Source of the DNA: a virus
Lineage: Duplodnaviria; Caudoviricetes
IMG/VR virus record: IMGVR_UViG_3300036803_000075
Location: 1-64,000 of that record
Direction: 5' to 3' (one strand)
DNA length: 64,000 bases
The position numbers and the translations under genes were made by a program. A model generated the notes under the pieces. It did no database searches, was not told where the DNA came from, and saw nothing but the letters and a program-made list of their open reading frames with translations. Positions 1-64,000 of the stretch are shown in pieces. Within the stretch, counting starts at the first letter, position 1. The number at the start of each line of letters is the position of its first letter.

Positions 1-141
1 TCTGGGGTCCGGCGCTGGACTGGGGATCTTCCGGTGAGTCGCCACCATAAGATCATCCAGAACAACATCACGCACCGATCCTCCTGGTCTCTCTGGCCTG
101 CTGACCGTACCAAGGAAACCAGGTGCGTGACAAGCTCTTCA

Positions 142-474
142 TCAGCGCCGAAGCAGCTGCTCTTCTACCTCGTCGAACCGAGCGAGTGGAGCTTCCAGCA
201 TGCCTGTCGGGTCGTGCTGGGTCTCCTGCAGAGTATGGATGAGCATCCGCAGCTCGCCCACCAGAGCCTGGACCTCGGCCCGGTAGAGGTCGTACTCATC
301 GTGGCGTTTCTGGCACTCCGCCTCGATAGCACGCCGCTGGGTGTCCGTAAGGGTCTTCATACCGGCCGCAATGGCACGGTACACATCTCGGCGCATGAGG
401 AGCACAAAGGCCCAGAGTAGGACCATGAGAGCGGCCATCAGACCGATCGTCGTGGTGTTCCAAGCCCAGCTCAC
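142..474 (-). CDS. hypothetical membrane protein
   Basis: ORF with an N-terminal hydrophobic helix and coiled-coil tail; GGAGG RBS upstream. Confidence 0.6.
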   Translation of the reverse strand: MSWAWNTTTIGLMAALMVLLWAFVLLMRRDVYRAIAAGMKTLTDTQRRAIEAECQKRHDEYDLYRAEVQALVGELRMLIHTLQETQHDPTGMLEAPLARFDEVEEQLLRR

Positions 475-567
475 TATCGGCGCCCCGCCTCCTGCTTAGG
501 CGTTATCACCGTTACCGTAGCGCGTCAATACGCCGTTTGCATACTGTTGATATCTCAATCATGCTGG

Positions 568-879
568 TCAGAGACCCTCCACATGCCCATGGACATCCGT
601 GTGACCTGCTGACTTGTTGCAGTACGGGGCCTCGCAGCGCCGCCGCTGGGTGGGGGGTGTCGAGGCCGTCAGGGCGGCCAAAAGCCTGATGGCGAGGTCC
701 GCTGGGGCCTCGCCATGCTGGGTATTGGACCGAACCATCTCGTCCGGGAAAGCCTCTTCCAGATAGGCCTTGAGCCGGCTGATCTGAGCACTGGGCGCCT
801 TGCTTAAGGGCTTCTGCGAGTTGGGTGCGATGAAGGAGTCCTCAGCCGTCTCGTGGGTACTGCCAAAAATCGTCGTCAT
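568..879 (-). CDS. hypothetical protein (C-terminal Cys/His motif)
   Basis: Start reassigned to ATG at 879, which overlaps the TGA of the upstream ORF (ATGA coupling); AGGAG RBS. Confidence 0.6.
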   Translation of the reverse strand: MTTIFGSTHETAEDSFIAPNSQKPLSKAPSAQISRLKAYLEEAFPDEMVRSNTQHGEAPADLAIRLLAALTASTPPTQRRRCEAPYCNKSAGHTDVHGHVEGL

Positions 880-1109
880 GCCACATAGTCTCCTGGATCG
901 CGAGGCTTGGCATCCGGATGGGCCTTCTCCCACGCGTCACGGCGCGTAATGCTGCTGCCGATGGAAAGCGAAGCACAAGGGCCCGGATGCCACTCTTTCA
1001 GGTCGCACATATGAATCATAAAGTGCTCGCTCTCCATAGGCTGGCGGCACTTACGATCAGGATATTCAGCGACCTTCATGACACGAAGAGTAGCAGTTGA
1101 AACGATCAA
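876..1109 (-). CDS. small Cys/His-rich hypothetical protein
   Basis: ORF coupled to the downstream gene; C..C....HPGPC motif; true start may be the internal ATG at 1079. Confidence 0.55.
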   Translation of the reverse strand: MIVSTATLRVMKVAEYPDRKCRQPMESEHFMIHMCDLKEWHPGPCASLSIGSSITRRDAWEKAHPDAKPRDPGDYVA

Positions 1110-1163
1110 AGCAGTCCAAGCGGCGGGGGTTTGTGGGTATCGAGATTGGACTGGCCGCCTGGA

Positions 1164-1208
1164 CTGCTTGCTTAGCGTACCCGCTGCTTGCTTAGCGTAC
1201 CCGCTGCT
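1164..1208. repeat. 20-bp tandem duplication (CTGCTTGCTTAGCGTACCCG x2)
   Basis: Exact direct repeat at 1164-1183 and 1184-1203, spanning the stop codon of the 1192-1917 gene. Confidence 0.9.
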
Positions 1209-1917
1209 GCTGCAGCGGAGTCAGCTGGTCGTAGTACACCCAGCGCTGGCCGTAAGGGTTCCCTGTCCAATCCGGATTTTGGACGATCTGCCGGTCCCAG
1301 CCCGGGTACTGAGGTACGGGTGGCGCGGAGCTGTCGTAGTGGACGTTGGCCCACTTCTCCTGGTCCTGGCGGACCATCTCGCGCTCCTCGTGGCGAAGGT
1401 ATTCATGCCGGACCACCAACGCGGTCGTCACACCAGCAATGACCAGCGCACCGCGCTCGGGCTCGCGGTAATAGAAGTAGAGAACGCCGACCATGAACAG
1501 GCTGAAGGCCAGGAAGGCCAGTCCCAGGAAGGTCGGGATGATGAAGTTGGCCGGATCCGCCAAGTCCTCGTCCGTACCACCGAAAGCGATGAAGAAGAAG
1601 ATCGGGGAGATGATGGGCGCCGGCAGGCCCACGACCAGCCAGATGATCTGGGTGATCGAGATGCCGAACGGGCAGCGTCCCGGACGGCCGACTAGCTGAC
1701 CATTGACGATCCCCGTCACGTCGATGACCTGGGCGCCGTACGGCTTGCCGGTCGCGAGGACCGCAGCCGTGCCGTCGTCGTTGTAGCCCCGGTGCTTGAA
1801 GTAGCCGTACTCGGCCCAGCCTCGGGTGATCCGGAGCCGATGCCCCTCCCAGGCCAACGGCACGCCGGGAGTGCTGTCGCCGTATGCCTGGCGTAGTGCG
1901 GTGAGGAAGTCGATCAT
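1192..1917 (-). CDS. membrane protein (2-3 TM helices)
   Basis: Start reassigned to MIDFL at 1917 (AGGAGG RBS, ATGA overlap with upstream gene); hydrophobic segments. Confidence 0.65.
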   Translation of the reverse strand: MIDFLTALRQAYGDSTPGVPLAWEGHRLRITRGWAEYGYFKHRGYNDDGTAAVLATGKPYGAQVIDVTGIVNGQLVGRPGRCPFGISITQIIWLVVGLPAPIISPIFFFIAFGGTDEDLADPANFIIPTFLGLAFLAFSLFMVGVLYFYYREPERGALVIAGVTTALVVRHEYLRHEEREMVRQDQEKWANVHYDSSAPPVPQYPGWDRQIVQNPDWTGNPYGQRWVYYDQLTPLQQQRVR

Positions 1918-2063
1918 GACTTCGCCTCCTTCTTCGTACGACTCTCGCACGCCTTGGTACCGGTGCAGCGGTAGGTCCCGGTCGGTAGGTGGTAATAGAA
2001 AGCACTGGTGCCCTGACGCCCGCACTTGCTGCAGTGGCGCTTGGTGGGCAGTCCCTTGATCAT
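1914..2063 (-). CDS. small zinc-finger-like protein
   Basis: MIKGLPTKRHCSKC...RCTGTKAC; AGGAGG RBS; downstream of a motif-bearing promoter. Confidence 0.6.
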   Translation of the reverse strand: MIKGLPTKRHCSKCGRQGTSAFYYHLPTGTYRCTGTKACESRTKKEAKS

Positions 2064-2087
2064 GATCGAACCCTCCTGGAGAGCAGT

Positions 2088-2115
2088 ATCTCTGGCTCCT
2101 CCAGTATGACATCCC
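2088..2115 (-). promoter_or_regulatory. early promoter with GCCAGAGAT element
   Basis: Minus strand TGT-CATACT (-10 like), then GCCAGAGAT 6 nt downstream. Confidence 0.6.
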
Positions 2116-2122
2116 GACATTT

Positions 2123-2159
2123 AAAAAGGAAGCCCCCATCCGAAGATTGGGGGCTTCCT
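2123..2159 (-). terminator. intrinsic terminator
   Basis: AGGAAGCCCCCA/TGGGGGCTTCCT stem followed by a U-tract on the minus strand. Confidence 0.8.
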
Positions 2160-2170
2160 GATCGAAAGGA

Positions 2171-3004
2171 CTAGGGGCGGCGGCTGGCCCGCTTCTTGGC
2201 TGCCGAGATCTGCTCGTCGACGGTGGTCTCTTCACCGTTCTCCGCCAGCTTGGCAACGATGGCCTCGGCCAGTCGGCGGCTATAGGCCTCGTCCTGGCCC
2301 TTGTACGGGAAGTAGAAGCAGTCGGTCAGGTCGGACTTGGCTGCGGTCAGGGTGGTGATCTTGTAGCCCTGGTAGTCGACCAGCCCGACCATCGTGTTGC
2401 GAACGATCTTGGCAGTCTTGGCGGCCTTGGCGGCGGCCCTGACTTCGCGCTCGACCTGAGCGGCCTTCTCGTCCCGGGTGAACAGCTGGGTCGGTCGGCT
2501 CAGGGTCTCGACCGGCGCCGAGGCATAGCAGATTGTGCAGGCGCGCTCGCCACCCAGCTCCACGATCTCGCCCTCGTCGTGACCGGACAGCTCCGGCAGC
2601 CAGGAGAACTGGGTGGTCGGGTAGCAGCTGCTGCAGCTCATCGAGCTGTGCACATGGCCGCCCGAGACGATGAACGCCCGGGTCCAACGGTGCTCGGCGT
2701 ACAGGCCGTCCAGGATCTCTTTCTGGGCTTGCACCCGCTCCAGGTCGCGCTGGAGGATGGGCAGCTCCCGCAGTACCTCGTTGGCACGGTGAGCAGAATA
2801 GGTGTTCTCGGCGCCCACCTCTTGCAGCTTGGCGACGGCCTCCTGGTCGGTCAGCTTGTATGCCTCGGTGCGGCGGCGAACGTCACCAACCAGCGTGTGG
2901 ACGGTGTTGAGGCGGGCCCGGATGGAGGCGGTCAGCTTGGCGCCCCGCTCGTACAGTCCGGCGAGCTTGGTGTCGATCTCGGTGGCGGTGATCGTTGCGG
3001 TCAT
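2171..3004 (-). CDS. hypothetical phage protein with Cys/His metal-binding motifs
   Basis: Start MTATIT with AGGAGG RBS; GGHVHSSMSCSSC and ACTIC motifs. Confidence 0.75.
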   Translation of the reverse strand: MTATITATEIDTKLAGLYERGAKLTASIRARLNTVHTLVGDVRRRTEAYKLTDQEAVAKLQEVGAENTYSAHRANEVLRELPILQRDLERVQAQKEILDGLYAEHRWTRAFIVSGGHVHSSMSCSSCYPTTQFSWLPELSGHDEGEIVELGGERACTICYASAPVETLSRPTQLFTRDEKAAQVEREVRAAAKAAKTAKIVRNTMVGLVDYQGYKITTLTAAKSDLTDCFYFPYKGQDEAYSRRLAEAIVAKLAENGEETTVDEQISAAKKRASRRP

Positions 3005-3023
3005 CGGGTCCTCCTGGGGCGTG

Positions 3024-3068
3024 ATCTCTGGCTGACTCCAGTTTGACATATAAATATCTCTGGCACAA
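3024..3068 (-). promoter_or_regulatory. early promoter with two GCCAGAGAT elements
   Basis: TTGTGC-17 nt-CAAACT; motif overlaps the -35/spacer and recurs near +1. Confidence 0.7.
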
Positions 3069-3102
3069 GAAAAACCCCACCCGGTTTCCTGGGTGGGGTT
3101 TC
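3069..3102 (-). terminator. intrinsic terminator
   Basis: AAACCCCACCC/GGGTGGGGTTT stem with U-tract. Confidence 0.8.
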
Positions 3103-3114
3103 GTGTGGGATGGG

Positions 3115-3561
3115 CTAGCTGAACAGCTCCGGGCGCCGTTTCCGGATCACTTCCAGCTCAGCGCGGTCGCGCTCGACCTGCTGTGCCTGGATCCATGCCC
3201 ACCGGGCCTTGTACATAGCCGGGGCGAGCTTGGCCTGATAGGGCGTGGCCGGCGTCCAACCGATCAGAAAAAGCGCCTTGCCGTCATAGTCCTCGTCGAG
3301 CTTGACTTCGGTATCCACTAGGCGGTTGTGTTCGACCACCTCGGTCAGGTGACGGATGAAGTCCTCGACCGGCAGCCAGGTCGCCAGCCTCTCCTCGTAG
3401 GACTTGAACCAGAATCCCTCGGCCGACTTGCGGTACTCGCCCCAGTCGTCCGTAGTGGCGTCCGCGTGCAGCTCTCGGTGCTCAGGAGGCAGATGGGGTG
3501 TGAGGTGTACATCGGTAGGAGAGACCCTGACGACGCTGTCGATTTCCCATTCGATCTTCAT
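3115..3561 (-). CDS. hypothetical protein
   Basis: ORF coupled (ATGA) to the upstream gene. Confidence 0.65.
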   Translation of the reverse strand: MKIEWEIDSVVRVSPTDVHLTPHLPPEHRELHADATTDDWGEYRKSAEGFWFKSYEERLATWLPVEDFIRHLTEVVEHNRLVDTEVKLDEDYDGKALFLIGWTPATPYQAKLAPAMYKARWAWIQAQQVERDRAELEVIRKRRPELFS

Positions 3562-3746
3562 TCGTTCGCTTCCTTTCGGGCCTGCAAGATGATCTTCTTC
3601 AGCCGCTTGATCTCCGGGTCGAGGTAGCTGTCCGGGAGGTCGACACCCATTGCCGTCTCCAGCCGGAAGAACAAGTCCTCCCAGTCGATTCGGCCGGTGG
3701 GCTCGACGAACCCCAGCGCGTATTCGATGATCTCCTCGTCAGACAT
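3558..3746 (-). CDS. small hypothetical protein
   Basis: Start reassigned to MSDEEII, overlapping the end of the upstream gene. Confidence 0.6.
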   Translation of the reverse strand: MSDEEIIEYALGFVEPTGRIDWEDLFFRLETAMGVDLPDSYLDPEIKRLKKIILQARKEANE

Positions 3747-4236
3747 CGAGGGACTCGTAGTGAACCAGCCACGTGCCGCGCTTGGTGGTCGGATCGACCT
3801 TGACCACGTCCGCGTAGCCGCCGCGCTGGGCAATGCTCTGGGCAAGGGAGCGAGCGTCCGACTCGGTGCCCTTGGGGTCGGTGTGGGTGCTACCTGGCCG
3901 GTCGTAGTCCCGGTAGGCGTTGCCCTGCTCATCAACAGCCCAGGTGAACGGATAGCTGTAGATCACCCGGTAGTCGATGGTCTTGCGAGCCACGACGTAG
4001 TCCCGGTCCCGCCAGGCCAGGTACTTCTTCCAGGCCCCGTTGCCCCGGCTGACCGCGAAGCGCTCACTGACCATCCGGTCCAGCACGCTCTTAGCGCGGT
4101 CTGTGGTCAGCTTGGCCTTACGAGCCACAGCCGACGGGGTGAGCGGCTTGCCGGCGGTCTCCAGGATCTCTTCGACCCGGTCCGCCTGGTTGTAGAAGAG
4201 AGCGTCGACGTTGGCCTTGATGTCCATGTCACTCAT
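3739..4236 (-). CDS. putative winged-helix DNA-binding protein
   Basis: LTPSAVARKAKLTTDRAKSVLDRMV HTH-like segment; AGGAGG RBS before MSDMD. Confidence 0.6.
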   Translation of the reverse strand: MSDMDIKANVDALFYNQADRVEEILETAGKPLTPSAVARKAKLTTDRAKSVLDRMVSERFAVSRGNGAWKKYLAWRDRDYVVARKTIDYRVIYSYPFTWAVDEQGNAYRDYDRPGSTHTDPKGTESDARSLAQSIAQRGGYADVVKVDPTTKRGTWLVHYESLDV

Positions 4237-4255
4237 GATGTCCTCCTGAAGCTTG

Positions 4256-4299
4256 ACCTCTGGCTTACCCAGCATGACATCTTAAAATCTCTGGCACAA
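4256..4299 (-). promoter_or_regulatory. early promoter with two GCCAGAG(A/G)T elements
   Basis: TTGTGC-17 nt-CATGCT, same layout as 3024-3068. Confidence 0.7.
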
Positions 4300-4318
4300 G
4301 GTCTACGCACGAAGATCT

Positions 4319-4540
4319 TTAAAGAGTCGTCAAGAACTCCTTCACGGCCAGCCGGTGGCTCTCTCCTTTCCGCACGTGTACATGGCGGCCGAGGTCTCCC
4401 TCCAGTCGCAGCGGACAGATGATGGTCAAAGGGGAGGACAGAGCCTTACTCATCCTGGTGGAGACCAGATACGGCCCGTGCTGGGAGATGGTGAGGAGTG
4501 ATTCCGTACGGCTGAGTTTGACGACCTCGTGAGTAAGCAT
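4319..4540 (-). CDS. small hypothetical protein
   Basis: ORF directly downstream of a motif promoter. Confidence 0.4.
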   Translation of the reverse strand: MLTHEVVKLSRTESLLTISQHGPYLVSTRMSKALSSPLTIICPLRLEGDLGRHVHVRKGESHRLAVKEFLTTL

Positions 4541-4560
4541 GGGAGAACTTCCTACTAGGG

Positions 4561-4604
4561 ATCTCTGGCCTTCAAAATGTGACATTTAAAGATCCCTGGC
4601 ACAA
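4561..4604 (-). promoter_or_regulatory. early promoter with GCCAG(A/G)GAT elements
   Basis: TTGTGC-17 nt-CACATT plus downstream GCCAGAGAT. Confidence 0.7.
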
Positions 4605-4656
4605 CTGCGCATGTAAAAGGACCCCCGGCGGCATTGGCGGGGGTCCAGCTCATGGG

Positions 4657-4854
4657 TTACATCAGAGTTCTGACCGTTAGGGCGGCCAGACCCAAGATAG
4701 GCCCGAGGACGCCGACCAAGATCAGGCAACAGCCGGACGGGCGATTCTTCCGCTGGCGCTTGTACTTCTGGTTAGTCTTGTTGGCGAGATTCTGGATATT
4801 GCGGGCTTTATAGGCCCTTTGCTGCATAAGAAAGCGTTTGTTCTCTTCGTCCAC
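4657..4854 (-). CDS. small membrane protein
   Basis: Basic N-terminus and C-terminal TM helix. Confidence 0.5.
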   Translation of the reverse strand: MDEENKRFLMQQRAYKARNIQNLANKTNQKYKRQRKNRPSGCCLILVGVLGPILGLAALTVRTLM

Positions 4855-4877
4855 CAGACAACCCTATCGGGCGATCT

Positions 4878-5180
4878 TTACCGATCCCAACGGAGCTGGA
4901 AGGTCACCGGAACGACATTGCGAGCTGACCGGCGGACCAGCCGGCGAGCGGTCAACATGGTCAGATACCGGCTGGCGTCGTACTCGGTCTGACGACTGAT
5001 GTCCGCAACGGTCTCGACCATGAACGCCCCGTCGTGGTTGGTACGGGCATTGGCTTCGGTGAGTGCCGCCAGCGTGAGATAGGTCAACCGCTCGGCCGAG
5101 GACATGTCTCCGACAGCGATGGCCTGTAGCTGACCAAAGGCACGGCGCAGCGCTGAGATAGCGACGACAGTCGGGGGCAT
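4878..5180 (-). CDS. putative HTH DNA-binding protein
   Basis: TVADISRQTEYDASRYLTML HTH-like segment; GGAGG RBS; motif promoter at 5200-5225. Confidence 0.55.
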   Translation of the reverse strand: MPPTVVAISALRRAFGQLQAIAVGDMSSAERLTYLTLAALTEANARTNHDGAFMVETVADISRQTEYDASRYLTMLTARRLVRRSARNVVPVTFQLRWDR

Positions 5181-5232
5181 GATGTTCCTCCTGGGGGTGG
5201 TCTCTGGCCCGCTCAGGATACACATAGGTTTC

Positions 5233-5511
5233 TTAGAGCGGAAGCCCCTTGCGGAGCCTCTTCAGCCTCACATTGATCTCTGAGGCCTGACGAGTCGCTT
5301 TGGTCCTCTCACGCTCGTACAGGCGCTGACGTACGCGCAACAGGCGCCAGCTGCCCAGAGCGATGGCTCCGCCTCCGATGGCCCCGAGGAAGGCAGCCAT
5401 CAGGGTTAGGAGGATCCCCTCGTTATACCCCGACATAGAACAGACCAGCCCCAACAGAATGATCCCCATCAAAAGCAGGAACAAACCGTGGAGCTGGTCT
5501 CGGTTAAGCAT
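5233..5511 (-). CDS. small two-TM membrane protein
   Basis: Two hydrophobic helices, basic tail. Confidence 0.55.
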   Translation of the reverse strand: MLNRDQLHGLFLLLMGIILLGLVCSMSGYNEGILLTLMAAFLGAIGGGAIALGSWRLLRVRQRLYERERTKATRQASEINVRLKRLRKGLPL

Positions 5512-5522
5512 GATCTCTCGTC

Positions 5523-5681
5523 TCAGTCGGCGAGCGCCTCGCGAATCTCCAGCTTGCCCTCGCGGCGCTCACGGCGGTGGGTGCTGGTCTTGATGCTGCG
5601 GATCTCGCCTCGGGCCCACACGATGTGGCGGCGAGAGTCGTAAGCGTCCTTCTCGTCAGCGGTAACGGCGATGCGCTTCAT
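5523..5681 (-). CDS. small basic hypothetical protein
   Basis: AGGAGG RBS before MKRIAV; downstream of a motif promoter. Confidence 0.6.
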   Translation of the reverse strand: MKRIAVTADEKDAYDSRRHIVWARGEIRSIKTSTHRRERREGKLEIREALAD

Positions 5682-5701
5682 GGTGTCCTCCTGAAGGGTT
5701 G

Positions 5702-5747
5702 ACCTCTGGCTGACTCCAGTAAAGCACATGGTTTCCTATGTGCACAA
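5702..5747 (-). promoter_or_regulatory. early promoter with GCCAGAGGT element and a GCACAT/ATGTGC inverted repeat
   Basis: TTGTGC -35, downstream motif and palindrome read directly from the sequence. Confidence 0.6.
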
Positions 5748-8700
5748 CTACCCTAGGGAAACTGATTCCCACCGGCCCCCGATGGCCACCCACAGCTCCC
5801 GGACCAGCCAGTCCGCCGGCTCGATCTTGGGCAGAAACCGCACGTGGTACTTGTCGTACTTGAGGGTGATGTGCGGCGTGAAGGAGTGATCTTGGTGCGG
5901 GGCATACCCGTGCTCACCCAGGTAGTCGACCAGCTCGACGTGCATCCTGGTCAGCGCCGGAGCGTCCACCGCAGCCCAGAGCACGTGACTGCCATCGTTC
6001 ACGAAGGTGCCTGCCCCCTGCGTACGAGCCTCGAACGGCTCGTACGTCTCAGCCCAACTGGTGACGGTCTCCACCAGGTCGTCCAGCTGGTCCTGGGAAT
6101 GGTCCATGGTGTTCCCGAGATAGGCCACCGTGATGTGCAGGTTCTCTGGTGTCTCGCCGCCCTCGACCACCAGGGACTGGATGATCTCGTCCGGCGGCTT
6201 GACGGCGATCATGATGCCGCTGGGCTCCGGCGAGCCATCCGGCGGCACGGTCAGCACCCGGTTCTCGGACTGCCTCAGGGGCGTGAAGGGCGCTACATGA
6301 CGGGGAAACGGTTCGGGCTTCTTGTGCGGGGTGAACGGAGACATCCGATCAGGCACCTGATCCGTGGGTTTGGGGCGCTGCTTCCAAGGCAGCTCCGTTG
6401 AGTCATTTTGGACCTTGGTGCAGTCGGCGCAACGCCCTTGGTGTGCCGGGGGAAGACCGCTACCGATGGACTGATCAGGGCTCCGTTGCCCTTCGTCCAG
6501 TAGGCCTGTGTCATAGCTTAACGAGCGCGCCGCAGAGTCATGCTCCTGGCGCAAGTGGTAGTGCGTGGGGCACAGATCCTCAGACCGGCCGCCGGGATAG
6601 GTCAGCTGGTGGACCTGCTGCTTACCAACCTCGTGTCGGACGACCTCTTCGGCCGAGGCGCAAACGGTCAGCTTGGCCTCGTCATGATCACCTCGCCAGA
6701 TCGGCCCAGAAGCACCAGATTCACGGCCGTCGGCATCACACCGTACGCACTCATGGCCGCAGGAGTGTTCTCCAGTGCCGCCGCAGCACGAACAGACATC
6801 TCCTTCGTCATAATGATCCTGCCAGGACGCTGTCTTGCCCTGCACGTTCCGCTTGCAGTCCAGGAGGAAGTCCAGCGGGTGCCCTGGATGCAAATCCAGG
6901 TATTTCCACGCAACGTTCGCAAAGTCGAATACCCCGGTACCGTTCTGGCCGAAGGCGTTCCGGCGGTCATCATGCAGTCGGTCGAAGAGCGCGGCACCCT
7001 CGCGGGTCCGGTACGGCTCGGGCATGGCCCTAATGCCGTCTACAAAGCCCACCAGGCCCTCCAGAGCGTCCCAGTAGGACTCCGGCAGCGACCGAGCTGA
7101 CCAGTCCTCTGGTGTGCTGTAGGGCTCGACAGTCCACTCGTCATCGCTGACGTTGTACGCGGCATACGGCTTGATCTCGTGGATGTCACGGCCGGCGACA
7201 TTCACATAGGCAGTGATCCCATACCGGCCCTCGACACCGGGGATCTCGGTGTCCTCCAGCCGCTTGTCAATGCCAGCCCGGAAGGCCTGGTTCAGCCGGT
7301 CGGCCACCTGCTCATCCGACAACGCCGCGTACGCCGGCTGGGCCTTGCGGAAGGCGTCAAAGTCGACCCCAACCAGCACGTCGAAGTCGTCGGCCTCGCC
7401 AGCCCCCTCTCCGTGGGCGGCATGACTGCCGTACCAAGAGCTTGCTTCACCTCCAGCGAAGTAGACCGTCGACCATGCCGGCCAGTCCGCATAAAGGGAG
7501 TCCCAGTCCTGTCCGATCTCCTCCAGCAGGAAGCTGCGGACCTCCGGCTTGAGGTGATCGCCGTCGAACAGGCGAGGGTCCTCGCCCGGTTTGGTAGGAC
7601 TGAAGATCCGAGCTTCGGGCAGCCACTCATGCTCGTGCACGTACTCGGCGGCCGTCTTGCCGAACGTGCACGGGTCGTACGGCTGCAGTTTTTCGTGCCA
7701 GCCCTGGACCTCATTCGGTGTCATCTTGTTTCGGATCAAGTCCTTGCTGTTCCCGAGGTTGTGCTCGTGGATCATGTGCTCGGCCAGATCATGATGGGCC
7801 GGAGCCGGCGGCGGGACGTGCTCTACCTGATGTCCTGAGGAGTCACCCTCGTCCGCCTTCTGACTCCAGGCTGAGCCAGCGGGTGTCTGCACGTCGGAGT
7901 GCTGGGGTGGCGTCACCCCGTGCTGCTCGGCGGCGGCCGTACCGCGCTGCCAGAGCGCGCTCCCGATGCCCTTACGACGGTGCTCGGGATCAGTGTGCAC
8001 GAAGTCCACGAGCCCGTGCTGGGGATTCCACTCCATGTGGCCGATCTCTTTCCGAGCGTCGCCATCGGGGACGGTCGCGGAGATCCGGTGCGGCTTGGTC
8101 TTGTGCCAGGACGGTGTGAAGTGGAAGCGGATGTCCTGTGGGAGAGCTGCCCCCGCGCTCCTCGGTTTGAGGTGCGTCAAATCGACGATCTCGCTGGTGC
8201 CGTAGTCGTCGTGGGTGATGATCCCGTCGTGGCCGGCGTCTCGGACCGCCTGTGACAGCTCACTGCCCCTTTTGCCGCCGTGCTCCTTGGAGAGCTGGTG
8301 CTTCCAGTTGGAGTCCTCTTGGTAGCCGCCACCGAACGGGATGTGCTTAGGGTTCTGGAAGGTGACCGAGCCCTTCTCCCAGCGCTCGTCCGACTTGGCG
8401 TTGGGTCCGGCCTCGACCAGGTACCGGCCGTGCGGCTCGACGTCCTGCCCGAACCGGCTGCCTGCGTCCGGGGACTTCTCGGTGTTGTGAAGGTAGTAGA
8501 TGGTGGTCGCGGAGGCCGTCTTGCCGGCCCACGCCTTGCCCTCATCGGTCTGGAACTCCTCGGGGGAGTGATGGAGATTCGGCTCGACCTCCTTAGCGCG
8601 GTTCCACAGCTCGGTGCCGAGCCCGCGACGCTGGAACTTCGGGTGCACGTTGACCAGAGCGACCTCGCCATCCTTGCCGGACCAGGCGATGTGCCCAGCG

Positions 8701-10238
8701 TAATCGGACACATCACCACGTGACCCACCATCCGGGTGGTGAGCGTAGAGGGCATGTATGCCACCCGTCGGAGACGCATCGTGGCGGAATGTGAAACCAT
8801 CTTGAACAGTGGCCATACGGCCGTTGCTGCCGCCTCGGTGGTACTGCAGCTGGTAGTTCTCGTCAGCCTGTTTGAAGAATGAGACGGCGTCCAGGGAGCC
8901 TCGCTTGGCCTGATCGAAGTCCCAGGTCGGCTTGCCGGGGGTTACCTTCAGGCGCTGGTGGAAGGTGGGGTAGTCCATCTTCACGTCAGGCTTATCCGAG
9001 TGCGGGACGACCAGGGGCTCGCCGTCGATCCCCTTGCCGACCTCCTTACCTCGGAAGCCGATCACGTCGCGCTTGTCGAAGTCGACCTCATGGGCGCTCT
9101 CGGGATCGAGCCAGTCCATCTTCTTCAGGTAGTGATGCAGGTCATGCGGGTTTGAGAACGACGAAAACCCCTCTTGGGGAGCATCGACGCCGCCCTGGCT
9201 CTGGGCGTGCTCTGACCCGAACGGGGCATCCCGATGGTGGAATCGGTAATACATCTTGCCGCTGTTATCGAGCGGTTCTCCCTCACCGGCCAGCCGGAAG
9301 AACGCAACCAGATCCAGCCGCGAGGCGGTGTGGTGCCCGTCGTGGGAGTACAGCTCGACCTTCGTCTTCTTGTTGCGGGGGCCGTACCAGGTGACGCTGT
9401 GCACGTGCACCGGAGCTCCGTCCTTGAGCGGGATCTCCTTCTCGGCGCCACCGAGCCAGGCGTCGTGACGGTAGATGCCGTGCTCGGCGAGCTTGTCGCG
9501 GTCGGTCTCGACGTGCTCTACGTCAGGAGTGTGCGCGTGGATGACGACCTTGGTGCGACCGGCCTGGTGGGTGCCATGGGCGAAGTTGCTGGCGACCTTC
9601 TCGTCGACCGACCAGTGCTTGCCCAGGCCGCCACTCTCACCCTGCTGGATGTGGTCCAGCAGGGCCTTGGCGCGCTTCTCGTGGGAGTACTGCTGCGAGT
9701 CGTGGACGATGTTGTGCACGTCCTCGGGCAGCTCGATAGACATCCCCCGATGGATGCTCTTAGTCTTGGACAGGGTGTGACCCCAGTCGTGCTCCGGCGG
9801 TCCCGCGCTCTCACGGAAGAAACTAACCACGTCGATCTTGGCCGTACGACCATTGGCAGAATTCTGCTTATCGCCCGCGTAGCCTTTCCACCACTTCTCG
9901 CCCTGCTGGGTCCGCCAGCCATGATCGATCGACGCATCGGGGTAATCATCTTGCAGCCGATCCATCATGGCGCTAGCGGGACCTTTGCGCTGATGATCCT
10001 GATGGACCTCCATGGTCTTGATCCGGAGCTTGGAGACCTGGCCGTGATCCTTCTGAGTGCCGTAGGAGAGCCGACCGGCTCGCTCAGGAGCGCCGTCTGG
10101 ATGCTCTGGAGAGACAGGCTGCGTCAGGTGATACGCATGTATCTGGCCGGCGCTGCCTCGCCCCTCCGGGCGAAAATGTCGAATGACGTAATCATCCGGC
10201 AAGTCCTTGGCCGTACGGAAGAACGCAACCAGGTCCAC
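5748..10238 (-). CDS. polyvalent multi-enzyme protein (3x GNAT, 2-3 ART-like, pol-beta-type NTase, Zn finger, 2H phosphoesterase)
   Basis: GNAT motif A three times (VHQDHQRKG, VHPKFQRRG, TDPEHRRKG); ART-like HRG..HWS..EKEI; AGG..DFDVLV; CxxCxGxG; HITV/HITL. Confidence 0.8.
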   Translation of the reverse strand: MDLVAFFRTAKDLPDDYVIRHFRPEGRGSAGQIHAYHLTQPVSPEHPDGAPERAGRLSYGTQKDHGQVSKLRIKTMEVHQDHQRKGPASAMMDRLQDDYPDASIDHGWRTQQGEKWWKGYAGDKQNSANGRTAKIDVVSFFRESAGPPEHDWGHTLSKTKSIHRGMSIELPEDVHNIVHDSQQYSHEKRAKALLDHIQQGESGGLGKHWSVDEKVASNFAHGTHQAGRTKVVIHAHTPDVEHVETDRDKLAEHGIYRHDAWLGGAEKEIPLKDGAPVHVHSVTWYGPRNKKTKVELYSHDGHHTASRLDLVAFFRLAGEGEPLDNSGKMYYRFHHRDAPFGSEHAQSQGGVDAPQEGFSSFSNPHDLHHYLKKMDWLDPESAHEVDFDKRDVIGFRGKEVGKGIDGEPLVVPHSDKPDVKMDYPTFHQRLKVTPGKPTWDFDQAKRGSLDAVSFFKQADENYQLQYHRGGSNGRMATVQDGFTFRHDASPTGGIHALYAHHPDGGSRGDVSDYAGHIAWSGKDGEVALVNVHPKFQRRGLGTELWNRAKEVEPNLHHSPEEFQTDEGKAWAGKTASATTIYYLHNTEKSPDAGSRFGQDVEPHGRYLVEAGPNAKSDERWEKGSVTFQNPKHIPFGGGYQEDSNWKHQLSKEHGGKRGSELSQAVRDAGHDGIITHDDYGTSEIVDLTHLKPRSAGAALPQDIRFHFTPSWHKTKPHRISATVPDGDARKEIGHMEWNPQHGLVDFVHTDPEHRRKGIGSALWQRGTAAAEQHGVTPPQHSDVQTPAGSAWSQKADEGDSSGHQVEHVPPPAPAHHDLAEHMIHEHNLGNSKDLIRNKMTPNEVQGWHEKLQPYDPCTFGKTAAEYVHEHEWLPEARIFSPTKPGEDPRLFDGDHLKPEVRSFLLEEIGQDWDSLYADWPAWSTVYFAGGEASSWYGSHAAHGEGAGEADDFDVLVGVDFDAFRKAQPAYAALSDEQVADRLNQAFRAGIDKRLEDTEIPGVEGRYGITAYVNVAGRDIHEIKPYAAYNVSDDEWTVEPYSTPEDWSARSLPESYWDALEGLVGFVDGIRAMPEPYRTREGAALFDRLHDDRRNAFGQNGTGVFDFANVAWKYLDLHPGHPLDFLLDCKRNVQGKTASWQDHYDEGDVCSCCGGTGEHSCGHECVRCDADGRESGASGPIWRGDHDEAKLTVCASAEEVVRHEVGKQQVHQLTYPGGRSEDLCPTHYHLRQEHDSAARSLSYDTGLLDEGQRSPDQSIGSGLPPAHQGRCADCTKVQNDSTELPWKQRPKPTDQVPDRMSPFTPHKKPEPFPRHVAPFTPLRQSENRVLTVPPDGSPEPSGIMIAVKPPDEIIQSLVVEGGETPENLHITVAYLGNTMDHSQDQLDDLVETVTSWAETYEPFEARTQGAGTFVNDGSHVLWAAVDAPALTRMHVELVDYLGEHGYAPHQDHSFTPHITLKYDKYHVRFLPKIEPADWLVRELWVAIGGRWESVSLG

Positions 10239-10248
10239 CGTTACCTCC

Positions 10249-10284
10249 TCTACCTCTTCGGCGCCCTGGAGGAGGAGGGAACAG
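10249..10284 (-). promoter_or_regulatory. putative late promoter (CTGTYC-N19-GAAGRGKTAGA)
   Basis: Same fixed-spacing motif precedes the lysis and baseplate genes. Confidence 0.6.
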
Positions 10285-10467
10285 TCAGTAACCTTTGAAC
10301 TGGGGAGTCAGCTGCTCAGCGGTGGTGGGCTCTACGAATTGAGGGCACGGGCCGCCGTCATCACCCTTATTGCAACCCATCGCACCACAGGGCTTGTCCA
10401 AGTTCCGGCCGTGGAAGGTATGAGCGTGCTTACAACGAGCGCACATCCTGGGACGTTTAGTAACCAT
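10285..10467 (-). CDS. small Cys-rich (Zn-binding) protein
   Basis: CARCKHAHTFH...C...C...C pattern; AGGGGA RBS. Confidence 0.6.
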   Translation of the reverse strand: MVTKRPRMCARCKHAHTFHGRNLDKPCGAMGCNKGDDGGPCPQFVEPTTAEQLTPQFKGY

Positions 10468-10486
10468 AGGTTCCCCTTACATGTTG

Positions 10487-10516
10487 GAGGGCCTTCCCCA
10501 ACGGAGAAGGCCCTCC
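10487..10516 (-). terminator. hairpin / probable terminator
   Basis: GGAGGGCCTTC/GAAGGCCCTCC stem. Confidence 0.55.
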
Positions 10517-10647
10517 GGAGCAGCTACGAAATTCCAGGCCGACGGTTCGCGGGAATCCTGCCAGAGATCACATCGCGAACCCAAGACCTCCCGGAGTGTG
10601 CCTCATAGAGACCGCGTGAGGAGGTATCGGCGTGGAGCAGCGCTCCG
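10516..10647 (-). ncRNA. predicted structured ncRNA (~132 nt) of unknown family
   Basis: Nested stems CGGAGC-GCUGC/GUAGC-U-GCUCCG, UCCA/UGGA, GCCGA/UCGGC, ACCUCC/GGAGGU, GGUUCGCG/CGCGAACC; upstream TATCAT -10; downstream hairpin. Confidence 0.6.
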
Positions 10648-10695
10648 AGTTCGATGATACAGAAGGTCGCAGGTGTTGCAAGATCTCTGACCGGC

Positions 10696-12735
10696 TCATC
10701 TCAGCCGGCCCGGCCGGCGAGCTGGTGTCCCCTGCTGACTGGGCAGCCTGCGACTGCCACCGCCCAGCTGTTCGAAGACCTGATCGTCCTGGCCCCGGCC
10801 GAACGGTATGTTCTCCTGCTGCATGGCCGCGCCCGGCCGAGTGTTCCCCAAGGCCTCGAAGACCATCTTGTCGATCTGGTCGCCGATCAAGTAGCTCACC
10901 ACCTCGCACATCGAGTCGGCCACATCCTTGGTCTGGACAGGCCCTGAGGTCTGCTTCTCGACCTTGTTGTTGGCCTCCTGGAGGAAGGTCAACTCCGCCT
11001 GCGCCTGCGTGTACTCCGGCGCGTGCACCAGCTCCAGATTAATGGCTGCCTTGAACTGCTCGTACCGGCTCCAGTTGTTGGCGTGGGTCGCGGTCTTCTC
11101 GTACGCCACGGTGCGCTTGGGCAAGCTCTTGGCGTGCGCCCGCCGCGTCAGGCTCTGCAAGGTCGCCACCGAGTTGAACTGGTCGAAGGTCACCTCGTCC
11201 GGCATGAACGGGACGATCACCTCGTCGAAGATCCAGTCCTCGATCTCCTGGTAGATCACGATATGGTCTGGGAAGTCCGCTGGATCCCAATGATGCACTT
11301 TGTCGAAGACAACGTGCTTGACGCCGTCCATCCCGATCTCGATGTGTGCCAGGGCGAACCCGAAGTTAGCGTTGACCTTGGACGGGTCACCGTGCGCCTT
11401 GTAGCTGCGAGACAGCAGCCCGACCTGCTCCTGCTGCAGGATGGGGCGCCCCTCCTCCGGCCGCCGGCCGAGCCAGGGCTGGAAGATCTTGGCGACCTTG
11501 TCCGCGTTCAGATAGGCGTCCAGGGCCGCTGCCCAGTGACTGCGGCGCTCTACCTTGAAGGTGTCCGGGTTGGCCTGCTCCAGCTTTTGCATCTCACGGT
11601 CGTACGTCTGGATGGCGCCACGGAGCACGCTGAAGGCCGGGGGGAGCTTGGGCACCTCTGCGTCCGGGGCATACTCCCCCAGGTCGCCCAGGAAGCCCTC
11701 AGGCAGCAAGGAGAGCAGGGGAGCCCGCTCCCAGTCCTCGTAGATGTCCCAGGAGGTCAGCTGCACCATCAGCAGCTGTGGATACTCGGGGTTGCCACTC
11801 TCGTCCATCTCAATCGAGTGCAGCCAGTTCTCGTAGAACTGTCCCAGCATCTGCCAGGGGCTGGACGGCTCCAAGATGAAGGCGTCCTTACCGAACTGGT
11901 CGAGACTCGGAGTCGCACTGCCGTACACCGCCTCCGCCGAGGCTTTCGCGACAGCGGGGACAACGTGAGCCATCTCGTCGTAGGCCTGGCAAAAGCTCGC
12001 CGGCCCTCGACCGGCCATCATGGTGGACTCTTTGGGTTCGATCAGGAAGGTCGCCCGGTCCGCCGCCGTCTCAATTCCCCGGTCCTTGAGCAGGTCCATC
12101 CGGGCGAAGTCGTTGGGGGCGTAGACGGACAGGCTCTCACCCAGCGGCTTGGACACGTACTTGGAAAAGCACGGGCCACCGAGGATGACGTTGTTCAGGT
12201 CTCCCCAGAGATTTTTAACGGCCTGGTCTTTCTTACCCGCAAACACAAAGGCCGCGAGTTTTTTATCGCGGTCAATGCCGTAGTACCCCTGGGGATCTCC
12301 CTTGGCCATGTAATTCCAGAGCACGTACGCCATGGCCAGCGCGCCGATATAACCCTTGCCGGCCCGGCGACCCATCACCAACAGCACCTCGCGGAACCAG
12401 TGGTATCCCTCGGCCTTAAGCCAGCGCATCCGTTCCAACAGCTTGGGGTTGACCCCATTGTTGCCGGTGGCCGCGAAGTTCTGCTCCCACTCCTCCACCA
12501 CGTCGTAGTCGAACTGGGTGAAGAGATCTTCCCTCAGGAAGATGATCTTGAGGAGAGTCGCTTGGCGCGGATAGATATTCGGTCGGTCTAAATAGGCGGG
12601 ATCAACGACGAAGGTAATCGGATCCGGCACATCAAGGCTCATGATGTTATGCATCTGCCAGGGGAGGAAGGGAGACGCACCAGCAGAGGACGAGGACTTT
12701 CCCCGCCCCCGCCCCCTGCGTAGTGCTGTCGTCAA
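10696..12735 (-). CDS. terL: terminase large subunit
   Basis: Walker A MGRRAGKG, Walker B AYDEMAH, nuclease-domain HGDPS, TFDQFNS and KDVAD. Confidence 0.9.
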   Translation of the reverse strand: MTTALRRGRGRGKSSSSAGASPFLPWQMHNIMSLDVPDPITFVVDPAYLDRPNIYPRQATLLKIIFLREDLFTQFDYDVVEEWEQNFAATGNNGVNPKLLERMRWLKAEGYHWFREVLLVMGRRAGKGYIGALAMAYVLWNYMAKGDPQGYYGIDRDKKLAAFVFAGKKDQAVKNLWGDLNNVILGGPCFSKYVSKPLGESLSVYAPNDFARMDLLKDRGIETAADRATFLIEPKESTMMAGRGPASFCQAYDEMAHVVPAVAKASAEAVYGSATPSLDQFGKDAFILEPSSPWQMLGQFYENWLHSIEMDESGNPEYPQLLMVQLTSWDIYEDWERAPLLSLLPEGFLGDLGEYAPDAEVPKLPPAFSVLRGAIQTYDREMQKLEQANPDTFKVERRSHWAAALDAYLNADKVAKIFQPWLGRRPEEGRPILQQEQVGLLSRSYKAHGDPSKVNANFGFALAHIEIGMDGVKHVVFDKVHHWDPADFPDHIVIYQEIEDWIFDEVIVPFMPDEVTFDQFNSVATLQSLTRRAHAKSLPKRTVAYEKTATHANNWSRYEQFKAAINLELVHAPEYTQAQAELTFLQEANNKVEKQTSGPVQTKDVADSMCEVVSYLIGDQIDKMVFEALGNTRPGAAMQQENIPFGRGQDDQVFEQLGGGSRRLPSQQGTPARRPGRLR

Positions 12736-13193
12736 TGCTGGTGGCCCCCGCCCTCGATCACCTCGGTAGGAGTTTTAATGACACCCCCGTCGCCCAGATC
12801 CAGCACATCGTTGGTGACCTGGTGCACCTGCTGGTTCGGATCCCATTCCAGCTTATGAGTCCGGCCGATCAGATCCACCATAAGCACCGGTACACATTCG
12901 TCCGGCTTAAATTTAAAATTCTCTACCTGGTCGACCGGAATGCCCCACGACACATTGACCACCAGGCCGATGTCATTGAAGCGCTCTCTCACCTCCCGGC
13001 CGATAGCCGACCGGTCCACCCGCGACTGCAGCCGTAAGCGGATCCTCTCGACCACCTTCTCCATCGCCAGGACTTCGGTGTCGTACAGCTCGAAGTTCCT
13101 GGTGATCTCCAGGTGGTTATGCACTTCGCCGGGCTGGCTGGCCGACGTGGCCAGATAATCCTTTAGACCCAGCGGGTCTGGCGTCTCAGTCAC
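12732..13193 (-). CDS. hypothetical protein
   Basis: ORF overlapping the terL start. Confidence 0.7.
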   Translation of the reverse strand: MTETPDPLGLKDYLATSASQPGEVHNHLEITRNFELYDTEVLAMEKVVERIRLRLQSRVDRSAIGREVRERFNDIGLVVNVSWGIPVDQVENFKFKPDECVPVLMVDLIGRTHKLEWDPNQQVHQVTNDVLDLGDGGVIKTPTEVIEGGGHQH

Positions 13194-13200
13194 AGGTCTC

Positions 13201-14226
13201 CTAGGTCAGCCGCTGCTGGCAGGCTGTGCACCGTACCGAGTGGTCGTTGACCAGCCGGCCGCCGATGGTCTGCAGCTGCCGACGAGGCCCTTCCTGGCTC
13301 AGCAAGGATGGGTCGTTCGCCTGGTTGGTCAGCAGGTTGACGAGGTCGAATTCGGTAGGAGCGCCGTCCTCGGTGATCGAGGGAAGCATTCCCTGCAGCT
13401 GCAGAGCGCGCCTGGCCGGCAGCCCATTCTCCTGGGCGATCCGACGCATGTGGCCGCTCATATCGGCCGGCAGCGGCCGGCTGCGCAGGTCGTAGAAGGC
13501 TTCGATGTCATGCTCGACCCGGCGGAAGGCTCGAACGACCTCGCCCTCCAATAGCCGCAGCAGAGTGGGGACATCGTTATTCCGAGCGTCCACCCGCAGG
13601 CCGGCGTCGGGGACCTCCATGCCGTTGGTGCACACCAGGCGGTAGAGGTACGGCTGCACCCAGGGGGCCAGGTTGTTCTTGCGGTCCTGGCCGAGCCGGA
13701 CACCACCTCGGGTGATGTCACCAACCTGGGGATCCCCTCCCACCCCCCGGTCGAATCCTTCAGGGACCACGACATCCAGCCGGAAGCTGTCCGGCCGCGA
13801 CCAGTAGTCGACGACCGTCGCTTGGGGGTCGATAGCACGGGAGGCAACCTGCACGATCTCAGAGGCCGGTACCCGCTGCTGGTTTTCCTTCAGCACCTCA
13901 ATGACACCGTCATCACCCTCACGATAACCGACAGTGATGTTTTCCTCATCAGCGTGTTGGATCCGGCTATCCAGGATGAACTGCTGCTCATCCGGCTGCA
14001 GCCTCTCGTAGAACTTGATCGGAATCCCGACAAAGTGAGCCAGTACCGCCGTACCCGTGCTCGGCTTGCTCAGCCGGATCTCACGGTTCCCCAAGGCCAG
14101 AAAGGGCTCCCTTTCTTGCAGGTGCGGGGAGACGTTGTGCAGCGGCCCCGACCAGGTTCGGTAGTCCAGGTCAACGGTCTGCGCCAGCTCTTCCAGCGTG
14201 ATATTCGGAAGCTCTCTCAGATGCAT
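13201..14226 (-). CDS. DUF932-like protein
   Basis: YRLVCTNGM signature. Confidence 0.7.
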   Translation of the reverse strand: MHLRELPNITLEELAQTVDLDYRTWSGPLHNVSPHLQEREPFLALGNREIRLSKPSTGTAVLAHFVGIPIKFYERLQPDEQQFILDSRIQHADEENITVGYREGDDGVIEVLKENQQRVPASEIVQVASRAIDPQATVVDYWSRPDSFRLDVVVPEGFDRGVGGDPQVGDITRGGVRLGQDRKNNLAPWVQPYLYRLVCTNGMEVPDAGLRVDARNNDVPTLLRLLEGEVVRAFRRVEHDIEAFYDLRSRPLPADMSGHMRRIAQENGLPARRALQLQGMLPSITEDGAPTEFDLVNLLTNQANDPSLLSQEGPRRQLQTIGGRLVNDHSVRCTACQQRLT

Positions 14227-14290
14227 GGGTCCTCCGTACGGGTAAAAACAGGTCTGACCAGAAGTTTAACTATCTCGGCAGCCTACGTCG

Positions 14291-14929
14291 CTACGCCACG
14301 TCGCCCTCGATCGCCCGAGTCTGCTGCCGCTCCATCCCACGGAGCACGGCATTCTGGCCTGCCAGCTGGTTGAATCGCTGCTTCTGCTCCGGCGTCAGCA
14401 GCTGAGAGATGATCGACATGTACTCCATCAGAGCCTGCTGCCAGACCTGTGCGTCCACCGGGCTGTCGATCTCTGCGTCGATGGCGACCTGAGTCCGGAT
14501 GGCGGAGAGCAGATCCGACATCGACGGCTGGATCTCTCCGGCCTGAAGCCGTTCGAAACCCTTCTCGATCACCATCTGATTGGCCGTGACGTGGTCGACC
14601 AGAGAGTCGACTCCCTCTTCGATCGAGCGTCCGATCTCCTTGCTACGGCGCTCGATGAGCGCCCGCTGGATTATCGCGTTCAGCGGCATGTGCTCGCCCT
14701 GAACGTGGTTCCGTACGGAGTGATCGGAGGGATTACCGGTGTCAGGCTCGATCAGGTTGTTCTGAGTCCAGTTCGCGATGGCCCGGTACGAACGGCCATT
14801 GACAATCTGCTGCTCGATGTCAGCGCGATTAGGGTGCTGGCACACCCGGCAGTTGGGGTGTGTACGTGCGGGGTAGTACCGACCACCGACCTGAACGGTG
14901 ACCAGTGAGCGAGGGGAAGGATCAGTCAT
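14291..14929 (-). CDS. Zn/HTH DNA-binding protein (possible terminase small subunit)
   Basis: CRVCQHP...GRSYRAIA...SVRNHVQGEH; location near terL; start reassigned to MTDPSP. Confidence 0.55.
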   Translation of the reverse strand: MTDPSPRSLVTVQVGGRYYPARTHPNCRVCQHPNRADIEQQIVNGRSYRAIANWTQNNLIEPDTGNPSDHSVRNHVQGEHMPLNAIIQRALIERRSKEIGRSIEEGVDSLVDHVTANQMVIEKGFERLQAGEIQPSMSDLLSAIRTQVAIDAEIDSPVDAQVWQQALMEYMSIISQLLTPEQKQRFNQLAGQNAVLRGMERQQTRAIEGDVA

Positions 14930-15284
14930 TGAAGTTGTCGTGGTCGCCAAACTCATCGACCCGATAGTCGTCTACGAAGGCCGCCAGAGAGGTCTCCCGC
15001 CGCCGGGCGGACGTAATCCCATCCCGGCTGTTCAGATGTGGCTGGTCGCGATTCCACTTCCGATGGAACATCCCCATCCGGATGGCGGAGTCCGGCATCC
15101 CGCTAGAGACCAACAGCTCCCGATCCTTGCGGTTCTGCTCCTTCCATGGAGTCAGAATGTCCGACTTTGCGCTCATGCTGGTCACCCCTTTCAACGACTC
15201 CATGATCAATCTAGTGGCCTCGTCGTCCAGTGGCGCGTGGACTCCGAAACGAAGGGGCATCCCTGGCTTACGACTCTGCGTCAC
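14922..15284 (-). CDS. hypothetical protein
   Basis: ORF in a coupled operon. Confidence 0.65.
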   Translation of the reverse strand: MTQSRKPGMPLRFGVHAPLDDEATRLIMESLKGVTSMSAKSDILTPWKEQNRKDRELLVSSGMPDSAIRMGMFHRKWNRDQPHLNSRDGITSARRRETSLAAFVDDYRVDEFGDHDNFND

Positions 15285-15661
15285 GCTGCACTCCCCAACT
15301 GGTAACGAGGCAGCTCGCCGGCCTCGATAAAGCCGACGATTTTCTTCAGACCCTCAGTGGCGTACATCCCGATCGGGTTGGTCGGAGCGATCCCCATGTG
15401 AATCGAGGCCTCCCGCTCGGAGATCCCCTCGAAGAGGAACAGCTCTATCGCTTCCCGCTGCCGTGGTGACAGCACCGGAGCCAGCTTGCCGTGGCGGTCC
15501 GGCCTCTGGATGTTCCGACATTCATACAGGTACGCCACGTCCGTCAGGCAGTACTCCTGCCGGTCAGGACCCACGATGGTGATGCCAACCTGCCCGACCT
15601 CGAACAGAACCTGCCAGAGTTGCAGATTCCGGAAGAGATCCCGGAGGATGTCTACGGTCAC
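15281..15661 (-). CDS. sigma-70 region-4-like HTH protein
   Basis: LSPRQREAIELFLFEGISEREASIHMGI. Confidence 0.7.
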   Translation of the reverse strand: MTVDILRDLFRNLQLWQVLFEVGQVGITIVGPDRQEYCLTDVAYLYECRNIQRPDRHGKLAPVLSPRQREAIELFLFEGISEREASIHMGIAPTNPIGMYATEGLKKIVGFIEAGELPRYQLGSAA

Positions 15662-15798
15662 GTATGTTTCGCCGTCACCCTCTCTCTGGCCCTCAGTGTT
15701 CCAGGAGCTGCTCTGTAGTCGAGCAGAACAGGAGAAAAATCTCCTGTCGTTCCAGAGCGTAACTCTTCAAGTGGATCACTTCCAAGAGATCCAGGTGA

Positions 15799-16491
15799 TT
15801 AGGGTGTCGTGTCCTTCAGCCGCTGGTCCAGCAGGACCATCGCCTTGACCAGCGCTTCGGCCTTTCGGCTGTACAGGGACTTCACGATGGCCAGGTAGCG
15901 CTCCTGGCGGGCGTTGAGCCGGCCCTTGTGCGTACGATCGTCCACCGTCAGCCGGCCCTCCGGCTCGTCGAAGCCGATGCTGAAGGCCTCCTCCCACTGG
16001 GCCTTGGCCAACATCGCCTCGCCCCAACCGTCCTGGGAACGCTGCTCCCACTCAAAAAGCCTTGTGGAGATCAGAAAAATGTAGTGCTCCCGCAGCTTAT
16101 GGCCGAACTTGCTCCAGTCCTCCACGAAGTTGCCGGACGGAGTCCGCTCCCAGAGCGGCTGGCCATACTCATCGACCTGGATCACGTCGCCCTCCAGAAC
16201 CGGCATCCGCGCCACCAGGTAGATCTCATTCATCACCTCGAAGGCATCAGCGAAGTCCTGCATGATCTGCCGGTTCACCACGCCGATCACCTGCTGGACG
16301 GTCGTACGATCCGGACCGTTCCAGTCGGTCACCATCCGGGTGAAGCCCGGCGTCCGCGTCTCCCGCGTCCGGTCCTCATGGATCTCTACTTCAGCGGGCT
16401 CATCTCGCTGGCCGGCCTCCATCAGCACCCGGTGAATCTGCTCAGCCCGCTCCATCTCGGCCTGGGTAGGCAGCTGATCAATGTCGCTCAT
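15799..16491 (-). CDS. hypothetical protein
   Basis: Long ORF coupled to the RuvC-like gene. Confidence 0.7.
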   Translation of the reverse strand: MSDIDQLPTQAEMERAEQIHRVLMEAGQRDEPAEVEIHEDRTRETRTPGFTRMVTDWNGPDRTTVQQVIGVVNRQIMQDFADAFEVMNEIYLVARMPVLEGDVIQVDEYGQPLWERTPSGNFVEDWSKFGHKLREHYIFLISTRLFEWEQRSQDGWGEAMLAKAQWEEAFSIGFDEPEGRLTVDDRTHKGRLNARQERYLAIVKSLYSRKAEALVKAMVLLDQRLKDTTP

Positions 16492-17111
16492 TGCACGTCC
16501 TTATGCGAGTAGGTCAGGCCTAACGCGATGGCATCATAGACGTGCTCGTTCAACGGGCATCCCTTCGGCAGCTGGGAGATGTCAACGTACTGCAGCACGG
16601 CCTCTTTCACATCCGCCTTCCGATTAGCCGGACGCTTCTCCGGAGCCACCAGAAGAGCCTTCATGCTCTGGTTGTAGACACCCACTACCCGATAGCCGGA
16701 TGCGGCCCGCCGCAGCTCCCTGGCCGCCATTAAGGATGACTCCAGGCGGCTGCCAAACAGGGCAGGCATCTCGTGGACGTACGTCACAGCTGCACGACCC
16801 ACGGGGCTGAAGACGACCTGATCTATGGCCCGTCCCAGGCTCTCCGCCCGATGGAGGGTCAGTTCATGTCCTCTGAGGTCCGACGGCTCTGGCCGGCACA
16901 TCCCCGTAATGATCACCACTGGAAAGCTCACCAGCGCCCAGCCGGTGTTAACCAGAGTCTGATCCCAACACAACAACGGCTCGGGGGCGAAGCTCTCTGG
17001 TTCAGGCGCCGTCCATTTTTTCTTGATCTTGCGCACCCGTGGTTTGGCGGCATCGCGGATCCGCTCTCGGATCGCCTCCGCCATCTCGGAAGAGCTAGAT
17101 CCTTTTAACAT
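16488..17111 (-). CDS. ruvC: RuvC-like Holliday junction resolvase
   Basis: WDQTLVNTGWA, VHEMP and HVYDAIAL catalytic motifs; start uncertain. Confidence 0.75.
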   Translation of the reverse strand: MLKGSSSSEMAEAIRERIRDAAKPRVRKIKKKWTAPEPESFAPEPLLCWDQTLVNTGWALVSFPVVIITGMCRPEPSDLRGHELTLHRAESLGRAIDQVVFSPVGRAAVTYVHEMPALFGSRLESSLMAARELRRAASGYRVVGVYNQSMKALLVAPEKRPANRKADVKEAVLQYVDISQLPKGCPLNEHVYDAIALGLTYSHKDVQ

Positions 17112-17919
17112 GACAGGCCATCGCTGGGCATTGCTTCATTTTTTTTGATCGAGGAGCACAGCATGCGAGGGGGAGTGTGCCATTCTGTTCATGCCGCCGC
17201 ACCAGCGCGTACTTGTCACGAACCTCGGACGCAAAGGCTGCGTCATAAGGCACCTGGAACTCCAAGAGCCTCCATGGATACCCCATCCCCAAAAAGAGCA
17301 CGATGAACTGCCGGAGCCCGGTGATGTCCATGTACTCCTGGACTTGGGCGTAATACGGCAACCACTTCTTCCTGAACATCTCCAGGTCGTTGTCCTTGAG
17401 GGAGTCCATGTCCCGTACGGACGTGGTCTTGAACTCGAACCCCCCGATGCCCCACTGGGGAAGGGTCAGCTTGCCATCCATATGGCCGCGTCGCTTGAGA
17501 ATGGGATCCGCCGCACCGAACTCCCCGCACTGGCCCTTCTTCAAGCCCTGAGGCCTCTGACAGGCCGGGCAGGTGCCTGTCAGCTCGGCCATCCAACCGC
17601 CGTCGCGGATGCACATCTCGATGAAAGCGTGGATGGCAGTTCCCATCGTGACCGACATTCGGCCCTCGTAGGAGAGCCTCTCTGACGCCCACGCCTGCGG
17701 ATTGGTCAGATACTGATAGAGCTGCATTGGCTCCAACAGAGGGTGGGAGGACGGGTGGAACCAGCCGTCCGGTTCCCGAGCTTCGCCTGCCTTATAGAAG
17801 GGCACATTGAAGCGCTGGGGAAATTTCCCCTCGTACAGGTAAACGTGCAAGAGCGGCTTCAGCACGAGCCCCTCAGCAGCTTCCTTCACCAGGCTGCGGA
17901 AGTTCGGACTTCCCGTCAC
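17095..17919 (-). CDS. Cas4/RecB-like PD-(D/E)XK exonuclease
   Basis: GTAIH, GHMDG, EFKT, QVQEY motifs and Cys clusters. Confidence 0.75.
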   Translation of the reverse strand: MTGSPNFRSLVKEAAEGLVLKPLLHVYLYEGKFPQRFNVPFYKAGEAREPDGWFHPSSHPLLEPMQLYQYLTNPQAWASERLSYEGRMSVTMGTAIHAFIEMCIRDGGWMAELTGTCPACQRPQGLKKGQCGEFGAADPILKRRGHMDGKLTLPQWGIGGFEFKTTSVRDMDSLKDNDLEMFRKKWLPYYAQVQEYMDITGLRQFIVLFLGMGYPWRLLEFQVPYDAAFASEVRDKYALVRRHEQNGTLPLACCAPRSKKMKQCPAMACHVKRI

Positions 17920-18284
17920 TGGGAGGTCAACAAGCGGTAGTCGCGGATTTTCTCCTGCATTTCGGCGAAGTCATAGGCATCGACCACAACCAGGTCGTGG
18001 TCGACATCTAGCCTTTCGTTGTTGTAGAAACGAAGAGCGAGCATCGGACGCTCGGCTCCAGCCTGCTCACGAGCCTTTTCCCACATCTCCCGAGTGACGC
18101 TCACCGACTTCCCCAGCGTGCTCTTGCCGTCCCAGGCGAAAGCCCATTCCTCCAGCCGATGGTTCTGTCGACCGTCAATGGGGTCGTGCCATTGATTCCC
18201 AGACCCCTTGGCTCGCCTGCCCTTCAGGAGAGCGGCAAGGAAAATCTCGTGGGCATCACTCATACGCCGCAGCAGATTTTTCAT
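17916..18284 (-). CDS. PD-(D/E)XK nuclease / Hjc-like resolvase
   Basis: GSGNQW..IDG..WDGKST; start at the ATGA overlap, 18284. Confidence 0.6.
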   Translation of the reverse strand: MKNLLRRMSDAHEIFLAALLKGRRAKGSGNQWHDPIDGRQNHRLEEWAFAWDGKSTLGKSVSVTREMWEKAREQAGAERPMLALRFYNNERLDVDHDLVVVDAYDFAEMQEKIRDYRLLTSQ

Positions 18285-18712
18285 CCTTTGATCCCATTCT
18301 CCTGACAGCGGATCCAATACCCCTTAGAGCCTGGCTCCTCATCCATACCGCACGGTACGGGCCAGAGAACCACCTGCTCACCAGGCTCGATCGGACGCTG
18401 GTGACAGTCACAGATCGGGGCCTGCTGGCCGGAGCGAGGCTGGTAGACGAAGACCTTCGGGGGCAGTCGGTGATCCAGAGGCAACGGCTTGGAGGTCTTC
18501 AGGGGCTCGGTGAGCTTAGGCGGGTTGACCGGTTTCTGGACCGACTGGGGCAGGTCCAGGTGGGCGTCGACTGTGGGAAGCGGAGGGCGTAACGCTGACC
18601 GCAGAATCCCCATCACTCGTACGAGAACCATGAGGTTGACAGCGAGGCCAGCCAGTACCAGCAGATCGGCGAGCAGACAAACCAAGACCAGGGCTGCTTC
18701 AGTCGTCATCAT
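18281..18712 (-). CDS. membrane-anchored hypothetical protein
   Basis: N-terminal TM helix, Pro-rich linker, Cys motifs; start reassigned. Confidence 0.5.
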   Translation of the reverse strand: MMTTEAALVLVCLLADLLVLAGLAVNLMVLVRVMGILRSALRPPLPTVDAHLDLPQSVQKPVNPPKLTEPLKTSKPLPLDHRLPPKVFVYQPRSGQQAPICDCHQRPIEPGEQVVLWPVPCGMDEEPGSKGYWIRCQENGIKG

Positions 18713-19802
18713 GTGCTCCGTCGCTGTCGTAGGCCACTTCGGTCTCCTGCGGAACCTCATGGGCAACAGTGGCCAGAGCTGCTTCGCGCAGTACCTCGTA
18801 CGCTTTGCTGTTCCCCCGTAGGAAGTCTTTGATCTTGTCTCGGCCAATGATGGGCTTGGTCTGCCCTGGCAACGTGTACTGGCTGCCCTGGGGACTGTTT
18901 CTGGTAATGACACCCGTATTGATGCCTACGGTGACGGCCTCGTCAATGCGGTCGATGCCAATTGGACCGTGGGTAGGGGTGGACTGATTGATGATGTAAA
19001 AGGAGCCCGAGCGCCCCCAGGGAGCCACCTTGTTGCGAGACACCTTGGCGACGAACTGCTGACCTACCGTCTCCTTGTCATCACCACTGCCAAAAGTCAG
19101 AGGACTGGTGCCCCGGCGCATATCTACCCTCAGCGTGGTGGCGTACTTCATCGCCTTTGGCCCGGCAGACACATCTTGCATAGCCACGGGGGAGAAGTTC
19201 GCCCTGAGCTGGTTGATCAGCAGCACCGCGATGTTGTTCATCCGGGCCCGGGTCGCCATCCTCTTCACCATGCGCGTGATGATCTGAGCGTTCTTGCCCA
19301 TGTTCGATTCGCCGGCCTCCTTCTCAAAGGCCACCCGCGACTCCATGCCACCGACAGAGTCCAGCACGATCATGCTGAACAGCCGGCTGTCCGAGGCACG
19401 GGCCAACAGGTCCGCCGCGTGCTCGGAGTCATCCGCGTATTCATGGAAGAACCGCTTGGGGGAGGTATCCAACCCCAGAGCCTCGGCCCATTCGTACTCA
19501 AAGGTCTGCTCCATATCGATGTAGCAGACCCCTCGGTCCTTCACTAGCTGCTGAGCTTCCCTCATGGAGCAGATCGAGAGGGTGGTCTTGCCGACCCCTT
19601 CCTGCCCCACCAGCTCGTGCAGACGCCCCGAGGGCCACCCTCCTACCCGGGTGGCCATATCCAGCGTGAGAGAGCCTGTGGGGATGATCAGGCGCTTCAC
19701 TTGCTCTTCGCGACGGGTCAATGACGCGCCGTACGACTTCACCATCTGATCTCTGAACGCGGTCAAGGTGTTGGCCGGCTTGATGGGTTCTTTCGCTGCC
19801 AT
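18699..19802 (-). CDS. recA: RecA-like recombinase
   Basis: IPTGSLTLD, GQEGVGKTT, YIDME, VLDSV, INQLR motifs. Confidence 0.92.
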   Translation of the reverse strand: MAAKEPIKPANTLTAFRDQMVKSYGASLTRREEQVKRLIIPTGSLTLDMATRVGGWPSGRLHELVGQEGVGKTTLSICSMREAQQLVKDRGVCYIDMEQTFEYEWAEALGLDTSPKRFFHEYADDSEHAADLLARASDSRLFSMIVLDSVGGMESRVAFEKEAGESNMGKNAQIITRMVKRMATRARMNNIAVLLINQLRANFSPVAMQDVSAGPKAMKYATTLRVDMRRGTSPLTFGSGDDKETVGQQFVAKVSRNKVAPWGRSGSFYIINQSTPTHGPIGIDRIDEAVTVGINTGVITRNSPQGSQYTLPGQTKPIIGRDKIKDFLRGNSKAYEVLREAALATVAHEVPQETEVAYDSDGAHDDD

Positions 19803-19810
19803 AGGAACTC

Positions 19811-22800
19811 CTACCGAACGGGCTGGTAGTCAACGAGGTGATTACGTCCGTCATCCTCGTGCTTGATCTGTGCTACGCCGAAGGTTCCCACGGTGAGGTC
19901 ACGCGAGAAGCGTTCCCACAGTGGGGCGAAGACCGCAATGTCGAGGGTCTCCACCTCAGTCTCCATGGCTACGAATCCCATCGTGCGACCGGTGCTAGGC
20001 GGAACGTATGGACGAGCCTTGGTGATAATGCCGGCCACCACGTAATTCTTCACCGGAGCACCCGGCTGCGCGAGCGCCTGTGCGTACGAGAGCGTGAGCT
20101 GCCGATCCTCGGGCTGCAAGTCGTCGAAGGGGGTGCTGGACAGGTAGACCCCCAAGAGGTTCATCTCCAGCTCGCGGACCTGAGTCCGGCTGTACGGCTG
20201 GACGGCAGTGATATCCAACGGCGGGCTGGGCGTGAAGTTACGACAGGCCCGAGTGCACTTCTTCGGCAGCGGCTTGGGCTTGAGCGTTTTGCCGGTGCGT
20301 GGATTGATGTTCGGTGGCTCGGTGGACCAGTCGAAGGTGCAGGGCAAACCACCGGGGCCGTCGACCTCAGTATTTTTAAATACACACTGCGAGGCCGTCC
20401 CGTCCTTTTCGTTCTGAAGCAAGACCACCAGCCCCCGGCGGTTGGGGACCAGATCATCAAAGGCGCCTACTTGAGCGAGCAGTGACACCACTCCAGCATG
20501 AGTCGCACGGCCGCGCCGGCTGGTGAAGTCTTCCCAAGTCTCAAACTCCTGGTTTTCCAGAATCGACTTCACCGCCGCTGGCCCCACACCCTTGATGGAG
20601 TCGAGGCCATACCTCACACCAAGGTCCGCCGCCCGGAACCCTGTTCCGGACCGGTTGATGTCCGGAGGCAACACTGCGTACCCCATTCGCCTCGTCTCCT
20701 TGACGAAGTCGGGGATCCGATCCTTGTCCACCGTGGATAGGGCCATGGCAAGAAACTCCACCGGGAAGTGGAACTTGAGCCACGCCGTCCAGTAGGCCAG
20801 CGCCGCGTACGAGTAGGAGTGCGACTTGTTGAAGGCATATTTTGCGAACTCTGCCATCTGCAACCAGAGCTGCTCAGCAACCTCCCGGTCGATCGTGGCC
20901 CGAGAGACAAACTCCTGTCCCGCCTCCTGGGTCTTCTCGACCTTTTTCTTTCCTAGGATCCTGCGAACATCGTCGGCTTCGGTGGAGGTGTAGCCGGCCA
21001 GCTCCATTGTCGCGGCCATCACCTGCTCCTGGTAGATGATCGCCCCATACGTATCAGCGAGCACCGCCTCCAGCCGGGGATCCGGATAACTGACCTCCTC
21101 CTGCCCCGCACGTCGCCGTAGATAGGTCTCTGTCAGCCCCGAACGAGTCGGACCCGGGCGGACCAGCGTCATGATGTCGGCCAGCTCGGCCAAGCTCGTC
21201 GGCTGTACGCGCTTGACCAGCTGAGTACCCGCACGAGTTTCAATCTGGAAGATGCCCATCGTATGGGCCTCACAGATCTGCTCCCACACTTGCGGGTCCT
21301 CGTACTCGGCTCGCCAGTCGTCCGGCCAGACCTCCAGTCCTCGACGTTCCCGAATCAGGTCAATGGTGGCCTGAATGGTGTCCAGGTTCCGCAGCGTCAG
21401 GAGGTCTGCCTTGATGAATCCCAGCTGTTCCAGAGTCGCACCGTCGAGCTGGGTGACCATGTGCTCTTCGCCGCTCTCGTCCTTCACCGCGCGCATGGGA
21501 AGCTGATTCACCAGTGAGCCATCTGGAGAGATCACCATGCCGGCAGCATGCTGGCCGTACGTCCTGACCCGTCCTACGAGCCTGTCAGCCAGCTTGAAGA
21601 CTTCCGGGTACTTCTGCCGGTACGGCCTCAGAACGTCGTCATGCTGCGCCCACAGCGCCTCCCAGGACATTCCCAGGCCGGCGGTGTCAGCCTCTGCCAT
21701 GTCGATGATCTTGCAGACATCGTTCAGGTCCCCGAAGGCGTCTGCGGGCAGCTGACTCTTGAGCGTCATCCCCAAGCTCTTCACGATGCTCTTGTTCTTG
21801 TGCTTGAGGGAAGATCCCACCACGGCCACATTCTGATCGCCATACCGATCGCGGATGTACTGCTGCATCTCCCGCTTCTTCGAGGCTGGAAAGTCCACGT
21901 CGAAGTCCGGAAGGCTCATGCGACCTTCGGTTAGGAACCGCTCGAACAGCAGTCCAGAGTCCACGGGGTCCACCCCGGTAATGCCCAGGAGGTAGGCGAT
22001 AAGGCTGCCGGCCCCCGAGCCTCGGCCCGGTCCAATCAAGATCTTCTTCGACCGAGCGTACCGACAGTAATCCCATACCACCAGGAAGTAACCGCAGTAG
22101 TTCTTGTCCTTCAGCAGCTGGAACTCCTTGGCCAGCCGAGTTTCATAGACGCTGTGCGGATGCCTCTTGCCCACGGTCTTCGGCCAGGCCTTAAGGCACA
22201 GATCGAGGAGCCTGTCCTGATCAGCCTGATGGCCGCCGGTCTTGGAGTACACCGGCATGTCCTTGCGCGCCACGATCTTGGCCGTGCACTGTTCCGCAAT
22301 TCTGGCTGTGTTAGCGATAGCCACGTCAATGACATCTTCGGGAATTCCCTGCGATGCCAGATCTTGGCGGACCTCCTCTTCAGAGCTGATGTGGTAATCA
22401 TCTCCGCTGCCAAAAAGGCTGGAGTCCTCAGCGATGTCGCTGTTGGTCTGGGCACGCAGCCAGACCTGATGCGCGTACTTGTCGGTGGGCAGCTGGTAAT
22501 GGCTGTCCGCCGCCGCGATCATCGGGACGTTGTACTCCTGAGCCAACTCGATCAACCGGTGGTTGAGCGTCATCTGCAGCGGAGTCTGACCCGTCTGGAT
22601 CTCGATGTAGAAGTCTTCCCCGAAGATCTCCAGCAGCTGGCCCAGCCGGGCGCGCGTCGCAGTCGCTTCCTCTTCGGTGGGCTCACTTCGCTGCCCACCG
22701 AGACCGTGATGAGCCAACGGCCCCCGGAGACACGCGCTGGTGGCTATGAGCCCCTTGTGGTGGCGGCGAAGGGTGTCCCAGTCCAGCCGGGGCTTCTTGT

Positions 22801-23467
22801 ACTTGCCGTCCCGGTAGGACTCCGTAGATGCCGCCCAGAGGTTCCCTAAGCCCTCGTCATCCTTGGCAAGCAGGATCAGGTGCCAGTAGTCGCTCAGACG
22901 CTCCTGAGCCTCCTTATCGCCCGGAGCGGGCCTCTCCAGCCGGTCTTCGACGAAGTAGGCCTCCAGCCCGAAGATCGGCTTGATGCCGTGCTTGTCGGCC
23001 ACCAGCTGCAGGTCCGGGTGACCCGCGCAGATGCCGTGATCGGTTACGGCTACCGCACGCTGGCCATGACCTTTGACGGACTCCACCATCTCCTCGATGG
23101 TGGTAAGCCCATCCAGCGGCGAGTAATGCGAATGCGTGTGCAGATGAACGAAGGTGTCCTTCGTCGTGGCATCCGGGGGGATGACGAGATCTGACATCGA
23201 AGGGAAGTGGTCAAAATGGCGACCACCGTCAAGGAGGTTATACGTACCCTCGAAAGACTCACTTCGGGTAACGACAAAATCCTCGGCGGTGATCGCCCAC
23301 CAACCCTTATCAAACTCGTACACAATCCCCACCACACCGGCAGCTGATGCTCGCTGCCAGGTGGGGATTCGTAGCTCTATGTCTGCGGCTACCAACCACC
23401 GCAGACCAGAGTCATCCTCAACTACCCGGTTGCTCTCGTCCAGCTGCTCAATCGTCCTGGCAGACAC
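19811..23467 (-). CDS. dnaE: DNA polymerase III alpha subunit
   Basis: PHP domain HLHTHSHYSPLDG; GPGRGSGAGS; PDFDVDF; HAAG; YAFNKSHS. Confidence 0.95.
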   Translation of the reverse strand: MSARTIEQLDESNRVVEDDSGLRWLVAADIELRIPTWQRASAAGVVGIVYEFDKGWWAITAEDFVVTRSESFEGTYNLLDGGRHFDHFPSMSDLVIPPDATTKDTFVHLHTHSHYSPLDGLTTIEEMVESVKGHGQRAVAVTDHGICAGHPDLQLVADKHGIKPIFGLEAYFVEDRLERPAPGDKEAQERLSDYWHLILLAKDDEGLGNLWAASTESYRDGKYKKPRLDWDTLRRHHKGLIATSACLRGPLAHHGLGGQRSEPTEEEATATRARLGQLLEIFGEDFYIEIQTGQTPLQMTLNHRLIELAQEYNVPMIAAADSHYQLPTDKYAHQVWLRAQTNSDIAEDSSLFGSGDDYHISSEEEVRQDLASQGIPEDVIDVAIANTARIAEQCTAKIVARKDMPVYSKTGGHQADQDRLLDLCLKAWPKTVGKRHPHSVYETRLAKEFQLLKDKNYCGYFLVVWDYCRYARSKKILIGPGRGSGAGSLIAYLLGITGVDPVDSGLLFERFLTEGRMSLPDFDVDFPASKKREMQQYIRDRYGDQNVAVVGSSLKHKNKSIVKSLGMTLKSQLPADAFGDLNDVCKIIDMAEADTAGLGMSWEALWAQHDDVLRPYRQKYPEVFKLADRLVGRVRTYGQHAAGMVISPDGSLVNQLPMRAVKDESGEEHMVTQLDGATLEQLGFIKADLLTLRNLDTIQATIDLIRERRGLEVWPDDWRAEYEDPQVWEQICEAHTMGIFQIETRAGTQLVKRVQPTSLAELADIMTLVRPGPTRSGLTETYLRRRAGQEEVSYPDPRLEAVLADTYGAIIYQEQVMAATMELAGYTSTEADDVRRILGKKKVEKTQEAGQEFVSRATIDREVAEQLWLQMAEFAKYAFNKSHSYSYAALAYWTAWLKFHFPVEFLAMALSTVDKDRIPDFVKETRRMGYAVLPPDINRSGTGFRAADLGVRYGLDSIKGVGPAAVKSILENQEFETWEDFTSRRGRATHAGVVSLLAQVGAFDDLVPNRRGLVVLLQNEKDGTASQCVFKNTEVDGPGGLPCTFDWSTEPPNINPRTGKTLKPKPLPKKCTRACRNFTPSPPLDITAVQPYSRTQVRELEMNLLGVYLSSTPFDDLQPEDRQLTLSYAQALAQPGAPVKNYVVAGIITKARPYVPPSTGRTMGFVAMETEVETLDIAVFAPLWERFSRDLTVGTFGVAQIKHEDDGRNHLVDYQPVR

Positions 23468-23479
23468 GAGAGCCTCCGT

Positions 23480-24463
23480 TTACTGGCTGGAGTCCGAAAC
23501 TGAACTGGCGAGACGGGCGCGCATGGCGTCCAGCATCCCCTGGTCCAAGGCGTCCGGAGTGACGACCTGCTGACTGAGGGGAGCGCCAACTGCCTGCGGG
23601 GTGCTCTGATCCTCATCCTTACGGGCCCACGGATCCGGCTTGGTGATGTCGAAGAAGTGCTCGTAGTACTCATCGCTGGTCCGCTGGACAATGATCTCAC
23701 CCAGATCCAGGCCCTGTGCCTTGATTGCCTCTTCGTACTCGTTCCAGGCCGCCTGGCCAGGCTTACGGGTGGCAATCGGGTCCAGCGGGATGGGGTGGTA
23801 TTCCACGTCCGTTCCCGTACCGGCCCGGCGAATCGTGTAGTCGCGGTCCCGCACTGTCCGGTAGGCGAGATAGCAGCCGTGCAGCGCTCCGAAGAAGTTC
23901 TTGTAGCTCATGTTCACCACGACGAGCGACTTCTCCTGGATCGTACGTCCAGTCGGCTTCTTATCTGGACCAAGCTCGGTCACGTCACGAACCTTGTCCA
24001 ACATCCCCACCGCAGTGCCCAACGCCTCACTAGGAATGGGCTCGCCCTGCCAGTCGGGCTTATGGCTCGCCGCGATCAGCGCCTCGTCGGCCAGAATCTC
24101 TTCGCGTTCACACGCCAGCGCCCACACACGAGGGGTGGGGCTTGACTGCTTCCCGTAGAGATTCTGGAGCTTGTTGTCGCAGATATAGCAGTCCGAATAC
24201 ATGTCCAAGAACTGCTCGTCATGCCGGCACACCGTGGACAGGGACTTCGGCGGGTTCTTCAATCCCGGCCGCTGCGGCGGGATGTACATGTGCTGATTGA
24301 CGGTGATCCAGTCCGGGGCTTCCGTGAGGAAGCGGAGAATCGCTTGGTCTCCTGAATTCTTCAGGCTGAAGTAGTTGACTCTCGGACCCCGTGCGCCGCC
24401 GCCGCTGGCCTCGGAGGCCTGCTGAGCCTTATCGGCTCCCTTGTTCCACTTCGGAGCTGCCAC
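23480..24463 (-). CDS. single-stranded DNA-binding protein (gp32-like)
   Basis: FSLK..GD...LRFL, Zn motif (VC..CYIC), RRAGTG; position in replication operon. Confidence 0.65.
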   Translation of the reverse strand: MAAPKWNKGADKAQQASEASGGGARGPRVNYFSLKNSGDQAILRFLTEAPDWITVNQHMYIPPQRPGLKNPPKSLSTVCRHDEQFLDMYSDCYICDNKLQNLYGKQSSPTPRVWALACEREEILADEALIAASHKPDWQGEPIPSEALGTAVGMLDKVRDVTELGPDKKPTGRTIQEKSLVVVNMSYKNFFGALHGCYLAYRTVRDRDYTIRRAGTGTDVEYHPIPLDPIATRKPGQAAWNEYEEAIKAQGLDLGEIIVQRTSDEYYEHFFDITKPDPWARKDEDQSTPQAVGAPLSQQVVTPDALDQGMLDAMRARLASSVSDSSQ

Positions 24464-25277
24464 GTGTGACTCCTTGCACTTGCGCTGGTGGGTTTTTGTT
24501 AGCGTGGTATCGATACATTTTAAAAACTGCCTCGTCCGCGAGGTCTTCCGTGGAGATCAGGTCCACTCGGAGGAAGAACACAGGAACCCCATTGATGTAC
24601 TGGACGATCGTGGACCGGGAGTCCCGTGCGTGTATACCTACCGCAAAGTGCACCACCTCCTCCGCCCATGCCAGACGCTGCACCAACATCCGCTGCCAGG
24701 CCCCTAGCCCGATACCGCTGTCATCGGTGGTATCCAAGATATAAAAGGAATAGTCCCACGAGTGGTCCTCTTCGAGGGCTTGATCATAAGACCACTCGGG
24801 AGCGTCATTTTCAAGCCCCCCAGCCAACGTGTCGTCGAGGATTCTCAGGCCCTGCTGATCGAGCACCGACTCAGGAGTTACCGGTACGCCTGAGCGACTC
24901 CTACGGCCGGCCTCAGTCGCAGCACGACGCTTAATCTCCTCCTGGACGTACAGGTCATCCAGAAAGGGCTCGCCGAGCGGTGTGGAGTCGTACGCCCGCC
25001 GTACCTCGGGATTTAGAAGTTGCTTGAGCACATACGTCAGGCGACGCGAGTCCTGGCCGTCCAGGCGCTGATAAGCCTGCCGCAGTTCCTTTCGAGTGGC
25101 CTTCCAGTGCACATCCAGCTCGCGGTAATAGCCGTTCGCGTCCCAACACACCTGCACGAAGACAGAGAGTGCCACGCAGGAAGAGCACTCCAGTGGTCCA
25201 AAACCAATGGGCAGTGCGTCATTGACGATCCGGTGCGGATTCAGCCAAACCGGACCAGTGATCTCTGGAAGGCTCAC
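24429..25277 (-). CDS. DnaJ-like (J-domain) protein
   Basis: YYRELDVHWKATRKELRQAY...LLNPEVRRAYD; HPD motif absent. Confidence 0.7.
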   Translation of the reverse strand: MSLPEITGPVWLNPHRIVNDALPIGFGPLECSSCVALSVFVQVCWDANGYYRELDVHWKATRKELRQAYQRLDGQDSRRLTYVLKQLLNPEVRRAYDSTPLGEPFLDDLYVQEEIKRRAATEAGRRSRSGVPVTPESVLDQQGLRILDDTLAGGLENDAPEWSYDQALEEDHSWDYSFYILDTTDDSGIGLGAWQRMLVQRLAWAEEVVHFAVGIHARDSRSTIVQYINGVPVFFLRVDLISTEDLADEAVFKMYRYHANKNPPAQVQGVTRGSSEVEQGSR

Positions 25278-25289
25278 GCCAACGCGGTC

Positions 25290-25439
25290 TTACTGCTCGC
25301 CGTCGGCGTCGTCGTTTTCCTTCTGCAGTTCGCGCTGGTCCTCGACCGTCCATTCACCCGGGCGTCGGCTGGCGGTCTTCTGCATCTGCTGCTCGTCAGT
25401 TTCGGTCACCTGACCTTCACCGAATTTCTGGAACCCCAT
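25290..25439 (-). CDS. small acidic hypothetical protein
   Basis: MGFQKFGEG...QKTAS; AAGGGG RBS. Confidence 0.55.
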   Translation of the reverse strand: MGFQKFGEGQVTETDEQQMQKTASRRPGEWTVEDQRELQKENDDADGEQ

Positions 25440-25482
25440 AGTGTTGCCCCTTAGCCTTTTAAAATCTCTGCCCATTACTTCC

Positions 25483-26616
25483 CTACCGGCACAAGTGGCC
25501 CGGTTCGTTGATATTGCCACAGCGGTAACACAACAGCGTCTTAGGAGGACGCCACAGAGGAAAGGGTACGGCCTGTGCGATCAGCCTGACCACATCCTCT
25601 AGTTCCATGTCACCGGGGTCTGCCGCGTAGGGGTTATCCACCACCTGCACATCGGCATACTTAGCCAGGTAGTCGATCATCCCCTCACGCTGCTGCTTAC
25701 GGCCTTTCTTGCCGGTGTTCCAGACGCCTTCGGTGGCATTCCAGCCGGCCTGGTCGTTGTCCATCCACAACACAATCTTGCGGTGCTTAGCGAGAAGCGC
25801 CAGCTGCCCGGCGGTGACCGAGGCGCCAAAGGTCGCCTCCATATGCACCTCGTGAGCATGCTTGATCACCGACATCATCGACTCGACGATCACTACCTCG
25901 CCGGCTGATTCCTCGTAATTAAAAATTGTCTGGTCTTTGGGGAACCCCGTAGAGGAGAGATACTTCGGAGTTCCATCATCTGCCAGCCGGCGGGTCTGCC
26001 AGCCGGCGAGCTGTCCACGCCAGAAGTGCGGCAGCACTATGCGTTCCGAGGTCTTACCCCCACCGACCGAGTAGTGCTGCGCGTAGCCGATCTGAAAGTG
26101 CTCGAGGTTCTTCTGCGGGATGTGTCGGATCTCGGTCATGTACGGGTGGATCCACCGCCAGGGATCCAACGTCCGGCTGCTGTAGACGGGAATGGGTTCC
26201 TTCTTCTTCCCGTCCGCGTACAGCGCGTCCAGATACCGCAGCAGGTCGGCCAGCTCCATCACATGGCCGCCGATACCCATGGAATCCTGGAGCCACCGCC
26301 GCGCCTCAGTAGTAGAGCAGTGCTTCATCTCTCCGATGAACCAGAGCAAGCTTCCCGAAGCACCGCAGCCGAAGCAGTGAAACTTCAGCTCTTTAAATGA
26401 CAGGCCTCCGGTGGGATTCGCTCCCTGATCCTGGTGATAGACGGCTACCGGACACTCGAAGACCAGCCACTCATCGTTGCGGGTACGCCGCACATCAAGC
26501 CCGAACTCCTCCAGTAGCTCCCGGCAGAGCCGTTCCTTCTCATCACTGGGGAATGCCCGGTACTCGGCCATCTGATCTTCCGGAAGGCCTTTCCGGAAGA
26601 TGGGCGTTGTCGTCAT
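25483..26616 (-). CDS. dnaG: DNA primase
   Basis: CP..H..FHCFGC zinc-binding domain; PKYLSS; TOPRIM motifs VES and MDNDQAG. Confidence 0.85.
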   Translation of the reverse strand: MTTTPIFRKGLPEDQMAEYRAFPSDEKERLCRELLEEFGLDVRRTRNDEWLVFECPVAVYHQDQGANPTGGLSFKELKFHCFGCGASGSLLWFIGEMKHCSTTEARRWLQDSMGIGGHVMELADLLRYLDALYADGKKKEPIPVYSSRTLDPWRWIHPYMTEIRHIPQKNLEHFQIGYAQHYSVGGGKTSERIVLPHFWRGQLAGWQTRRLADDGTPKYLSSTGFPKDQTIFNYEESAGEVVIVESMMSVIKHAHEVHMEATFGASVTAGQLALLAKHRKIVLWMDNDQAGWNATEGVWNTGKKGRKQQREGMIDYLAKYADVQVVDNPYAADPGDMELEDVVRLIAQAVPFPLWRPPKTLLCYRCGNINEPGHLCR

Positions 26617-26885
26617 GAGGGGTCCTGGATCTGTTCGATCCAGTCGTACTGGCAGATGCGACAGAGACGGCACAGATGCTCAGGACCGTAGTCTTCGAGA
26701 TATTTAAATGACCTCCAGCACTTCATCCCCGGCTGGCTCATCTGGTGGTACGCCGTGTGGAGAGCGGAGGTGGTCATCAGCCGTACGGCACCGGTCTCTT
26801 CATCAGTCTCGACAAGGACCAGTGTCGTACCGCACTTGGGACAGATCCGGACACTCATAAACGGTGTCAACGTTGGCTCGGTCAT
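26613..26885 (-). CDS. small Zn-ribbon protein
   Basis: CPKC...EHLCRLCRIC; ATGA-coupled on both sides. Confidence 0.6.
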   Translation of the reverse strand: MTEPTLTPFMSVRICPKCGTTLVLVETDEETGAVRLMTTSALHTAYHQMSQPGMKCWRSFKYLEDYGPEHLCRLCRICQYDWIEQIQDPS

Positions 26886-28186
26886 GCCTCTGCCTCTCCG
26901 ATCACGCTCACAAGCCCCGACGACGGCCGCCAAGCCAACTCCCAAGCCGCCAAGTTTTCCCTACGTGCAGCTAAAATCTGGAGAGTGGCCTGTTCCATCA
27001 TCCGCTGATCACTCGACTGATAGAGCCCGAACATCCAGTCAGCGGTGCGTTCCACTTCCGATGCTTCCGCCGCCATCCAAGCGGCAAGCTTGCCGTTGTC
27101 CTTCTCGGCCTGCTTAATTCCCTCGCGGTTGAGCTGATGCGGCATCAGGCAGCTCAGCCGATGTCGGCCGGTAGAGATCATCGACTTCAGTTCGTGGAGA
27201 TTCTCTCCGATCCGCTCCGGCTTGGACTTACGACCCGGATCCGGATGGTCCACGAAGGTGAGCTGGTCGATGATCACGCTGTCGCCGCCGAGCATCTGCG
27301 CCTGTCGGATCATCGCCGGTACCGTACGCATTCCCATCGGCGCCATGATGACGTGGATCCCGTCCCGCAGCTCCTGGCCGTGGTCGCTGATCCAGTCTCC
27401 AATACGCTCGATCTCCTCATTGCCGCACAGCCCCCGCTGGTACCGACGCGAGTCAATTCCCAGCTGCTGGCACACCATCCGGTCGTACGTCATCTCGACC
27501 GAGTTTTCCAATGTAAAAAGGATAACTCGACGCTGATGCGTCCACTCTTGCAGACCCACCATGGTGGCGAAGAAGCTCTTGCCCATCTTTTGCGGCCCCA
27601 GGATAACCGCCAGCTCTCCAGGATGAATCCCGTACGTGTGCTGGTCGATGGCACCCAAACCAAAAGTCATGCCCAGCATGGCTGTCCCCGCTTCCTGCCG
27701 GCGACGGTACCCATCCAACGAGGACTGGAATCCCACGATGCCCTCCGCCTGATTGACCTTGGTCTGCAAACCGATCACGAGCTGATGCAGCTCGTTGGCC
27801 TGCTCGCTCAGTACGTCCAACCGTTCCGGCGCGGTGGCGTCGGCCATCTCGCGGGCAGCCGTACGCATCCAGGTCTGGAATCGATAGTTTGCATAGGTAG
27901 CCCGCAAGTCATCCAGCGCCCACTCAATGTTGTCGATCTCCTCGTCCTCGGACAGAAGCTCAACGCCAGCACCCTCGATCACGTCCGCCCACGAGGCTTC
28001 CAGCGCGGCCCGGGACGGCGCCTTGAGTCGTCCTGACTCAAAGAACCGGTCAACGGCCCACGAGACCACCTGACGCATCTCCTCGGTCGGGATGCACTCC
28101 TCGGGCATCCCGTCCTTGGCAATCAGCTCCAGAGCGTCTACGTCGGTAAGAGAGGCAAAGAGAACGTCCTCAGCGCGCGTTGTCAC
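26882..28186 (-). CDS. dnaB: replicative DNA helicase (DnaB-like)
   Basis: GPQKMGKS, FTLEN, IIDQL, HQLNR, VERTAD motifs. Confidence 0.88.
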   Translation of the reverse strand: MTTRAEDVLFASLTDVDALELIAKDGMPEECIPTEEMRQVVSWAVDRFFESGRLKAPSRAALEASWADVIEGAGVELLSEDEEIDNIEWALDDLRATYANYRFQTWMRTAAREMADATAPERLDVLSEQANELHQLVIGLQTKVNQAEGIVGFQSSLDGYRRRQEAGTAMLGMTFGLGAIDQHTYGIHPGELAVILGPQKMGKSFFATMVGLQEWTHQRRVILFTLENSVEMTYDRMVCQQLGIDSRRYQRGLCGNEEIERIGDWISDHGQELRDGIHVIMAPMGMRTVPAMIRQAQMLGGDSVIIDQLTFVDHPDPGRKSKPERIGENLHELKSMISTGRHRLSCLMPHQLNREGIKQAEKDNGKLAAWMAAEASEVERTADWMFGLYQSSDQRMMEQATLQILAARRENLAAWELAWRPSSGLVSVIGEAEA

Positions 28187-28197
28187 GGCGCCGTCAC

Positions 28198-29040
28198 TCA
28201 GCCGACCGTAATGGGCCGGATGAGACCCTGCTGGATCTCCAACCTGGCCCGTTCGTTACTGCGAGAACGGTAATCGCGTCCGGGGACTTCCACCCACAGA
28301 CTCCTCTCGTACAGCAGGCTCATCACATTGGGGCCGTAGCCACCTTGGATCTCCTGGGGGGAATAGTTCGTCGTCATCAAGGTCGGCAGGGCGTTAGCCA
28401 CCCGGTGCCGGATCACCTGGTCGAGCATCGACTCCACAACTTCGGAGCGGCCCTTGTGCTCGCGCCCGAGATCATCGATCACCAACATCTGCGCGTTCCG
28501 GATACGCCGGTTGAACCAGGCTCGCTCGGCCTCGTCTCGCCAGCCGGCGGAGAAGGTGTCAATCATCTCCGAGAACTGAGTGAAGTAGCAGTCCACTCCG
28601 CCTGCCAGCAAAGTTTTGGTCGCCAGTACGGCAAGTAGCGTCTTGCCTGTCCCTCGGTCTGGCGACCAAAGCACCAGTCCAAGGCCGGCCCGAATATTCG
28701 CCACATGGTTCTCTAGGTATTCACCTAGAGCGCTCAGTACGTCGCCGCGTACGTCCTCCACGTCCTGCCAGCTGAGCCGCTGATGCCAGAGCCCTAAGCC
28801 CGCGTTGAGCATCCAGCGGTGCAACAGCCATTGATCCTTGCAACTGCAGGTATATGGATAGGGGAGCTTTCCTTTGTAACCAACAAAATTCTGTTGATCA
28901 CTGCACGTCAGACAACCTCTTGTGGGGTTTCCCCACAGGTTCGGATACTTCTCCCGCAGCCGCTTGGAGTCTGCTTCGGACAGAGGCTTGCAGGATGCCG
29001 GTGGACTAGGAAGTGAGAGCACCTCCGGCGCAACGGTCAT
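28198..29040 (-). CDS. DnaC/IstB-like helicase loader
   Basis: GTGKT Walker A, LVIDDLGRE, MTTN; N-terminal Cys motifs. Confidence 0.85.
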   Translation of the reverse strand: MTVAPEVLSLPSPPASCKPLSEADSKRLREKYPNLWGNPTRGCLTCSDQQNFVGYKGKLPYPYTCSCKDQWLLHRWMLNAGLGLWHQRLSWQDVEDVRGDVLSALGEYLENHVANIRAGLGLVLWSPDRGTGKTLLAVLATKTLLAGGVDCYFTQFSEMIDTFSAGWRDEAERAWFNRRIRNAQMLVIDDLGREHKGRSEVVESMLDQVIRHRVANALPTLMTTNYSPQEIQGGYGPNVMSLLYERSLWVEVPGRDYRSRSNERARLEIQQGLIRPITVG

Positions 29041-29447
29041 GCGTCGAGCTTGGCCAGGATCGGAAGGGCAAAGAAGGGGTCTTGGTTCTTGCAGAACCGG
29101 TTCACTGAGATCGGAGCGGAAACCCACATACCCTTCTCACCACGCTCGCTGAACGCCTGCTTGGCGATCCTCGCCGAATTTGCTCCGTGCCTAGCCAAAA
29201 ACCCCTTGAAGATCGCCGCTTCAGTGATGGGGTTCCGCAGTTGTGGCCCATGATACTTCTGGATCTGGTCAATCACGTAATTCCGGAGATCTTCCCATGA
29301 CCACTTCTCCGCCGGCTGGGCAAGGTACGCGGTGGGGACCTCGGCGGGGCGCGGAGTGATGGTCACGCGCTCGACGACCGTCGGTACAGCTGTCTTCACC
29401 GTCAGGGACCGGGTCTGACTTTCCAGCATGGCATTGAAGTCGATCAT
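29037..29447 (-). CDS. hypothetical replication-associated protein
   Basis: ORF coupled to the loader gene. Confidence 0.65.
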   Translation of the reverse strand: MIDFNAMLESQTRSLTVKTAVPTVVERVTITPRPAEVPTAYLAQPAEKWSWEDLRNYVIDQIQKYHGPQLRNPITEAAIFKGFLARHGANSARIAKQAFSERGEKGMWVSAPISVNRFCKNQDPFFALPILAKLDA

Positions 29448-29462
29448 GGGGGTGTGCTCTCC

Positions 29463-29822
29463 CTAGCTCTCGGACTGGCCGAGATAGTTCCGACGACAGA
29501 AGGACCAGAAGTCCGTACCAACCGCCCGCACGTCCTCCTGGACATGGGGCTTCTCGTCATTCAGATGTGGGTCTCTCGGAATGTTGATTACATCAGCGGA
29601 GCCCTTGTGGACGAGAGTCAGCCGAGCACCCTCCGCCACGGGGACGGCCACCAGCCAGTGATAGTCGTCCATACCGACCACGTAACCCATCACCTCGTAC
29701 GAGTACTCCGAGGCGATGATCTTGAACGTGATCTTCTTACCATCGACCGCCGCTCGTGCGAGCTGCCGGTCCGACATAAACGAGCCCCGCCGGTCGCTCT
29801 TGTTGGAACTGGCAACCGACAT
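29463..29822 (-). CDS. hypothetical protein
   Basis: ORF; start may be internal (MSDRQL). Confidence 0.65.
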   Translation of the reverse strand: MSVASSNKSDRRGSFMSDRQLARAAVDGKKITFKIIASEYSYEVMGYVVGMDDYHWLVAVPVAEGARLTLVHKGSADVINIPRDPHLNDEKPHVQEDVRAVGTDFWSFCRRNYLGQSES

Positions 29823-29844
29823 TTAAACATCCCCCAAGTGGTTA

Positions 29845-29890
29845 AAAAACCCGCCCCTGCCCGGGGCCAGCAAGGCAAGGGCGGGGCGGG
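29845..29890 (-). terminator. intrinsic terminator
   Basis: GC-rich stem followed by U6 on the minus strand. Confidence 0.7.
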
Positions 29891-29959
29891 CTAGATCTTC
29901 CACCTCGACCACTCAGATCGGTGTAGCGATCGCAACCGTACCTCCGTCTTTGGAGGTCG

Positions 29960-30826
29960 TCAACGGCCTGTTGGGGGGTCATTCCAAAGGACTCGGTTAA
30001 CGAGATTTTTCTTTATCTTGACCAGTTCGAACTGGTCTAAAAATGCCAGGAGCTTGTCCCACCCTCGCATCCCAAAACAGGTCGGGGTGAACTCCGGCGC
30101 AGTCACTCCTGGGATGGCATTCCGAAGGTCAATCAGCTGATGGTTCAGGTGAACCTGAGAGAGCCTCTCAGAGACCCGAGGATCGACGATGGCCCCTGGA
30201 TCCCAGGCTGCCTCCCTCAAGCGCTTCACGGCCGTCTTGAGGCCGTAGCCGGGCACTCCAGGAATGTCGTCGCTACTGTCTCCAGCCAGTGCCATAGCCC
30301 AGGCCAGCTGGTAGGGCTCGCAATCGAACTCCCGACGTACGCGGTCTATGGTCCACCGCTCGTCCGGCGGCCGGATCTGAACCACCCCGTCGTCCAGGAG
30401 CTGAAGAAAGTCCTTGTCCCCGGACAAAATCACGGTCCGTTCGCCGTCCTCCTGGTGGCCACGCCAGAAGGCAGCCACCAAATCATCGGCCTCCAGGCCG
30501 GGCGAGGACAGGTAAGGCACATTGGCCAGCAGCAGGAACTCGCGGATCAGCGAACTGGTGGTATCTCGGTACCCGGTGAAGTCCGCCGAGAGCACCTTAC
30601 GAGAGGCCTTGTAGCCGGGGTAGAGAGCTACTCTGCGGCTGCTTCCACCCTCGTCCCAGCACAGGACAAGCTTGTCGGGCTTCTCGGTCCGTACGTGCCG
30701 GCTCAGGCTGCCGATGAAAGCCACCAGCGCGGAGGTATCGATGCCATGAGAGGTCATCGCCTTACGCTCGGTAGCGTGGACGGCCCGCATCATCAGATTC
30801 GTGGCGTCCACGATCATCGCGGTCAT
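29960..30826 (-). CDS. 5'-3' exonuclease / flap endonuclease (Pol I N-terminal-like)
   Basis: IVDA, YKASR, EADD, SGDKDFLQL, GDSSDDIPGVPGYGLKTA. Confidence 0.92.
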   Translation of the reverse strand: MTAMIVDATNLMMRAVHATERKAMTSHGIDTSALVAFIGSLSRHVRTEKPDKLVLCWDEGGSSRRVALYPGYKASRKVLSADFTGYRDTTSSLIREFLLLANVPYLSSPGLEADDLVAAFWRGHQEDGERTVILSGDKDFLQLLDDGVVQIRPPDERWTIDRVRREFDCEPYQLAWAMALAGDSSDDIPGVPGYGLKTAVKRLREAAWDPGAIVDPRVSERLSQVHLNHQLIDLRNAIPGVTAPEFTPTCFGMRGWDKLLAFLDQFELVKIKKNLVNRVLWNDPPTGR

Positions 30827-31515
30827 GGGGATTTCGAGTGGGCCTTGACGCTCAGTTCAACGATCTCCTTGACATCCTCGGACGACTTTCCCATGATGGC
30901 GCCCCGCAGCTCATCCAGCCGGACCACGGTGAGCTTCTCGATCTCAGCCATCCGGCTGTCTACCAAAGACTCGAGCGAGTCCTCGACAGCCGCCGGCACC
31001 CGTTCGGACAGATCCTTGTTCAGGTCCGCACGCATTTCCTTGAGCAGCGACTTGGAAGCGATCTCCAGCACCTGAGTCTGGTTGAGGAAACGCTCGTCGC
31101 TCTCGCCCTCCAGCCTGATCCCATACAGCAGAGACACATGCCGGATCACCATGATGGTGTCCAAGAGCTGCAGGCCGTTCAGAACTCCGCACTGGGTGAG
31201 GGCATGTGCCATCCGCTCTACGTCAGCGAGGGTGTAATAGCGAGCCTGGTGCTGGTTCCGTTTGGGAATAAGAGGCTCGCCGTCCAGGACGAGGCGACCG
31301 TAGGGATACTTCTCACCCTTGGGGCGGTAGAGCCACCGCAGCCATTCCGCCTTGTGTCCGAAGAAGACCATTGCCACCGACTGGATATTAAAATGTGGCA
31401 GTTCCATCCCCGTCTTCTCATCACGGACAAACATCGAATCATCCAGGATGAACCGGCCAACGGGGGGAATATCCTGGATGTCCGATGCGATGTTATGCGT
31501 GTCGTATGGTGGCAA
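30823..31515 (-). CDS. MerR-like HTH DNA-binding protein
   Basis: FNIQSVA..WLRW..RYYTLADVE motif. Confidence 0.6.
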   Translation of the reverse strand: MPPYDTHNIASDIQDIPPVGRFILDDSMFVRDEKTGMELPHFNIQSVAMVFFGHKAEWLRWLYRPKGEKYPYGRLVLDGEPLIPKRNQHQARYYTLADVERMAHALTQCGVLNGLQLLDTIMVIRHVSLLYGIRLEGESDERFLNQTQVLEIASKSLLKEMRADLNKDLSERVPAAVEDSLESLVDSRMAEIEKLTVVRLDELRGAIMGKSSEDVKEIVELSVKAHSKSP

Positions 31516-31540
31516 TGCACCTCCTCAGGTAGTCGAGCGA

Positions 31541-32236
31541 TTACCGGATGTTCAGCGCGCTCCCCGGGCGGGCGGCGTGTGCTGCCTCGGCCAGAGCCTC
31601 CAGCAGGCTCGGATCCTTGTGTACGGCCTTGAAGACCTTGTCCTCGTCCAGCACGCGAGTCGGACTGGTGAAGGCGAGGTAGGTCTCTCGGGTGATCTTG
31701 TCCTCGACGACCAGCTTCTCCAGCAGCTCGGCGGTGATCTTGGGAGTGCGGTACTCCCGAGCCCAGACGTGGTCCGACTCGGGGATGGCGACCGTCTCCG
31801 GCTTCTCCGGCGCTCCCAGTACGTAGTGCCCGTGCGCGTCGCGCGGGCTGCTGTAGGGATCCGCCAGGCCGTCGTCCTCCGCCGTCACGTCGAGGTGGTT
31901 GCGGATGGCTTCCTTGATGCTGTCACGACGCTTCTTGGCGGCCGTCTCGATGATCTTGAGGAGGGTGTCCTCATCGTAAAGATTGCTCACCTCGGCCGGC
32001 TTGAGCGCCCGGCGTACGGTCGGCTGGACGCTACCGAAGAACGACGGCAACCCCTTGAGGGCCACCTTCACCTGGTCTGTCAGGGTTTGCCTGCGGGGAA
32101 CGTCTGGGAACGGCTGAGCGGACTCCACTGGCTCATCGTCCACCAGCGTCCGCAGTACCTCCGCGAGGGACTTGCCGTCCTTCAGCGCGATGGTTCCCTT
32201 GCGGATACTGACCTCTAAGGCGGTGGTTCGTGACAT
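31541..32236 (-). CDS. hypothetical protein
   Basis: ORF downstream of a GCCAGAGAT promoter (32258-32285). Confidence 0.7.
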   Translation of the reverse strand: MSRTTALEVSIRKGTIALKDGKSLAEVLRTLVDDEPVESAQPFPDVPRRQTLTDQVKVALKGLPSFFGSVQPTVRRALKPAEVSNLYDEDTLLKIIETAAKKRRDSIKEAIRNHLDVTAEDDGLADPYSSPRDAHGHYVLGAPEKPETVAIPESDHVWAREYRTPKITAELLEKLVVEDKITRETYLAFTSPTRVLDEDKVFKAVHKDPSLLEALAEAAHAARPGSALNIR

Positions 32237-32351
32237 CTTCCTGCCTCCCTTGGCTGGATCTCTGGCGTCAGGTGATCATACCAAGGAAACCAGGGGCGAG
32301 GAAGAGAATCCCGGATACGGTTAGTACCCGGGATTCCTATACCTACGCAGT

Positions 32352-32651
32352 TCAGAGGGGCTTGGTCGGGTCCACTGGAGGTACCACAGGCGCGGCCGGC
32401 GGGTCGACAGCCAGCCGTACGGTGTGCTTGGCGTACCAGCCGGCCAGAAAGGTCAACCCGGCGGTCACCGCACCAGTCACGACCGTCACCAGGGCGGTCT
32501 GGATGGCACTGGGCATCATCGCAATGAACGGCAGACTGCCCAGTGCGTACAAGATCAAAGACACCACGGCCGCCGTGATGCCACCGGACACGGTGGACCA
32601 GACCACCTTGGATTCGATCTGATTGTCGAGCCGGGGGAGATTAAGGGACAT
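32352..32651 (-). CDS. holin-like membrane protein
   Basis: Two TM helices; immediately downstream of the endolysin. Confidence 0.65.
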   Translation of the reverse strand: MSLNLPRLDNQIESKVVWSTVSGGITAAVVSLILYALGSLPFIAMMPSAIQTALVTVVTGAVTAGLTFLAGWYAKHTVRLAVDPPAAPVVPPVDPTKPL

Positions 32652-32660
32652 GGCCGCTCC

Positions 32661-33782
32661 TTACGGTGTCTGACCCAGGCATTTAGCCCAGAAGGCAGTG
32701 GTGCAGATTCCCCGCTTGACCGAGTCGTCGTCTACGGGGATCCCCTGAGCCCGCGACCAGGCCATCACACACAGCCGCAGATCCTCGGTGAAGTAGCCGT
32801 TGACTGCTTTGGAACCACCCGGCTGGACCCCGAAGTGGGCGGCATACGAGTAATGAACTCCATCAGCGGATGCCAGCGGCCATACCGTGAAGCCCATGAG
32901 GTCCCGGACGAAGTTGACCCACAGCGACTGCAGGTAGTCGCTCTTGCCCGGACGAGTGCCAGAGCCGATCCAGACCTTGGCGGCGTTGGGTGCCGGCACC
33001 AGCCGGGCATCCCACGTGCTGTGGTGGACCACGCCATTGGAGTCCACCGACCGGATGACCACCGGCACGAGGATGCCGTAGACCGGTGGGTCGCCAGCCT
33101 TCCAGCCGCCGTGAGCGGCAATCTGAGCCACTGTCAGCGGCTTGTAGCTCGTGGTAGGAGTGCCGCCGCCGGGCTTCGCCAGAATGGCGTTCAGGTCCAC
33201 GCAGACATCAACGTCGCCCGGCCGGCCCGAACCCGGAATGCTGCCGGTCGAGGTGTACTGCCAGACCTTCCAGCCGGACATCGCCGGCCGCGCCGCCGAG
33301 GTGTAGTGCGCTACCCAGACCGGTACGTCAGCGGCCTTCCAGCCGGATCCGCCGCGTAGCTCGTTGTTGAAGAAGCTGGCCGAGCAGTAAACCGTCGGTG
33401 CGCACCCGAACTGGTTCCGACACTCAGCGATGAACGCGGCGGCAAATCCGGGAGCATTGGAGCTGCTCCAACCCGAGCCCTCGATGTCCAGTACCGGTCG
33501 GAGATCGCCCGGTTGCAGAACGCCGACTACCGAGCGCATGAAACGGACCTGCGCAACGGCGTTGCCAGGATGGGCGTAGTGATAGGCACCCACATGGATG
33601 CCCCGACCCCTGGCCTGGGCTGGGTATCCCCAGCTGACCCAGGCCGGTGACCGGTAGGTGGTCCCTTCGGTCGCCTTGATGTAGACGAAGTCCCAGTTGT
33701 ACGCGGACCAGTTGATGCCGGGGTCGTAGCCTGACACATCGGCGCCACGCCAGACCGTCATTCCCCGGAAGGCCACGGTCAT
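32661..33782 (-). CDS. endolysin (GH25 muramidase)
   Basis: GADVSGY, YIKATEG, GAYHYA, VLDIE, WQYT motifs. Confidence 0.9.
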   Translation of the reverse strand: MTVAFRGMTVWRGADVSGYDPGINWSAYNWDFVYIKATEGTTYRSPAWVSWGYPAQARGRGIHVGAYHYAHPGNAVAQVRFMRSVVGVLQPGDLRPVLDIEGSGWSSSNAPGFAAAFIAECRNQFGCAPTVYCSASFFNNELRGGSGWKAADVPVWVAHYTSAARPAMSGWKVWQYTSTGSIPGSGRPGDVDVCVDLNAILAKPGGGTPTTSYKPLTVAQIAAHGGWKAGDPPVYGILVPVVIRSVDSNGVVHHSTWDARLVPAPNAAKVWIGSGTRPGKSDYLQSLWVNFVRDLMGFTVWPLASADGVHYSYAAHFGVQPGGSKAVNGYFTEDLRLCVMAWSRAQGIPVDDDSVKRGICTTAFWAKCLGQTP

Positions 33783-33934
33783 GATGCATCACCCGTTCCC
33801 ATCCGACCCTCTTTGTCGTCGGAGATCGGAACGTCGTCGGGGTTGATCGGATCGAGATCTTCCACGTCATCGTCCGTGGGAAGTGGGTGATCTGGCTCCG
33901 GCTGTACGGACTCAGTGATGTCGACGCCTGACAT
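33779..33934 (-). CDS. small acidic peptide upstream of the endolysin
   Basis: 51-aa ORF MSGVDITES...; AGGAGG RBS; stop overlaps the endolysin ATG. Confidence 0.5.
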   Translation of the reverse strand: MSGVDITESVQPEPDHPLPTDDDVEDLDPINPDDVPISDDKEGRMGTGDAS

Positions 33935-33953
33935 AAGACTGTCCTCCTGCCTC

Positions 33954-33989
33954 TCTAACCCTTCCGGGCCCTGAGGTTCAGGAGGACAG
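33954..33989 (-). promoter_or_regulatory. putative late promoter (CTGTCC-N19-GAAGGGTTAGA)
   Basis: Matches the motifs at 10249 and 63577 with identical spacing. Confidence 0.6.
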
Positions 33990-34007
33990 TGCGATCAATT
34001 CAAACGA

Positions 34008-35945
34008 TCAACGGTAGAAGGCCTTGACTTCGTCCAGGCTGGTGGTCCGCTTTGCCGGCGGCAGCCCCCGCAGGATCTGGGAGCCCCAGCCGGTGGCGAG
34101 CCGGCTGTCCAGGATGGCAACAACCGCCCGGTCGTCAGTCCGGCGGATGGCCCGGCCGAAGGCCTGCAGCAGCACCAGAGTCATGTTCGGAATGGTCAGG
34201 CCGAAGAAGGACTTGCCACCGTTGCGCTCGAAGATCTCGGTGCGAGCCTCCACAATCGGGTCGCCTGGGATAGCGAACGGCATCTTGTCGATGACGACCA
34301 GCCGGCAGCACTCGCCCTCGAAGCTGACACCGGTCATGAAGCTCTTCAGCGCCAGGAGCACCGAGTTGGGCTCCTCGACCTTGCGCTGGGCCAGCTCCTT
34401 GTTGGTGAATCCCTCACCCTGCATGTAGACGGTGTAGCCCTTCTTGCGGAGCTTGGCACCGACCGTCTTGTACGACAGCTGCATGGACTCGTCGCTGGTA
34501 AACAGCAGCAGGGCGCCGCCGCCGGCAGCCTCCACCATCTCCTGGGTCATCGCGGTGGCGTAGGTGAGCCAGGCGCCCCGCAGCTTCGGGCTGGGAGCCT
34601 CCTTGGCCGGAGTGAACAGCAGCGCCTGCTTGCTGTAGTCGAACGGCGTTCCCACGTCCAGGGTGCGCGCGCCCTCCAGACCCAGCTTCTGGGAGACGAA
34701 GTCGAAGCGGTTGTTTACCGTCAGCGTGGCGCTCACCAGGACGGCGGAGACGCGCTCCCACAGCCAGGCCTTCAGGAACGGGGCCACCGAGATCGGAGAG
34801 GCCTTGAAGATCTTGACCTCGACCTCTTGGCCGCGCACCGTACGAGTCTCGGACTCGGTCCAGCGGACGTACTCGCTGTCGTCAGCGGAGACGACCTCGC
34901 CGAGATGGGTGGCGTAGTTGGAGGCCCGCTTGGCCAGCATCCGGCGCTTGATCTCACCCTTACGGGCATCGCCGTTGCGGATGTCCATCTGACGGATGGC
35001 CTTGGCCAACGACTGCAGTGCGTTGATCAGGTCGATCGGAGCGTCCTGGTTCTCCACGAACCAGGACAACGGCAGCCGGCGAGTGGAGGGGAGGGAGTCC
35101 CAGAATCGGTCCGCCGCGTCCATCACCCGGTTGCCGTGCTCGCTCTGCTGGTGCTGTGCCCGCTGGAAGCCGTCGACCTCGGTCAGCAGGTGCACGATGC
35201 CGGCCCGCTTGACCTCGAAGGTCAGCGCGTTGGTGACGATCTCCTCCAGCTCGTGGGCCTCGTCGATGATCACGGCGTCGTACTCGCCCAGCATGCTGAC
35301 CTCGCCGTCCGTCATCCGGCGGAGGTTGGTGTCGGTGGCCAGCAGCGCGGTGTTGGTCACGACCAGCTGGGCCTCTTTGGCCGCAGTCTTGGCCTTCTCG
35401 GCAAAACAGCCCTGGGCGAAGGGGCATTGGGTCTTACCAGGGCACTCGTTGGAGGTCGAGGCCAGTAGGCGGAACTGGTCCTTGGTGACCACGGTGGAGA
35501 AGTGCTCGCGGTCTCCCGAGTGCTCCGGATTGGCGTCCAGCTCGGCCCGCATCGCGTCCAGCGGCACCTTGGTCTTGTCGACGCTGGCGGCCTTGGCCTC
35601 GCAGAAGTAGTTGCTACGACCCTTCAGGAGAGCCCACTTGAACGGGACGCCCAGGTTGGCCTGAAGGAAGGGCACGTCCTTGTTGGCGTACTGCTCTTGG
35701 AGCGCGATCGTGGCGGTGGCGATGATGACCCGCAGACCGGACAGGATGGCGGGAATCATGGTGGCCAGCGACTTGCCGACACCGGTTCCGGCCTGCATGA
35801 GGCCCAAGGTCTGCTCCGCCAGTACCGCCTCGACGAACGTAGCGCCCTTGGTCTGCTGCGGCCGGCGCTCGTATCCAGGCAGTTTGGCCTTCAGCACCTT
35901 CTCGGCATCGGCGAAGTTGGTGGGGATGAGGGCGGTGGCGGTCAT
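34008..35945 (-). CDS. dinG: DinG-family helicase
   Basis: AGTGVGKS, KGRSNYFC with FeS cysteines, DEAH, SAT, QAFGRAIR. Confidence 0.92.
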   Translation of the reverse strand: MTATALIPTNFADAEKVLKAKLPGYERRPQQTKGATFVEAVLAEQTLGLMQAGTGVGKSLATMIPAILSGLRVIIATATIALQEQYANKDVPFLQANLGVPFKWALLKGRSNYFCEAKAASVDKTKVPLDAMRAELDANPEHSGDREHFSTVVTKDQFRLLASTSNECPGKTQCPFAQGCFAEKAKTAAKEAQLVVTNTALLATDTNLRRMTDGEVSMLGEYDAVIIDEAHELEEIVTNALTFEVKRAGIVHLLTEVDGFQRAQHQQSEHGNRVMDAADRFWDSLPSTRRLPLSWFVENQDAPIDLINALQSLAKAIRQMDIRNGDARKGEIKRRMLAKRASNYATHLGEVVSADDSEYVRWTESETRTVRGQEVEVKIFKASPISVAPFLKAWLWERVSAVLVSATLTVNNRFDFVSQKLGLEGARTLDVGTPFDYSKQALLFTPAKEAPSPKLRGAWLTYATAMTQEMVEAAGGGALLLFTSDESMQLSYKTVGAKLRKKGYTVYMQGEGFTNKELAQRKVEEPNSVLLALKSFMTGVSFEGECCRLVVIDKMPFAIPGDPIVEARTEIFERNGGKSFFGLTIPNMTLVLLQAFGRAIRRTDDRAVVAILDSRLATGWGSQILRGLPPAKRTTSLDEVKAFYR

Positions 35946-36011
35946 GGTGTCCTCCTATTTAAATCTCTGGCAGGTCTCCAGATTAGCACAGCAGGAGCCA
36001 CCATGGGGACA

Positions 36012-36374
36012 TCATCCACCATGTTCCTGGAGCCAATGCCAGGTCGCCAGAGCCTCCTGTCGGAGTGTCCGAGCTGGATGTAGGACGACACCGCCGCCAC
36101 CATGACAAGTGCAGCGCCCTTCCAGATGATCTACCGACCCCACCGTCGAACGGATCAAGCACTCTTTGTGGGTATACCCGTGCTTGGGTGTCGGCTTACC
36201 ATCCTCATCCGTGGCGACGATCCCCATAGAGACGCCCGAGTCTTCCTCCCAGAACTGCTCCGCACACCACAGGCAAACCTCGCCCACCGGGACGGGGACT
36301 CGGTCATTCCACCGCAGATAGTTGTTGTCGTCGTAGCAGATACCGCTCGCCCACGGTTCGCCAAACCAAAGCAT
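36012..36374 (-). CDS. hypothetical Cys/His-rich protein
   Basis: ORF with GAGGAGG RBS. Confidence 0.6.
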   Translation of the reverse strand: MLWFGEPWASGICYDDNNYLRWNDRVPVPVGEVCLWCAEQFWEEDSGVSMGIVATDEDGKPTPKHGYTHKECLIRSTVGSVDHLEGRCTCHGGGGVVLHPARTLRQEALATWHWLQEHGG

Positions 36375-36390
36375 GATGCCCTCCTCAAAG

Positions 36391-36464
36391 AGCCGCCTGG
36401 AGGATTCGAACCCCCGACCAGCGCATTACGAGTGCGCTGCTCTACCAGGCTGAGCTAAGGCGGC
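36391..36464 (-). tRNA. tRNA-Thr(CGT)
   Basis: Cloverleaf; anticodon arm GCGCA-CTCGTAA-TGCGC; GGTTCGAATC T loop. Confidence 0.92.
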
Positions 36465-36530
36465 GAGTGATCCGACAGCGGTACGGGAATGGATATCGTC
36501 GGTTCTGTGGCCGCCGGATCAGTCCATAAC

Positions 36531-36563
36531 AAACACCTCGGAGACATCATTGTCTCCGAGGTG
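36531..36563 (-). terminator. intrinsic terminator after the Ro60 gene
   Basis: CACCTCGGAGACA/TGTCTCCGAGGTG 13-bp stem plus U residues. Confidence 0.75.
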
Positions 36564-36574
36564 CCTGGTTCCTG

Positions 36575-38164
36575 CTAGAACGGCCAGGTCGCAGACTGCC
36601 GAGCCTCCAGGAGGCCGATCATCTTGAACGTCTGGTCATTCATACCGCCAAACTCGTGGCGGTTGTCCTTGCCGGTTCCAACCTGGGTGTTGGCGTACCC
36701 ACCCAAGTTGAACCCATAGATCGGGATGTTCGCCGGCACCAGCGTGTCCGCCGGGTCGAGGGCAGAGCCTCCCCACGAGGAGCCGAAGGTCTGCATGTCG
36801 CTGATTACGACGACCCGCTGGTGTACGCCCCGCTTGAAGTGCGTCTTGAGTGCCCGGTGCATCTCCGTACCGTGACCGACCTCGCCGACCCGGTTGACGA
36901 ACCTCTCGACCTCCTTGAGCAGCGAACCGCCCTTGGGGATCTTGTGCGTGAACGTGCTGTTGGCGAAGCCGACCAGGTCCACGTCCTGACCCGCCTTGGC
37001 CAGCGCCACCCCGAAGATCGCCGCCGAGTGAACCGGCGAGACCTTGGAGCGCTCCGAGTACGTGCTGGTCATCGACGCCGAGGTGTCCACCAGGATCAGG
37101 GTCTTGCCGGACAGGGCCGGGATGTTCTGAACCGAGTGGGTCAGCGCCTCGTCCAGGGCCTGCCCCCACGCGAGGCTCGGAGCCGCCTGGTAAGCACTCC
37201 AAAACCGGTAGGGGAACTGCCGCGACCGAGCAACCTGCTCCGGATCGGAGAGACGCTCTGCGACGGCCTTACGAGCCGCCGGAGAGATCCCCGCCTCGTC
37301 GAAATTCCGAAGGTTCCGAAGCAGAGCCATGTAGCCCATCGACGGCGCGATTTTCTCCCAGACCTCAGCGTCCATCGGACCCTGGATCCAGCCCGAGATG
37401 GCCTCCCAGGTCATGCCAGCGTCCTTGAGCGTCTGCGGCGACATCTCCCGCAGTGCCTTCCGACGGTCAGCGACCGGAATCTCCTCCAGCTTGGTGCGCT
37501 GGAAGATCATCTTGAGCGAGTCCGGGACCTGGAGATCCGCCCGGTTGTGGCGCTTGTCGAGCAGGTACTTGTACAGGTCGGACTTCCAGGGCGCGACCGG
37601 CTGCGGGTGTACGAGGTCGATCACGTCGGCCATCCGGAAGGCCCGGGACTGGCCGTCGTACTTCATCGACGAGTACTCGTTGTAGACCTTGTCCACCGCG
37701 TCCGCGACACCGCGCTTGAGACCACCAGAGACCTTGTAGCCCATGGTCTGGGCGTACGCGAGGATCTCAGCCGGCTCATCCGCCCGAGACACCGCACTGG
37801 CGATGACACCCCGGGGCAGCGGGCCACCGGCCTTGGCGTACTCCACCGCAGCGACGATCGAGGCCGAACGCATGTTGGCCTCGTTGCGGAGCCAGGGGAT
37901 CAGCCGGCGGATCCAGTCCGGGTCTTCCTTGGTGACCTGGCGAACGAGATCCCGGAAGCGCCGGTCGCGGTCTCCGGCCTTCTCGTAAAACGAGTCTTCA
38001 CCCACCATGTTGACCACGGCGAGCATGAACAGGTCGGACTTAGCGTCCCGCGAATACGCGGTCGCGCCCTCATACGAGATGGCGTCCGCACCGGTTGCCT
38101 GCACCGGACTGGTGAGCGTCGCGGTCGCGCCGCGCGCCTTGGCCTTCGAGTCGAACTTACCCAT
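36575..38164 (-). CDS. rsr: Ro60/TROVE-vWA RNA-binding protein (Rsr-like)
   Basis: RADEP, MTWE, MALLRNLRN, SRQFP, vWA MIDAS DTSASM, SDMQ; start at 38164 chosen from RBS spacing. Confidence 0.92.
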   Translation of the reverse strand: MGKFDSKAKARGATATLTSPVQATGADAISYEGATAYSRDAKSDLFMLAVVNMVGEDSFYEKAGDRDRRFRDLVRQVTKEDPDWIRRLIPWLRNEANMRSASIVAAVEYAKAGGPLPRGVIASAVSRADEPAEILAYAQTMGYKVSGGLKRGVADAVDKVYNEYSSMKYDGQSRAFRMADVIDLVHPQPVAPWKSDLYKYLLDKRHNRADLQVPDSLKMIFQRTKLEEIPVADRRKALREMSPQTLKDAGMTWEAISGWIQGPMDAEVWEKIAPSMGYMALLRNLRNFDEAGISPAARKAVAERLSDPEQVARSRQFPYRFWSAYQAAPSLAWGQALDEALTHSVQNIPALSGKTLILVDTSASMTSTYSERSKVSPVHSAAIFGVALAKAGQDVDLVGFANSTFTHKIPKGGSLLKEVERFVNRVGEVGHGTEMHRALKTHFKRGVHQRVVVISDMQTFGSSWGGSALDPADTLVPANIPIYGFNLGGYANTQVGTGKDNRHEFGGMNDQTFKMIGLLEARQSATWPF

Positions 38165-38177
38165 GATCATTTCTCCT

Positions 38178-38200
38178 TCCGAGAACAGAACCGCATCGGA
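38178..38200 (-). promoter_or_regulatory. minimal Y-RNA-stem hairpin abutting the Ro60 RBS
   Basis: UCCGAUGCG...UGUUCUCGGA reproduces the terminal stem of the adjacent Y RNAs and runs into AGGAG. Confidence 0.6.
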
Positions 38201-38265
38201 TAAAATGGAGCTGAAAGGGACGGTGCAATCCTGGGTATCGCAACACTAATGGTCCCTAAAGGTTC

Positions 38266-38336
38266 TGCCGAGAACCAAGCTGGCAATGGGGTTGGTTTCA
38301 TTAACAGTGAAGTACCCAGCGCCATACGCATCGACA
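38266..38336 (-). ncRNA. short Y-RNA-like ncRNA (no tRNA domain)
   Basis: GUCGAUGCG...GGGUACUUC...UGGUUCUCGGC conserved stem motifs. Confidence 0.65.
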
Positions 38337-38342
38337 AAACAG

Positions 38343-38498
38343 AGCCCCAGATGAGGGTTGAACTCACCTCTAAGGCACACCTAGCGGCGCCGACGTAGGG
38401 CTACTACGCGCTACCTCTATCAACCAGTGTGCCCAGAGTCGCCCTTCGGAAGGTGGCTGATCAACCACCCGTATACCGACCGCGACCGAGGCATGGGG
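38343..38498 (-). ncRNA. structured tRNA-like ncRNA of unknown class
   Basis: 3' T-arm GUGAG-UUCAACC-CUCAU, CCCCA/UGGGG closing stem, internal hairpins. Confidence 0.4.
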
Positions 38499-38629
38499 TC
38501 CGCTGAGGACAGGTGCTGCAGGAGATGCATTAGGCCGCTCTGCCACGACCAACCCCACAGGGCTGGCGGAGGGATTCGAACCCTCGATTCCTGTTGAAAG
38601 AAGTAACCCGCGTGCGACGCTTCAGCGGA
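38499..38629 (-). ncRNA. YrlA-like Y RNA
   Basis: Ro stem, GGUUACUUC, and permuted tRNA domain (T arm, looped acceptor, D arm). Confidence 0.8.
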
Positions 38630-38657
38630 AGCAAAACTATGGAGTTATCAAGTTGGA

Positions 38658-38789
38658 CGGAGCTGAGTACCAATCGAGAAAGGTAACGTAGCGTGCGGCC
38701 ATTACACTACAGACCGAAGTCCGCTGGGATTCGAACCCAGACTGCCCTTTTATCAGAAGGAAGTAACCCATCTCTGCGCTTCAGCACCG
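38658..38789 (-). ncRNA. YrlA-like Y RNA
   Basis: Ro stem; T arm CUGGG-UUCGAAU-CCCAG; UUCG-capped acceptor; D arm UAGUGUAAUGG. Confidence 0.8.
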
Positions 38790-38811
38790 AAGCTATGGAG
38801 TTGTTGTGGTT

Positions 38812-38946
38812 GTCGCTGAGAACCAAGTCGATCTAGGACTTGAGCCTGCTGCTCTACCAATTGAGCTACACCCCGAAGGGTGACCGGACTTGAACCGGCA
38901 ACACGCAGATTAGGTTAGAAGTAACCCAGATCTCCGCATCAGCGAC
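38812..38946 (-). ncRNA. YrlA-like Y RNA
   Basis: Ro stem; T arm; CACCC-UUCG-GGGUG acceptor; D arm UAGCUCAAUUGGUAGAGC. Confidence 0.82.
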
Positions 38947-39012
38947 GAAGTCTTACTCCTGGCGACGAGTAACCCATGGGCATCGTTCATTACTTAGTCG
39001 CCAGGAAATTGG

Positions 39013-39146
39013 TGCTGCTGAGTACAGGTTGACCAGCGGTTGGACCCGGTGCACCGGAGGACCGGGTGGTGGGTATCTCGACCCACCCTTGCGTAAGAGC
39101 CCTGGGGCTCTGGTGAGAAGTAACCGATGACCGCGCTTCAGCAGCG
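39013..39146 (-). ncRNA. Y-RNA-like ncRNA with non-tRNA three-hairpin effector domain
   Basis: Same terminal stem and GGUUACUUC; three internal hairpins replace the T/acceptor/D arms. Confidence 0.7.
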
Positions 39147-39161
39147 TTCATGCTTTGGGGT

Positions 39162-39300
39162 TGATGCCGAGAACCAAACGATGCAGGTACGTACGCGCGC
39201 TACCAATTGCGCCATCGCCCGAAGGAGCCGGGCGACCTGGACTCGAACCAGGAACCTCGTCATCCGATATGAAGTATCCCGCAAACACACATCGGCATCA
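39162..39300 (-). ncRNA. YrlA-like Y RNA
   Basis: UGAUGCCGA/UCGGCAUCA stem; T arm CCUGG-UUCGAGU-CCAGG; looped acceptor; D arm GGCGCAAUUGGUAGCGC. Confidence 0.82.
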
Positions 39301-39419
39301 CAATATGGAGTTGTGAAAGTGCTAGGAGGTGCAGCCGGGGGTCTAGCTGTCGACTCCGTGGAGTCCGTCGCCGGTCCCCCTGGCTGCGAGTGCAACCCTG
39401 TCATCGCTTCAAACGGTTG

Positions 39420-39710
39420 TCAACCCGTTTTGGCATCCGGGATTAAAAAATCTTGGTGGAGGACATCCTTCATCAGCTCGTCTATGGCCGCGACCACCAG
39501 ATCCTGCGAGTCAGCCACATGGACCACCTCCAGTTCCACCTTGGCATCGGACCGCGCCGGACCCAGGGTAATCCCCAGATCGATCTGCCGGAGGAACTGG
39601 TGTCCCTCGCACAGGTCGTACGCCCGATCCATCAGCTCGTCCGCCTGCTCTTCGGTGAGGCCAGCGGGCTCCAGATACGTCAGCACCATGAATTTCAGCT
39701 CTTCGTCCAC
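39420..39710 (-). CDS. small acidic hypothetical protein
   Basis: ORF within the ncRNA cluster. Confidence 0.5.
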   Translation of the reverse strand: MDEELKFMVLTYLEPAGLTEEQADELMDRAYDLCEGHQFLRQIDLGITLGPARSDAKVELEVVHVADSQDLVVAAIDELMKDVLHQDFLIPDAKTG

Positions 39711-39711
39711 G

Positions 39712-39785
39712 TGCTCCCGACAGGAGTCGAACCTGCAAACAACTGGGCTTGAGCCAGCCGGCTATGCCATTTCGCCTACGGAAGC
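39712..39785 (-). tRNA. tRNA-Leu(CAA), short variable loop
   Basis: Cloverleaf; anticodon loop CTCAAGC; A discriminator. Confidence 0.8.
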
Positions 39786-39835
39786 GAGAGACGCGATGGG
39801 TTATTGGGTATCGCAGGCCGTCTGGCATCTCTCTG

Positions 39836-39909
39836 TAGCGGGGGCCAGATTTGAACTGGCGACCTACGGGTTATGAGCCCGCCGAGCTACCAAACTGCTC
39901 CACCCCGCC
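39836..39909 (-). tRNA. tRNA-Met(CAT), initiator-like
   Basis: Three G-C pairs closing the CTCATAA loop; G1-U72 pair. Confidence 0.88.
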
Positions 39910-40003
39910 AAGACCTGGCCCCGCCGAACGAGTACCAGGTGGTACGCGCCGGTTGCCTAAGCCGGCGGTTTGTGACTAGGTCACAGGCTGACTGACGATA
40001 CCA

Positions 40004-40417
40004 CTAGGCGGTCGGAGCCGCCGGGGTGTTCGCGGTGACCGCGTCAGCGACCCGCTGCTTCTCAGCGTTGATCGTGTCGATGACAGCCTGAATCTTGGCC
40101 GGGTCGGTCTGGGCCGCAGCGAGCTGGGCCGCGATGTTGTCCAGGAGCGTGATGATCGACTCGTCCACGGTGGACGCGTCGGCTACCGCCTGGGTGAGGT
40201 CGTCGAGAGTCGCCATTTCGGCAGTTTCCTTTCGGTCTACATTGGCCAGCAGTTCGTAAATGATCCGCTGGTTGTACAGGATCGCGCCCTGACCCTGGGC
40301 AATCGCCACGACCCAGTCGTACAGGTCGTTGTACGGGTGAGGGCGTCGGTGGAGATTCAGCAGCTCTTGGGGCTGCCTCAGGGGATCGGTCACGGAGTCA
40401 GTGTAGGCCCGAGCCAC
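40004..40417 (-). CDS. coiled-coil hypothetical protein
   Basis: ORF; strong internal start MATLDD at 40216 with AAAGGA RBS. Confidence 0.55.
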   Translation of the reverse strand: MARAYTDSVTDPLRQPQELLNLHRRPHPYNDLYDWVVAIAQGQGAILYNQRIIYELLANVDRKETAEMATLDDLTQAVADASTVDESIITLLDNIAAQLAAAQTDPAKIQAVIDTINAEKQRVADAVTANTPAAPTA

Positions 40418-40488
40418 GCTTATCGCGCAACCTGTACGATCGCCGGCCGGAGCGGAATTACCGCTTCAATCGACCAAAAGGAGAACTC

Positions 40489-40710
40489 ATGGGCTTTTTC
40501 GACGACGACAAGCCGTACCGGTCCGGACCCAACCGGCGGGAGACCCACCGCCAGCAGTCCGACGGCTCCTGGCTGCCGGACAACGACCTGACCGAGTGGG
40601 ACTGCAACCGCCAGGCCAAGGTGCTCCTGCTGATCGGCGTAGCGGGCCTCAGCGCCATCCTGGGGATCCTGGGAGTAGGTATCTGGGGACTGGTGACCTG
40701 GCTCAGCTAG
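40489..40710 (+). CDS. small membrane protein
   Basis: AAGGAG RBS; C-terminal TM helix; hairpin downstream. Confidence 0.6.
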   Translation: MGFFDDDKPYRSGPNRRETHRQQSDGSWLPDNDLTEWDCNRQAKVLLLIGVAGLSAILGILGVGIWGLVTWLS

Positions 40711-40817
40711 AGTACGGATACAGGCCCCGAGCGTCGCAATCGCGCTCGGGGCCTGGCTATGAGTTAGCATCTGACTCAGCCTCGGGACGGAAACCATTCC
40801 CCCGGTCTCGGGGTCAT

Positions 40818-40886
40818 AGGGGAGCCTTCGGCAAGGCGGCTGGTCTCCAACACCGGCCGGAGAGGGTTCGACACCTTCCTCCTCTG
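40818..40886 (+). tRNA. tRNA-Trp(CCA) with atypical D arm
   Basis: Acceptor AGGGGAG/CTCCTCT; anticodon loop CTCCAAC; T loop TTCGACA. Confidence 0.7.
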
Positions 40887-40889
40887 CTT

Positions 40890-40993
40890 GGGCGAGTCAA
40901 CGCGCGGTGTCCATGAGGGTTTAGTTGCGCGAAGGCTGGTGCAAGAGGGGCCAAACCTTACGCTCCTGGGTCCAAGGCCCAGCCTGCTCGCCC
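40890..40993 (+). ncRNA. tRNA-like structured RNA
   Basis: GGGCGAG/CTCGCCC closing stem; 3' hairpin CTGGG-TCCAAGG-CCCAG. Confidence 0.4.
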
Positions 40994-41026
40994 GTTTTCT
41001 TCCTCGGTACGGCCGACTCCCGATGT

Positions 41027-41269
41027 TTATATCTCGGGATCACCTGTTCGTTCAGGCCAGTGCCACGTGCCGCCCACCCGCTGCAATCCTCGGTCATCAA
41101 GATCAAAGCCGCCAAGCTCTAGCGGGTGGTGGTCCATCTTGTACTCCATGAAGACCGTCGCGCCGATCCGCTCGGGGTGCCGGCGGTCTACCTCGGTCAC
41201 CATGGCCGCGTAGCAGCGGTACAGGTCTGGGGTGGCGATATGAACGATCCGGCCGACGGAGGGGTTCAC
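41027..41269 (-). CDS. hypothetical protein
   Basis: MNPSVGRIVH...GTWHWPER, a common small phage protein pattern; GTG start coupled to the upstream stop. Confidence 0.6.
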   Translation of the reverse strand: MNPSVGRIVHIATPDLYRCYAAMVTEVDRRHPERIGATVFMEYKMDHHPLELGGFDLDDRGLQRVGGTWHWPERTGDPEI

Positions 41270-41436
41270 CAGCGGTACCAACGGCCGCCGCCGCCACTGG
41301 ACCGCACGAAGAACCCGACCAGCCAGATCACCAGCACGACCACCGCGATGATCCAGAGGAAGTGCAGGGCTGAGCCCAGGAAGCCGCCCCCGAAGAGCAG
41401 CACGATCACCAGCAGTACTACCAGGAGAGCAATCAT
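41266..41436 (-). CDS. small hydrophobic membrane protein
   Basis: 56-aa ORF MIALLVVLLVIVLLFGGG...RWYRW, coupled at both ends (absent from the ORF track). Confidence 0.65.
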   Translation of the reverse strand: MIALLVVLLVIVLLFGGGFLGSALHFLWIIAVVVLVIWLVGFFVRSSGGGGRWYRW

Positions 41437-41912
41437 GTCCGCAGAGTACCCACATTTTGGCCGATGGCGCGGTCTTCTTCAATCTCACTCCAGAAGTCGT
41501 CCCAGAACGGCTGCTGTGTAGCTAACCAGCTCGGCGGAAACATCACCGTCCGCAGCGGAACGACTGCGCCCCACTCCTTGATATTCACCCATTCCCACCC
41601 TGAGCAGCGATGAGGCTCTCGATTGACCGGATCAAGGTCACCTGGGCGGGCGCTGACATAGAAGTGAACGTAGTGGTCATGGCCATAGAGGCCGGGGTCG
41701 TTGACAACACCTCGAACTCGCACGTCAGTGAGCAGCAGCCCGCACTCTTCCTCAGCCTCCCTGAGGGCGGTCTCCTGGATGGTCTCTCCATATTCCACAT
41801 GGCCGCCCGGAGCTGCCCAGAGACCGTCTCCGACACCCTTACGCCTGCCCAGGAGTACCTTCCCCTCCCGGTAGATCCAGATGCCTACTCCTACCCGGAT
41901 GTGTCTCTCCAT
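41433..41912 (-). CDS. NUDIX hydrolase
   Basis: Nudix box GGHVEYGETIQETALREAEEECGL; leaderless layout TAGACT-N7-ATG. Confidence 0.9.
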   Translation of the reverse strand: MERHIRVGVGIWIYREGKVLLGRRKGVGDGLWAAPGGHVEYGETIQETALREAEEECGLLLTDVRVRGVVNDPGLYGHDHYVHFYVSARPGDLDPVNREPHRCSGWEWVNIKEWGAVVPLRTVMFPPSWLATQQPFWDDFWSEIEEDRAIGQNVGTLRT

Positions 41913-42425
41913 GGCAGACAGTCTAAACAGACCTTTTTCTAGGTCTACCTCTCTATAGATACCTATTACATCTTGTTATATGTACTTAAACATGGGAAGG
42001 GCTAACCCCACCCCATGCGCCGAGGCTCCGTGAGACCGCTCCTCTGGGCACGCCCATGGGACGGCCGACTTTTTGTGCGTCGTCGACCGCCTCAGGTACC
42101 CGCAGGGCTAGCAAGGCCTCTACGCCGGGAGCCGGTTCTCCCAAGTCTCTGACCGGACCTGCTCTCGTACGCCCTGCCGGACGTACCGGGGTCAGCAGAC
42201 AGCGACCCGTCGTGCTCAATGCTTACTGCGCTGGTGGGGTATTTGATGGGTGTCAGTTGGGTCATCAAGTTGGAAGTTCGAAGACAACGTTCCAAGGCTT
42301 GCAGATTCTTGGGGAACCCGCGTAACCTCAAACCGTTCTCTTCGCCGAGGGAACACACTAGACCTCCAGCCGTAGAGTGGCAATGCCCTCCGGACCTACT
42401 GGAGGTCTAGTGCGGTCTAGGCACA

Positions 42426-42456
42426 GAAAAGCCCCTCAGAGCGAATCTGAGGGGCT
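42426..42456 (-). terminator. intrinsic terminator
   Basis: AGCCCCTCAGA/TCTGAGGGGCT stem plus U-tract. Confidence 0.75.
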
Positions 42457-42470
42457 GACTGCTGTCGGGG

Positions 42471-43265
42471 CTACCTGGCCCAGGGCTCGAAGGGCCTGGT
42501 CTCCCAGGTGCCGTGTCGCATGCCGGCCTGACGCCGTATGGCGTCCAGCTCCTGCATGTGCCGGTGGGCGCTCTTCTGCTCCGCCTGGTCGGCCACCGAG
42601 TCCGGGTAGAGGTGCCGGTACGACTCGTACTCCTTCGGGGCGCTCGTCCCGTACTTGTTGTAGATGTGCTTGTACTTCTCCGCGTGGGCGGCCGGGTCCT
42701 CGTGCCGCAGCGGATCCTGGTGCGGGTCCAGATAGTGATCCTGGAACGTCCCGAGGTTGAAGTACGCCTTCTGCTTGTTCTTCAAGGCGAACTTGCGGAC
42801 GTGGTCCTCTTTGTCGAAGTGCTTGGAGGCGTCCAGGTAAACCGAGCCGTCGGACTTGTCCAGCCAGCCGCCCTGGTGAGCGCCAGGTTCCAAGAGCTTG
42901 TCCTTCATGGCGTCACGGTGGCTGGCGAGATCCTCAGGCTTGAGATCCTGGAGCTTGTGGACCCGACCAAATCCCTTGCCCTCGGTGTCCTCGTACGAGG
43001 CCATGAAGCCCTTCTTGGGGCTGTCCCGCCAGGGATGCGAGGAGAAGCCACCGTTGGAGATCACATCGTGCAGGCGGTTGCGGTCGAAGTCGGAAACGCC
43101 AGGCGGATTGATCTGGGCAGCGGTCCGGGTCGCGGTACGGCCCAGGCCGACCAGCAGCCGGTGTGCTTCGTCCGGATCCTCCGGCAGGATGACATGGACC
43201 ATCCGCTCGCCGCCGCCGGACGCGGCGGTACGGGCAAGCGACCATTGCTCGGACAGAAGGCTCAT
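42471..43265 (-). CDS. hypothetical protein with RTA motifs
   Basis: Long ORF; RTAAS and RTATRTAA motifs; GGW..VYLDAS domain. Confidence 0.65.
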   Translation of the reverse strand: MSLLSEQWSLARTAASGGGERMVHVILPEDPDEAHRLLVGLGRTATRTAAQINPPGVSDFDRNRLHDVISNGGFSSHPWRDSPKKGFMASYEDTEGKGFGRVHKLQDLKPEDLASHRDAMKDKLLEPGAHQGGWLDKSDGSVYLDASKHFDKEDHVRKFALKNKQKAYFNLGTFQDHYLDPHQDPLRHEDPAAHAEKYKHIYNKYGTSAPKEYESYRHLYPDSVADQAEQKSAHRHMQELDAIRRQAGMRHGTWETRPFEPWAR

Positions 43266-43472
43266 GAAAAGATCTTAACCGCCATACCCCAAAGAATCTA
43301 TGATTGCCAGGACGGACCGCCGGAAGTTACGTTTCAGTCCTCGGGAGCTGTCATATGTAGGAGTCTTTGGGGGTCTCTCAATACCACGCTCTACCAAGAA
43401 AACTGGGTGGCGTGATAGCGTGACTACGAGGTCACACAATTCGGGGAGGCAGTTATCAGCATCGACCAGTCG

Positions 43473-43781
43473 GTGGCATCTGCCGTAGCCGGCGCCCATC
43501 TGATCGAGCGGGCCCTGCACGACCCACATAACTGGGAGATCGGCTGGGGCCCCTTCCGCGTACCCGCGATCCGCCAGGTACTCCATGACAAGGTGGTCTT
43601 CACCGCTACCTTCCCATCCAGCTTTGGGTCGTACGAGCCGCTGCTGAGCCTCTACGTCGACGGAGAGCTGCAGTCGGTACGCGCGGTACCGGCGGTTGAT
43701 GACGAGGGCCGAGAGACTGGCTCCGTGCCCTTTGAGGTTCGCTGGGAATTGGCCGTTGGCCAGCAGCCCATCGCAGCCTGA
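43473..43781 (+). CDS. hypothetical protein
   Basis: First ORF of the plus-strand island. Confidence 0.5.
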   Translation: MASAVAGAHLIERALHDPHNWEIGWGPFRVPAIRQVLHDKVVFTATFPSSFGSYEPLLSLYVDGELQSVRAVPAVDDEGRETGSVPFEVRWELAVGQQPIAA

Positions 43782-45378
43782 GGACTGGCCCGAGGGGGCG
43801 ATTTATCATTCGCGCCTCGGGCTGTTCGCATTTCAAAACGAAGGTGTAGCCCAGGCGTATCTGCGCCGGCAGGCCATGGTGATTTTCGACCAGGGCCTAG
43901 GAAAAACTCACATCGCCATGAGACTAGCCGCCCTCCTGCGGGAGGATGACGAGCTGTCCACCTGCATGGTGGTCTGCGAACGCAACACTCTGCGGCAGTG
44001 GCGAGACTTCTTCGGCCAGTTCACCAGGCTGGACCCGCTGATCATCCATGGGCCCAAACGCCAGGAGCGACTGGCCAGGTACGTCGCCAGCCAAGGTCGG
44101 CTACCGGACGTGCTTATCAGTACGTACGAGACTCTCCGACTCGACACCACGGTCGCCACTGTCGGCAAGAGCAAACGGACCTCGCGTACGGACGGCTGGC
44201 TGCTGGAACGACTACTCCCGGCGGCCGGCAAGATGCTCCTGGTCTACGACGAAGTTTCCAAGCTTAAGAACCGAAACTCCGCCACCTACAAGGCTCACGA
44301 GCGCACGCTGGTCAGGCTACGGCGGGCGAACAAAGACCTGCGGGTACTGGGGCTGACCGCGACCCCGATCTCCAAGGACCGGGATGACGCCTTCAACGAG
44401 TACCGGCTGGTCTGCCCCGGCTCCATGCCGCCCATCGGGCATTACCAGACCTACTTCCACAAGGGCTACGACCGGTACGGCCGGCCGCGCTGGCATTCCT
44501 TCCGACTGGACGAGTTCGACGCTCTGTGTACGCCCTGGACGATCCGCAAGCGCAAGTCCGATGACGATGTACGGGACCAGTTCCCTGAGCTGGTAGAGCA
44601 GAGCTGGCAGATCGAGATGAAGGACGACCAGAAGCGGCTGTACGAGCTTGTGGAGGACTTGGGGCTCAAGCCGGACAGTTGGCCTGCCGACCGGCCCTGG
44701 GAGCCTCCTGGTGGTCTCTGGACGGTACTACGGCAGGTCGTGGCCCATCCGGCCTCGCTGACACTCTCCGATGGCATCATCTCCCGGCTGATCGTCGAGG
44801 AGCTGGGCGCCGACTACCTGCGGAGCATCTCCTCCACCAAGACCGAGGCCCTGGTGGAGTACCTACGGCCCATCGTGCTCGGCCAGGGCGCCAAGGCGGT
44901 GGTCTTTTCCTTCTTCGGACAGTCGGTTCTGCCCCTGTTGGCCGAGGCGCTGCGCACGGCCAGGATGCTGGTCTTCACCTACCACGGCGGCATGACCGAC
45001 ACAGAGCGTAACCAGGCCATCGCGGCATTCCGCTCTTCAGCTGAGCCGTGCGTCTTCCTCTCATCCGACGCCGGAGCCAGGGGGATCAACCTCCCCGAGG
45101 GCGAGTACGTGATCGAGTACGAGTCGGCCGGCACCCATGAGATTCGGGAGCAGCGGATCAACCGCTGTAGCCGGATCGACGGCACCAAGAAGCTGCTCAC
45201 CGCCATGACGTTCGTGGTGGACGGGACGGTCGAGGTGCCCATCATCAAGAAGATGATCGAGCGCAACCAGGCCCATGACAGTGTCCGGGGAGACCAGGAC
45301 GCCGAGGGTACGTTCATGTCTGCCGAAGAGCGGGCCGAGGTACTCAGACTTTCCTTGATGAGTAGGAGAAAAAGATGA
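43696..45378 (+). CDS. SNF2-family helicase
   Basis: DQGLGKT, YDEV, LTATP, AGARGINL, QRINRCSR; start uncertain. Confidence 0.88.
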   Translation: MMTRAERLAPCPLRFAGNWPLASSPSQPEDWPEGAIYHSRLGLFAFQNEGVAQAYLRRQAMVIFDQGLGKTHIAMRLAALLREDDELSTCMVVCERNTLRQWRDFFGQFTRLDPLIIHGPKRQERLARYVASQGRLPDVLISTYETLRLDTTVATVGKSKRTSRTDGWLLERLLPAAGKMLLVYDEVSKLKNRNSATYKAHERTLVRLRRANKDLRVLGLTATPISKDRDDAFNEYRLVCPGSMPPIGHYQTYFHKGYDRYGRPRWHSFRLDEFDALCTPWTIRKRKSDDDVRDQFPELVEQSWQIEMKDDQKRLYELVEDLGLKPDSWPADRPWEPPGGLWTVLRQVVAHPASLTLSDGIISRLIVEELGADYLRSISSTKTEALVEYLRPIVLGQGAKAVVFSFFGQSVLPLLAEALRTARMLVFTYHGGMTDTERNQAIAAFRSSAEPCVFLSSDAGARGINLPEGEYVIEYESAGTHEIREQRINRCSRIDGTKKLLTAMTFVVDGTVEVPIIKKMIERNQAHDSVRGDQDAEGTFMSAEERAEVLRLSLMSRRKR

Positions 45379-45587
45379 GCCCGACCGTACACTCAGCCGA
45401 CGACGGTTACTACGACCCCTTCGCCGAGATGGACGCCACCAGCGAGCGAAACTGGGTAGCCGATCATCCCGGATACAGCATCCAGACGCCGCCCGGGTTC
45501 CTGAAGATCAACCGGTTTCCGGTCTGCGACCGCTGTGGCTCGCTCGTCGTGAACACGACCAAGCATGACGAGCGCTGCCCTCTCTAG
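45375..45587 (+). CDS. small Zn-binding protein
   Basis: CDRC...H...C; ATGA-coupled. Confidence 0.55.
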   Translation: MSPTVHSADDGYYDPFAEMDATSERNWVADHPGYSIQTPPGFLKINRFPVCDRCGSLVVNTTKHDERCPL

Positions 45588-45645
45588 GCATACTGCCCAA
45601 CATTTTTAGAGGATTGGCTAGACCTGCATCGTTTGAAGTGGTTCA

Positions 45646-47004
45646 ATGGCCGACGTGAGCCACTCTTACGATCAAACTCCGGTAGCCGAGATCGAGCAGG
45701 TTACCCGCATGTTCCACAAGGGTGCGACCATTCGCGTCTTCGTCATAGGCGGAAAGTACTGGTACGCGGCCGTCGACATCGGCAAGGTGCTAGGCATCGG
45801 GCGTAACGGGCCAGAAGTCCGAAGGTACCTGGAGACCGGCTTCATGACCGTCAACCTGACCGGGTTCGCCGAGGCCAACCCGGGTCTGGTGGACCTGGCC
45901 CAGACCAAAAACGGTCTGCTGGTCCTGGTGAACGACCCAGCGGTCGACACCCTCACCCGCTACGGCATGCAAATGGGCCGGTGTGTGGAGAAAGAGGGCT
46001 GGTACATGATGGCGAAAGAGGAGCCTCAACAGCAGGTCATCCAGACCGCAGCCAAGCCGTTGTCGCAGACGCCGGTCACCGAACTCATCGAGCAGGAGGA
46101 GACCACAGAAGAGATCCTCAAAGCTTTCGAACAAGCAGAGAAGGTACACGTGACCATCAGGCCAAAACCGAGACCGCCAAGGAAGGACACCCGCATGCCC
46201 AACAGCCCCATCAGCATCCGTCCGGAGAGGATTAGCCCGGACCAGGCCCGTCGATACCTGGCGGCCAACACCAGCAACCGCAACATCCGCCGTGAGCTGG
46301 TCAAGGTTTATGCCCGCGATATGGCCGAAGGCCGTTGGAAGGACAACGGCGAGACGATCAAGTTCTCCAAGGACGGCGTCCTGATAGACGGCCAGCACCG
46401 GCTGGAGGCCGTCGTCCAGGCCAACGTGACCATCTCCATGGTGGTGGTGCGAGGGCTCAACGCCGACGTACAGGCCACCATCGACGCCGGAGCCAAGCGG
46501 ACCGCAGGCGACGCTCTCAAGCTGCGCGGTGAGATGTACGGGCGCACCCTCGCTGCCGTCGCCCGACGCTGCCTGATCTGGGAGGCCAGCGACCGCAAGG
46601 ACATGGACCCGTCCCATCGGTCGGTTTCCCACCAGGAGGTCATCGATTACGTGGCCGCCCACCCCGACCTGCAGAACGCCACCGACTTCGCCCAGCACAT
46701 CACCGGAAGCCGGCCGGCTCCGTTGTCGGTCATGGGCTTCAGCTACTGGGCGCTCGCACAGATCTCCCAGGATGATGCCGACCTGTTCTTCGAGGGCCTG
46801 ACCACAGGCGTTAACCTGACGCCGGGCAATCCCGTACTGGCGCTGCGGAATCGGCTGCTGGATGTCCGCTACCGCAGGTACTCAGCTCAGGATGACCGAG
46901 AGAAGGTCGCGCTGATCTTCAAGGGCTGGAACTTCTTCCGGGCCGGTCGCCCTGTCCAGATCCTGAAGTTCATGAAGTCCGAGTCCTTCCCCATCCCGAA
47001 GTAA
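45646..47004 (+). CDS. BRO-N-like / ParB-like (DGQHR) protein
   Basis: IRVFVIGGKYWYAAVDIGKVLG (BRO-N like) and LIDGQHRL; possible internal start at 46195. Confidence 0.7.
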   Translation: MADVSHSYDQTPVAEIEQVTRMFHKGATIRVFVIGGKYWYAAVDIGKVLGIGRNGPEVRRYLETGFMTVNLTGFAEANPGLVDLAQTKNGLLVLVNDPAVDTLTRYGMQMGRCVEKEGWYMMAKEEPQQQVIQTAAKPLSQTPVTELIEQEETTEEILKAFEQAEKVHVTIRPKPRPPRKDTRMPNSPISIRPERISPDQARRYLAANTSNRNIRRELVKVYARDMAEGRWKDNGETIKFSKDGVLIDGQHRLEAVVQANVTISMVVVRGLNADVQATIDAGAKRTAGDALKLRGEMYGRTLAAVARRCLIWEASDRKDMDPSHRSVSHQEVIDYVAAHPDLQNATDFAQHITGSRPAPLSVMGFSYWALAQISQDDADLFFEGLTTGVNLTPGNPVLALRNRLLDVRYRRYSAQDDREKVALIFKGWNFFRAGRPVQILKFMKSESFPIPK

Positions 47005-47050
47005 GCCCCCTCTACCCACCGTCCCTTTTCTGCCAGGAAGGCAAACCCTC

Positions 47051-47686
47051 ATGCAGATCACTCGTAAGAAGGTGGCCATCGCGGTCACTGCGGCCGTCAT
47101 TGCCGCCATCGGAATCCTGGCCGGCTGTACCAGCCTGCCGTCAGCCCAGCAGGCCGCCGTCAACCGGTCCCAGACCCGGGCGAACTACGTCCCCAAGAAC
47201 GACGTGGAGGGGCGCAACTACAACGCCCGCCAGCGTCTGGCCGACGACCCCACCGCGATCGTCTGGTGCTCGGTCTACCCGAACAACCAGACGGTCAAGC
47301 CCTACACCGTCCCGATCGCCGGCAAGCTCACCTCGGGCAACAAGCGGCCCTACCCGACGAGCCAGTTCAGCAATGGGACCAACGACAACACCAATAGCCC
47401 CGAGCTGCCCGGCACCGACGGCTTCTACGGCAGCTCCAGTGACTACTCCTACGGCTTCGACCCGGCCGGTGTTTACTGGGAGTTCCACAACGCCGATTTC
47501 ACCTGTACGTCCTCGCCGACCTTGATCCAGAAGAACAGCACCACCTTCTCGGTCACCACCGCACCGGACCAGCTCACGTCAGCGGACCTCCGCGCCGAGG
47601 CGGCCCTCAAGGCCTGCCGGGCGACCAACCCGGACCCGTCCGCTCCGTGCCCGGCCGCCGCACAGATTCTGGGGATCAAGCCGTGA
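47051..47686 (+). CDS. lipoprotein
   Basis: Signal peptide with LAGC lipobox. Confidence 0.75.
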   Translation: MQITRKKVAIAVTAAVIAAIGILAGCTSLPSAQQAAVNRSQTRANYVPKNDVEGRNYNARQRLADDPTAIVWCSVYPNNQTVKPYTVPIAGKLTSGNKRPYPTSQFSNGTNDNTNSPELPGTDGFYGSSSDYSYGFDPAGVYWEFHNADFTCTSSPTLIQKNSTTFSVTTAPDQLTSADLRAEAALKACRATNPDPSAPCPAAAQILGIKP

Positions 47687-48099
47687 GTACTGCCAAAGCG
47701 ATCTTCACCGCGATTGTCAGTCTGCTGGGCATAGCACTCATCCTGGTCGTGTTCGGTTTCTTCGCCGGCTGGTTCCGGGCTGGAGTCGAGGTCATCAGCC
47801 CTGAGAACGTCAAGGCTCAGTACCAGTTCGGCTACAGCTACGACCGTGGCATGGTCGCGCTGGCCGGCACCTGGTGTTCGGCGAAGCAGGCTGAAACGAC
47901 CGAGACGAACCCCGATTACAAGGCCCAGCGGGCCAGCCAGACACTGGCGTACGGCAATCAGTACAGGTCCGTCGAGGCTCAGTACGACGCGGCGATGGCC
48001 AACGCCTTCCAGGCAAAGCACGTCAAGCCCGCAGATCTGCCGCTGGTCGCTCCGACGTTGCCCGAGAGGGTGGCGAGCTTGGGGCTGACCTGCGGATAG
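47683..48099 (+). CDS. membrane-anchored protein
   Basis: GTG start overlapping the lipoprotein stop; N-terminal TM helix. Confidence 0.7.
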   Translation: MSTAKAIFTAIVSLLGIALILVVFGFFAGWFRAGVEVISPENVKAQYQFGYSYDRGMVALAGTWCSAKQAETTETNPDYKAQRASQTLAYGNQYRSVEAQYDAAMANAFQAKHVKPADLPLVAPTLPERVASLGLTCG

Positions 48100-48106
48100 T
48101 AAGACC

Positions 48107-48180
48107 GGGACGGTAGCTCAGTCGGTTAGAGCGGCGCTCTGATAAGGCGCAGGCCGGAGGTTCGATTCCTCCTCGTCCCA
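48107..48180 (+). tRNA. tRNA-Ile(GAT), first element of the repeat array
   Basis: Cloverleaf; GCGCT-CTGATAA-GGCGC anticodon arm. Confidence 0.9.
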
Positions 48181-48680
48181 CGGCTACTCAGGTAGCTCGT
48201 GGCGCGGTTGGGCATGGCACGGCCAGGCGAGGCACGGCCTGGTTTGGCGCGGCGGGGCATGGCTTGGGATTTACCAGGACGACCGGCAGTCTCTGGGGTT
48301 CGAGACCTCAGCGTCCACGCCCACTTTGGTGGGTCATGGTGCGGTCGGGCGTGGCATGGCGTGGCACGGCGTGATGCGGCAAGGCTTGGGATCTACGGGG
48401 TGACTGGCAGCCATCAGGGTTCGAGGCCCTGACATCCACGCTCGCTTTGGGCGGGTCAGGGCATGGCCGGACGCGGTTCGGCACGGTGGGGTGCGGCATG
48501 GCGTGGTGCGGCATGGCTAGGCCTGGCGTGGGATCTACAGCGGCAGTGGCACACGTCCTGGTTCGAGTCCAGGAGCCGCACGCACGGCTCGGCTGGGTCA
48601 GGTGTGGCAGGGCGACGTGTGGCATGGCTGGGAATATACAGCGGCAGATGCGTCCTGGTTCGAATCCGGGAGTCTGCACG
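48181..48680 (+). repeat. GGY-NN pentamer / mini-tRNA array, left arm (4 tracts, 4 mini-tRNAs); putative guide-RNA array
   Basis: Tracts 48201-48265 (13), 48338-48387 (10), 48460-48529 (14), 48586-48630 (9); mini-tRNAs 48277-48317, 48398-48438, 48540-48580, 48641-48678. Confidence 0.9.
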
Positions 48681-48808
48681 CACTACGAAGCTGAGTAGGT
48701 TGGCTAAGCCAACCCCTATCAGCCTAACCACTACTTGACGCAGAGTCGAAAAGGTGATTCCATTCCTCTCGTCATAACCGCCAGAGATCAGGGAGAGGAA
48801 CCCCAAAA

Positions 48809-49414
48809 GTGGCGATCAACGATATGAAGCTAAAACTGACCGGGACGACCCCGGTGCTGTTTCACAACAGCCAGCTCGTCAACCCGTTCAACCCGATCAA
48901 CCGGGAGAAGAAGAAGCTCACGGACAAGCGCACCAAGCAGACCGACGAGGACCGCATCCAGGTCGCTCGGCTGGAATGGACAGGCGGCTGGTACTGGAAC
49001 GACGAGCACGGACCCATCCTGCCGATGATCAACGTCTACGCGGCGCTGCTGAAGGCGGCCAAGAGCACGCGCAACGGTCCTCTGGTCGACAAGGGCGTCA
49101 ACTTCTTGCGCCTGACCGAGCCCCTGCAGTACGACGGCCCCCGTGACCTGGACGGCCTGTGGGGCAACGGCATCGGCGAGGGTGGCGACCACCCCTCTCC
49201 GTACGTCGATTACCAGGCCGTCGGCCAGCAGGCGGTCAAGATCATGCGCTGCCGGCCGAAGCTGAGCGAGTGGGAGCTTGACACCGTCTTCGGAGTGGAC
49301 GACACGGTCATCGATCCCGAGGCGTTCCTCGGATTCATGGCCTACGCTGGCAAGTACATCGGTGTTGGGGACTTCCGTGCTATGTACGGTAAGTTCAGCG
49401 TCAAGGAGGTCTGA
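48809..49414 (+). CDS. stand-alone RAMP/Cas7-like RNA-binding protein (putative effector of the GGY-NN array)
   Basis: KLTGTTPVLFH first strand, PILP motif, RCRP, WEL strand, C-terminal glycine-rich loop AGKYIGVGDFRAMYGKF; embedded in the array. Confidence 0.75.
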   Translation: MAINDMKLKLTGTTPVLFHNSQLVNPFNPINREKKKLTDKRTKQTDEDRIQVARLEWTGGWYWNDEHGPILPMINVYAALLKAAKSTRNGPLVDKGVNFLRLTEPLQYDGPRDLDGLWGNGIGEGGDHPSPYVDYQAVGQQAVKIMRCRPKLSEWELDTVFGVDDTVIDPEAFLGFMAYAGKYIGVGDFRAMYGKFSVKEV

Positions 49415-49415
49415 G

Positions 49416-49970
49416 TTGACTGCTATCTTCGACTCCGAAAACCCGCAGTGGCGGCCGATCTACGACGGTCTTAAGAAGGCCGGTCTCGAATTCGATCGTC
49501 TTTTCAGCTGGGACACACTGAAAGCCATCGCAGGATACGACATCCGGCTGAATCGCAGTGCCTTCTACGCGGCAGTAAAGCAGCTGGAAGAGCACGACAA
49601 GCGTACGTTGGTCAGTGTGTGGGGCAAGGGATATCGCGTGGCTCCAGCGCCCGAGCATCATAAGCTCGGGCTCAAGCACCAGCTCAAGGCCAAGCGTGCC
49701 GTACGGCGCGGCGCGCGCAAGGTCAAGGCGGCTGACACGTCTCATCTCACTGCCGAGCAGATCCACGCCAACGAGCAGCTGATCTTCCGACTCCATCGTC
49801 ACGAAACTCAGCTGATCAACCACGAGACCCGGATCAGCGCACTGGAGAGGGAGACTGGGAAAACTCGCCGTGAGCTGGACGAGTTGAACAAGCAGTCTGA
49901 GCTGGCACGCCGGCTCAAGGCGCTGGGTATCAATGTCCCCAAGAGTGCCCCTGACACCGTCGAGGGGTAA
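49416..49970 (+). CDS. winged-helix plus coiled-coil accessory protein
   Basis: TTG start with AAGGAGG RBS right after the RAMP gene; LVSVWGKGYRV wing motif; C-terminal coiled coil. Confidence 0.7.
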   Translation: MTAIFDSENPQWRPIYDGLKKAGLEFDRLFSWDTLKAIAGYDIRLNRSAFYAAVKQLEEHDKRTLVSVWGKGYRVAPAPEHHKLGLKHQLKAKRAVRRGARKVKAADTSHLTAEQIHANEQLIFRLHRHETQLINHETRISALERETGKTRRELDELNKQSELARRLKALGINVPKSAPDTVEG

Positions 49971-51470
49971 CAGGGCCTGGCCTGGCCGGGTGAGGCGGGA
50001 CGAGGCTAGGTGAGGCGAGGTTCGGCAACGTCGGGCCGGGTAGGGCGAGACTGGGCGCGGCGAGGTCAGGCTGGGTTGGACAAGGAAGCACAAAATGGGT
50101 GACTGGCAGTCTCCGAGGTTCGAGGCCTCGGCACCCACGCTCCTTTCGGGAGTCAAGACGGGGCAGGGCGCGGTGAGGTGTGGCCTGGTGGGGTGAGGCT
50201 TGGCGTGGTGAGGCTTGGGATTTTAAAATGGACGACCGGCAGCCACTAGGGTTCAAGGCCCTAGCGTTCACGCTCACTACGGTGAGTTGAGGCCCGGTTT
50301 GGTACGGCAAGGCGTGACAGGGCATGGCTCGGCCCGGCGAGGTCCGGCGCGGCAGGGCGCGGCATGATTGGGCGCCGTATGCCATGGCAAGGTGAGGCAT
50401 GGCAAGGAATTACAGAGCGAGCGGCACACTTCCGGGTTCGAGTCCTGGACGCTCGCGGCCGTCCTCGGGCGGCTCGTGGCAAGCCTAGGTTGGGTTTGGC
50501 ATGGCAATGTTAGGTAGGGCTCGGCTTGGTCCGGTGCGGCAAAGCGCGGTTAGGTTTGGCATGGCAACAAACTGGGTGAGCGGCACACTCTTCGGTCCGA
50601 GTCCGAAGCACCCACGGCTACTCCGGTAGCTCGTGGCTTGGTGCGGCGCGGCAGCGCATGGTTGGGCCTGGCATGGCAGGGAATTTACTGAGCGGATGGT
50701 CGTACGGGAGGTTCGACTCCTCTTGCGTTCACGCCCTCTTTGGGGGTCAGGGCACGGCTAGGCTGGGCGCGGTAGGGCTGGGTACGATTCGGTCTGGCGG
50801 GGCAAGGCTTGGGATATACCAGTGCGAATGGCATACCTCTCGGTTCGAGTCTGAGACGCTCACGCTCTCTTCGAGAGTCAGGGCAGGGCGACGCCAGGCA
50901 TGGTTAAGTTGGGTGCGGCTGGACGCGGTGCGGCAAGGTTTGACTTGACGTGGCAAGGCGAGGCAGAGCTGGGTCAGGCAGGGCAGCAACAACACTGTGT
51001 CGACGGTCTTCGAGAGGGTTCGACTCCCTCTGACACGCGCTCTCTTCGAGAGTCAGGGCGGGGCTAGGCAGGGCAACGTATGGCCCGGCGCGGTAAGGCT
51101 TGGCTAGGTTGGGTTGGGTCCGGTGGAGTGTGGCTAGGTATGGAGTGCCGACGGTCTGCGAGGAGGTTCGACTCCTTCTGGCACACGCTCTCTTCGGAGA
51201 GGCGGGGCTAGGTGCGGCGTGGCTTGGTGGGGCACGGTGCGGTCAGGCCGGGCATGACAAGGATCAAAAATCTGGACGAGCAGCACACTTCTGGGTGCGA
51301 GTCCCAGACGCCCACGCTCACTCCAGTGAGTACGTGGCCAGGCGTGGCATGGTAGGGCACGGTCCGGCTGGGTCGGGCGCGGTAGGGCTAGGCACTGGGC
51401 ATGGTTTGGTACGCCTAGGTGAGATGTGGCATGGCTTGGTATGGCAGGGATCTGTTAAAATCCCTGCCAT
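49971..51470 (+). repeat. GGY-NN pentamer / mini-tRNA array, right arm (10 tracts, 9 mini-tRNAs); putative guide-RNA array
   Basis: Tracts of 22, 12, 23, 18, 9, 12, 21, 17, 12 and 22 pentamers separated by ~41-nt acceptor+T-arm mimics and short hairpins; ends in an ATGGCAGGGA/TCCCTGCCAT hairpin. Confidence 0.9.
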
Positions 51471-51819
51471 GAGCACCTGAAGAGATCGAAAGCCAGCGCT
51501 GTCCGTCACCAAGGACGATTGTGAATGGCAGTATTTTCGAGCCGGCGGCCCTGGCGGTCAGCATCAAAACAAGACCTCGTCCGGGGCTCGGGTGATCCAC
51601 CATCCGTCCGGCGCCCGTGGCGAGTCCCGGGAGGAGCGCAGTCAGCTCCAAAACCGTAAGGCTGCCTGGCGCCGGATGGTGGCCGATCCGAAGTTCAAGA
51701 TCTGGATCAACACCCAGCTTTATGGTCTCGAGCTGGCGGAATCCAAGGTCGCCAGGGACATGGCGGAGAAGAACATCCGGGTCGAAGTCAAGAAAGACGG
51801 GAAATGGATATGCCAGTAG
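51469..51819 (+). CDS. class I release-factor-like (GGQ, ArfB/PrfH-like) peptidyl-tRNA hydrolase with in-frame UGA at codon 4
   Basis: ATG AGC ACC TGA, then in-frame ...FRAGGPGGQHQNKTSSGARVIHHPSG...ERSQLQNR. Confidence 0.75.
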
Positions 51820-52007
51820 AAGTGCAAGGCTGCCGAACCGAAGACGACCCCGAGGGGATGTTGCACTTCAAGGATGGCAATGACCCCAACTTGTATGCGT
51901 ACTGTGGCGTTCGGGTCCAAATCATGACCAGCAATTGGCTTCTAGCCAATTGCTGTCCTATTTGCGAGGCGAAACGTCTTACGGTCTATAAGGAGCAGAA
52001 GATCTAG
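51804..52007 (+). CDS. small Cys-rich protein
   Basis: ORF overlapping the end of the RF-like gene. Confidence 0.45.
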   Translation: MDMPVEVQGCRTEDDPEGMLHFKDGNDPNLYAYCGVRVQIMTSNWLLANCCPICEAKRLTVYKEQKI

Positions 52008-52360
52008 TCTCCGTTCTCCCGCTCCTTGCGCTGTTCCAGCTCCTGGTCGCTCTCGTCCTCGGCCGTCATCAGGTCGTCGCCGTCGTCCACACCCAGTCGG
52101 CGGAGGATCTCGTCGAGCTTGAGATTGAGAGCGAGATTGTCCCGGTTCTGGGTGTTCTGAATGATGAACACCATCAAAAAAGTGATGATCGTCGTGCTGG
52201 TGTTGATCACCAACTGCCAGGTGTCTGAGAAGCCCAACAGCGGCCCGCTGGCGCCCCATACGAGCAGAGCGCCCAGCGCGGCCACAAACACCCAGCCCCG
52301 GCCGAGAATGGCCGAGATCTTGCTGGTGAACCTGGTGAAGACCCCACCCTTTTTACTCAT
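52004..52360 (-). CDS. low-affinity iron permease (Fet4-like) family protein
   Basis: FSDTWQLVINTSTTIITFLMVFIIQNTQNRD signature; ATGA-coupled to the upstream gene. Confidence 0.85.
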   Translation of the reverse strand: MSKKGGVFTRFTSKISAILGRGWVFVAALGALLVWGASGPLLGFSDTWQLVINTSTTIITFLMVFIIQNTQNRDNLALNLKLDEILRRLGVDDGDDLMTAEDESDQELEQRKERENGD

Positions 52361-54435
52361 GCTGTCGGAGTCACCCAAGTAGTTCCATTCCACACCTTAA
52401 CGGGCGCCTGTACCCATGAGGTTCCATTCCAAATCTTTACTGGCGCATGCACCCAAGTAGTTCCATTCCACACCTTCATCGCGCCGCCGGAGGGGGCCGT
52501 GTACGTCTTCGTCAGCGTGATGTGGCTGGCACCCGAGGAGTCATAGCCGGTGCCCGTGACGGTGATCTGCTGGCCATTATCGACAACATCGAACCAGCCA
52601 TATTGCTGGCTGTAGACCGAGCTGCTCTGGGGCACCGGGTAGATCCCAGCGGAGTACGTACCGTTGCCGGCATAGGTTGTCTGGTCCAGCGGTGAGGCAC
52701 AGAAGATCTGCAGACCGCTCGGGGAGTGGGTCCCGTCATCCGCCGCCAGCACATGCAGGTCACCATGGATCATCATCACCCGGACACCGTTGGCGTTGAT
52801 GAAGTTGCCGATCTCCGTACGCTCGGTGTTGTAAGCCGACCAGGTGTCGTCGCCGACGTACGTGGTGCCGTTGTTCCACGCGTCCTCATGGAACCAGATC
52901 TTGACCGGCTCGGGCTGCAGCAGCTGAGCCTTCAGCCAGTCCTTCTGGGTGCTCCCGAGCTTGGTCTTGCTGGAGTTGTCCGTCTGGGCGATCGGACTCA
53001 TGTACGACCGGCCGTCGGTGCAGATATAGCGCACCCGGCCGGCCACGAAGGTGAAGTACGTTCCCGCGTTGTCCGCCGCCGGCAGCGTATAGCTCGGCAC
53101 CCGGTTCCGGTAGACGGACTGGGCAGCCGCGTGGGCGACCGCAGTACCGTCGTTGTTCGAGCCGCCGCCGGAGTCGTGGTCAGACCAGATGTAACTGATG
53201 CTGGTGCTGGAGAAGAGCGACTGCTGCCGCTGGCAGCTCATCACCTCGTCCCACGCCCGGTTGAACAACGTCGTGTCATTGGCCACGATGTCTCGGTAGT
53301 TCAGGTCTCCCAGGTGCTGGAAGAACAACGCCGTCCGAGATCCCGCCCCCACCGAGCCGGTGCGTGTGCGGATCTGGTCGAAGTTGATGTCATTACTGAA
53401 GGTCTTGGCACATGAGGCAGCAGCGAAGGAATAGCTAGCGGGGCTGCCTGCTACCGGGAACGTCCGCACCGTACCGACAGACTGGGTGTCGATCGTTCCG
53501 TCCAGCTCCAGACCGTAGTAGTACGTGGTGTTCGCAGTCAGCCCTGAAATAGCGAACTTAGCCAATCCATTGGCGTCAGGCGTGGCCGCGCTGGAAAAGA
53601 CTGGGCTCGTCAGCAGATCGCTAGTGGTAGAGACCTTCACCCTCGCGGACGCCGTGTTAACCGTTCGAGAGGAGACATTGAATCCAGTAGCGGTCGCTCC
53701 ACCGGCCCAACGGGAAAGGCAGGTCTGGTACATCGCTGGGTATCCGACATCGGAAAATCCCGCATTCGCTGCGTAATAAGCGATAGCGGCAGTGGCGTTA
53801 ACCGTCCCTACCACGCCGCAGTACATAGCCGTGCCGGTGTTGAATGTAGCCGTGCTGGTGATGGTCTGGGCAGGTGAGCCAAAGGCTGCAGTCGGGAAGG
53901 ATCGAACCTCCAGCTGCCCGACCGTGGCAGAGAAAGTCACCTTCCATTCAATGCGACCCCAGGTATTCGCCGTCAAGGCACCCGTGGTGGTCGTGGCGGC
54001 AGACGCTCCTGTCGAATCCCGAGCTGAGATCAGACCACTAGAAAGCACTCGCAGAGTAGCCATGATAGCGCCCGAAGTATTCAAGATCGCCATGACGGCT
54101 TGGGAGCTGCCTGGAAGCGAGGGAAAGTTAACGTCGATCCAGCCATAAATGGTGGTCGCGCTCGTCTGGAACATCCCCGCTGGACTAGCGGCGCCAGTGT
54201 TCCACCGGGTATACGCCTGGGCGTCGGTGGCATTCGCTACTACGTGAAGGGTATTGACTCCGGTCGACCGTACGACCGTATTGCTGTAGGCCAATGCTGC
54301 CGTACCACCGATCGTGGGCAAGAAGTCAAAGGCCCATCCAGGCCCACCACCAGAGTTGCCGGCAGTGGTAGGCATGTTAGGCACCACCAGCGCCGCACCA
54401 TTGGGGCCATTCAGGCTATTGAAAACTCGCGTCAT
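52357..54435 (-). CDS. PhoD-like alkaline phosphatase with lectin-like/FN3 N-terminus
   Basis: FAAASC, HLGDLNY, WSDHD, TDGRS, LGSTQKDWL, HGDLH; C-terminal K(V/I)WNGT(T/S)W x3. Confidence 0.8.
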   Translation of the reverse strand: MTRVFNSLNGPNGAALVVPNMPTTAGNSGGGPGWAFDFLPTIGGTAALAYSNTVVRSTGVNTLHVVANATDAQAYTRWNTGAASPAGMFQTSATTIYGWIDVNFPSLPGSSQAVMAILNTSGAIMATLRVLSSGLISARDSTGASAATTTTGALTANTWGRIEWKVTFSATVGQLEVRSFPTAAFGSPAQTITSTATFNTGTAMYCGVVGTVNATAAIAYYAANAGFSDVGYPAMYQTCLSRWAGGATATGFNVSSRTVNTASARVKVSTTSDLLTSPVFSSAATPDANGLAKFAISGLTANTTYYYGLELDGTIDTQSVGTVRTFPVAGSPASYSFAAASCAKTFSNDINFDQIRTRTGSVGAGSRTALFFQHLGDLNYRDIVANDTTLFNRAWDEVMSCQRQQSLFSSTSISYIWSDHDSGGGSNNDGTAVAHAAAQSVYRNRVPSYTLPAADNAGTYFTFVAGRVRYICTDGRSYMSPIAQTDNSSKTKLGSTQKDWLKAQLLQPEPVKIWFHEDAWNNGTTYVGDDTWSAYNTERTEIGNFINANGVRVMMIHGDLHVLAADDGTHSPSGLQIFCASPLDQTTYAGNGTYSAGIYPVPQSSSVYSQQYGWFDVVDNGQQITVTGTGYDSSGASHITLTKTYTAPSGGAMKVWNGTTWVHAPVKIWNGTSWVQAPVKVWNGTTWVTPTA

Positions 54436-54445
54436 CTTTTATCTC

Positions 54446-55930
54446 CTACGCGGCCGTGTTGAGAGTCCAGCTGGTGTCGTCGTTCTTGAGCAGGTTCGCG
54501 GCCGACTGCTGGAGGATCTTGTTGCCGCTGTTGGGCGCGATAAGCCCAGAAACCTTGCAGGTGGCCGTGGTGTACACCGCCGGCCGGGTGAGTGGGGTGT
54601 TGGAGGTCTGAGCGGCACCACCCAGGAACGTGCAGCCCTGAACCAAATGGTCCGCCCCGCCCTGGATCTGGATGATTCCCTTGGTGCCAGCGCCGGCCAC
54701 GGCGGTGTTGAAGAAGATGCAACCAATCATGGCCACACCCGCACCGCCCGTGATGTTGATGGCGGGAGCCTGCTGCCAGGTCGTCGAGGTGTTCCGCCCC
54801 GTACCGTCGAACCTCGTTCGCAAGAAATAAAGATCTCCGTACGATCCCTCGACCTTGATCCCGCCGCAGACCTGCGGGGTGATGTAGACCGACCCCACCG
54901 TGGTCCGGGACATGTGAGCGAGGCGCATGTACCAGGACGCGGCGGGGATGTTCACGGCCGAAAGGAAGGACTGCCCCTCCAGCCAGTAATTGTTGTCCGA
55001 GCCCGCCAGGTAGAACTGCGTGTCCGTACCGGCGTTGGTGTACATCCGCTCGATGGAGACCCGCAGATGCCGGGACTGCATGACAGTTTTAAATCCCACC
55101 CAGCCGCCATCCCGGAAGCTGGCGTCCACCAGGATCGGGCCGTTGGACAGATCCGAGGTCGGGGTGAGGAAGTAGTTACTCCCGGTACCGGTGAAGCAGA
55201 TCCCGTGGATATAGAAGTCCTTGGCTCCCGTGCTGGGACCGCCGGCCGGGTCCACCGAGAAGAGGCCGGTGCCGGTGACGTGCACGACGCACTGCCGGCT
55301 GAACTCCCGCTCCATACCGCCCAGCGGACCGGAGATCCGCAGTCCGGAGATGGTCAGCGGGTAGGTGTTCGCGAAGGTGTGCGTGCGGTTGGCCAGCACC
55401 AGGGTCGGCTTGTACGTCTGAGCCCCGATGTAGCTCATGGCGTTGGCCATCTTGATGTCGTCAGAGGCCCCTGAGAAGCTGTCCAGGGCCACGATACCGA
55501 GCTGGGCTAGGTTGGCTGACCCTCCGCCTCCGCCACCGCCAGGCTGGTTCTCAAGCACCGTTACGCGGTTGCCCAGGCTGGTCACGCTGGTCTGCAGTGT
55601 GACGATGTTGCCCTCGTTGGTCGTGACCCGAGTGCCCAGCGCGTTGATGTCGTCCGCCACCGGGACGAGTACGTCCACGTCCTCCACGAAGACCTCGTTG
55701 GAGGCGCCGACCGTGATGCCGATCCGCACCCGCAGTGAGGCTTCGGTGTAGAAGGAAATGTTCCCCGTCAGTGAGGTGAAGGGGTTGGACATCGTGGAGG
55801 CGGTCACCGCGTTCGGGTAGATCGGCACCGTGATCGGTGTCGTCGTACTCGGCTGCAGAAGGCGTACCTGTGCCCCAGCCACCACATTGCCCTGGCTGTC
55901 GACGATCTTGGTCTGGTAATGGGCTCTCAC
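54446..55930 (-). CDS. tail fibre/spike protein
   Basis: N-terminal attachment domain, coiled coil, Gly linker, beta-helix-like C-terminus. Confidence 0.7.
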   Translation of the reverse strand: MRAHYQTKIVDSQGNVVAGAQVRLLQPSTTTPITVPIYPNAVTASTMSNPFTSLTGNISFYTEASLRVRIGITVGASNEVFVEDVDVLVPVADDINALGTRVTTNEGNIVTLQTSVTSLGNRVTVLENQPGGGGGGGSANLAQLGIVALDSFSGASDDIKMANAMSYIGAQTYKPTLVLANRTHTFANTYPLTISGLRISGPLGGMEREFSRQCVVHVTGTGLFSVDPAGGPSTGAKDFYIHGICFTGTGSNYFLTPTSDLSNGPILVDASFRDGGWVGFKTVMQSRHLRVSIERMYTNAGTDTQFYLAGSDNNYWLEGQSFLSAVNIPAASWYMRLAHMSRTTVGSVYITPQVCGGIKVEGSYGDLYFLRTRFDGTGRNTSTTWQQAPAINITGGAGVAMIGCIFFNTAVAGAGTKGIIQIQGGADHLVQGCTFLGGAAQTSNTPLTRPAVYTTATCKVSGLIAPNSGNKILQQSAANLLKNDDTSWTLNTAA

Positions 55931-55940
55931 GTTGCCTCCT

Positions 55941-56075
55941 CTACTCCTTCGGTGTGCTGACTACGAGTAGGGAAGTGACGCCATACTCAGGCGGCTGCTC
56001 GACGATCACCGTCGCGTTCGACAGACTCACGTCAGCGACGACGAGAATCGGCTCCAGATAGATCACGGCGTCCAT
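55941..56075 (-). CDS. small hypothetical protein
   Basis: 44-aa ORF with TGATG coupling to the upstream gene. Confidence 0.35.
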   Translation of the reverse strand: MDAVIYLEPILVVADVSLSNATVIVEQPPEYGVTSLLVVSTPKE

Positions 56076-56434
56076 CACAGCCCCGTGGTATCCACCCAAA
56101 TTGTCGTGTAGGAAACGGGGCTCGACGGAGCGGTGTTCTGCACGAACAGGGCCTGACTGGACGGCGGCAGCAGCAGGTCCACGTCCTCAATAAAATACTC
56201 CGGATTGGCGCCTACGGTGACTCCGAAGCGGACCCGCAACGGAGAGTCGCAGTACACGCTCACCGAACCGTCCGCTGAGGTGAACGGGTTGGCCAGCGGA
56301 GTACCAGAATCGGCACTGCCGTAGATCGTCTGGGAGATCAGCGTCGTGGTGCCCGGGTTGAGCAACCGAACCGAGGCGCCCGTCAGGACGTTGCCCTGGT
56401 TGTCGACGACTGTCGTCTGGAAATGGGCTCGCAT
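56075..56434 (-). CDS. short paralog of the tail-fibre N-terminal domain
   Basis: MRAHFQTTVVDNQGNV... closely matches MRAHYQTKIVDSQGNV... Confidence 0.75.
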   Translation of the reverse strand: MRAHFQTTVVDNQGNVLTGASVRLLNPGTTTLISQTIYGSADSGTPLANPFTSADGSVSVYCDSPLRVRFGVTVGANPEYFIEDVDLLLPPSSQALFVQNTAPSSPVSYTTIWVDTTGL

Positions 56435-56443
56435 TGGTTACTC

Positions 56444-59400
56444 CTAAACCACGATACTGTCGGTGAGATAAACGGTGGAGGTCGTCGGCACCACGAAGGC
56501 CCCCGACAGGTAGAACGGTTTCGTCGGTGGAAGGGCCTCCACCTCGCGCAGGATGCCCTGAGCCAGCCACTGCCGGTACGCGAACCACCAGCTCTGCGGA
56601 ATGGGCTTGTGCCAGGCCTTGAAGCGGGGATCCTGCTCGACCGGATTGAGCTGGTCCTGCGGTGTGACGTTGGGTCCCTGCGGCTGAATGGTCTCGGAGT
56701 GCGGAATGCCCCGGGTCAATGAGTCGTACCAGGGCCTGATAGTGATCGAGGAGACCGCCAGGCCCGGCCGGAATCCCTTCACCCGCCACATCAATGACCG
56801 GCCCACATCCGGGTTGGTGCTCGTAGACGTGGGAAAGATCAGCACGCCGTTGGGATCGTTCCGGATGTCAAAGGCCGGCCACCAGGAAGCGCCCGCGTCA
56901 TTGGAGAACTCCCACCGGATAGGGTCCTCGAAGACCGCGATGTTGTCTACGTACCAGGTGTCCAACGAGGATCCCCGCTGGAGCAGCCGAGCGTAAACCG
57001 CACCCACATCGGTATTGGCCACATTGTCGATCTGGTCCCAGGTTCCGGCCGCCTCCATCGCGGTCCAGGTCGGATATGTGGTTTCGATCTGATCCCAGGT
57101 GAACTCGACGACATCCGGAGGCAGCTCGCCGTACGTGTACCCGACGAACCATTCCGAGATCTGACCTGGCTGCGCTTCCACTTCCTGCTCGGCCAGCACC
57201 TGCCCGCCCGCGTCCACCACCTGAACGAACAGCGGCTGAGTGAGGGCCTTGGGAGTGAATACCCGCGCGGCCACATACAGCCGGCCGGACTGCGATCCGG
57301 TGACGCCCTGATTGCTGGCGATGCCTCCTTCGGGCAGGCTCTGATTCCCCTGGCTCTCCAGGTCATCCCAGACCGGCTTGTAGGGGCTCGGGTCGTCCGC
57401 CTCGATGTCATCCCAGGATGCGTACCGCAGCTCCAGGTTCGCCCAGAAGTTCTCCGAGACACCACGGGTGATCTGAACCGTAGAGCCGATATCCGTGGTG
57501 AAGTCAGTGCTGGACGTAATGGAGGCGTCACCGTAGGGCACCCACCGTGACAACGTCTGATCCACGAAGTCCGGGTCGGTGAGCAGCTGCACAGCCTCGG
57601 ACTGCGTGGTGGCGAACTGAATTCCACGTACCCGCCGCAGAGATCGAAAGATCTGACTCTGCATGGCCGCTATATCCAGCTCCAGATACGGCGGCGTGGT
57701 CAGCCCACCCGGAGCAAAGTCCCAGACGATGCCATTGCTAGCCGCCGCCGCCGCCTGGTCCAGATGAGAGTTGTCGTGGAATACCTCGAGGTACTGATCC
57801 GTGTCATCGTCAGTGAGGTAATCCACCCGGTACATCGCCAGACCCTTGAGCCCGGCGAAGTAGCCGACCTTGTTGGTGTTGGTGACCTCGACCGTCTCGT
57901 AGTAATGCTTCCCTGTCTGGGAAAACCCAGGCGTCCAGGTCGTGGGCTGCCAGGTCTGGAAGTTGAGCAGATTGCTCTGCTGGGAGATTGTCGCGGCCAC
58001 CGACGGGTTCGGTGCGTAGAGCGCCTGCGTGGGAGTATAGGTGGGATATTTATTTCCCGACAGGTCCGTGCTCAGGCGGGTGCTGTCCGCATAGGCGATA
58101 GTGGTGGCCGCATCCTTGTTGACCGTGACTCCGGAACCGCCAGTGTTGTTGCTGTAACTGGTCGTGCGCGGAACGGCGTTACTCATCACCTCTGAGGTGA
58201 ATGTCCGCACGGTCCTGCTGATCGGCCGGGTACTGGTGTAGGGCTGCGGGTTCAAGTCGGTGAATTCGAACTTGAAGAACCGAGCCTTGACCGCGTCGAA
58301 GGCCATGATTCCCTTGTTGGCCTTGAAGTCCCGGTTGATCGGATGCCAGACCAGGTCTTCGTACTGCAGGCCGGGACCGCCGAGCATCCCGTAGGGATTG
58401 ACGCTGCTCTCACCCTGTGTTTGGAAGCTCGGGTCATACCTCAACAGGGAGTTCATGGTCGTGCCGGTGTCGTCGCCCCAGTAGGTCGCCTTGGTGACAT
58501 AGCCGGTGGGATCTGACACGTAGAGGTCCAGCTCGCCGTCCGGCAGCATGCTCTGCTTGATCACCAGACCTTTGAGCCGGTAATTGCCAGGAGCTGGCGT
58601 GACGTTGTCCGGAGACAGCGACGCGCCCAGCCGGATGGTCGAGGGCGGGGTGAGGTCTCCGGTGACGTTGGTGGAGATCTCCTGGCCGGCCGCCTGCATG
58701 ATCAGCTGGCCATTCTGATACCCGAGCAGAATGGGAATCTGATCATTAAAAATGAAGCTCAAGGGCAGCGAGAGCACCGCCGCGCCCAGCCGGGCGTACA
58801 GAAGCCCTTGCGTTACCCAGATCGATACTGAGCTGGAGTCCATCACCACATAGGTGGTGGCATCGCTCATCTCATACTGGGGCTGGAAAATCATCGCCAA
58901 CCACCAGGGCTGGCGGGTATCCCACTGGATCCTGGAGTTGTCCAGCTGGACGAACCCGACCGGAAGTGGGAACAGCAGCCCCTGGCTGTTCTGGGTCAGC
59001 GCGACACCCTGCCCCCGGCTGGCCGGAAAGGCGAGGACATCATCTGAAGCCTCGAAGGTACTCGGATCCGGAGTGTCATCGGACCAGTACAGGTTCAGGT
59101 GCGTCCCCGAGTAGAGCGGGTCGATCTCAAAGCGATCAATGACCTGAGCCGCGCCCGAGGAGTCCCGCGCGTCCACATAGAAGTTGACCACCGCGTAATT
59201 GACCGGCTGGGCCTCCGACCTCCAGACGTACCCATTCAGGAGGTCCATGGCCCGGTTCTTCCGGATGGCGAACTCTACCGATGACCCCAGGATGTCAGTG
59301 CTGGAAGCGAAGGTCCCGTTCTCGGTAACGATGTTGCCGTCCCGAGGCGTACGCGGGACATCGGTCAGGACATCAGCTCGATACCCGCACAGGAATCCCC

Positions 59401-59998
59401 GGACCCCCAGCGAGTACTGAAAGGCCACCCCAGTGGAGTCGCGGGGGAACTTGTCCGACCGGACTCGCTGAAGGCACAATCGGATCTGGCTGGTGGTGAC
59501 CGCTTGGCAGCGCACCTCAAAGGCCAGCCAGTGTCCGGCGCCGTAATGCTGGGGGTGCTCTCCAGGCTTGAGGTCATTTGCTGGCAGCAAAGTACTGGGC
59601 ATCGAGTCGGTGATCCAGATCAGACTCGGATGCGTCGCTGGATTCCGGGTAGTGGAGTCCGACAGGTACTCCATGCATGGCTTCCACGACTTCGTCTTGG
59701 AGTCCCACCATTCCGTCCACACACGGTGGGGAAAGTGAGCCAGCTCGAAGGCGATGATGTTGATCGGCTTAGGGGTCGACAGGTTCACCTGGAAGATCTC
59801 CAGGGTGCCGTCCTCCTGCCAGCGCCGGCTGGAGGCCCAGAAGCGAAAGTCGCTGGAGGCCCGCTGGTCGATCGGAGTCTCATTGACTCGAATGGCATCA
59901 GCCAGAATCTCCACCGGCATGCCATCGACGTAAACCGGCGCGACCGCACTCTGGGTCCAGGACCCGGGAGGCTGGAAGGTCGAAGAGGGAGTCGTCAC
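56444..59998 (-). CDS. large minor tail/baseplate protein
   Basis: 1184-aa beta-rich ORF in the baseplate operon. Confidence 0.7.
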   Translation of the reverse strand: MTTPSSTFQPPGSWTQSAVAPVYVDGMPVEILADAIRVNETPIDQRASSDFRFWASSRRWQEDGTLEIFQVNLSTPKPINIIAFELAHFPHRVWTEWWDSKTKSWKPCMEYLSDSTTRNPATHPSLIWITDSMPSTLLPANDLKPGEHPQHYGAGHWLAFEVRCQAVTTSQIRLCLQRVRSDKFPRDSTGVAFQYSLGVRGFLCGYRADVLTDVPRTPRDGNIVTENGTFASSTDILGSSVEFAIRKNRAMDLLNGYVWRSEAQPVNYAVVNFYVDARDSSGAAQVIDRFEIDPLYSGTHLNLYWSDDTPDPSTFEASDDVLAFPASRGQGVALTQNSQGLLFPLPVGFVQLDNSRIQWDTRQPWWLAMIFQPQYEMSDATTYVVMDSSSVSIWVTQGLLYARLGAAVLSLPLSFIFNDQIPILLGYQNGQLIMQAAGQEISTNVTGDLTPPSTIRLGASLSPDNVTPAPGNYRLKGLVIKQSMLPDGELDLYVSDPTGYVTKATYWGDDTGTTMNSLLRYDPSFQTQGESSVNPYGMLGGPGLQYEDLVWHPINRDFKANKGIMAFDAVKARFFKFEFTDLNPQPYTSTRPISRTVRTFTSEVMSNAVPRTTSYSNNTGGSGVTVNKDAATTIAYADSTRLSTDLSGNKYPTYTPTQALYAPNPSVAATISQQSNLLNFQTWQPTTWTPGFSQTGKHYYETVEVTNTNKVGYFAGLKGLAMYRVDYLTDDDTDQYLEVFHDNSHLDQAAAAASNGIVWDFAPGGLTTPPYLELDIAAMQSQIFRSLRRVRGIQFATTQSEAVQLLTDPDFVDQTLSRWVPYGDASITSSTDFTTDIGSTVQITRGVSENFWANLELRYASWDDIEADDPSPYKPVWDDLESQGNQSLPEGGIASNQGVTGSQSGRLYVAARVFTPKALTQPLFVQVVDAGGQVLAEQEVEAQPGQISEWFVGYTYGELPPDVVEFTWDQIETTYPTWTAMEAAGTWDQIDNVANTDVGAVYARLLQRGSSLDTWYVDNIAVFEDPIRWEFSNDAGASWWPAFDIRNDPNGVLIFPTSTSTNPDVGRSLMWRVKGFRPGLAVSSITIRPWYDSLTRGIPHSETIQPQGPNVTPQDQLNPVEQDPRFKAWHKPIPQSWWFAYRQWLAQGILREVEALPPTKPFYLSGAFVVPTTSTVYLTDSIVV

Positions 59999-61290
59999 GT
60001 AGCGCTCACCGCCGGCTGCCGATTACCGACGTATGGCGCCGCCACCAAAATGCCGTCCGAGGCGTAACGGACCGCAGCCGCCTGCTTGGCATCCATTACA
60101 CCTTTATCGGGGGTATAGACAGTCCGGGTGCCATTGGCCGCGACAGCGATGTCATTGGAGCTGGTCGCCTGCGGATACCAGACCCCCAAAGAGCCGTCCG
60201 CCGGCCAGTGAGCGTCACGTAGAGCCGATGCGGACCGTACTGAGGTGATGTTCTGGTTGTAGGTCCAGGACGTGCCCTGGGAGCCACTCAGAGGCGGCGT
60301 GGGGGTCGCCTGGCCTGAGACTCCGGTGTAGGGAGACCCGGTCAGCCCCGGCGCCGGCTTGATCTTGGTGACGACCTCCCAGTACTCCGAGTCAGCCTCT
60401 ACCGAAGCGATGGGCACCGCCACATGCATCGGTACGCCGTCAGAGTTGACTGTCAGCAAGGCGCCGGCAGGCTTGAGCACCGAAAGCACCCGAACGACAG
60501 CGATCTCATCCTCTACCCGCAAAGCCTGCTCGTCCGTGCCGTACGTCTTCTTCGGCCGGATGATCACCTCGCCTCGGGTATCCGAGCCCGACCGGCCGTA
60601 CTGAACCGCGCCCTCAATGGACTGCCAGGTGGAATTCTCCATCGGGTCCCAGGTGGCGAAGGTCGCCTCCATGTCATCCCAGGTACGCCCAGCACCCGGT
60701 GAGGCGCCCGTGGAGTCCAGCAGCGCCCAGGTCTCATAGATCTCACAGGGCACACCGGTCAGAGCCTCAGCGGCTGCCCTGAGGCCGGGGATGGTGGCAC
60801 CCAGCGTGATGGCCTTGGCCAGCGCTATGAGTCGCTCGCGGTAACGGGCATCTGAGGCCGCCACCGCGTCCCAGCTGTCCGGCGTGGCCAGATCCGTCAG
60901 AGGGTCGACATCGAGAGTCTCATCCGACCGACGCTGAGCGCCGAACAGTGCTCCATAGAACCGGTCCAGGTCATAAAAATGAGTGCCGGACAGAATCGAT
61001 TGGAACTGGCTCTGCATGTACCGCTTGCGAAGCTGGCCGACCCCAGAATCTCCGGAGAGTGCTTTGATAAACCGCACCAGGTGACTGGTCGGTCGCAGGT
61101 CGTACAGCTCGTCCGGCATGTGCCGCAGTCGGTACTGCAGCGACGTGTCCGGCAGGATCATGCCCGTCGCGGTGGACAGCCCAGATACGTTCGGACTGGA
61201 CGTAGAGGTCTGCTGCGGCAGGATGCCGGTGGTGTTCTTGTCGCTCGTATCAAAAATTGACTGGCTCTGGTGCACTACATCGACTGCCAT
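59995..61290 (-). CDS. baseplate wedge protein
   Basis: LDRFYG..RRSDE..DARYRERL..GATIPGL..LKPAG pattern; follows baseplate J. Confidence 0.7.
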   Translation of the reverse strand: MAVDVVHQSQSIFDTSDKNTTGILPQQTSTSSPNVSGLSTATGMILPDTSLQYRLRHMPDELYDLRPTSHLVRFIKALSGDSGVGQLRKRYMQSQFQSILSGTHFYDLDRFYGALFGAQRRSDETLDVDPLTDLATPDSWDAVAASDARYRERLIALAKAITLGATIPGLRAAAEALTGVPCEIYETWALLDSTGASPGAGRTWDDMEATFATWDPMENSTWQSIEGAVQYGRSGSDTRGEVIIRPKKTYGTDEQALRVEDEIAVVRVLSVLKPAGALLTVNSDGVPMHVAVPIASVEADSEYWEVVTKIKPAPGLTGSPYTGVSGQATPTPPLSGSQGTSWTYNQNITSVRSASALRDAHWPADGSLGVWYPQATSSNDIAVAANGTRTVYTPDKGVMDAKQAAAVRYASDGILVAAPYVGNRQPAVSAT

Positions 61291-61301
61291 TTCTCCACCT
61301 C

Positions 61302-63137
61302 CTAGTTGTTGAACGTATTCTGGGCCTTGGCTACCTTGACCGCGCTGTTGAAGATCGGTAGCTCGTTATCACCGAACAGCACGTCCTTGGCGTACCCGCC
61401 CGGTGAGTCCACATAGGAGTTGACGACCGCGCCGGCCACCACCTGCTGAATGCCCACGGCGTACGCGTTGGGAGTAGCCGGGTTGTAACCGCTGTAGTCC
61501 GAGCCATGGAGGAACCGCACCGCGTCCACTCCGGACACGTTGTGGACGGCCTGAATCACATCGGACACCTGGACTACCGAGTCGAATCCGACCTTGGACA
61601 GGTAGGACGCCAGGGCGTCGTCGATACTGGCGTTGACGACCGTCTGGCTGGCCGAGCGATCATAAATAATCGCGAAGGAGAAGCGGAGACCGAAGGCCTT
61701 GGCCTGATGTGCTTTCGCATCGACTCCAGCCAGCCGCCATTTGTCGATGGAGTCCTGGATCGAGGCGATGAGCTGGTTGTAGGTGTAATCCTCACTGAGC
61801 GCGAAGACCGAGTTGTTCGGCGGCAGGTAGCCGCTCGCCACCGACCATTCGACGCCGAAGAGACCATCGGCTGTATAGCCGGTCGCACTGTCGTCATGAA
61901 CGATCTGATACGCGTACTTGGTCGAGCCGACCGTGGTGCCCATAGGGTTGGCTGCTGTAGCCAGGGCATAGGTGACACCACCGATGACGATCGTGGCCGG
62001 AATCGTAATGATGGGACCAAAAGCCAACGGCACGAAGACATTCCCGGAGACCGGATGAGTGCCATCCGGACGTACGTACTTGCCGGTGTAGAACTTCGAG
62101 CTGGTGGAGTTGGTGAACACCACGCTGGTATTGAAGACCACCGACTGGCTAGCCTCTACCGCCCGAGCGCCACCAACCCATACGTCCACCCGGTTGGTGA
62201 TTCCGTTGAGGGGGTCATTACGGGAGGCCTGGGGGCTGTACTCGAAGTCCAGATCCACCAGGGTCCCGTTGGGCATCGCGGTGGCGTTCAGGACATTCAC
62301 CACGGGCGGGACCGAGGTCGTCCAGGACCAGTCGAAGTCCCGGAGGAAAACGACGCCGTTGTCAATGTCCGGCCCCACCGCGACCGGGGAGTCGTAAATA
62401 AAGACCGCGTCCTGCACCTGGCTGGTGGCCGCGCCGGAAGAGATCTGGATCTGCTCTCGGCGGCGCTTAGAGGCACCCAGGACGACCGCAGACGTGCAGT
62501 CGGGGTCATCCAGCGCGACTCCGGTGTACATCTGCTCAGTGCCCGCCATAGAGCGAAAGACGGTCCTTTTAAACCGGTCCCTCAGCTCGGTGTCAGTCTC
62601 CTGGCCGACGCCACCGGTAATCGGGTCGATATTGGTGACAGTCCCAATGCCCTCGATGGGGGTGGCGATAACCGTCAAGGTGTTCGCGGCCAGATTGCTG
62701 TTCGGGCCGGCGTCAATGGCCTGTACGGGCACCGTGACCGAGGTAATGCCCGGCAGCATGATGGCCGGAGTGACCGTCTGTACCGACACGGCCGGATCCA
62801 CATCGGTCGTGCGGACCTCGGTGTTCACCGGCACCAGCGCGGTGGTGGTCAGCGAGGCGCCCATCGTACGAGTGAAGACGACCGTACCGGTGGCCCGCTT
62901 GGCAGCCAGTCGGGCGAGCCCGAAGAGTTGGCAAAAGCTGTCCAGATCCGCGTCGGACTTGGAATCGACATCGTACTGATACGTCAGCAGATGCTGTTCG
63001 TAATAGGCCTCGGAGATCTGTTCGGCTACCGCGTCGATGATCTTGCGAGTGGGCGAGCCGATCGAGGTGTCCAGCTCTGGGTCAGTGATAGCCAGCTCGG
63101 AGCGAATCCGAGAGGCGACAACATCAGCTGAGATCAC
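61302..63137 (-). CDS. baseplate J-like protein
   Basis: LD..GLARLAAKRATGTVVF, TGGVGQETDTELRDR. Confidence 0.88.
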   Translation of the reverse strand: MISADVVASRIRSELAITDPELDTSIGSPTRKIIDAVAEQISEAYYEQHLLTYQYDVDSKSDADLDSFCQLFGLARLAAKRATGTVVFTRTMGASLTTTALVPVNTEVRTTDVDPAVSVQTVTPAIMLPGITSVTVPVQAIDAGPNSNLAANTLTVIATPIEGIGTVTNIDPITGGVGQETDTELRDRFKRTVFRSMAGTEQMYTGVALDDPDCTSAVVLGASKRRREQIQISSGAATSQVQDAVFIYDSPVAVGPDIDNGVVFLRDFDWSWTTSVPPVVNVLNATAMPNGTLVDLDFEYSPQASRNDPLNGITNRVDVWVGGARAVEASQSVVFNTSVVFTNSTSSKFYTGKYVRPDGTHPVSGNVFVPLAFGPIITIPATIVIGGVTYALATAANPMGTTVGSTKYAYQIVHDDSATGYTADGLFGVEWSVASGYLPPNNSVFALSEDYTYNQLIASIQDSIDKWRLAGVDAKAHQAKAFGLRFSFAIIYDRSASQTVVNASIDDALASYLSKVGFDSVVQVSDVIQAVHNVSGVDAVRFLHGSDYSGYNPATPNAYAVGIQQVVAGAVVNSYVDSPGGYAKDVLFGDNELPIFNSAVKVAKAQNTFNN

Positions 63138-63138
63138 G

Positions 63139-63567
63139 TCAGACCGCCACGGTGCGCGAGAGGGTAACGGTCTGATTCGCCTGGGTAGTCAAGCTCACCT
63201 TGACGTAGATGGTATCCACTCCCAGAGTGGCATCTACACCGTTGACCTGCTTCACCACGTCGGTCGTGTCATACCGGCTCATGCTGGAGGACAGTGCGTC
63301 CTTCTGGATCTCAGCGGCCTGGCCGTCTACATAGGCCTGGATCACCCGTGCGGCTTCAGAGATCACCAAGGACTGCAGCTCCGGCCCCACCTGTTCGCCG
63401 ATGTAGTTGGGAAGCAGCGATCCCCACTCAGGATGGAAGCGATCGTCGGAGTAAGGCTCTCCCAAGGCCAAGGCAAGATCCTGACGGATCTTCTTGGTAC
63501 CGGAGATCGTGGCGTGGCCAGCGGGCCCAACCACGAGGTCGCCGTTCTTTAGGGCCAGCGTTTTCAC
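63139..63567 (-). CDS. baseplate wedge subunit (gp25/W-like)
   Basis: FHPEWGS motif; upstream of baseplate J. Confidence 0.8.
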   Translation of the reverse strand: MKTLALKNGDLVVGPAGHATISGTKKIRQDLALALGEPYSDDRFHPEWGSLLPNYIGEQVGPELQSLVISEAARVIQAYVDGQAAEIQKDALSSSMSRYDTTDVVKQVNGVDATLGVDTIYVKVSLTTQANQTVTLSRTVAV

Positions 63568-63576
63568 CGCACCTCC

Positions 63577-63612
63577 TCTACCTCTTCGATGCCCTCACGA
63601 ATGAGCGGACAG
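63577..63612 (-). promoter_or_regulatory. putative late promoter (CTGTCC-N19-GAAGAGGTAGA)
   Basis: Matches 10249-10284 and 33954-33989. Confidence 0.6.
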
Positions 63613-63614
63613 GT

Positions 63615-63968
63615 CTACGCCGTCGTACCGTCTAGAACGATGCCCTGGCTCACCAGGGCCGCCAGCAGGGACAATGTCACCGGGTCCGCAGCCGCTCGGG
63701 AGCCGGTCACCTCAGGAGGCGGTACGGCACTCAAGATCGCCTCAAAGGTCCAGCCGCCCATGATCGACTTGGCGATAATCCAGTGCTCACCTTCTCGCGG
63801 CCAGCTGGCCAGGTTGCGCCGGACGCTCATCGGAACCTGGGTCTCCTGGTTGAACTCATCTCGGCACAGCGCGATGCCAGTAGTCGGGTTCACCTGTTCG
63901 ACCTTGACCTGCTTGGAGAAGATCCCCACCGAGGCGGTGCTGGCCCCTACAACTTGCACAGATCCCAT
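63615..63968 (-). CDS. hypothetical structural protein
   Basis: ORF in the baseplate region. Confidence 0.6.
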   Translation of the reverse strand: MGSVQVVGASTASVGIFSKQVKVEQVNPTTGIALCRDEFNQETQVPMSVRRNLASWPREGEHWIIAKSIMGGWTFEAILSAVPPPEVTGSRAAADPVTLSLLAALVSQGIVLDGTTA

Positions 63969-64000
63969 GGCCTCTTACCCCTTTGTCTTCGACGGCTCAG

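What the first reader, a model, noticed from the sequence alone, without database searches (positions are those of the whole stretch)
48809..49414. Stand-alone 201-aa RAMP (Cas7/Csm3-like) protein with no cas operon
Motif order fits a RAMP RRM fold: first strand KLTGTTPVLFH, GPILP..VYAAL (compare the IPGSSLKG motif of Csm3/Cas7), a thumb-like segment ending IMRCRP, the WELDTVF strand, then a helix and glycine-rich loop AGKYIGVGDFRAMYGKFSV. A GCCAGAGAT element at 48780-48788 ties it to the early regulon. A minimal solo RAMP in a phage could be an ancestor-like class 1 effector or an anti-CRISPR-type decoy. The fold call is pattern recognition only.
Basis: inference. Interest (0 to 1): 0.82.

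Follow-up and report, generated by a model that had tools for sequence, protein, structure and literature searches.

The report
Vipr protein of phage VIPR system
The 201-residue gene is a Vipr protein, the small Cas7-like subunit of a phage VIPR RNA-guided DNA-silencing system first described in 2026 preprints, and it sits with a partner gene between 14 pentamer-repeat guide RNAs, so it is a genuine new example of a known family.

Summary
The ORF at 48809-49414 (+) is real and is a Vipr protein. Its sequence matches the solved SUSP1 Vipr (PDB 36pp_D, E 2e-17, nearly full length) and phrog_4652 (E 5e-42). A confident AlphaFold model (pLDDT 93) matches almost only CRISPR RAMPs (Csm3, Cmr4, type VII Cas7; Z 8-10). 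The residues that SUSP1 Vipr uses to hold the GGY bases are invariant here: H19, R149, D188 and R190.

The protein is not solo. Four GGY-NN guide units lie upstream and ten downstream on the same strand. A Vap1-like winged-helix gene follows at 49416-49970. No cas genes occur in the 107.7-kb phage record.

The anti-CRISPR decoy idea is not. The GCCAGAGAT motif is real (9 copies against 0.7 expected), but "early regulon" is untested.

The family is in print (bioRxiv 10.64898/2026.04.26.720920, .720927 and 2026.10.15.759431). This scan has noted VIPR loci on other DNA before: 372 notes in at least 284 genomes.

One local peculiarity: 13 guide tails are tRNA-like minihelices, and a true tRNA-Ile heads the array. 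The word "tRNA" does not occur in the held text of the three preprints. No natural target was found.

The parts
48107..48181 (+). Genuine tRNA-Ile (GAT) at the head of the upstream guide array. It is followed by the same 'A-CG-small hairpin-TCG' trailer that follows the guide tails.
   Evidence: ARAGORN; Rfam tRNA, 71 bits; trailer comparison.
48201..48678 (+). Upstream vrRNA array of four units: U1 48201-48317, U2 48338-48438, U3 48460-48580, U4 48601-48678. Each has 6-14 GGY-NN pentamers and a tRNA-like tail.
   Evidence: Period-5 GGY scan. Every tract of 6 or more units in the window is on the + strand and flanks the gene.
48780..48788 (+). GCCAGAGAT leader or promoter-proximal motif, 21 nt upstream of the vipr start.
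   Evidence: 9 copies in the window against 0.72 expected. All 15 genomic copies lie just upstream of a ribosome-binding site and start codon.
48809..49414 (+). vipr gene: a 201-aa Vipr protein, a minimal single-RRM RAMP.
   Evidence: PDB 36pp_D 'SUSP1 Vipr protein', E 2e-17; phrog_4652, E 5e-42; AlphaFold pLDDT 93; RAMP fold matches; conserved H19, R149, D188, R190.
49416..49970 (+). vap gene (Vap1-like): 184 aa, TTG start 2 nt after the vipr stop, AAGGAGG 6 nt upstream. An N-terminal winged helix is followed by a long coiled-coil hairpin.
   Evidence: BLASTP to LittleE gp33 (E 6e-7) and to wV8 gp94, the gene after vipr in a SUSP1-type phage (E 1e-5). Homologues lie downstream of vipr in 14 related loci. 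Model pLDDT 87, H-S-H-H-S-S topology. Weak fold hits are all winged-helix DNA binders.
49974..51470 (+). Downstream vrRNA array of ten units: D1 49974-50137, D2 50162-50270, D3 50291-50455, D4 50478-50614, D5 50635-50731, D6 50751-50862, D7 50882-51037, D8 51057-51185, D9 51201-51314, D10 51336-51447. D1-D9 end in tRNA-like tails. D10 ends in a 9-bp hairpin (51443-51468).
   Evidence: GC skew is +0.20 over 50-52 kb.
48277..51314 (+). Thirteen tRNA-like minihelix tails. Each has a 5-bp acceptor-like stem, an ~11-nt linker with GGCA, a 6-bp stem closing a 7-nt TTCGAnn loop, the 3' acceptor strand, A, CG, and then a small hairpin.
   Evidence: Alignment A2. 97.9% of cells are paired against 66.8% in shuffles. 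47 double-change cells against 13.5. Slid controls give 30-53%.

Best explanation
The gene encodes Vipr, the only subunit of the effector of a phage VIPR (Viral Interference Programmable Repeat) system.

Mechanism, taken from the solved SUSP1 homologue and inferred for this protein:
- One Vipr protomer binds each GGY-NN pentamer of a guide RNA (vrRNA), and the protomers build a helical filament.
- H19 and D188 read the first G.
- R149 (thumb) and F189 hold the second G.
- R190 and the glycine-rich loop pocket the pyrimidine.
- The NN bases stay free to pair with double-stranded DNA, skipping every third target base.
- The complex blocks transcription of the bound gene, most likely in a rival phage, prophage or satellite.
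- The downstream winged-helix protein is a Vap1-like helper.

Shown here:
- homology to the solved Vipr;
- the RAMP fold;
- conservation of the RNA-contact residues;
- 14 same-strand GGY-NN guide units around the gene, plus one solo tract elsewhere in the genome;
- the conserved vipr-vap pair.

Inferred, not shown: expression, RNP formation, DNA binding, silencing and the identity of the targets.
For: Sequence:
- phmmer against PDB chains finds 36pp_D 'SUSP1 Vipr protein', E 2.1e-17, residues 6-199 against 4-188.
- BLASTP to the wV8 (SUSP1-type) homologue gives E 3e-26.
- phrog_4652, E 5e-42.

Fold:
- The AlphaFold2 model has pLDDT 93.1 and pTM 0.86.
- The top Foldseek PDB hits are type VII Cas7, Csm3, Cmr and Cas6 chains; 39 hits have E <= 1e-3.
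- An exhaustive VIA search gives Csm3, Cmr4, gRAMP and type IV/VII Cas7 at Z 8-10.2 over 130-159 residues.

Residues named in bioRxiv 10.64898/2026.04.26.720927 align to this protein as follows:
- H17 to H19.
- K33 to K35.
- R39 to R41.
- K82 to K85.
- R138 to R149.
- D177 to D188.
- W178 to F189.
- R179 to R190.
H19, R149, P150, D188, R190, G185 and G187 are invariant in 24 homologues and across LittleE, Trine and wV8.

Guides:
- All 16 tract calls of 6 or more period-5 GGY units in the window are on the + strand, within about 620 nt upstream and 2.0 kb downstream of the gene. They merge into 14 guide units. None lies on the - strand.
- 33 of 37 related IMG/VR loci also carry same-strand tracts next to vipr, with one minus-strand tract in total.

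Partner gene: Vap homology and synteny.

No guide matches the phage's own genome above the shuffled controls under the 1-nt skip rule, as published for other VIPRs.

NN composition fits codon positions 1+2 (+6.7 and +22.2 bits) far better than the other registers (-30 to -93 bits).
Against: - No natural target was found. Nine guide patterns were scanned exactly in IMG/VR, GTDB genomes or JGI metagenomes. They gave nothing or one hit judged to be chance.
- Identity to the solved protein is only 27-28%.
- F replaces the stacking W178.
- K88 of SUSP1 aligns to P91.
- The guide tails differ from the SUSP1 pseudoknot, so filament capping and RNA maturation may differ.
- Nothing here shows expression or activity.
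- The NN-composition test mostly reflects the low GC of NN, which has other possible causes.
Confidence: 0.9

Rival explanations
1. The protein is an RNA-binding or RNA-processing RAMP that acts on RNA only, not on DNA. It could be Cas6-like, cutting or chaperoning the pentamer array, or Csm3-like, targeting transcripts.
For: Cas6 chains appear among the fold hits (4ilm_J, 3zfv_B). The closest folds, Csm3 and Cmr4, are RNA-targeting subunits. The cryo-EM preprint reports that VIPR can also pair with single-stranded RNA.
Against: The solved homologue silences DNA targets on either strand and needs a DNA third strand to complete the filament. The non-target-strand clamp residues K82 and R39 are kept here as K85 and R41. 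The tRNA-like tails offer a processing route that needs no Cas6-like activity.
Confidence: 0.05
2. The protein is an anti-CRISPR-type decoy. A lone RAMP would soak up host crRNAs or poison host Cascade or Csm assembly.
For: The gene is phage-encoded, small and Cas7-like, with no cas genes in the record.
Against: It keeps the specific GGY-reading residues of Vipr and is embedded in 14 cognate GGY-NN RNAs on the same strand, with a conserved Vap partner. The vipr-plus-tract arrangement is conserved in 33 of 37 relatives. No anti-defence or defence profile matched (PADLOC).
Confidence: 0.02
3. The locus is a decaying or inactive VIPR remnant. Some tracts have degenerate units, so the protein may no longer work with them.
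For: Several tracts have 1-4 non-GGY units (for example D4 16/20 and D7 9/12). No targets were found.
Against: The ORF is intact with all key residues. The preprint notes that internal degeneracy of vrRNAs is frequent. Compensatory changes in the 13 tails show selection on RNA structure.
Confidence: 0.03

Closest known systems
Vipr of Escherichia phage SUSP1 (type II VIPR; PDB 36pp; bioRxiv 10.64898/2026.04.26.720920 and .720927)
   Same: Homologous over nearly the full length (E 2e-17) and about the same size (201 against 202 aa). The GGY-contact and DNA-contact residues are conserved. The gene is followed by a Vap1-like winged-helix gene. vrRNAs of GGY-NN pentamers lie both upstream and downstream. 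It is phage-encoded.
   Different: Only 27-28% identical. F replaces W178. There is a 9-residue insertion before the thumb (122-130). It has 14 guides where SUSP1 has 4, and tracts of up to 21 units where 9-16 are reported. The tails are tRNA-like minihelices and not a pseudoknot. The source is a high-GC (62%) phage, presumably of actinobacteria.
Unannotated homologues in actinophages: Mycobacterium phage LittleE gp34 and Gordonia phage Trine gp41 ('hypothetical protein')
   Same: 38-39% identical. They have flanking GGY-NN tracts on the same strand, a downstream Vap homologue, and vrRNA tails with the same GGTTCGA T-loop minihelix.
   Different: They have fewer guides: LittleE has 2 upstream and 3 downstream, Trine has 2. 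The records do not annotate them as VIPR. Trine gp40 is called across two guide units.
CRISPR class 1 backbone RAMPs (Csm3/Cas7 of type III-A, Cmr4, type VII Cas7)
   Same: RRM core, thumb hairpin and glycine-rich loop. Best structural matches are Z 8-10.2, TM 0.4-0.5. Both follow the logic of one subunit per fixed step of the guide.
   Different: Sequence identity is 6-16%. No Pfam RAMP model matches. There are no cas genes, no CRISPR array and no second RRM. The step is 5 nt and not 6. The guide code is non-contiguous.
Engineered polycistronic tRNA-gRNA arrays
   Same: Guides are separated by tRNA-shaped elements that host tRNA-processing enzymes could cut.
   Different: Here the elements are natural minihelices without D and anticodon arms. 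Cleavage is not shown.

Membership tests
VIPR system, Vipr protein | Sequence homology to an experimentally characterised Vipr | tested here: met
   36pp_D SUSP1 Vipr, E 2.1e-17, residues 6-199 against 4-188. wV8 homologue, E 3e-26.
VIPR system, Vipr protein | Minimal single-RRM RAMP fold with a thumb and a glycine-rich loop | tested here: met
   pLDDT-93 model. Csm3, Cmr4 and Cas7 are the top matches: Foldseek E 3e-5, VIA Z up to 10.2.
VIPR system, Vipr protein | GGY-recognition residues (SUSP1 H17, R138, D177, W178, R179) | tested here: met
   H19, R149, D188 and R190 are invariant in 24 homologues. W178 is replaced by the aromatic F189.
VIPR system | vrRNAs of tandem GGY-NN (YNNGG) pentamers next to vipr on the same strand, with hypervariable NN | tested here: met
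   14 units flank the gene, none on the - strand, and all NN strings differ.
VIPR system | Conserved structured 3' tail after each repeat tract | tested here: met
   13 tails align and show compensatory changes. The structure is a tRNA-like minihelix, not the SUSP1 pseudoknot.
VIPR type II (SUSP1 / P. fulva) | vap1 accessory gene (predicted winged-helix DNA binder) directly after vipr | tested here: met
   Homology to wV8 gp94 (E 1e-5) and LittleE gp33 (E 6e-7), plus a winged-helix and coiled-coil model. The homology is weak.
VIPR type II (SUSP1 / P. fulva) | Placement in the type II clade of the published Vipr phylogeny | not testable with these tools
   The preprint's tree and tables are not held. 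Type II is inferred only from the Vap1 likeness and the locus layout.
VIPR system | Guides match natural DNA targets under the 1-nt skip rule | tested here: inconclusive
   No self-target. No match in 83 related or fetched loci. Nine exact-pattern scans gave nothing or a chance-level hit. Only exact seeds could be searched.
VIPR system | vrRNA expression, Vipr-vrRNA RNP formation and transcriptional silencing | not testable with these tools
   This needs small-RNA sequencing, a pull-down and a reporter assay.
CRISPR-Cas class 1 effector (Cas7/Csm3) | Encoded in a cas operon beside a CRISPR array, and matched by Cas7/RAMP profiles | tested here: not met
   No Pfam, NCBIfam or PADLOC match. No PF03787 or Cas1 in the record.

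The most novel reading that the evidence does not exclude
In this clade of VIPR systems from high-GC phages (this phage, LittleE, Trine and several IMG/VR relatives), the guide RNAs end in tRNA-like minihelices and the array starts with a real tRNA-Ile. The vrRNAs would then be cut out by host tRNA-maturation enzymes (RNase P, RNase Z, perhaps with CCA addition). The Vipr filament would be capped by a tRNA-elbow mimic and not by the SUSP1 pseudoknot. This would be a natural counterpart of engineered tRNA-guide arrays. The word 'tRNA' does not occur in the held text of the three VIPR preprints.
Probability: 0.4. Interest if true: 0.65.

Novelty: new member of a known kind. Interest (0 to 1): 0.4.

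Why it matters
The finding turns a 'hypothetical protein' family into a named function in high-GC phages. The family is phrog_4652, which includes gp34 of Mycobacterium phage LittleE and gp41 of Gordonia phage Trine. The function is the protein half of a programmable, CRISPR-like DNA-silencing system.

A profile of the family finds about 5,200 clusters at 50% identity, against roughly 660 published representative loci. The family is therefore much larger than what is in print.

This locus is a rich example, with 14 guides plus one solo guide and tRNA-shaped guide tails. It could show how vrRNAs are matured in bacteria that lack the enterobacterial context. The protein itself adds no new principle.

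Tried and rejected
- Pfam, NCBIfam and PADLOC gave no match for the protein.
- Megablast of 20 kb of the window against the phage collection found no near relative.
- The host could not be assigned. The genome search draws no relatives for a virus record. A genome-contig scan with the close-homologue alignment found no relative.
IMG/VR loci were used in their place.
- The word-based homologue search for Vap found only itself. tblastn against the fetched loci recovered its homologues.
- Target search: exact 1-nt-skip patterns from guides U1, D2, D9, D6, D10, the solo tract, D4 and U3 gave nothing in IMG/VR, GTDB genomes or metagenomes, apart from one IMG/VR hit.
- That one hit was for the D6 seed, at L084 1517-1542. 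It extends to only 21/24 bases. The skipped base falls on codon position 1, not the wobble position. About one such hit is expected by chance, so I rejected it.
- Mismatch-tolerant scoring found nothing above shuffled guides in the phage's own genome or in 527 kb of fetched loci.
- Single-sequence folding of whole vrRNAs was uninformative, with z between -1.6 and +0.5. The tail structure therefore rests on the covariation count.
- The Foldseek PDB copy predates the Vipr entries, so the model could not be superposed on 36pp directly.

Full report
**The observation.** The ORF 48809..49414 on the + strand encodes 201 residues from a GTG start. A purine-rich ribosome-binding stretch lies upstream. 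The window is part of a 107,724-bp linear IMG/VR virus record with 62% G+C, estimated at 73% complete. It carries phage DNA polymerase, primase, DnaB-like helicase, tail and baseplate genes. The record has no Cas1, no Pfam RAMP match and only one copy of this gene.

**What the protein is: sequence.** General profile libraries are silent (Pfam, NCBIfam, PADLOC). The protein matches phrog_4652, a family of unknown function, at E 5e-42.
- tblastn finds full-length relatives in 128 phage records. Most are Felix-O1-like coliphages. Others are Mycobacterium phage LittleE, Gordonia phages Trine and MakoManhole, and Pseudomonas phages. All are annotated as hypothetical.
- A sequence search of all PDB chains gives one significant hit. 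It is 36pp_D, 'SUSP1 Vipr protein', E 2.1e-17, aligned over residues 6-199 of 201.
- Three 2026 preprints describe this family.
- According to them, Vipr is a roughly 20-kDa single-RRM RAMP, proposed to be older than the CRISPR RAMPs.
- It polymerises one protomer per GGY-NN pentamer on a guide RNA (vrRNA).
- It reads double-stranded DNA with the NN bases while skipping every third target base, and it silences transcription of rival mobile elements.

**What the protein is: structure.** An AlphaFold2 model built on 24 homologues is confident, with pLDDT 93.1 and pTM 0.86.
- Foldseek against the PDB returns type VII Cas7, Csm3, Cmr and Cas6 chains, with a best E of 3e-5 and TM up to 0.50.
- An exhaustive structural comparison with 48,161 representative chains puts Csm3, Cmr4, gRAMP and type IV/VII Cas7 at the top, with Z 8-10.2 over 130-159 aligned residues.

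**Functional residues.** The cryo-EM preprint names the SUSP1 residues that hold the GGY bases and the DNA. In the pairwise and multiple alignments they correspond to:
- H17 to H19
- K33 to K35
- R39 to R41
- K82 to K85
- R138 to R149
- D177 to D188
- W178 to F189
- R179 to R190

H19, R149, P150, G185, G187, D188 and R190 are invariant in 24 homologues. They are also invariant across this phage, LittleE, Trine, wV8 and two IMG/VR relatives.

**The protein is not alone: guide RNAs.** A scan for period-5 GGY tracts of six or more units finds 16 tracts in the 64-kb window. All are on the + strand and all flank this gene. None lies on the - strand. They resolve into four guide units upstream (48201-48678) and ten downstream (49974-51447). 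Each has its own NN string. One further tract lies outside the window at 93178-93237.

**The protein is not alone: partner gene.** The next gene (49416-49970, 184 aa) is weakly but specifically similar to the gene that follows vipr in LittleE (E 6e-7) and in the SUSP1-type phage wV8 (E 1e-5). Homologues sit downstream of vipr in 14 fetched loci. Its model is a winged helix followed by a long helical hairpin. Its weak fold hits are all winged-helix DNA binders. This agrees with the published description of Vap1.

**The arrangement is conserved.** Among 37 related IMG/VR loci examined, 33 have same-strand GGY-NN tracts beside vipr. Only one minus-strand tract occurs in all of them.

**Guide tails.** Thirteen of the fourteen units end in a conserved element. 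It has a 5-bp acceptor-like stem, a linker, a 6-bp stem closing a TTCGAnn loop, the 3' strand, an A, CG and a small hairpin.
- On the 13 copies, 97.9% of cells pair, against 66.8% in shuffles and 30-53% with slid partners.
- Eight of eleven pairs show changes on both sides.
- A genuine tRNA-Ile (48107-48181) precedes the first guide and is followed by the same trailer.
- LittleE and Trine tails carry the same T-loop minihelix. The Felix-O1-type wV8 tails do not.
- The word 'tRNA' does not occur in the held text of the three VIPR preprints. Their figures and supplements are not held.
- Processing by tRNA-maturation enzymes is my inference.
- Other first-stage notes on this window describe the array, the minihelices and the tRNA-Ile. 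I saw these features before reading those notes and tested them here.

**Targets.** Under the 1-nt skip rule no guide matches the phage's own genome better than shuffled guides. The preprint reports the same for other VIPRs. No guide matches 527 kb of fetched related loci.
- Nine exact seed patterns were scanned in IMG/VR, GTDB genomes and JGI metagenomes. They gave nothing, apart from one 18-base seed hit.
- That hit extends to 21/24 bases, puts the skipped base on codon position 1, and is within chance expectation.
- The NN dinucleotides fit codon positions 1+2 of this phage's genes on either strand (+6.7 and +22.2 bits over background). The other registers score -30 to -93 bits. This agrees with wobble skipping, but it mostly reflects the low G+C of NN.

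**The GCCAGAGAT motif.** It is real, with 9 copies in the window against 0.72 expected. There are 15 in the record, each 10-25 nt upstream of a ribosome-binding site and start codon. Several lie a few bases after a TTGACA-N18-TACTCT promoter-like pair. It is probably a shared leader or promoter-proximal element, and vipr has one. Nothing shows that the set is 'early'.

**Verdict.** The decoy alternative and the word 'solo' are not. The protein is a new member of the Vipr family, probably of the Vap1-bearing type II kind. The type rests only on the Vap1 likeness and the locus layout.

A profile of the family finds about 5,200 clusters at 50% identity, of which 1,263 have E <= 1e-30. This scan has already logged VIPR loci on other DNA, with 372 notes in at least 284 genomes.

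Interest in the protein itself is moderate to low. The tRNA-like tail variant is the part that could be new.

Noticed in passing
genome 93178-93237 (+), outside the window (G000:C1): A solo GGY-NN tract with 12 of 12 perfect units, far from vipr. A terminator-like hairpin follows it and it has no tRNA-like tail. It may be a fifteenth guide with a different 3' end.
   Followed up: partly
window 2088, 3024, 3056, 4287, 4561, 10560, 32258, 35963, 48780; six more copies beyond 64 kb: GCCAGAGAT(C) occurs 15 times in the record, always 10-25 nt upstream of a ribosome-binding site and start codon. Some copies lie just after a TTGACA-N18-TACTCT pair. It looks like a phage-specific leader or promoter-proximal element.
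   Followed up: partly
L002 (Gordonia phage Trine MH271318) 4088-4891: The annotated CDS gp40 runs across two vrRNA units with tRNA-like tails. Only its 3' part (4463-4792) is Vap-like, so the start is probably called too far upstream.
   Followed up: partly
L001 (Mycobacterium phage LittleE) 3175-3440 and 4666-4990: LittleE gp34/gp33 is an unannotated VIPR locus with two upstream and three downstream guide units. It lies between the tape-measure gene and the genes annotated 'tail sheath' (noted as minor tail subunit) and minor tail protein. Its tails carry GGTTCGAGTCC T-loops like those here.
   Followed up: partly
window 51443-51468: The last guide unit (D10) has no minihelix. It ends in a 9-bp hairpin (GGCAGGGAT...ATCCCTGCC) directly before the small release-factor-like gene region, which another note covers.
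   Followed up: no
window 52004-52393 (-): A phage-borne homologue of the low-affinity iron permease family (PF04120, E 1.7e-37). This is an unusual cargo gene next to a purple-acid-phosphatase-like hydrolase (52357-54435).
   Followed up: no
window 45646-47004 (+): A 452-aa protein with a weak anti-repressor (Ant)-like N-terminus and a ParB-like segment (phrog_5931, E 5e-72). It lies in the same plus-strand island as the VIPR locus.
   Followed up: no
window 50478-50567: Guide D4 has AT-rich NN strings. Read on the opposite strand as codon positions 1+2, it gives a plausible peptide-like string and the best coding-register score of all guides (+7.4 bits).
   Followed up: partly

What the first reader, a model, noticed from the sequence alone, without database searches (positions are those of the whole stretch)
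51452..51819. Release-factor-like (GGQ) gene that appears to need UGA readthrough at codon 4
Seen: TGT-TAAAAT-N7-ATG at 51469, a leaderless layout like that of the NUDIX gene (TAGACT-N7-ATG). The frame reads ATG AGC ACC TGA AGA GAT ... and continues into FRAGGPGGQHQNKT. No in-frame ATG, GTG or TTG lies between the TGA and the GGQ, only a CTG without a clear RBS. Established: RF2 autoregulates through an early internal UGA. Inference: this factor is made only when UGA termination is inefficient, making it a termination-stress sensor. The alternative is a recent pseudogene.
Basis: partly seen in the sequence, partly recalled or inferred. Interest (0 to 1): 0.75.

Follow-up and report, generated by a model that had tools for sequence, protein, structure and literature searches.

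The report
UGA-gated phage release-factor-like gene
A soil phage gene for a small release-factor-like (GGQ) protein begins with a three-codon mini reading frame that ends in a UGA stop, and about two dozen diverged relatives keep the same layout, so the stop looks like a built-in expression gate and not damage.

Summary
ATG 51469, two sense codons and TGA 51478-51480 lie in frame with a 112-codon RF-1/GGQ-domain ORF that ends at TAG 51817-51819. No ATG, GTG or TTG lies between the TGA and the GGQ motif.

It is not a pseudogene. Of 80 distinct homologues, 24 share the layout, including the window's two closest relatives:
- The early stop is always TGA, after 3-5 codons counting the start.
- The next codon is always AGA, AGG, GGA or GGG.
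- A TANNNT box lies 6-8 nt before the start in 18 of 22 (leaderless layout), against 4 of 56 normal homologues.
- dN/dS downstream is 0.03-0.26.
- Every length change around the stop is a whole number of codons.
- These ORFs end in TAG or TAA in 19 of 21 cases, although neighbouring genes mostly end in TGA.

Best reading: a programmed UGA gate, most likely read through by a near-cognate tRNA. It would tie synthesis of the factor to how well the host's RF2 terminates. The recoding mechanism and the sensor role are inferred.

The phage tRNA-Trp is not required. I found no paper describing this. This scan has noted UGA-gated RF1-type phage factors on other DNA; that is the same theme in a different protein family.

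The parts
51443..51468 (+). Inverted repeat GGCAGGGAT / ATCCCTGCC with an 8-nt loop. It closes the upstream GGNNN/tRNA-like array and ends 1 nt before the ATG.
   Evidence: Read directly from the sequence. The function was not tested.
51456..51461 (+). -10-like hexamer TAAAAT, preceded by TG-T and lying 7 nt before the ATG. This is the leaderless-promoter layout.
   Evidence: The same TANNNT-N6-8-start layout occurs in 18 of 22 early-TGA homologues against 4 of 56 normal ones. It also occurs at other genes of this phage. The sigma-70 two-hexamer scan found nothing here.
51469..51477 (+). Mini reading frame ATG AGC ACC (Met-Ser-Thr). It is homologous to the Met-Ser/Thr start of normal homologues.
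51478..51480 (+). In-frame TGA at codon 4, the proposed recoding site (gate).
   Evidence: It is TGA in all 24 early-stop homologues and changes 0 times on the tree.
51481..51486 (+). Conserved 3' context AGA GAT. The first codon after the stop is always RGR.
   Evidence: The counts are AGA 9, AGG 1, GGA 10, GGG 2. Elsewhere in the same ORFs AGR makes up 9% of Arg codons and GGR 28% of Gly codons. TGA AGA GAT is identical in the window, L128 and L129.
51481..51819 (+). RF-1/GGQ-domain ORF of 112 codons plus the TAG stop. GGQ is at 51553-51561.
   Evidence: Pfam PF00472 at 66.3 bits; phrog_3122. It is 46-58% identical to mycobacteriophage 'RF-1 peptide chain release factor' genes. In PDB only the GGQ domain of RF1, RF2, PrfH and C12orf65 matches.
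51817..51819 (+). True terminator TAG, which is read by RF1.
   Evidence: Early-TGA ORFs end in TAG 10, TAA 9 and TGA 2. Flanking ORFs end in TGA 41, TAG 23 and TAA 9.

Best explanation
The gene is a functional phage gene for a stand-alone GGQ (peptidyl-tRNA hydrolase) factor, and a programmed UGA at codon 4 gates its translation.

Proposed sequence of events:
1. The transcript probably starts at, or is processed to, the A of the ATG, so the mRNA is leaderless. A 70S ribosome starts there and makes Met-Ser-Thr.
2. The ribosome then meets UGA followed by AGA-G.
3. RF2 is the only factor that reads UGA. If it acts first, only a tripeptide is made.
4. If a near-cognate tRNA (most likely host Trp-tRNA CCA) decodes UGA first, the ribosome continues in the same frame and makes the 115-residue factor.
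5. That ORF then terminates at an RF1-readable TAG.

Output would therefore rise when RF2 capacity is low relative to demand. The factor would then release peptides from stalled ribosomes.

Shown: the conserved architecture, the coding continuity across the stop, the UGA specificity, the 3' RGR context and the purifying selection.
Inferred: the leaderless 5' end, readthrough as the recoding event, the identity of the inserted residue, and the RF2-sensing or feedback role.
For: 1. Recurrence. 24 of 80 distinct homologues have a start, 2-4 further sense codons, TGA and an in-frame continuation with no ATG, GTG or TTG before the conserved (I)LSVT. No homologue lacks both a start and such a mini-frame.
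2. The window forms a well-supported clade (SH-aLRT 97) with L128 and L129. All three carry TGA AGA GAT although their synonymous sites are saturated.
3. dN/dS is 0.03-0.26 in the nine of fourteen pairs where dS could be estimated. dS was saturated in the other five, including all pairs with the window.
4. On the tree the early stop never changes (0 changes, always TGA). The terminal stop changes at least 7 times. The mini-frame length changes at least 5 times and the UGA-to-GGQ distance at least 9 times, always by whole codons. The stretch right after the stop is therefore read in that frame.
5. The codon after TGA is RGR in 22 of 22, against 9% and 28% background use.
6. TANNNT lies 6-8 nt before the start in 18 of 22, against 4 of 56 normal homologues. 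In L128 the ATG starts 1 nt after the 3' end of a tRNA-Met gene.
7. The true terminators avoid TGA: 2 of 21, one of them a TGA-TAG tandem. Flanking ORFs use TGA in 41 of 73 (Fisher p 1.3e-4). Normal homologues in GC-rich loci use it in 17 of 28 (p 3e-4).
8. TGA is an ordinary stop in this phage. It ends 39 of 101 long ORFs, and 88% of the genome is coding under table 11. No UCA suppressor tRNA is present.
9. Precedents exist for release-factor genes gated by their own stop codon: the prfB frameshift, which is absent from all 2,658 Actinomycetota genomes surveyed (PMC12421855), and Mimivirus R726, which needs UGA readthrough plus a frameshift (PMC3521657).
Against: - There is no experimental or expression evidence. 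The 5' end, the readthrough and the inserted residue are all unobserved.
- No shared stimulatory RNA structure was found. Only the GxEPGA subgroup has a conserved hairpin 8 nt after the UGA. The window's 5' region folds no better than shuffled sequence.
- From general knowledge of E. coli, a purine at +4 is not the weakest UGA context. The RGR motif may therefore act in another way.
- The statistics on terminal stops and on RGR use related sequences. The independent-pairs test had only 2 usable pairs.
- A single origin of the trait is not rejected (AU p 0.088).
- The protein has no codon-recognition domain, so direct self-termination at its own UGA, as in prfB, is not established.
- The host is inferred to be Actinomycetota only from 61.7% GC content and distant (about 30%) similarity of phage genes.
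Confidence: 0.6

Rival explanations
1. Termination followed by in-frame resumption. RF2 releases the tripeptide at UGA, the ribosome is not recycled, and it resumes elongation at the next codon (AGA or GGA) without an initiator tRNA. The factor would then start at Arg or Gly, and the gate would sense ribosome recycling (RRF) and not RF2.
For: - It explains the strict in-frame relation and the lack of any start codon.
- It could give the invariant RGR codon, and the SD-like purine tract right after the stop, a role in holding the post-termination ribosome. Anti-SD pairing peaks there at a mean of -5.6 kcal/mol against a background of -2.0.
- E. coli ribosomes without RRF are reported to restart from the codon next to the stop, in frame (PMC9955659).
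Against: - The effect is described for RRF-deficient conditions, not as a natural expression route.
- It should work with any stop codon. Yet the early stop is TGA 24 times out of 24 and never drifts to TAA, while the terminal stops switch freely.
- It does not explain why the true terminators avoid TGA.
- The SD-like pairing is weak in the window itself (-2.9 kcal/mol).
Confidence: 0.15
2. The mini-frame is an independent leaderless upstream ORF, for example one that loads ribosomes or blocks Rho. The factor would then be started separately at a non-canonical codon such as the conserved CTG or ATC of (I)LSVT, or at another near-cognate codon.
For: - A CTG or ATC lies at the I-L position in most members.
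- A purine-rich tract lies 5-13 nt upstream of it in some members, for example L013 and GAAAG-N6-CTG in the window.
- From general knowledge, leaderless short ORFs are common in mycobacteria.
Against: - The stretch between the UGA and the CTG changes length at least 9 times, always by whole codons.
- That stretch keeps the R-x-R / D-R-K-P residues of the normal N-termini, with synonymous variation.
- 24 of 24 mini-frames are in frame with the main ORF, where 1 in 3 is expected for an unrelated upstream ORF.
- L188 has no CTG or ATC at that position.
- In the GxEPGA subgroup the purine tract is more than 20 nt from the CTG, and the CTG lies inside a hairpin.
Confidence: 0.1
3. It is a decaying pseudogene or a sequencing error in this one phage.
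For: A stop at codon 4 with no restart codon is what a fresh nonsense or insertion mutation would look like. The closest homologue from IMG/VR, L004, has a plain ATG AGT GAT CGC AAG.
Against: - The same layout is present in 24 distinct sequences from independent samples.
- Their ORFs are intact and dN/dS is 0.03-0.26 with saturated dS.
- The nucleotide context is conserved.
Confidence: 0.02
4. UGA is a sense codon here, either through genome-wide code change (Trp or Gly) or as selenocysteine.
For: UGA is the codon reassigned in several bacterial and phage codes. The phage carries a tRNA-Trp. A weak tRNA-Sec-like Rfam hit lies 450 nt upstream (26 bits).
Against: - TGA ends 39 of 101 long ORFs of this phage and 41 of 73 ORFs flanking the relatives.
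- There is no UCA tRNA in the 107.7-kb genome.
- No SECIS-like hairpin is shared across the group.
- The position is a variable N-terminal residue with no catalytic role.
- The tRNA-Sec hit is one of the tRNA-like array separators, and it scores below the gathering threshold.
Confidence: 0.03

Closest known systems
prfB (RF2) autoregulatory programmed +1 frameshift (SD-like element, CUU UGA C; PMC12421855)
   Same: It is a termination-related factor whose own ORF is interrupted early by a UGA, the codon that only RF2 reads. Synthesis therefore depends on the outcome at that stop. The premature stop is strictly UGA in both.
   Different: - Here the downstream ORF is in the same frame, so no frameshift is needed.
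- There is no CUU slippery codon and no SD upstream of the stop.
- The conserved element lies 3' of the stop (RGR).
- The stop is at codon 4-6 of a leaderless message, not at codon 26.
- The product has only the GGQ domain and cannot itself read UGA by the known mechanism.
- prfB frameshifting is absent from Actinomycetota, the likely host phylum.
Mimivirus R726 / Megavirus mg280 class-I release factor genes (UGA readthrough plus frameshift; Jeudy et al. 2012, PMC3521657)
   Same: It is a virus-encoded release-factor homologue whose translation needs passage through a conserved in-frame UGA. The true terminator is a different, stronger stop.
   Different: Those are eRF1-type full-length factors of eukaryotic giant viruses. 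They need two recoding events, and the stop is in a UGA-C context. Here the protein is a bacterial-type GGQ-only factor of about 112 aa in phages. There is a single UGA followed by RGR, right behind a leaderless start.
Mycobacteriophage 'RF-1 domain peptide chain release factor' genes (phrog_3122; e.g. Colt gp201, prophi86-1 gp136, WXIN)
   Same: They belong to the same protein family (46-58% identity over the full length, same size). The genes often lie in or beside tRNA clusters.
   Different: All those inspected start with a normal ATG or GTG (M-S/T-R/K-E...) and have no early stop. Their function is untested.
ArfB (YaeJ) / ICT1 / C12orf65 (mtRF-R) codon-independent GGQ rescue factors
   Same: They are small stand-alone GGQ-domain proteins without codon-recognition domains. 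C12orf65 gives the longest PDB alignment (residues 4-100).
   Different: The match to the ArfB model is below its cut-off and covers only residues 5-40. The C-terminus shows no obvious basic tail of the kind ArfB inserts into the empty mRNA channel. How this protein is recruited to ribosomes is unknown.
UGA-gated shortened RF1-type release factors of large phages, noted earlier in this scan (e1-6002253, e1-5732686, e1-5892624 and others)
   Same: They are phage termination-factor genes that keep one in-frame UGA across many relatives, and they too are read as an expression gate.
   Different: They belong to a different protein family: RF1-type factors with recognition domains, with the UGA deep in the ORF at a Trp position. 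Here the protein is a GGQ-only factor with the UGA at codon 4-6 of a leaderless mini-frame. I did not re-examine those loci.

Membership tests
RF-1 / GGQ peptidyl-tRNA hydrolase domain (Pfam PF00472) | Score above the Pfam gathering threshold | tested here: met
   66.3 bits against a cut-off of 35; residues 7-70 match profile positions 5-69.
RF-1 / GGQ peptidyl-tRNA hydrolase domain (Pfam PF00472) | Catalytic Gly-Gly-Gln motif | tested here: met
   GGPGGQHQNK at residues 22-31. G25, G26 and Q27 are invariant in alignments A1 and A2.
Class I release factor (RF1/RF2) | Codon-recognition domains 2 and 4 with the PxT or SPF motif; length about 350 aa | tested here: not met
   The protein is only 112 aa. 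The prfA, prfB and prfH models match only residues 7-67 and score far below their cut-offs. PDB matches are confined to domain 3.
ArfB (YaeJ)-type rescue factor | C-terminal basic tail or helix that probes the empty mRNA channel; equivalog score | tested here: not met
   NF006718 scores 37.9 bits against a cut-off of 100 and aligns only residues 5-40. The C-terminus ...ARDMAEKNIRVEVKKDGKWICQ is predicted as a helix plus a beta-hairpin (low confidence).
prfB-type autoregulatory recoding site | Early in-frame RF2-specific UGA | tested here: met
   TGA at codon 4. It is TGA in 24 of 24 relatives with the layout.
prfB-type autoregulatory recoding site | +1 frameshift on CUU U with an SD-like element upstream of the stop | tested here: not met
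   The downstream ORF is in the zero frame. The codon before the stop is not conserved (ACC, ATA, GTA, GAA, AAC and others). The purine tract lies 3' of the stop.
Programmed stop-codon readthrough | Conserved in-frame stop with protein-coding constraint on the downstream side and no alternative start | tested here: met
   dN/dS is 0.03-0.26. All indels are whole codons. No ATG, GTG or TTG lies before the conserved core.
Programmed stop-codon readthrough | Conserved 3' context or stimulatory RNA structure | tested here: inconclusive
   The RGR codon is invariant. A conserved hairpin 8 nt after the UGA is present only in the GxEPGA subgroup, with one compensatory pair. No structure is shared with the window, and folding z-scores are about 0.
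Programmed stop-codon readthrough | An amino acid is inserted at the stop, giving a full-length product | not testable with these tools
   This needs a reporter assay or mass spectrometry.
Selenoprotein gene (UGA plus bacterial SECIS) | SECIS hairpin at a fixed distance 3' of the UGA | tested here: not met
   There is no hairpin common to the early-TGA genes, and the window's first 24 nt are predicted to be unpaired.
Leaderless actinobacterial mRNA | TANNNT -10 box 6-8 nt before an ATG or GTG that has no SD | tested here: met
   TAAAAT-N7-ATG in the window. The layout is present in 18 of 22 early-TGA homologues, against a frequency of 0.7% at random positions in this genome. The 5' end itself has not been mapped.

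The most novel reading that the evidence does not exclude
The early UGA is a sensor of RF2 capacity. In hosts that lack prfB frameshift autoregulation and end most genes in UGA, the phage would make its GGQ factor only when RF2 is saturated or disabled. The factor would then free ribosomes waiting at UGA or otherwise stalled. This would be a phage-borne feedback loop on host translation termination. It would have been built at least once, and possibly several times, by inserting two or three codons containing TGA behind a leaderless start.
Probability: 0.35. Interest if true: 0.85.

Novelty: new variant of a known kind. Interest (0 to 1): 0.78.

Why it matters
If the gate works as proposed, it is a new natural form of stop-codon-based control of a termination or rescue factor. 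It would consist of an in-frame UGA at codon 4-6 of a leaderless message with a simple conserved 3' motif (UGA-RGR).

Three consequences follow:
- It would give a compact, testable readthrough or termination-sensing element for Actinobacteria, where the classical prfB frameshift does not exist.
- It would show that phages monitor or buffer host termination capacity.
- It would explain why gene callers miss or truncate these genes. None of the 24 has a canonical start for the main ORF.

Earlier notes in this scan reported UGA-gated RF1-type phage factors. Taken together, the two cases suggest that gating termination-related genes with UGA is a recurrent phage strategy.

Tried and rejected
- Near-identical DNA in cultured phages: none found. 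By protein, no cultured phage exceeds 60% identity, and all best hits have annotated normal CDSs.
- Phage tRNA-Trp as the decoder: it is present in the window, in L013's phage and in L008's. It is absent from the complete 65-kb relative of L007 and from L012's contig. The window's tRNA-Trp has an odd D-arm, but pair 11-24 reads C-G by my own reading of the ARAGORN drawing, so it is not a Hirsh-type A24.
- Suppressor tRNA (UCA): none.
- Genome-wide TGA reassignment: rejected from stop codon usage.
- Frameshift or bypass: the other two frames hold no upstream start and close quickly. Bypassing would skip conserved residues.
- Shared RNA structure: not found outside one subgroup.
- SD-like pairing after the stop: a real trend, but weak in the window.
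- Phylogenetically independent test of the link between early TGA and a non-TGA terminator: underpowered, with 2 pairs.
- Multiple origins: suggested by the tree (at least 2 changes forced by well-supported branches), but a single clade is not rejected (AU p 0.088).
- AlphaFold model from 9 sequences: mean pLDDT 69, too weak to justify a fold search.
- Literature searches: no description of this gene layout.
Full report
**What is in the window**

TG-T-TAAAAT (hexamer at 51456-51461) is followed by 7 nt and then ATG 51469. The frame reads ATG AGC ACC TGA (51478-51480) AGA GAT CGA AAG CCA GCG CTG TCC GTC ACC. It runs on without a break to TAG 51817-51819.

The 112 codons after the TGA match the RF-1/GGQ domain (PF00472, 66.3 bits against a cut-off of 35). 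They also match the phage family phrog_3122 (E 1.9e-34). GGQ lies at 51553-51561.

No ATG, GTG or TTG lies between the TGA and the GGQ. The other two frames offer no entry point. The -10-like hexamer sits in the loop of a 9-bp inverted repeat (51443-51468). That repeat closes the upstream array of GGNNN repeats and tRNA-like pieces.

**The genome**

The genome is a single 107,724-bp virus record with 61.7% GC. A baseplate protein is about 30% identical to those of Mycobacterium and Rhodococcus myoviruses. The host is therefore probably an actinobacterium, but this is an inference.

TGA is an ordinary stop in this phage. It ends 39 of 101 long ORFs, and 88% of the genome is coding under table 11. 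ARAGORN finds five tRNAs, and none has a UCA anticodon.

**The protein family**

tblastn finds the family in 248 cultured-phage records, 205 of them mycobacteriophages annotated 'RF-1 peptide chain release factor'. The three I opened (WXIN, prophi86-1, Colt) encode 112-120 aa proteins that start normally: M-(S)-K/R-E-L/R-x-LSVT. The window's post-TGA protein aligns with them from its first residue.

At the DNA level the window's ATG AGC looks like their Met-Ser start. The window appears to have two or three extra codons (ACC TGA, perhaps also AGA) inserted behind it.

Only the GGQ domain matches solved structures: RF1/RF2 domain 3, PrfH and C12orf65. The ArfB model is matched below its cut-off and only over residues 5-40. 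The protein is therefore a stand-alone GGQ factor. It is neither a class I release factor nor a demonstrable ArfB.

**The key comparative result**

I scanned IMG/VR, one genome per prokaryote species, and JGI metagenomes. The scans gave 80 distinct homologues with a readable 5' end.

- 56 have a normal start, usually with an SD.
- 24 have the window's layout: ATG or GTG, 2-4 further sense codons, TGA, then an in-frame continuation with no canonical start before the conserved (I)LSVT.
- No sequence lacked both a start and such a mini-frame.

The two closest relatives of the window both carry the layout:
- L128, 70% identical: ATG AGA AAT TGA AGA GAT.
- L129, 71% identical: GTG AGT AAG TCT TGA AGA GAT.

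A second large group also has it. One subgroup of that group reads ATG ANN NNN TGA GGR NCT GAG CCA GGG.

**Evidence that the layout is selected**

- *Purifying selection.* dN/dS behind the stop is 0.03-0.26 in the nine of fourteen pairs where dS could be estimated. dS was saturated in the other five, including all pairs with the window.
- *The early stop is fixed.* On a maximum-likelihood tree the early stop never changes (always TGA). In the same rows the terminal stop changes at least 7 times.
- *Whole-codon length changes.* The mini-frame length changes at least 5 times and the UGA-to-GGQ distance at least 9 times, always by whole codons. The stretch right behind the stop also keeps the R-x-R / D-R-K-P residues of normal N-termini, with synonymous variation. 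That stretch is therefore translated in this frame, so translation must enter at or before the codon after the UGA.
- *Conserved 3' codon.* The codon after TGA is AGA (9), AGG (1), GGA (10) or GGG (2), never another Arg or Gly codon. Elsewhere in these ORFs AGR is 9% of Arg codons and GGR 28% of Gly codons.
- *Leaderless layout.* A TANNNT box lies 6-8 nt before the mini-frame start in 18 of 22, against 4 of 56 normal homologues and 0.7% of random positions. In L128 the ATG begins 1 nt after the 3' end of a tRNA-Met gene, so tRNA processing would also leave a 5'-terminal AUG. L129 has an SD instead.
- *Terminators avoid TGA.* These ORFs end in TAG (10) or TAA (9) and only twice in TGA, once as a TGA-TAG tandem. 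ORFs flanking them end in TGA 41 times out of 73 (Fisher p 1.3e-4). Normal homologues in GC-rich loci end in TGA 17 times out of 28 (p 3e-4). Normal homologues nested among the early-TGA ones mostly end in TGA.

The sequences are related, so these p-values overstate independence. A paired phylogenetic test had only two usable pairs.

**Origins of the trait**

The window clade (SH-aLRT 97), L188 and the large clade are separated by normal-start homologues. Parsimony needs 6 changes, and well-supported branches force at least 2. An AU test does not reject a single clade for all 24 (p 0.088). The trait therefore arose either more than once, or once with several losses. Either way it has been kept over long divergence, and it can be lost without loss of the gene.

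**Mechanism**

The pseudogene reading is excluded. So are a code change and selenocysteine: TGA is used normally, there is no suppressor tRNA, and there is no shared SECIS-like hairpin. A frameshift is not needed, and bypassing would skip conserved residues.

A separate start at the conserved CTG or ATC is unlikely. The stretch upstream of it behaves as coding sequence. L188 also lacks such a codon at that position.

Two mechanisms remain.

- *Readthrough of UGA by a near-cognate tRNA.* I rate this the more likely (about 0.6). It explains the strict use of UGA and the avoidance of UGA as the real terminator.
- *Release at UGA followed by in-frame resumption from the next codon by an unrecycled ribosome.* I rate this at about 0.15. 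The behaviour is reported for E. coli without RRF (PMC9955659). It would give the invariant RGR codon and the SD-like purine tract a role. Mean anti-SD pairing there is -5.6 kcal/mol against a background of -2.0, but only -2.9 in the window.

A conserved hairpin starting 8 nt after the UGA exists only in the GxEPGA subgroup, with one compensatory pair. The window and its group show no structure better than shuffled sequence.

The phage tRNA-Trp is not a consistent partner. It is absent from a complete 65-kb relative whose only ARAGORN-confirmed tRNA is tRNA-Met(CAT).

**Function (inferred)**

RF2 is the only factor that reads UGA. A UGA gate therefore makes output depend inversely on RF2 activity at that codon. 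Ending the ORF in TAG or TAA lets RF1 terminate it under the same conditions.

This logic parallels the prfB frameshift. That frameshift is absent from all 2,658 Actinomycetota genomes surveyed, and those genomes have very high UGA usage (PMC12421855). It also parallels the Mimivirus R726 release-factor gene, which needs UGA readthrough plus a frameshift (PMC3521657).

What the GGQ factor does on the ribosome is unknown. Whether it acts back on its own gate is also unknown.

**Relation to earlier notes of this scan**

Other agents reported UGA-gated, shortened RF1-type release factors in large phages on other DNA. That is the same theme in a different protein family, with the UGA at a different place in the ORF. 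I did not re-examine those loci.

Notes on this genome read the upstream array as a VIPR-type guide array with tRNA-like separators. I saw the array but did not test that reading.

I found no paper describing the layout reported here.

**Verdict**

The pseudogene alternative is refuted. The 'made only when UGA termination fails' idea is supported indirectly but not shown.

This is a new variant of stop-codon-gated control of a termination-related gene. It is of clear interest to people who study recoding, leaderless translation and phage-host translation conflicts.

Noticed in passing
window 49970-51468 (+): An array of about 9 units. Runs of 5-nt-period GGNNN repeats alternate with a conserved tRNA-like piece: a canonical T-arm such as GAGGGTTCGACTCCCTC, then ACGCTC and a small hairpin. 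GC skew is +0.2. ARAGORN finds no tRNA there, and Rfam gives only a weak tRNA-Sec hit at 50958-51038. Earlier notes of this scan read it as a VIPR-type guide-RNA array with tRNA-like separators. The RF-like gene starts 1 nt after the array's last hairpin.
   Followed up: partly
window 38560-39221 (-): tRNA-like halves (D-arm and T-arm pieces) are separated by inserts of about 90 nt that share the motifs GGTTCTCAG...GCTGAAGCG...GGGTTACTTC. ARAGORN with introns allowed strings them into a false 'tRNA-Val with a 570-nt intron'. Earlier notes call them Y-RNA-like elements next to a Ro60 gene.
   Followed up: no
window 40816-40887 (+): The phage tRNA-Trp(CCA) is atypical. It is 72 nt long, has a short D-loop without the usual GG, and is drawn with a 6-bp anticodon stem.
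   Followed up: partly
window 51804-52007 (+): A 67-codon Cys-rich ORF (C-x..-C, CCPIC) overlaps the end of the RF-like gene by 16 nt. It has no Pfam or NCBIfam match. A 12-bp terminator-like hairpin with a T-rich tail (51929-51955) lies inside it. Either the small ORF is not real or the hairpin is not a terminator.
   Followed up: no
L128:534-608, L129:416-489, L006:4460-4534, L013:1707-1780: A tRNA-Met(CAT) gene lies next to the early-TGA RF-like gene in several relatives. In L128 it ends 1 nt before the mini-frame ATG. It is the only ARAGORN-confirmed tRNA of the complete 65-kb phage holding L007 (Rfam gave two tRNA matches in that record). I did not establish whether these are initiator, elongator or Ile2-type tRNAs.
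   Followed up: partly
L011, L008, L012, L015, L143, L144, L148, L151, L152, L157, L176 (alignment A3, columns 24-54): In one subgroup the N-terminal extension G-x-E-P-G-A is nearly fixed at the nucleotide level (GAG CCA GGG GCG, using rare codons). It pairs with the codons for R-I-L-S and forms a hairpin that starts 8 nt after the UGA. This is the classic spacing of recoding stimulators.
   Followed up: partly
L178:1429-1704: A normal-start homologue reads ATG AAC ACT GAA GGC AAG. It contains the same CTGAAGG string as the early-TGA genes, but shifted by one base so that the TGA is out of frame. It may be a derivative that lost the gate.
   Followed up: no
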